Shown here piece by piece: positions 1 through 33,906 of a stretch of DNA of 33,906 bases; positions within the stretch are counted from its first letter, which is position 1; each line of letters opens with the position of its first letter. Below the pieces are notes generated by a model. It was not told the DNA's origin. It saw nothing but the letters and a program-made list of their open reading frames with translations, and ran no database searches. The translations under genes and the position numbers were made by a program. Origin of the DNA: Chlamydiales bacterium (GTDB lineage Bacteria; Chlamydiota; Chlamydiia; Chlamydiales; FEN-1388); NCBI GenBank assembly GCA_021372185.1, contig JAJFUY010000239.1:1-33906 (forward strand). Reading direction: 5' to 3'.

Positions 1-740
1 CAAGAACCTATAATATTATTATTTCACCCACTGATAAAGCAATTCTAGGCACCGATTATGTAGTAAAAAACAACTACATTGGCACCAATATAAAAGGCAC
101 AAAAGGCTTTGGTGAGCGTAACGGCATAGGCGTGTGGGCATCTCAAACCACAGGGCTTACGATTGAAAATAATGTAATTTCAAGCAATGGCAAAGGAATT
201 GTCGTTGGCTCAAATGGCTTTGGCAGCCTTGCTTGCGACAACACCACGATCCAGCACAACATCATTGGATTGGATGCAACGGGCAAAAGCGGGCTTGGTA
301 ACGAGCTGCACGGAGTACTTGTAGCATTTGCCAAAAATACCCTGATTTCACACAACGTGATTTCTGATAATGGCGGCAACGGCATACAAACTGGAGTTGC
401 TGAGCATACTACAATTACTCACAACAACATTGGATCTGATAAAGAAGGCCGCCATAGAATTGGCAATGGCCATAATGGTATTCAGTTAGGCACACTTGTT
501 GCTGCAGGCATTCCTTCAAAAGATGATATTGTCCAAGACAACCTCATCGTAGGAAACCATGCCAACGGCGTAGAAGTGCGCTCACGTGCGACAAATGAAC
601 TTATTGATCACAACTGCATCATTAAGAACAAAGAAAATGGCGTTCAGGTTCTTTGCTCTGACGCCATTGTAACCAACAACACCATCAGAGATAACGGCCA
701 AAGCACCGTTGTCATTGCCGGCGTTGTCACAAGCCCGTAA
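1..740 (+). CDS. Right-handed parallel beta-helix (PbH1/NosD-like) repeat protein, C-terminal part; 5' end outside the window
   Basis: Frame 3 is open from nt 3 to the TAA at 738-740; the ORF track starts only at an internal GTG at 132. About 22-residue periodic repeats (N.I..N..GI.V, HN.I..N..NGIQ) are typical of PbH1 beta-helices. No GGA[ILV]/FxxN Pmp motifs and no C-terminal barrel. Confidence 0.7.
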   Translation, partial: RTYNIIISPTDKAILGTDYVVKNNYIGTNIKGTKGFGERNGIGVWASQTTGLTIENNVISSNGKGIVVGSNGFGSLACDNTTIQHNIIGLDATGKSGLGNELHGVLVAFAKNTLISHNVISDNGGNGIQTGVAEHTTITHNNIGSDKEGRHRIGNGHNGIQLGTLVAAGIPSKDDIVQDNLIVGNHANGVEVRSRATNELIDHNCIIKNKENGVQVLCSDAIVTNNTIRDNGQSTVVIAGVVTSP

Positions 741-755
741 TCCTTCCCCACCCTA

Positions 756-784
756 CCCCTGGTGTTCATTTTGAACACCAGGGG
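756..784. terminator. GC-rich 12-bp-stem hairpin between convergent genes; possible bidirectional terminator
   Basis: cccctggtgttc (756-767) pairs with gaacaccagggg (773-784) around a 5-nt loop. It lies between the stop at 740 (+) and the stop at 807 (-). There is no clear U-tract on either strand. Confidence 0.4.
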
Positions 785-806
785 TTAAAGGGGCCGGACT
801 TTGCAA

Positions 807-2027
807 TTACGCGATTTTTGTTATCACTTCTTTTGGAATAAAATACCTTTTTAACCCTTCCTTCCAAGGTATTGCGCGTACATGATCCCATTTTTTTTCA
901 AAAGGATCGTTTGAAAGGCAGATGGCTTCACAGTCCGGAAAATCTTTTGTGATATGCCAAAATGAGGTAATATCCTCTTTGCTGATGCTGGAAGTACTTT
1001 TAATCTCTATAAATAAAAAGGGTAGGCCTGGGCGTTCTACAACAAGATCAACTTCAACGTCATCTTTTGTTCGCAAATAACTAAAACGATATTCATCGAA
1101 AAAATAACTACTTAATTTCATGCATTCTAAAATTACAAAATGCTCAAAGGCATCACCATAGGCAGTGTTTCCAGGTATATATGGAATCGAAAGACGTCTA
1201 CTTAGGGAACGGGTCACGCCGGTATCAAAAAAATAAAACTTTGGCTTACTGCTTAATCTTTTACGGAATGAATGCTGAAAGCCGTTTAGTAAAAATCCTA
1301 ACATCGTATCTTCTAGAATGGTATAGTAATTTTCTACTGTTTTGTGCTCTACACCCACATCCTTAGCGATATTAGAGTAATTAATAATTTTTCCATTCAT
1401 CTGAGCTGCTACCTCAAGAAAGCGTCTGAATGGATCGAGTTCTCTAATGAATTGTTCTTCCCATACCTCTTCTTTGAGATAGGTGTGAGCGTAGGTTTGA
1501 AGGTATTTTTTACGATAATTGTCCTGTTTGTACTCTACAATTTTCGGTAGCATCCCCCACTGCAAGCGCTCTTCCAGAGAAGAATCTGCTTGCAATTCAT
1601 CTTGTAGTTCAAAAATACTCAAAGGATGAAGATGGTACACAAATGCACGCCCGGCAAGCATATTTGCGCTCCCTCTCTTAAGTTTACGAGCACTTGAGCC
1701 AGTTAAAATAAAACACTTATCCGTTGTTTCAATCAGTTGATGTACAACGTCTAGAAGTTTGGGGATTTTTTGAATTTCATCAATGATGATGTGTGTTTTT
1801 TCTTTAGGCAAAGCTAGTGTAATATCTTTTAGTTCATCTGGATTTCGTGAAAATTTATCTTCATATCTCGCTTCTAAAAGATCAAAAAAAACAGAATTCC
1901 GTCCATCGAATTGATTTTTAATAAGCGTACTTTTGCCCGCACCACGAGGTCCAAGCAGAAAAAAGCTATGATTTTTAGGTAACTGCAGTAATCGTTTAAG
2001 AAACATACCATCCTCCTGAGCCGCCAA
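807..2027 (-). CDS. AAA+ family ATPase (DUF4143-type ATP-binding protein)
   Basis: 406-aa ORF with Walker A GPRGAGKST and Walker B-like IIIDEIQ. Overall architecture matches the widespread AAA_14/DUF4143 ATPases. The true start may be the second Met (MFLKRLL). Confidence 0.8.
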   Translation of the reverse strand: MAAQEDGMFLKRLLQLPKNHSFFLLGPRGAGKSTLIKNQFDGRNSVFFDLLEARYEDKFSRNPDELKDITLALPKEKTHIIIDEIQKIPKLLDVVHQLIETTDKCFILTGSSARKLKRGSANMLAGRAFVYHLHPLSIFELQDELQADSSLEERLQWGMLPKIVEYKQDNYRKKYLQTYAHTYLKEEVWEEQFIRELDPFRRFLEVAAQMNGKIINYSNIAKDVGVEHKTVENYYTILEDTMLGFLLNGFQHSFRKRLSSKPKFYFFDTGVTRSLSRRLSIPYIPGNTAYGDAFEHFVILECMKLSSYFFDEYRFSYLRTKDDVEVDLVVERPGLPFLFIEIKSTSSISKEDITSFWHITKDFPDCEAICLSNDPFEKKWDHVRAIPWKEGLKRYFIPKEVITKIA

Positions 2028-2219
2028 ATTTATACCGTACTACCAAAATGTACGCCATTTTGGGAATATTGTCCAATAAAAGATGGTGTGTGGTAACAAA
2101 AATTCTTGAACTGCTTGGTAGTTATTAAAAGGATAAAACAAAGATTCCCTCAGAGAAATATGAATCACTGCTGCGAGCAAACTTAAACGACTTAAATCTC
2201 TTACGAGTGTAAAACGAAA

Positions 2220-2247
2220 CAGCCTCTCTCATTTTTGAGAGAGGCTG
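2220..2247 (-). terminator. Rho-independent terminator of the gnd/secreted-protein transcription unit
   Basis: cagcctctctca/tgagagaggctg forms a 12-bp stem with a 4-nt loop, starting 7 nt downstream of the stop at 2254. On the minus strand it is followed by tttcgtttt. Confidence 0.65.
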
Positions 2248-2253
2248 TGTTGT

Positions 2254-2868
2254 TTATTTGTCAGCTTTGAAGACTTCTTGGTAGTCGATGGCAAAGGCGG
2301 CAAAGACTTTGATGATGTCGGGGTGGATGGCTTGGTGGTCTTTTACGACTACGTCCCAGTAATCAATTTGGTCTGGGATGAAGTTGCGGGTGAGGGTGGC
2401 TATTGTCTGTGTCTCTTTGGCTGGGTTTTTGATGGTAAAGCCGGCGTTTGAGAGGTCTAAGTAGGCAATGCCTACCTTTTGGCCGTCGGCGTTATAGATG
2501 CTGTATTTGGCTGATGCGCTTGTTGCAAATTGGCCATCAATCATGCCAAGGTAGTTGTTGTTGGCATCGTATATGTCAAATTCTGCAGCCCATGTGCGAA
2601 AGAGGCCAAGAGAGAGTATACGCGAGATGCCTGTGGCAGTTTTATCGCCGTTTTCATCATACACATCGTAGGTGTCTCGTAGGTGCTTTAGAAGGCGTAA
2701 TGAGCTTTTAGTAACGTAGCCAAACTGTTCGTCATTTGAGTAAAACTCAAATTCTGTTGAAAAGCGATAGTCTCTTTGGTGTACTGCAAAGGCTAATTTA
2801 TTATCTACGGCAGCATCTGCACCTGTATGAGCTATAAGGCATACGAGTAAGAGAAATAGTTTTTTCAT
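2254..2868 (-). CDS. Secreted hypothetical protein, possibly tubby-like/LURP-one-related (DUF567) beta-barrel
   Basis: The N-terminal signal peptide is MKKLFLLLVCLIAHTGADA. Repeated beta-hairpin-like units are present (YDVYDENGDKTATG, FDIYDANNNYLGMIDG, YSIYNADGQKVGIAY). The start codon overlaps the gnd stop by 1 nt (TAATG). Confidence 0.65.
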   Translation of the reverse strand: MKKLFLLLVCLIAHTGADAAVDNKLAFAVHQRDYRFSTEFEFYSNDEQFGYVTKSSLRLLKHLRDTYDVYDENGDKTATGISRILSLGLFRTWAAEFDIYDANNNYLGMIDGQFATSASAKYSIYNADGQKVGIAYLDLSNAGFTIKNPAKETQTIATLTRNFIPDQIDYWDVVVKDHQAIHPDIIKVFAAFAIDYQEVFKADK

Positions 2869-4283
2869 TATTGCATCCAGTTTGTGTGGATAAATTCGCC
2901 ACGTGGTTTGTCTATACGCTCATAGGTATGGGCGCCAAAGAAGTCGCGCTGGGCTTGGATCAAGTTAGCAGGTAGGCGTGCACTTCTATAGCCATCAAAA
3001 AAGGCGAGGGCCGTTGAAATACATGGCGTTGGTATGCCGCACTCAGCTGATAGCGATACAATTTTTCTCCAGCCTTTTTGGGCGTTTGAGAGCTCTTGTA
3101 CAAAGTAAGGTGCAAGTAACAGCGACTGAAGATTTGGGTTTTGCTCATACGCTTCTTTAATTTTACCTAAGAAGGCAGAACGAATAATGCAGCCGCCTCT
3201 CCACATGAGGGCAATAGCGCCAAAGTTTAGCTTCCAGCCATATTCTTTTGCCGCTTCTCGCATGAGTAAAAAGCCTTGGGCGTAGCTGATGATTTTTGAG
3301 GCATAAAGCGCCTGTTCAAGGGCTGCAACACACTCTTCTTTTTTCATTGATACGGGTGATACATCGCCTTTTAAAAGAGTGCTTGCCTGCTTTCTTTCAT
3401 CAAGCATAGAGCTTAAGAATCTGGCAAAAACAGCTTCACCAATAAGCGTCAGTGGCATGCCCATGTTAAGGGCATCAATTGCTGTCCATTTGCCGGTGCC
3501 TTTTTGGCCCGCTACATCTAAGATTTTATCGACAAGAGGGGAGCCATCAGTATCTTTGGCTTTAAATACTTGAGCTGTAATTTCAATTAAGTAGCTATCA
3601 AGTTTGCCCTTATTCCAGTTTGAAAAAATCGTCTGGAGCTCATCACTTGAGGCAGTAAAGCCGCGCTTCATCAGGTCATACGTCTCAGAAATAAGCTGCA
3701 TATCGCCATATTCAATGCCATTGTGCACCATCTTTACATAGTGGCCAGCGCCATCTTCTCCCACCCAGTCACAGCAGGCCTCGCCATTTACTTTTGCAGC
3801 AATAGCCTGGAAGATAGGCTTAACAGCAGGCCATGCTTCAACACTGCCACCTGGCATGATAGAGGGGCCAAAGCGTGCGCCTTCTTCACCGCCTGATATG
3901 CCAACACCTAAAAAGTGAAAGCCTTTGTCTTTTAATTCTTTTGTGCGGCGGTTGGTGTCAAAGAAGTTGCTGTTGCCTCCGTCGATGATAATGTCGCCCG
4001 GTTCCATAAACGGTAAGCACTGGTTGATTAAGTCATCAACAGGAGCGCCTGCTTTTACCATGAACATCACGCGGCGTGGGCGCTTGAGGGTCTTAAAAAA
4101 CTCTTGCATGCTGTGTGTGCCGACGATGCTTTTGCCTTTAGCCTCAGCTGCCATAAATTCATCAACTTTAGATGTCGTGCGGTTAAAGACGGCTACAGTA
4201 AAGCCATGATCTGCCATGTTGAGTACGAGGTTTTGGCCCATAACGGCTAAACCAATCAGTCCAATATCAGCTTGTGGTTGCAT
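2868..4283 (-). CDS. gnd: 6-phosphogluconate dehydrogenase, decarboxylating
   Basis: 471 aa. N-terminal Rossmann motif IGLIGLAVMGQNLVLN and conserved MVHNGIEYGDMQLI and GTGKWT blocks, with full-length similarity to Gnd. Confidence 0.95.
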   Translation of the reverse strand: MQPQADIGLIGLAVMGQNLVLNMADHGFTVAVFNRTTSKVDEFMAAEAKGKSIVGTHSMQEFFKTLKRPRRVMFMVKAGAPVDDLINQCLPFMEPGDIIIDGGNSNFFDTNRRTKELKDKGFHFLGVGISGGEEGARFGPSIMPGGSVEAWPAVKPIFQAIAAKVNGEACCDWVGEDGAGHYVKMVHNGIEYGDMQLISETYDLMKRGFTASSDELQTIFSNWNKGKLDSYLIEITAQVFKAKDTDGSPLVDKILDVAGQKGTGKWTAIDALNMGMPLTLIGEAVFARFLSSMLDERKQASTLLKGDVSPVSMKKEECVAALEQALYASKIISYAQGFLLMREAAKEYGWKLNFGAIALMWRGGCIIRSAFLGKIKEAYEQNPNLQSLLLAPYFVQELSNAQKGWRKIVSLSAECGIPTPCISTALAFFDGYRSARLPANLIQAQRDFFGAHTYERIDKPRGEFIHTNWMQ

Positions 4284-4346
4284 ATGTATCTCCGGTAAAA
4301 GTTGTATCTAAAATACCTGAATGGCGCTCAAGAATAAAGCAAAAGT

Positions 4347-4419
4347 TGTCCCTGGCGCGAATTGAACGCGCGACCTGACGCTTAGGAGGCGTCCGCTCTA
4401 TCCACTGAGCTACAGGAAC
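4347..4419 (-). tRNA. tRNA-Arg (anticodon CCT)
   Basis: The minus-strand sequence is GTTCCTG-TA-GCTC-AGTGGATA-GAGC-G-GACGC-CTCCTAA-GCGTC-AGGTC-GCGCG-TTCAATT-CGCGC-CAGGGAC-A. This folds as a canonical cloverleaf. CCA is not encoded. Confidence 0.9.
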
Positions 4420-4449
4420 AATAAGAATTTTAGGGCGCTTTCACCAATC

Positions 4450-4510
4450 TTTTCGTTTTTTCATAAACCCCCTAATCGAGTGAGTATGTGGGTTTATGAA
4501 AAAACGAAAA
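4450..4510. repeat. Perfect 21-bp-stem hairpin between plsC and tRNA-Arg; its right arm is part of a 51-nt repeat also found at 30641-30691
   Basis: ttttcgttttttcataaaccc (4450-4470) is the exact reverse complement of gggtttatgaaaaaacgaaaa (4490-4510), with a 19-nt loop. Confidence 0.7.
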
Positions 4511-4540
4511 TCTTAGCAAAATCGCCCAAAAATTCTCAAG

Positions 4541-5170
4541 CTATCGAGGTTTTAAAAATTCATTCTTTAAGTTTATTATATCAGCATGAAGTCGCGCAGC
4601 AATTTGTAGTGAAAGCGTTTTGGGGTCAGTTTCTTCAAAATCTGATAAGTAAATGGGTTTGCCGAATACGCAGGCTGTTTTGGCAGCAAAAAGTTTTGGG
4701 TATTTTCTGCCTTTTGGCCACGCTTTATTGCTGTTATGGATATAGGTGGGGATGATGGCAGCACCAGATTTACGAGCGAGCATGCCAATACCTTGCTTAA
4801 ATTGGCCAAGTTCGCCGTCAGTGCTTCGTGTTCCTTCAGGAAATATAAGAATTTTTTTGCCTTCAGCAAGTAAGCGGCAGGCAAGCTTGAGTGAGCTTGT
4901 GTCGTTTGCTCCCGTAAGTGGATGGGCATTGAGGCCGGTAATAAGTGGCTTTAGTAATTTGACATCAAAGAGTGTTTTACGAGCCAAAAAGTGAATAGGT
5001 TCTGGCCATGAGATGGCCACAAGTGGTGGATCAAGAAATGAGGCATGGTTTGCAGCAATAATCGCGCCTTCTGGATAGACAACGCCTTCAGGTAGTATGA
5101 CTTCGTGGCCGTAGGCTATCTTAAAGAGGCCTTTTAAAGAGGCGCGCGATAGTGTGTAAAAAAAGCTCAT
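4541..5170 (-). CDS. plsC: 1-acyl-sn-glycerol-3-phosphate acyltransferase
   Basis: The acyltransferase motifs NHASFLD (H-x4-D) and FPEGTRS are present. It overlaps cmk by 4 nt. Confidence 0.88.
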   Translation of the reverse strand: MSFFYTLSRASLKGLFKIAYGHEVILPEGVVYPEGAIIAANHASFLDPPLVAISWPEPIHFLARKTLFDVKLLKPLITGLNAHPLTGANDTSSLKLACRLLAEGKKILIFPEGTRSTDGELGQFKQGIGMLARKSGAAIIPTYIHNSNKAWPKGRKYPKLFAAKTACVFGKPIYLSDFEETDPKTLSLQIAARLHADIINLKNEFLKPR

Positions 5171-5871
5171 GGATTAAGAGGCTTGTCTTGAAGTTCTTTT
5201 GTAATATTCACAATCTGGTTTACTACTTCATCACATGTAAGAGCTGAGGTGTCGATGATGATGGAATCAGCTGCTGGCTTCATAGGCGATAAATCGCGGC
5301 TGGCGTCATATTTATCACGTCTATCAATGTCAGCTAAGATTGAATCTAAGGTAATAGTGATATTGCCGGGGTCTTTTGCTATAAGTTCGTTATAGCGCCT
5401 TTTAGCTCGTACCTCAAGGGATGCTGTAAGAAATATCTTTACGTCGGCATCAGGAAATACCACTGTGCCCATATCTCGGCCTTCAAAGACTGCATTTACA
5501 TCTTTAGAAAGTGAGCGCTGGATAGATACAAGTGTGTTTCGGACAGATGACATGGAAGCAACTTTAGACACAAAGTCAGTGACTTCTTTTGTGTAAATTT
5601 CGCCAGAGACATCTTCTGAACCTAAGAAATAGTGTTTTTCATTAAAGCGGCTTTCAATGCGAACTGGATGAGCCAGTAAAAATGCATCGAGTGCCTCTTT
5701 ATTATCAGGATCTACTTTGTATTTAATGAGTCCGTACGTCACTGTGCGGTACATGGCGCCAGTGTTAAAAAAGGTAAATCCAAGCTCTTCGCTTAAATTT
5801 TTTGCGACAGTAGTTTTGCCAGTTCCGGCAGGCCCATCAAGTGTAATAATCATAAACGGCTCCTCAGCCAA
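5167..5871 (-). CDS. cmk: Cytidylate kinase
   Basis: P-loop ITLDGPAGTGKTT and full-length Cmk-like sequence. An alternative start at MIITLDG (5853) would abut rather than overlap cdsA. Confidence 0.9.
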   Translation of the reverse strand: MAEEPFMIITLDGPAGTGKTTVAKNLSEELGFTFFNTGAMYRTVTYGLIKYKVDPDNKEALDAFLLAHPVRIESRFNEKHYFLGSEDVSGEIYTKEVTDFVSKVASMSSVRNTLVSIQRSLSKDVNAVFEGRDMGTVVFPDADVKIFLTASLEVRAKRRYNELIAKDPGNITITLDSILADIDRRDKYDASRDLSPMKPAADSIIIDTSALTCDEVVNQIVNITKELQDKPLNP

Positions 5872-6689
5872 AGGTAAAGAAGGGGAGTTGTAAAAATTAG
5901 AGAGTCAACAACATCCAGCATGCCACCAAAACCAGGAAGTTTGCTTGAGTCTTTTACTTGGGCATCGCGCTTGATTAAAGATTCAGCTAAATCGCCAATT
6001 TGTGAGACTACTCCAATGGCAATACCAAGCAATAGACCTTCGGTAAGTGTGATACCTAATGAGCTAAAGTCATCGCGTGTCTGAAAGTAGGCAAAAAAGG
6101 CAACGCTTGTTGCAATGCTGCCCAAAAGACCGCCAATGGCCCCTTCTACAGTCTTTTTAGGGGAGAGCTTTGGGGCAAGCAGATGCTTTCCTGCGAGCTT
6201 TCCTGCAATGTAGGCTGTGGTGTCAGCCATTTTTGTTGTAACCAATAAGTAGACAAACCAGGCCGAGGAGCCCATAAAGTTCACGTCGAGTAGAAAACTT
6301 AAAGGTAGCGTGATATAGGCTATACCAAAAACGGTTACGGCTAGATTGCCAATAGAGTTTTGATACTTGGCAAAGTGCGCAATACATGTGCACGCTGTAA
6401 AGAGAAACAAAAATGGCAACGCAAGTGATTGAAGGCCGAGTGCATAGTACACAAAGTAGTAGCCAATAGACAAAGTAACTGGCAGCTTGATAAGCGGCTC
6501 GAAGCCTTTATTTGTGCTCAGCGTATAGTACTCATAAAGGGCAGCGCCTTGTGATAGGGCTATTGTGAGCACAAAGAGGTAATCAAGTGGGCTTGTGTGA
6601 GAAAAGTATATGACGAAAGCTGAATACGCAATACCAATAAAGCTCATAAGCGAGCGCTGCTGAAAGTTGTTAAGACCAGAGATGTTCAT
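5850..6689 (-). CDS. cdsA: Phosphatidate cytidylyltransferase (CDP-diglyceride synthase)
   Basis: Polytopic membrane protein with the C-terminal CdsA signature SLIKRDAQVKDSSKLPGFGGMLDVVDS (compare KR..gvKD.g..iPGHGG.lDR.D). Confidence 0.9.
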   Translation of the reverse strand: MNISGLNNFQQRSLMSFIGIAYSAFVIYFSHTSPLDYLFVLTIALSQGAALYEYYTLSTNKGFEPLIKLPVTLSIGYYFVYYALGLQSLALPFLFLFTACTCIAHFAKYQNSIGNLAVTVFGIAYITLPLSFLLDVNFMGSSAWFVYLLVTTKMADTTAYIAGKLAGKHLLAPKLSPKKTVEGAIGGLLGSIATSVAFFAYFQTRDDFSSLGITLTEGLLLGIAIGVVSQIGDLAESLIKRDAQVKDSSKLPGFGGMLDVVDSLIFTTPLLYLWLRSRL

Positions 6690-6691
6690 TT

Positions 6692-7447
6692 CTATGTACG
6701 TCCTCCCAGACGTCGTTCTCGTGTTTGATAATCACGTACAGCCTGTAATAGGTGTTTATGGCTAAATTCAGGCCATGCAATGCTTTCTATATACACCTCG
6801 GCATACGAGCTTTGCCAGAGCAAAAAGTTACTCAGGCGTCTTTCACCGCTTGTACGAATGAGAAGATCGGGATCTTGCCATTTTGAGGTATCTAGGTGTT
6901 CAGAAATCATTTTTTCTGTGATAAGTTTGGGGTCAATGTTCTTGGCAAGGATTTTGGCTACAGCGCGGACAATCTCGTCTCTTCCGCCATAGTTTATGCC
7001 AAGGACTAAGTCAAATTCTGTACAGTTTTTTGTAGCAAGCATTGTGTCATCGAGTATTGCTTTTACACCTGAGGGGATTTGGTCGAGGTTGCCAATGGCG
7101 CTTAAGCGGATATTTTCTTCGACAAGCTTTTGCTGGTACGCGGCAAGGTAGCTCAAAGTTAACTGCATGAGGCTTTGTACTTCAAGGGGTGAGCGTTTCC
7201 AGTTTTCTGTAGAAAAGGCATAGAGGGTAATTACTTTGACGCCAAGCTCTTTTGCAGCACGCACTATATGTACAACCTGCTCATAGCCTGCCTGGTGGCC
7301 TTTAATCATAGGGAGCATATTGCTTTCAGCCCACCGTCTATTGCCGTCTGGGATAATGGCTATGTGGTGGGGGATGTGTTTAGGATCCAGAAGTGCCAGT
7401 TCTTGGGGTGAAAAAACAGGGTCAATTACAGACCTATTTACGGCCAT
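6692..7447 (-). CDS. uppS: Isoprenyl transferase (undecaprenyl-diphosphate synthase)
   Basis: HIAIIPDGNRRWA, FSTENWKRS and RTSGERRLSNFLLWQSSYAE are hallmark cis-prenyltransferase motifs. Confidence 0.95.
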   Translation of the reverse strand: MAVNRSVIDPVFSPQELALLDPKHIPHHIAIIPDGNRRWAESNMLPMIKGHQAGYEQVVHIVRAAKELGVKVITLYAFSTENWKRSPLEVQSLMQLTLSYLAAYQQKLVEENIRLSAIGNLDQIPSGVKAILDDTMLATKNCTEFDLVLGINYGGRDEIVRAVAKILAKNIDPKLITEKMISEHLDTSKWQDPDLLIRTSGERRLSNFLLWQSSYAEVYIESIAWPEFSHKHLLQAVRDYQTRERRLGGRT

Positions 7448-7449
7448 TT

Positions 7450-9267
7450 TTACGAGCTACCTTCTGAGAGTTTTAAAACAGACATAAAGGCAGATTGGGG
7501 GATATTTACCTTACCAATTTCCTTCATGCGTTTTTTACCTTCTTTTTGCTTTTCCCAAAGTTTTTTCTTACGCGTAATATCACCGCCATAGCATTTGGCA
7601 GTAACGTTTTTGGTAATAGCGCGGATTGTTTCTCGAGCGACTACTTTTCCGCCGATTGCAGCTTGTATTGGTACGCGGAAGAGCTGCTGTGGGATCACTT
7701 CTGCTAGTTTTTCGCAGATAGCACGGCCGCGGCTTTCGGCTTTAGAGCGGTGTATAAGGCAGCTGAAGGCATCTACTGGCTCTTCGTTTACACGAATTTC
7801 TAGTTTGATGATGTCGCCATCTTCATAGCCATCAAATTCATAGTCAAATGAGGCATAGCCTTTACTTACAGATTTTAGTCTGTCGGCAAAGTCGGTTACA
7901 ATTTCGTTTAATGGCAGCTTGTAGGTAACCATGAGGCGTTTTGGATCAAGTGTTTCCATCTTGACACAAGTGCCGCGCTTTTCCATTGCCAAGTTCATAA
8001 CGGCGCCTAAGTAGTCTGCCGGCACGATGATGTGTGATTTTACCCAAGGCTCTTCTACCCAGCTGATGTGAGACGGGTCAGGATAGTGGGCAGGGTTATC
8101 AATCTGTACTACAGAGTTATCATTTAAGATGAACTTATAGATAACGCTAGGGGATGTTGTGATGATATCTAAGTTAAATTCACGGCTAATACGCTCTACA
8201 ACAATTTCTAGGTGTAAAAGTCCTAAGAAGCCGCAACGGAAGCCAAAGCCAAGTGCCGTACTACTTTCTTGCTCAAGGTGAAGCCCAGAGTCATTTAGCT
8301 GCAATTTGGCTAGTGCATCTCTAAGTGGTTCAAAGTCGGTAGAATCCATAGGATAGATACCGGCAAAAACGACAGGATTTTTTACTTCAAAACCAGGTAG
8401 GGGCTCTTTTACAGGAAATTTAAGAAGCGTAACTGTATCGCCAACTCGTACATCTTTTGGATTTTTGATGTTCGCCACAAAATAGCCCACTTCTCCGGTG
8501 CGAAGAGCGTCTACAGGCTTTTGCTGGGGCGAAAAGATGCCAACTTCGTTAATTTCGTATGATTTACCCGTGCCCATTAGCAAAATTTCTGATCCGCGCT
8601 TCATTTCACCTGATAATATGCGAATATAGACCATGATCCCGCGGAAGTTATCAAAGTGAGAGTCAAAGACTAAGGCTTTAAGAAGGTTGTCTGTACTTTG
8701 TTCTGGAGCTGGTATGTGGGTTACTACACGCTCGAGAATGTCTTCAATGCCAATACCAGTTTTAGCAGAACAGGTAATGGCTTCTTCTGGAGATACTGCA
8801 AGGGCTTCTTCTAGCTGCTGTAATACAGAAGGAAGGTCAGCTGTTGGCAGGTCAATTTTGTTGATGACGGGGATGATGGCAAGGTTTCTTTCTAGTGCTA
8901 GGTGCATGTTAGCCAAACTTTGGGCTTGGAGACCTTGGCCTGCATCTACTACTAAAAGAGCGCCTTCACAGGCGGCTAGTGACCGGGATACTTAATAGGT
9001 AAAGTCCACGTGGCCGGGTGTGTCAATCAGGTTCATCTGATACTTTTGGCCATCTTTTGCTGTATAGTACATGGTAACAGGGTGAGCTTTAATGGTAATA
9101 CCGCGCTCGCGCTCGAGGTCCATGCCGTCTAAAACCTGCTCTTGCATATCACGTTTTGATATGGTGCCGGTGAATTCTAAAAATCTATCTGCCAGAGTCG
9201 ATTTGCCGTGGTCGATGTGGGCAATGATAGAGAAATTTCTTATATGTTTTGTGTCATGTGTAGTCAT
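7450..9267 (-). pseudogene. lepA: Elongation factor 4 (LepA) interrupted by one in-frame TAA (8992-8994)
   Basis: ORFs 8992-9267 and 7450-8916 are in the same frame. Reading through gives [44 protein letters not shown], where the LepA consensus has Glu at the stop (GAA to TAA). The rest is a full-length LepA of about 604 aa. Confidence 0.85.
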
Positions 9268-9385
9268 AGCCAGGCAGTATACCTAAATTCACAGGTAATT
9301 TGCATTAACTAAAAATTGCCTGCATTCGTAACATATTAATTATAAATAAGTTAAAGTTTTGTAAATGTTTTATTAAAGTTTAAAT

Positions 9386-9414
9386 TTGAACTTAAATTTC
9401 AGAAGGCGTAAGAT
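9386..9414 (+). promoter_or_regulatory. Candidate sigma-70-like promoter of the T3S chaperone unit
   Basis: TTGAAC (9386-9391), a 17-nt spacer, then TAAGAT (9409-9414), about 85 nt upstream of the ATG at 9501. Assigned by sequence pattern only. Confidence 0.3.
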
Positions 9415-17292: not shown

Positions 17293-17336
17293 TATAATAT
17301 ATTATTTAATCATAATTGTTTAAATAATATATTATA
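17293..17336. promoter_or_regulatory. Perfect 17-bp inverted repeat (10-bp spacer) in the AT-rich leader or promoter of the BOF gene; operator candidate
   Basis: tataatatattatttaa (17293-17309) is the exact reverse complement of ttaaataatatattata (17320-17336). It lies 10-53 nt upstream of the start at 17283 and contains TATAAT-like hexamers. Confidence 0.3.
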
Positions 17337-17399
17337 CTATTTTATTACAATACTAATGTATATAATGTAATTAATGTATTGTTTGGAGTGTGAACGTCT

Positions 17400-17610
17400 G
17401 CCGAAGGCTTTGGAGTGCGGTAATTTTTTACCGCTCTTAATTTTTGATCACGCACTATATCTTTGATAGCCGCCAATACATACAATAGCCCCACGATATG
17501 AATAAAATGAAACGTGCGTGTACGTTGTGGAAGTTATTGTTAAATCCGTTTGTGGTCGAAAATTAAGAGCGGTAAAAAATTACCGCACTCCAAAGCGAGC
17601 TTACGCTCGC
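17400..17610. mobile_element. MITE-like non-coding element, copy A (~211 bp, ~50-bp terminal inverted repeats)
   Basis: The left terminus gccgaaggctttggagtgcggtaattttttaccgctcttaatttttga is mirrored at the right end (tcgaaaattaagagcggtaaaaaattaccgcactccaaagcgagc...). The interior matches the reverse complement of copy B (24301-24524) with scattered substitutions and one indel block. It has no coding capacity. Confidence 0.65.
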
Positions 17611-17631
17611 AAGCTGCAAATGTCCAAACTC

Positions 17632-17673
17632 TATAAAAAAACAAAAAACCGAATAGATCGAAGATCTATTCGG
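17632..17673 (-). terminator. Rho-independent terminator downstream of tRNA-Leu
   Basis: ccgaatagatc (17649-17659) pairs with gatctattcgg (17663-17673). On the minus strand it is followed by ttttttgttttttt. Confidence 0.8.
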
Positions 17674-17679
17674 TTAGAT

Positions 17680-17762
17680 TGCCGGTGGCCGGACTTGAAC
17701 CGACACCTGGTTGCCCAGAGTAGATTTTGAGTCTACCGCGTCTACCATTCCACCACACCGGC
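17680..17762 (-). tRNA. tRNA-Leu (anticodon CAA), long variable arm
   Basis: The minus strand reads GCCGGTG...GTAGA-CTCAAAA-TCTAC-TCTGGGCAACCAGGT-GTCGG-TTCAAGT-CCGGC-CACCGGC-A. This is a class II cloverleaf. CCA is not encoded. Confidence 0.9.
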
Positions 17763-17812
17763 GAAAGCTGATTGCTGCAAAAGAATACCCTACATTCTTA
17801 TTATTTTGCGAG

Positions 17813-18610
17813 TTATTTGCGCAAGAGGCCGTGTGCAAGTTCTGGGCTAAAGGTTACGCGCTCATTTTTTTGCCTATCAAAGCGCACTTGGATGCTGATA
17901 TAGGGATAGGGGTGGCGATTGTCGTGGTTGCGGCCTTCAGTTCTTTTAAATAATTTTATAAAAATTTCCTTATTAAGCCATGGGGCAGTGGAAACATCAG
18001 TTGGCTTTTCAAAGCGAGAAAACGTTTTGTACTCTTTTGCCGGATCATCTTTATAGTAGTTTAAAATAATTTCAATTATCTTCATCGGCTGTTCTTCTAG
18101 GCCTTGTACATAAAAGTCAACCTCTGCGCCCATTTGGTGCTTAGAGCTTGAGCCCTTGGGCGAGGGGTCCATAAATGCCTGGTGGGTGATACAACGGTGA
18201 CCAGAAGAGACTATAACACTATTACCGGTTACATTTTGCACATGGTTGAGTATATCAAGAAGGATAGGATAGATAAATTCTTTACCATCACGTAAAGGAA
18301 GGCTATGTTTATCAGCCCCTGAGCAGTCGTAGAAGCGATTTATTTCTTTGCCATCTTTTGTAATGATGAGAGGGGGGTTGGCAAAATTACCTTTACAACG
18401 AAAGTACTCTTTTGTAATAGATCGAACACTGCCGCCTTGAGGCTGCCATGGATAGGGGGTTTGCTGCATTTTAGTTTGTGGGGGTATTTCAAGAGCAAAT
18501 TCATCGCTCATACGCACCACATACACTCCTTGAGCTGTACGTAGGTCTGAATCTTGAGAACAGCTTGTAAGAACCAAAAGAAGTAACAATAGATACATTC
18601 GCAAAAACAC
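17813..18610 (-). CDS. Lipoprotein with peptidase M15A-like (zinc D,D-/L,D-peptidase, YcbK/VanY-related) motifs
   Basis: The lipobox is LLVLTSC. SSGHRCITHQ...SSKHQMGAEVDF matches the M15 pattern SG.R....N...S.H..G.A.D (H-x6-D metal ligands). Confidence 0.65.
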   Translation of the reverse strand: MFLRMYLLLLLLVLTSCSQDSDLRTAQGVYVVRMSDEFALEIPPQTKMQQTPYPWQPQGGSVRSITKEYFRCKGNFANPPLIITKDGKEINRFYDCSGADKHSLPLRDGKEFIYPILLDILNHVQNVTGNSVIVSSGHRCITHQAFMDPSPKGSSSKHQMGAEVDFYVQGLEEQPMKIIEIILNYYKDDPAKEYKTFSRFEKPTDVSTAPWLNKEIFIKLFKRTEGRNHDNRHPYPYISIQVRFDRQKNERVTFSPELAHGLLRK

Positions 18611-18637
18611 TCTAAAAAAACTATCTAAGGCAGTATA

Positions 18638-19354
18638 ATGAATCCCTATTTTTTGGGGTTATATATGCGTTGGATTTCTGAATTTCAGCTTTTTTTATTT
18701 GATTTAGATGGCTTGCTGGTAAATACAGAAGAACTTCATTTTGGCGCCTACAAGCGCATGGTAGAAAGACGCGGCTATTTTTTGCCCTGGAGTTTTACAA
18801 AATACTTTAGCATAGCCCAGCAAGATGCAGAAGCTCCCAAACGCCACATCTACCAAGAATTTCCTGAGCTTTTAAAAGAAGAGCCAAACTGGAGCGTCTT
18901 ATACGCAGAAAAGAAAAAAGCCTTTTTAGAGCTACTAGAAACAGAATCAGCCCCTCTCATGCCAGGCGTAGAACAGCTCTTAAGCACGCTCATGCAATAT
19001 GGTGTAAAAAGGGTTGTTGTTACGCACTCTCCAAGACATTTTGTAGATATACTTTGCGAAAAAAATCCCGTCTTACAAACAATCCCCAATTGGATTACAC
19101 GTGAAGACTATGATATGCCAAAACCCGCGCCCGATGGCTACCTAAAGGCCATAGCCGAGTTTGCTAAGCCAAATGACAAAGTTGTGGGCTTTGAAGACTC
19201 ATCCCGGGGCTTACGCTCACTCATGGCAACAAGCGCCACCCCCGTGCTCATAAACTCAATAGACGACGCGCTATGCGCTTCATCGCGTGCGCAAGGTGTG
19301 AAGGTCTTTTCCAACTTCTTCGAAGTTATGCAGCAAGACACGCTCTTAAGTTAA
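18638..19354 (+). CDS. HAD-superfamily hydrolase (beta-phosphoglucomutase/phosphatase-like)
   Basis: HAD motif I is LFLFDLDGLLVNTE, followed by motif II (VVTHS) and a later K...GFEDS motif. An alternative in-frame start is at 18665. Confidence 0.8.
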   Translation: MNPYFLGLYMRWISEFQLFLFDLDGLLVNTEELHFGAYKRMVERRGYFLPWSFTKYFSIAQQDAEAPKRHIYQEFPELLKEEPNWSVLYAEKKKAFLELLETESAPLMPGVEQLLSTLMQYGVKRVVVTHSPRHFVDILCEKNPVLQTIPNWITREDYDMPKPAPDGYLKAIAEFAKPNDKVVGFEDSSRGLRSLMATSATPVLINSIDDALCASSRAQGVKVFSNFFEVMQQDTLLS

Positions 19355-19366
19355 GAAAATTGTTTG

Positions 19367-19567
19367 AGAGTCCTTTAGGACGACTGAACGAAGCCCACCG
19401 TGACTGCAGGGAACGGTGGGAATAGGATACAATAAAAATAGAGCCCGGCTGAGGGCGATTCAATCACGAGATTCAATCGCCCTCAGCCGGGCTCTGATGG
19501 TTTTTTGCTTATTCCCACAGTTCCCTACCGTCACGGTGGGCTTCGTTCAGTCGTCCTAAAGGACTCT
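19367..19567. repeat. 201-bp nested palindromic element between convergent genes (~60-nt outer arms enclosing a bidirectional terminator)
   Basis: 19367-19404 is the exact reverse complement of 19530-19567 (38 nt). Pairing continues with a few mismatches to about 19426 and 19508. Each arm also contains its own small hairpin (cccaccg/cggtggg). Confidence 0.8.
19440..19495. terminator. Bidirectional rho-independent terminator (HAD gene + strand, truA - strand)
   Basis: A 21-bp perfect stem is formed by agagcccggctgagggcgatt (19440-19460) and aatcgccctcagccgggctct (19475-19495). It is followed by gatggtttttt on the + strand and atttttatt on the - strand. Confidence 0.8.
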
Positions 19568-19594
19568 AAAACAAAAGATTTGGTACGAGCGCCC

Positions 19595-20341
19595 TTATTT
19601 GTAGAAAACCTTGTGAAGAAAGAGGCCTTGCGGGGGAGCAGCCATAGGAGCTTTACGCCTATCTTTGGCGGCAAGGATGACGGGAATGTCCGAAAGCTGT
19701 TTTTTACCTGATGCTACGTTTATGAGCATGCCTACGATGTTTCTTACCATTTTGTATAAGAAGCCATTTGCCTGAAAGACTAGCATGAGGCCGTTTTCTC
19801 GCGGTACTACATCCAGCTTTGTCATGGTGCGAATTGAGTTTTTGGCAGCAGCTCCTGTATGGGCCGCATTTGCAAATGAGCGAAAATCGTGTGTGCCCAA
19901 AAAGAGCTTTGCTGCCTGCTCTAAAAGATCACGATCTATTGTGTAGGGCACATGCCATACGTAATTTCTTTCAAAGGGCGAGGCATACGGCCCTAACACA
20001 AGATGATAGCGGTATTCCTTACCTATGGCGCTTTTTTGTGCATGAAAGCTCATTGGCACCTCTTCTACGGCTGATACTCGTATATCCTTGGGCAACATGC
20101 CGTTGAGAGCTTTAAAGAGGTGTTTTGGGTTTTGTTCGTTTGTGCACCTAAAATGAACCACTTGGTCTTCAGCATGAACACCGGCATCTGTTCTACCAGA
20201 GCCTACAATATTTACCTCTTCACGTACCAGCGTACGTACTGCATCTTGGATAAGTTGCTGTATGGAAACGATATGGTCTTGAATTTGCCAGCCACTATAG
20301 TTAGTGCCGTCATACATAACATGTAGTTTATATTTTTTCAT
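19595..20341 (-). CDS. truA: tRNA pseudouridine(38-40) synthase
   Basis: YDGTNYSGWQ and the catalytic GSGRTDAGVHA motif, with full-length TruA similarity. Confidence 0.93.
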   Translation of the reverse strand: MKKYKLHVMYDGTNYSGWQIQDHIVSIQQLIQDAVRTLVREEVNIVGSGRTDAGVHAEDQVVHFRCTNEQNPKHLFKALNGMLPKDIRVSAVEEVPMSFHAQKSAIGKEYRYHLVLGPYASPFERNYVWHVPYTIDRDLLEQAAKLFLGTHDFRSFANAAHTGAAAKNSIRTMTKLDVVPRENGLMLVFQANGFLYKMVRNIVGMLINVASGKKQLSDIPVILAAKDRRKAPMAAPPQGLFLHKVFYK

Positions 20342-21398
20342 GTGTCCGCGAGGTGCTTAAGAGACCGTCTTGCGCCTGTTCTTGAGGAAGAATTTTTTGC
20401 CAGATGGGTGCTTTAACCGGTCCCTGACGAGTAAGTGTAAAAAGCGCCACTTCTGGAGGTGCAAACCAACGAAAGGGAAATGTAGCTCCAAGACCGCGGT
20501 TTACATACAAATGGCGATGATCGATATGAAAGAGGCCACTTTTAAAGGCTTTATTTTTGAGAGGAGTTACTTTTTTCCATATGTAGGGAAGGTTTACTTG
20601 TCCGCCGTGAGTATGACCAGACAGGATAAGGTCTCCAGGATAGTGTGCAAGGGTTTCGTAAGAATCTGGGTTGTGAGAAAGTACTATGCCAGAATAGCGC
20701 ATGTCATAGTTTGCAAAGGCTTCTATTGGTTTACACTGGCCTGCTATATAGTCTCCAAGGCCCGTAATATTTATGAGTGCATTGGCTTTACCAATCTGTA
20801 TGGTTTTGTTGTGTAATACTGTGATGCCTGCATTAGTAAACAGCTCTTTAAGGTCTGTATGTTCTTCTATGCCAGCTCGTACAATAGCCCCTTCTTCTGT
20901 CTTGTCATTTACAGAAAAAAGGCGCTGAAACCCCCTCATAATAGCCGGGACTTGTGATCGAATCTTGCGAAAACGCCCATCTTTTCCAAGAGATACATAT
21001 TCACTATAATCGTGGTTGCCATAGATGGCATAGGTGCCCATGGGGGCAGTAAGTGTCTTCAAAAATGTGCTTAGGCGTGATTTATCAGGCAGAGTGCTGT
21101 ATGAGAGGATGTCGCCTGTGAATAAAATCACGTCGGGTTCTAGTGTTGCAATACGCTTTGTAACGCGCGATAAAAATGAACCGGAGATATCATCAGTAAA
21201 GTGTAAATCACTTATCTGTACAACTTTTAGGCCTTCTAGTTCTCGTGGCAGTTGTCCAATTGGTATAGTAGTGCGAGAGGTAAGAATGAGTTTCGGCTCA
21301 ATGAAACGCGGCCAAATGCCAACGACTGATGCGATGCACCAAAGGTCCCAGAGACGTTCTATGAAGGCATTTGAGTTTTTAAGAGAAGATAGTTGCAA
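20328..21398 (-). CDS. Membrane-anchored calcineurin-like metallophosphoesterase (YkuE/YaeI-like)
   Basis: SDLHF, TGDI, GNHD, SHNP and GHTHGGQ form the metallophosphoesterase motif series. There is an N-terminal hydrophobic helix. It overlaps truA by 14 nt. Confidence 0.85.
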   Translation of the reverse strand: MQLSSLKNSNAFIERLWDLWCIASVVGIWPRFIEPKLILTSRTTIPIGQLPRELEGLKVVQISDLHFTDDISGSFLSRVTKRIATLEPDVILFTGDILSYSTLPDKSRLSTFLKTLTAPMGTYAIYGNHDYSEYVSLGKDGRFRKIRSQVPAIMRGFQRLFSVNDKTEEGAIVRAGIEEHTDLKELFTNAGITVLHNKTIQIGKANALINITGLGDYIAGQCKPIEAFANYDMRYSGIVLSHNPDSYETLAHYPGDLILSGHTHGGQVNLPYIWKKVTPLKNKAFKSGLFHIDHRHLYVNRGLGATFPFRWFAPPEVALFTLTRQGPVKAPIWQKILPQEQAQDGLLSTSRTHEKI

Positions 21399-21475
21399 GG
21401 GCTTGTGGTTTCCTAATAAATCTGCCCCTAGTCAATCAGATTAGGGGCATGATTATACTGTAAGCAATTTTAAGC

Positions 21476-21736
21476 TTAGGTGATATGGGCAGATACTTTC
21501 TTCGTCATCTGGAACATATCGATCTGAGTTTTGCCGCCAAGAACCTTAGATAATTTCTCATCTGGGTTGATCATGCGCTTTGCCTTAGGGTCTTGAAGTT
21601 TGTGCTTCTTGATGTATTCCCAGAGACGCTTTGTAACTTCAGTACGTGGCATTGGACCATTCCCAACAACTTCAGCAAGTGTTGCGGATATTTGTACTGG
21701 TTTCATTAAAGCTGAAGGCTTCTTATCTTTTGCCAT
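21476..21736 (-). CDS. SWIB/MDM2 domain protein (chlamydial stand-alone SWIB)
   Basis: 86 aa. LAEVVGNGPMPRTEVTKRLWEYIKKHKLQDPKAKRMINPDEKLSKVLG is a textbook SWIB domain. Confidence 0.92.
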   Translation of the reverse strand: MAKDKKPSALMKPVQISATLAEVVGNGPMPRTEVTKRLWEYIKKHKLQDPKAKRMINPDEKLSKVLGGKTQIDMFQMTKKVSAHIT

Positions 21737-21943
21737 AGGTTTTTCTCCTCATAGGTTAAATAAAAACTGACGGTTAGTATGTTTTCTCTAACGGCACTTA
21801 ATGTCTAGTGCTTTCGTTAAAATTGACCAAGAAAATGAAAAAAACGTGGATTTAACAATGAAATTTGTTACATTTTCCGGGGTAACACATCGTTTTTACG
21901 CGAGTTGTTACACTTTTACAGTCAAACAATTTAGGATTTTCAC

Positions 21944-24250
21944 ATGAAATGTGTATCAAAAAGAGCATCAATTTGGTCGTTCATGGTATTTTTACATTTT
22001 GGGTCATTAAGTCAGGGACAAATAATGAGTAGTGAAATTTCAGCCAAAGCCCTTACAGCCAATCCTGAGCTAGCAATAGACTCATTACAAAAGCAAATTC
22101 TAGAGCTTACTGGTCTTGAAGTGGAACTTGCCTCATGTTCCAATTTTGATGAAAAACTCAAAATTGTATCCGCAAATAACGGTGTACAGCAGTTTCTCAA
22201 AGAGAATCCGCCTATTGCCAACGCCATATCAGAGCTGCCAAAACCACATCAGTATGCAGTGCTTGCAGTTATTGCTCTACACCAAGGGCCGGTGATATTT
22301 GCTGAATGGAAAAATCTGCCGGATTTAAAAGCCTCGGTTACCGCTTTAGGCGATAAGCTCTTTGCAACAGAGCGCTTTTATGACTATATGGGGGGCGTTG
22401 CAGGCTATCATGTAAAGACTCTCCAGCTTATCTACGACCAGCTGGCCAAAAAACAAGATCCAGAATCTGCAAAACTTCTTTTGCCTCCGATAACAGATAT
22501 TCGGACAGAAACAAGTGCACGAAGCAAAATGGTAAAAGATGGTGTTCACTCCATTAACGAGATGGCTGAACTATACGTTGTAGGTGGTGCAGGAGATAGA
22601 TTAGCGCTTGTTGATGAAACAACAAAAATACCTCTTCCTGTAGCACGCTTACAGTTTGCCGGCTATTCGCTGATTGAAAATTTAGTACGCGACCTTGAAG
22701 CGCGTGAATATCTTGCCTACAAGATTACGGGTAAGCAAAGTGTGACGCCGATTGTTCTTATGACATCACATGAAAAAAATAACGATGCCCAAATTGCCAA
22801 GTTACTTGATGAAAGAGCCTATTTTGGCCGTCCTAAAACAAGCATTTTTCGCCTCTTGCAGCCAATGACCCCTGTTATTGCTATTGATGGTAAATGGGCG
22901 GTGAGTGGGCCCTGTGACCTTGTTTTGAAGCCTGGTGGCCACGGGGTTGTCTGGAAGCTCGCTGATGAATATGGCGCATTTGATTGGCTTAAAAAACATG
23001 ACAGAAAATACATGATCGTTCGCCAAATTAATAACCCGCTGGCAGGTTTAGATATCAATCTCTTAGCCCTTGCCGGTTATGGCTATGCAAATAAAAAGGG
23101 TTTTGGGTTTGAATCGATTCCACGTCTTCCTGGCTATTCTGAGGGCATGAATGTCTTAAGAGAAACAGCAACAGGTAAAGATATGGCCTGTTCTATTAGC
23201 AATATTGAATATACAGAATTTGCAAAAGCTCGTCTTAACGACCCGCAATTTGCAGCTATTGCAGACTCGCCAGATTTTCCGGCCAATACTAATATTTTAT
23301 TTGCCGATATTGACCGTGTGCAAAAGGCAACTAAAGTGCTGCCAGTACCAGGATACTTAGTAAATATGAAGCATCCAGTAGAAACGCTTCGTGATGGACA
23401 AAAGGTCACGCTGCCAGGAGCACGGCTAGAGTCTACCATGCAAAATATAGCTGATGCCATTACCAATACGTACAGCGATCCTGTAAGTACTAAAGAACTC
23501 AGCTCTCTTGATACGTTTGTGCTGCTTAACGATAGAGCCAAAACGATGTCGGTGACTAAAAAAGCTTTTGATGGAAAAGCCATTCAAGAGACGCCTGAGG
23601 GCTGTTTTTATGACTTGATGCAAGAGAATGTGCGTCTGTTAAAAAATCATTGTGGTTTTGTGGTTTCAGAGCTTACACCGCATAGCGACTACATTACAAA
23701 TGGCCCTAGTTGTATTTTTGTGTACCATCCGGCATTAGGGCCTGTCTATTCTCTCATTGCCAAAAAGCTTTCTAAAGGCACTATCGCTCCAGGAAGCGAG
23801 CTCCAATTAGAAATTGCAGAAGCGGCAATCTCGAATGTGGATGTTGATGGTAGCCTCATTGTGACAGCAGATTGTGTAACAGGTCAGCTCAATAAAGAAG
23901 GTTTACGAGAATTTAGTGCTGATGTTGGACGCATTGTGATGAACAACGTAAAAGTAAAAAACAAGGGCATCAATAGAAAAGCTCCAAATTCCTACTATAA
24001 GCTGCGTATAACGCGCGATGAGGTGTGTCGTATACATTTGCTGGGCAATAGCGAATGCATCGCCAAGAACGTCGTTCTAGACGGCAATGTAGATCTAGTG
24101 GTGCAGCCCAACACCCGTGCCATCCTTTCCCAAGATGCAAACGGCAAGCTCATCGTAAAAGTTGAGGACATCAACACCCCCAATCCAGATTCCCTAAAAT
24201 GGAACTACACTCTCGACAAGGACAACTCAATCGGATTATCCTCAAAATAA
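21944..24250 (+). CDS. UDPGP-family nucleotide-sugar pyrophosphorylase-like protein (768 aa, long N- and C-terminal extensions)
   Basis: VVGGAGDRLAL (compare GG.G.RLG), KPGGHGVVW (compare P.GHG) and RQINNPL resemble UDP-sugar/UDP-GlcNAc pyrophosphorylases (PF01704-like). Assignment is by motif only. Confidence 0.6.
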   Translation: MKCVSKRASIWSFMVFLHFGSLSQGQIMSSEISAKALTANPELAIDSLQKQILELTGLEVELASCSNFDEKLKIVSANNGVQQFLKENPPIANAISELPKPHQYAVLAVIALHQGPVIFAEWKNLPDLKASVTALGDKLFATERFYDYMGGVAGYHVKTLQLIYDQLAKKQDPESAKLLLPPITDIRTETSARSKMVKDGVHSINEMAELYVVGGAGDRLALVDETTKIPLPVARLQFAGYSLIENLVRDLEAREYLAYKITGKQSVTPIVLMTSHEKNNDAQIAKLLDERAYFGRPKTSIFRLLQPMTPVIAIDGKWAVSGPCDLVLKPGGHGVVWKLADEYGAFDWLKKHDRKYMIVRQINNPLAGLDINLLALAGYGYANKKGFGFESIPRLPGYSEGMNVLRETATGKDMACSISNIEYTEFAKARLNDPQFAAIADSPDFPANTNILFADIDRVQKATKVLPVPGYLVNMKHPVETLRDGQKVTLPGARLESTMQNIADAITNTYSDPVSTKELSSLDTFVLLNDRAKTMSVTKKAFDGKAIQETPEGCFYDLMQENVRLLKNHCGFVVSELTPHSDYITNGPSCIFVYHPALGPVYSLIAKKLSKGTIAPGSELQLEIAEAAISNVDVDGSLIVTADCVTGQLNKEGLREFSADVGRIVMNNVKVKNKGINRKAPNSYYKLRITRDEVCRIHLLGNSECIAKNVVLDGNVDLVVQPNTRAILSQDANGKLIVKVEDINTPNPDSLKWNYTLDKDNSIGLSSK

Positions 24251-24300
24251 ATCCGACTAACCTTGCGTCATTCGGCGCAAGGTGTATTTGTTTTGTTTTT

Positions 24301-24524
24301 GACCGAAGGTCTCTGGAGTGCGGTAATTTTTTACCGCTCTTAATTTTTGAGCACACACCGATTTAACAATAACTTCCACAACTTACACGAACGTTCAATA
24401 CTTTGGCTAACCCACTTGTGTCATAGTGTGGGGCTATTGTATGTTTTGGAGGCTATCGTAGATAGAGTGTATGGTCAAAAATTAAGAGCGGTAAAAAATT
24501 ACCGCACTCCAAAGAGCTTCGCTC
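24301..24524. mobile_element. MITE-like non-coding element, copy B (~224 bp), inverted relative to copy A
   Basis: The termini are gaccgaaggtctctggagtgcggtaattttttaccgctcttaatttttga and tcaaaaattaagagcggtaaaaaattaccgcactccaaagagcttcgctc. The interior is the reverse complement of the copy A interior (for example cgatttaacaataacttccacaac and gtggggctattgtatgt). Confidence 0.65.
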
Positions 24525-24590
24525 AATGTGAGAGTGTGTGTGCTAAAGATACACGTGTGCCAAGGCACACGTGTAGTGAAAAAAGAGAAC

Positions 24591-24971
24591 TTAGATTCTA
24601 GCGCCGAATGGGCGTGTGATTACAAGTGTGGCTAGTGCTAGAGCTGATACGCCAGCGGCACCAAGTACTACTTGTGATACAGTCTTTTCGCTACGTTTTG
24701 CAAGCACGAGGCATGAAATAGATAGACCAAGAAGACCAACGCCTGCACCTGTTTTGTTGTTAACTGCAGTCCAAGCTTTTGCAAGAAATGCCGGAGGTGT
24801 AACGCTTTTTACTTTTTGTACGATTGCAGAGAGGTGCGGTGTAACAAAACTTACTACGCGATTGCCTAGTGACAATACTTTACTTCCTGCGCTTGTAGCA
24901 GTTGTTACTGTAGCCGCTGCAAACTTACGGCACGCTTCTAGTGCTTGTTGACTAACTGATGTAATTGACAT
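24591..24971 (-). CDS. Small membrane protein with a C-terminal bilobed hydrophobic domain (Inc-like candidate)
   Basis: 126 aa. GAGVGLLGLSISCLVLAKRSEKTVSQVVLGAAGVSALALATLVI gives two predicted helices separated by about 10 polar residues. The N-terminal part is Ala/Ser/Thr/Val-rich. Confidence 0.6.
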   Translation of the reverse strand: MSITSVSQQALEACRKFAAATVTTATSAGSKVLSLGNRVVSFVTPHLSAIVQKVKSVTPPAFLAKAWTAVNNKTGAGVGLLGLSISCLVLAKRSEKTVSQVVLGAAGVSALALATLVITRPFGARI

Positions 24972-25138
24972 AATTGTACCTCAAGGTGAAATCTAATGTT
25001 TTTAGTAAATACGGCATTATTTTTCTAACAGTCAGCGAAATTTAAAAAACAAAGTTCGCTAACGTGTTAGACATTATGCCAAAGGTCATGAGATTTCGTA
25101 TATGCCATAGGCTAAAAAAAAATCAAGACCTTGTTTTT

Positions 25139-33906: not shown

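Follow-up and report, generated by a model that had tools for sequence, protein, structure and literature searches.

A family of small non-coding mobile elements with inward-facing, terminator-like hairpins at gene 3′ ends in environmental Chlamydiae

Two long inverted repeats in the window, by which we mean the whole 33,906-nt stretch of Chlamydiales DNA that was analysed, belong to a previously undescribed family of small non-coding mobile elements of environmental chlamydiae. We consider it likely that the two repeats, here called copies A and B, are old members of a non-autonomous MITE family of about 230–280 bp that is found at stem-loops. This estimate covers the account as a whole, namely a transposase acting in trans, duplication of the target stem-loop, arms that terminate transcription, and the niche in which the window copies lie. 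A full-text literature search found no description of MITEs in Chlamydiae.

A Dispersed Family in Uncultured Chlamydiae

When 185,579 species-representative genomes were searched with a 22-nt hairpin core, four uncultured chlamydial MAGs yielded 15 loci. The arms at all of these loci are recovered by a covariance model built from the arm, which also picks up one further, decayed copy in L017, a fifth genome (42.9 and 25 bits), bringing the family to 18 copies in six genomes, two in the window and 16 in five chlamydial MAGs (assemblies CAZEQY, CAYWZU, CAZEGK, CAWAUW and ERZ25039484). The genes flanking the elements show no similarity to the window or, at the element sites, among the MAG loci. 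Within single MAGs, identical cores of 164–194 nt occur at different loci: L004, L008 and L012 share a 194-nt core at 100% identity in one MAG, and L003, L005 and L006 have cores that are likewise 100% identical in another. The same architecture recurs in MAGs of independent projects and on long contigs, and an assembly artefact was rejected on these grounds.

Across the family the copies measure about 230–281 bp, and the ORFs found in the element are spurious only, running out of it and leaving it without coding capacity. Small size (under about 500 bp), lack of coding sequence, terminal inverted repeats (TIRs), dispersed copies and, at loci other than the window copies, flanking duplications together mark the family, by its structure, as a MITE. 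The earlier note on this DNA had argued for a repeat family, as opposed to a local palindrome, and had looked to a wider count of copies; the 16 additional copies in five chlamydial genomes, the sets of identical copies, the target duplications and the absence of the element from orthologous sites bear out the family reading.

Beyond these genomes, a scan of JGI metagenomes with the TIR core gave a single match, an isolated hairpin on an unrelated contig of high GC content, and this was rejected as a family member. Scanning viral contigs revealed no family member, and no match to the family was found in Rfam, the plasmid collection or the phage collection, nor in the sensitive mode of Rfam when the L001 element and its conserved flank were used as the query. 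So far, the family is restricted to one clade of uncultured environmental Chlamydiae.

Arm Architecture and Anatomy of the Window Copies

Alignment of 34 arms from the outside inward indicates that the elements reach beyond the coordinates noted earlier and that their parts follow a common order. From the tip inward, each arm comprises a terminal motif of about 19 nt (consensus (C)TCGAGTTTGGACATTTGC, found at both ends of MAG copies), a hairpin (hairpin 1) that lies within a short variable segment and stops 4 nt short of GAGTGC, and a block that hardly varies, consisting of GAGT, a 7-bp hairpin (hairpin 2) and TCTTAATTTT(C/T)GACCAC; the interior follows the arms. Three outer arm types (alpha, beta and gamma) are not consistently linked to the orientation of the interior, which indicates that the interior can flip between the long TIRs. 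Such flipping accounts for the arrangement of the two window copies, whose interiors share 84% identity and run in opposite orientations (reverse-complement matches of 89–92%).

An inverted-repeat search of the window identified arms of 45 nt and 96% complementarity in copy A (17407–17451 and 17552–17596) and arms at 24299–24387 and 24438–24526 in copy B. All four window arms carry the 35-nt core GGAGTGCGGTAATTTTTTACCGCTCTTAATTTTTG with at most one mismatch (0.00 expected from shuffles), and the hairpin GCGGTAATTTTTTACCGC occurs four times in the window (0.02 expected by chance). A covariance-model search of the window returned the four arms of copies A and B and nothing else, with copy A matched at 17395–17450 on the plus strand and 17553–17611 on the minus strand. 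The ends of copy A were set by homology to the MAG copies, reaching 17631–17634 (Table 1). Its left terminus, degraded by deletions, is reduced to TGTTTGGA..GTGTGAA, and the termini of copy B (GTGTAT.../...ATACAC) are homologous to arms of L013, L014 and L007. Folded as a whole element, copy A reaches −98 kcal/mol (z = −12). Because of their divergence from each other, the degraded left tip of copy A and the lack of a duplication at either site, both window copies look old.

These results retain the core of the earlier description and redraw its outline. Inverted termini that embed a hairpin, a second copy with common termini and interior, and a single indel block between the copies were all recovered. 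The extents, formerly placed at 17400–17610 and 24301–24524, proved too narrow; the TIRs are longer than described and modular, with a second, outer hairpin, and the interior of the second copy is inverted.

Table 1. Positions of the window copies, their parts and adjoining features
Feature	Positions	Strand	Remarks
Copy A, full extent, 255 nt	17380–17634		Left arm alpha-type and degraded; interior; right arm beta-type
Copy A left arm, hairpin 1 (GCC-GAA-GGC)	17400–17408	+	
Copy A left conserved block	17413–17445	+	GAGT, hairpin 2 and T-rich tract TCTTAATTTTT
Copy A left hairpin 2 (GCGGTAA-TTTT-TTACCGC)	17417–17434	+	Terminator reading for transcription from the left
Copy A interior	17446–17557		
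Copy A right conserved block	17558–17590	−	Hairpin 2 (17569–17586) and T-rich tract
Copy A right arm, hairpin 1 (GCGAGC-GTAA-GCTCGC)	17595–17610	−	Given on the inward-reading strand
Copy A right terminal motif TAGAGTTTGGACATTTGC	17616–17634	−	One mismatch against consensus CTCGAGTTTGGACATTTGC
Copy B, full extent, 273 nt	24282–24554		Flush with two different stem-loops
Copy B left arm, hairpin 1 (GACC-GAA-GGTC)	24301–24311	+	
Copy B left conserved block	24316–24348	+	Hairpin 2 (24320–24337) and T-rich tract
Extra block of 16 nt	24405–24420		Present in copy B, not in copy A
Copy B right conserved block	24477–24509	−	Hairpin 2 (24488–24505) and T-rich tract
Copy B right arm, hairpin 1 (GAGC-GAA-GCTC)	24514–24524	−	Given on the inward-reading strand
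111-aa gene	16948–17283	−	Downstream of copy A; L017 orthologue has a weak BOF Pfam match
tRNA-Leu intrinsic terminator	17647–17675	−	13-bp stem and TTTTTGTTTTT; adjoins copy A, not duplicated
tRNA-Leu(CAA) gene	17680–17762	−	Upstream of copy A on the minus strand
Stem-loop ACCTTGCG...CGCAAGGT	24260–24283	+	Just past the stop of the 768-aa UGP-like gene; abuts left end of copy B
Stem-loop ACACGTGTGCC..GGCACACGTGT	24551–24574	−	Just past the stop of the 126-aa gene; abuts right end of copy B

Conserved Pairing in the Arms and the Terminator Reading

Hairpin 2 is paired in 100% of cells in 18 distinct arms, and in the variant GCTGCGA/TCGCAGC three pairs are changed on both sides of the stem. Its covariation score was reached by none of 500 shuffles, slid registers pair in at most 66%, and the variant arms retain a T-tract (TTTTAATTTT). 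All 34 strictly matched arms carry the hairpin together with T(C/T)T(T/C)AATTTT. A consensus scan of copy A finds a terminator-like, inward-facing hairpin 2 in both arms (17417–17434 on the plus strand and 17586–17569 on the minus strand), as the first reading of this DNA had proposed for each terminus. The right conserved block of copy A reads as a terminator for transcription from the right, the side of the tRNA-Leu gene.

Hairpin 1 was scored by register-free tabulation; the MAFFT alignment across arm types is out of register. Of the 34 arms, 33 have it; at least 10 distinct stem sequences occur, and one stem position is A-T, T-A or G-C depending on the arm. On the strand that reads inward, its loops are of the GNA or GNRA type in 24 of 33 arms, comprising GAA (15 arms), GCA (3), GTA, GCAA (3), GTAA and GCGA, and inspection revealed that the point mismatches in the core stem are G.T on that same strand (arms L001+, L007+, L009+ and L010−). 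Some cells of hairpin 1 hold T.T, and these come from optional outer extensions of the stem. Nearest-neighbour DNA folding found no strand asymmetry between GAA and TTC loops; GNA loops are specially stable, and their stability is not captured by the nearest-neighbour model. The loops and the G.T-only core mismatches indicate that the hairpin structure is selected, or at least maintained, on the strand of transcripts that enter the element from outside. That direction is also the one in which the T-tract follows hairpin 2.

As far as sequence comparison can tell, compensatory pairing in both hairpins favours the inward-terminator reading without proving it. The compensatory change in hairpin 2 carries limited weight, because it amounts to essentially one old allele replacement; palindromes can also gain compensatory changes by templated (quasi-palindrome) mutation, without selection. 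The near-invariant flanks of hairpin 2 would suit a protein-binding site no worse than a terminator, and we place the predicted terminator function of the arms at roughly even chances.

A reading that we regard as unlikely, and that deserves to be weighed here, holds that hairpin 2 and its invariant flanks serve mainly as a binding or synapsis site for a transposase or a host DNA-bending protein, in a MITE that does not terminate transcription and is like a terminator only by coincidence. The 33-nt block is nearly invariant in six genomes whose housekeeping proteins are 54–67% identical, while tips and interiors diverge, and this conservation exceeds what a terminator needs; moreover, a stem of only 7 bp, four of them G-C pairs, is followed by an interrupted T-tract (TCTTAATTTT). 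The variant arms argue the other way, since they replace three stem pairs and yet keep both the pairing and the T-tract, which favours structure over sequence-specific recognition of the stem as a duplex. GNA/GNRA loops and G.T-only mismatches on the inward-reading strand similarly point to a single-stranded, direction-dependent feature.

Insertion at Stem-Loops Near Gene 3′ Ends

The family is nearly confined to intergenic DNA at gene 3′ ends. Both neighbours could be resolved for 14 copies, 10 of which lie between converging genes (binomial P = 3e-4 against 25%), nine of these between protein genes and the tenth (L007) between the tmRNA gene and a converging gene. Enrichment of this kind may also reflect tolerance, not targeting (PMC3049150). 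The distance from stop codon to element is typically 33–40 nt on each side, and a locus-specific stem-loop fills the gap.

The tips of the elements are flush with the stem feet of nine different hairpins that are unrelated in sequence, and in young copies the same stem-loop stands on both sides, flush with the tips, as direct repeats of 24–38 nt. These repeats are perfect at L004 (28 nt), L009 (25–27 nt) and L005 (24 nt), and contain one mismatch at L002 (25 nt), two at L010 (28 nt) and three at L007 (38 nt). Inspection of the flanks revealed that most of the repeats are the stem-loop itself (stem, loop and stem of 11+3+11 at L009 and L002, 13+3+13 in the left copy at L005 and 16+4+16 at L007), so the length of the duplication follows the hairpin. 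Because what is duplicated is a whole stem-loop of variable length, we infer that the target is recognised as a DNA structure. The duplicated hairpin at L007 is a real intrinsic terminator, since it lies directly after the tmRNA gene and is followed by GTTTTT; the target hairpins of L004 and L002 have no T-tract.

Three further copies (L014, L015 and L006) have a common stem on both sides with loops that are inverted or different, a difference that needs a secondary event. There is no duplication at L003, L011, the truncated L008 or window copies A and B. Target-site duplications, one of the points that the earlier note had marked for checking, are seen at six MAG copies and missing from both of the copies that it described. 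By placing tandem or triple hairpins at gene ends, the family can mislead the prediction of terminators and small RNAs.

Relatives lack the element at several orthologous sites. At the site of copy B, the spacer of L019 measures 88 nt and contains a single bidirectional terminator hairpin, L024 has an 80-nt spacer with one hairpin, L017 a (GATCTT)n palindrome, and L016 an IS4-family insertion sequence (IS) at the exact position, inside a palindrome; none of the four has a family element there. At the site of copy A, L017 has the tRNA-Leu gene and a different palindromic element, again without a family element. With the E2 gene as anchor, the element at the L010 site is absent from three relatives (L021–L023), in which the intergenic DNA is unalignable and the ancestral hairpin was not recovered. 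The flanking protein chosen at L009 is an orphan with no homologues. A pre-insertion site with the same single hairpin was not found among the compared relatives, which are too diverged, and the duplication is for that reason read from the flanking repeats only. The family marks intergenic hot spots, in that the same spacers carry other palindromic repeats or IS in relatives.

This pattern of sites also bears on the improbable alternative that the repeats are a host-domesticated bidirectional terminator or insulator cassette, spread by recombination or gene conversion and not by transposition. Speaking for such a cassette are the positions of the copies, next to gene 3′ ends and in the gaps of convergent gene pairs, the conserved hairpins, and the failure to find a transposase in the window and the collected loci. 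It is hard to reconcile with perfect 24–28-nt direct repeats that are locus-specific and flush with defined termini, with identical copies at loci that have no flanking homology, and with presence or absence at orthologous sites, all of which argue for cut-and-join insertion and not homologous recombination.

More improbable still is an RNA-level element, be it a retro-mobile RNA or a gene for a structured small RNA, in which the hairpins are selected in the transcript. Such an element would be compatible with the very stable predicted fold and with the confinement of the GNA/GNRA loops and the G.U-compatible mismatches to a single strand in each arm, but no Rfam family matches it and copy A has no internal promoter-like site. 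The two-fold symmetry, in which the two arms have their structure selected on opposite strands, is ill-suited to a single transcript, and DNA transposition is what typically leaves target duplications directly next to inverted termini. Finally, a segmental-duplication relic or chance palindrome confined to the two window sites, suggested by two copies in 34 kb that both lack a target duplication, is refuted by the 16 other copies at unrelated loci in five other genomes; for the core in the window, 0 occurrences are expected by chance.

A Possible Route of Insertion

Under the preferred reading, in which the family transposes into stem-loops, a transposase acting in trans, presumably of the DDE type, would recognise the shape of an extruded stem-loop or cruciform and not its sequence. 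Such an enzyme would join the 3′ ends of the element to the two 5′ feet of the extruded cruciform, and gap repair would then duplicate the whole stem-loop. Insertion would part the native hairpin from its downstream T-tract, leaving the hairpin in front of CTCGAGTTTGG... instead; with the native T-tract displaced in this way, substitute terminators, one per arm, would render the insertion neutral for transcription. The inward hairpin and T-tract of each arm may thus terminate transcripts from either flanking gene, which would both keep the insertion nearly neutral and shield the element. Any read-through RNA would be predicted to fold into a long duplex (−98 kcal/mol), and template switching or conversion at a later stage, inside the long palindrome, may have produced the inverted loops at some loci.

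This specific combination of shape-directed transposition by 5′-foot attack, a 24–38-bp duplication set by the target, and inward terminators with which the element neutralises its own insertion is proposed tentatively, at slightly less than an even chance. In the cruciform model of Wan et al. for IS1272, attack at the 5′ feet (pathway b) would duplicate the whole stem-loop (PMC5678879), the outcome observed in the young copies of the family. Should the shape-directed reading be true, the family would be a transposon with a specialised habitat, the transcription terminator, which it also copies, and would provide a natural data set for what has so far been a hypothetical branch of the IS1272 model (PMC5678879). 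If the arms do terminate transcription, each element would amount to a portable bidirectional insulator and to a mobile element that compensates for the damage of its own insertion.

Search for a Partner and Comparison with Known Elements

The earlier note reported no transposase in the window, and none was found among window ORFs of at least 140 aa. The autonomous partner with matching TIRs that it had hoped for did not emerge: the window and collected loci, about 220 kb in all, yielded neither such a partner nor a transposase with matching ends, and no extra termini and no IS4-like or repeated coding sequence turned up in the collected loci. The IS4-family element of L016 (NF033592, 217 bits) has an ordinary 11-bp duplication. 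Its tip, CATACGCATCAGGCTAA, matches the outer terminus of L011, CATACGCATTAAGCTAA, at 15 of 17 positions. The similarity between L001 and L011, two copies from MFD MAGs, continues for about 230 nt past the L011-type terminus, leaving that terminus ill-defined. The resemblance, limited to these two copies, may be taken as a lead only, and the main terminus type of the family, CTCGAGTTTGGACATTTGC, does not resemble the IS4 tip.

IS1272 and TnSha1 insert in a shape-directed manner at stem-loops, often terminators, whatever their primary sequence and with junctions at the stem feet, and IS1272 deletes or replaces the stem-loop without target duplication (PMC4923244; PMC5678879). The family resembles IS1272 in its stem-loop target and its junctions at the stem feet, a likeness of target choice alone, and differs in that the stem-loop is duplicated instead of deleted. 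Whereas IS1272 is a 1.9-kb autonomous IS with 16-bp inverted repeats, the family consists of non-coding elements of 230–280 bp with arms of at least 60 nt, and its hosts are Chlamydiae in place of the Firmicutes (staphylococci) that harbor IS1272 and TnSha1 of the IS1182 family. By analogy, the family would be a counterpart of IS1272 that duplicates the stem-loop where IS1272 replaces it. ISfinder gives direct repeats of 0–60 bp for the IS1182 family, which would make duplications like those seen here not wholly without precedent.

Correia elements duplicate TA and have TIRs of about 26 bp with outward promoters and an IHF site. The family differs from them in its 24–38-nt stem-loop duplication, its inward terminator-like hairpins and the lack of a promoter-like site in copy A, and membership among Correia elements was rejected on account of the different duplication type and termini. 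What the two have in common is that the Correia elements of Neisseria (CREE/NEMIS) are also small non-coding MITEs with TIRs at many intergenic loci (PMC10969869). Their transcripts fold into long hairpins that are substrates of RNase III, and the elements can alter the expression of neighbouring genes (PMC10969869).

SPRITE is an interspersed terminator-like repeat that is most enriched between converging genes and near the 3′ ends of coding sequences, with no identified IS partner and no established target duplication (PMC3049150). It consists of a single 18-bp duplex with a U-rich tract and has AAAA/TTTT as its only TIRs, unlike the family, whose long TIRs carry a mirror-image pair of terminator-like modules and which also has an interior and clear stem-loop duplications. 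REP/BIME and IS200/IS605-type elements are similar to the family in being short intergenic hairpin palindromes, often at gene 3′ ends. They are 20–40-nt units or hairpin-ended elements without long TIRs or target duplications, mobilised by Y1 (RAYT/TnpA) enzymes, and the REP-type palindromes are short and tagged with GTAG/CGTC. Identity with REP/RAYT or IS200/IS605-type elements was rejected because the family has long TIRs and long duplications.

Neighbourhood of the Window Copies

On the minus strand, copy A lies between the tRNA-Leu terminator and promoter-like hexamers (17294–17324) of the 111-aa BOF-like gene. Its right tip comes immediately after the T-run that follows the tRNA-Leu terminator hairpin, at 12 nt from the foot of the stem; both the tRNA-Leu(CAA) gene and its terminator were confirmed, in agreement with the position assigned to copy A from the start. 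That copy A insulates the promoter of the BOF-like gene is plausible as a prediction only. For copy B, the neighbours are the UGP-like gene and the 126-aa gene, which converge on it. Both sites fit the 3′-end niche of the family, the duplication having been lost or never present. The best homologue of the UGP-like protein is 67% identical, which marks the window lineage as a poorly sampled chlamydial one. Other genes in the window include SWIB, Pkn-type kinase and SET-domain genes.

Palindromic Repeats in the Window Spacers

The intergenic spacers of the window contain several distinct palindromic repeat families (table). A near-perfect, purine-rich palindrome (CAACGCAGAGAAAGCAGAGACGCAAAGACACAGAG...) is flanked by a gene encoding a 177-aa acetyltransferase-like protein and a YebC-like gene, and no other copy of it was found in the compared DNA. 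Another palindrome directly adjoins tRNA-Arg(CCT), and a related half-copy of it elsewhere in the window adjoins a further palindrome, part of which has a weak match in L001, a locus from the MFD MAG.

A second type of MITE-like palindrome, unrelated to copies A and B, separates HAD-hydrolase from truA, two convergent genes; its arms enclose a hairpin followed by a T-run. No further copies were detected among the compared loci. The two genes overlap in L017 and lie 48 nt apart in L025, both loci from relatives, so this palindrome is a lineage-specific insertion.

Features of the window and of loci from other chlamydial genomes (L numbers)
Feature	Locus	Positions	Description
HAD-hydrolase/truA palindrome	window	19360-19574	65-nt arms, 94% complementarity
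Enclosed hairpin	window	19440-19495	26-bp stem
Purine-rich palindrome	window	28556-28681	62-nt arms (94%)
tRNA-Arg(CCT) palindrome	window	4424-4536	47-nt arms
Its half-copy	window	30627-30691	78-82% identity
Palindrome beside half-copy	window	30475-30606	
Weak match to its part	L001	3537-3595	
IS4-family IS	L016	4992-6664	1,559 bp, 27-nt TIRs
Hexamer palindrome	L017	10275-10410	
Duplicated target	L012	1-13, 295-322	
tRNA-Leu/BOF palindrome	L017	3815-3925	~110 nt
Region of L001/L011 similarity	L001	2930-3117	
Region of L001/L011 similarity	L011	665-868	
Family copy	L017	17125-17329	
Family copy	L019	17003-17243	
lepA (EF-4)	window	9267-7450	minus strand
lepA in-frame TAA	window	8992-8994	
Element-flanking gene	L002	5616-6776	
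Element-flanking gene	L006	1562-3118	

Occupants of the Equivalent Sites in Relatives

Exactly at the position equivalent to copy B, L016 carries an IS4-family insertion sequence that encodes a 475-aa transposase, shows an 11-bp duplication (CCTGCATATCC) and lies within a perfect palindrome with 38-bp arms. At 15 of 17 positions, the tip of this insertion sequence matches the outer terminus of the L011 family copy. The UGP-downstream spacer of L017 is filled by a long palindrome assembled from repeated hexamers, (GATCTT)n / (AAGATC)n, and the target duplicated around the family element in L012 is sequence of the same kind. Where the window has copy A, L017 carries a palindromic element that differs from the family (CACCACTGAGCCACTGAGATCACCGAGGG ... 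CTCGGTGACTCTGTGGT); elements seem to have landed repeatedly in the tRNA-Leu/BOF spacer.

Family Copies in Other Genomes

Similarity between the two MFD MAG copies (L001 and L011) extends ~230 nt past the left end of the element and includes a well-conserved segment, ACTGCGG.AGCAGTT.AAGTGGGAAGCCCCGCGTGAAATGAAAG, for which no Rfam match was found. This extension could belong to a larger composite unit or represent a separate, second repeat. The L017 and L019 copies both lie downstream of the same orthologous gene (~301-305 aa), differ in their alleles of hairpin 2 (the conserved inner hairpin of each family arm) and have interiors that cannot be aligned. Either both descend from one very old insertion, or the same terminator was hit independently in each genome.

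Additional Observations

The window lepA gene contains an in-frame TAA at a position expected to be a conserved Glu codon, one base from GAA. The gene could be a pseudogene or be recoded at this codon, or the sequence could contain an error. Among the MAGs, genes flanking the elements in L002 and L006 encode eukaryote-like proteins, with collagen triple-helix repeats and an F-box domain, which fits a life in association with amoebae or protists.
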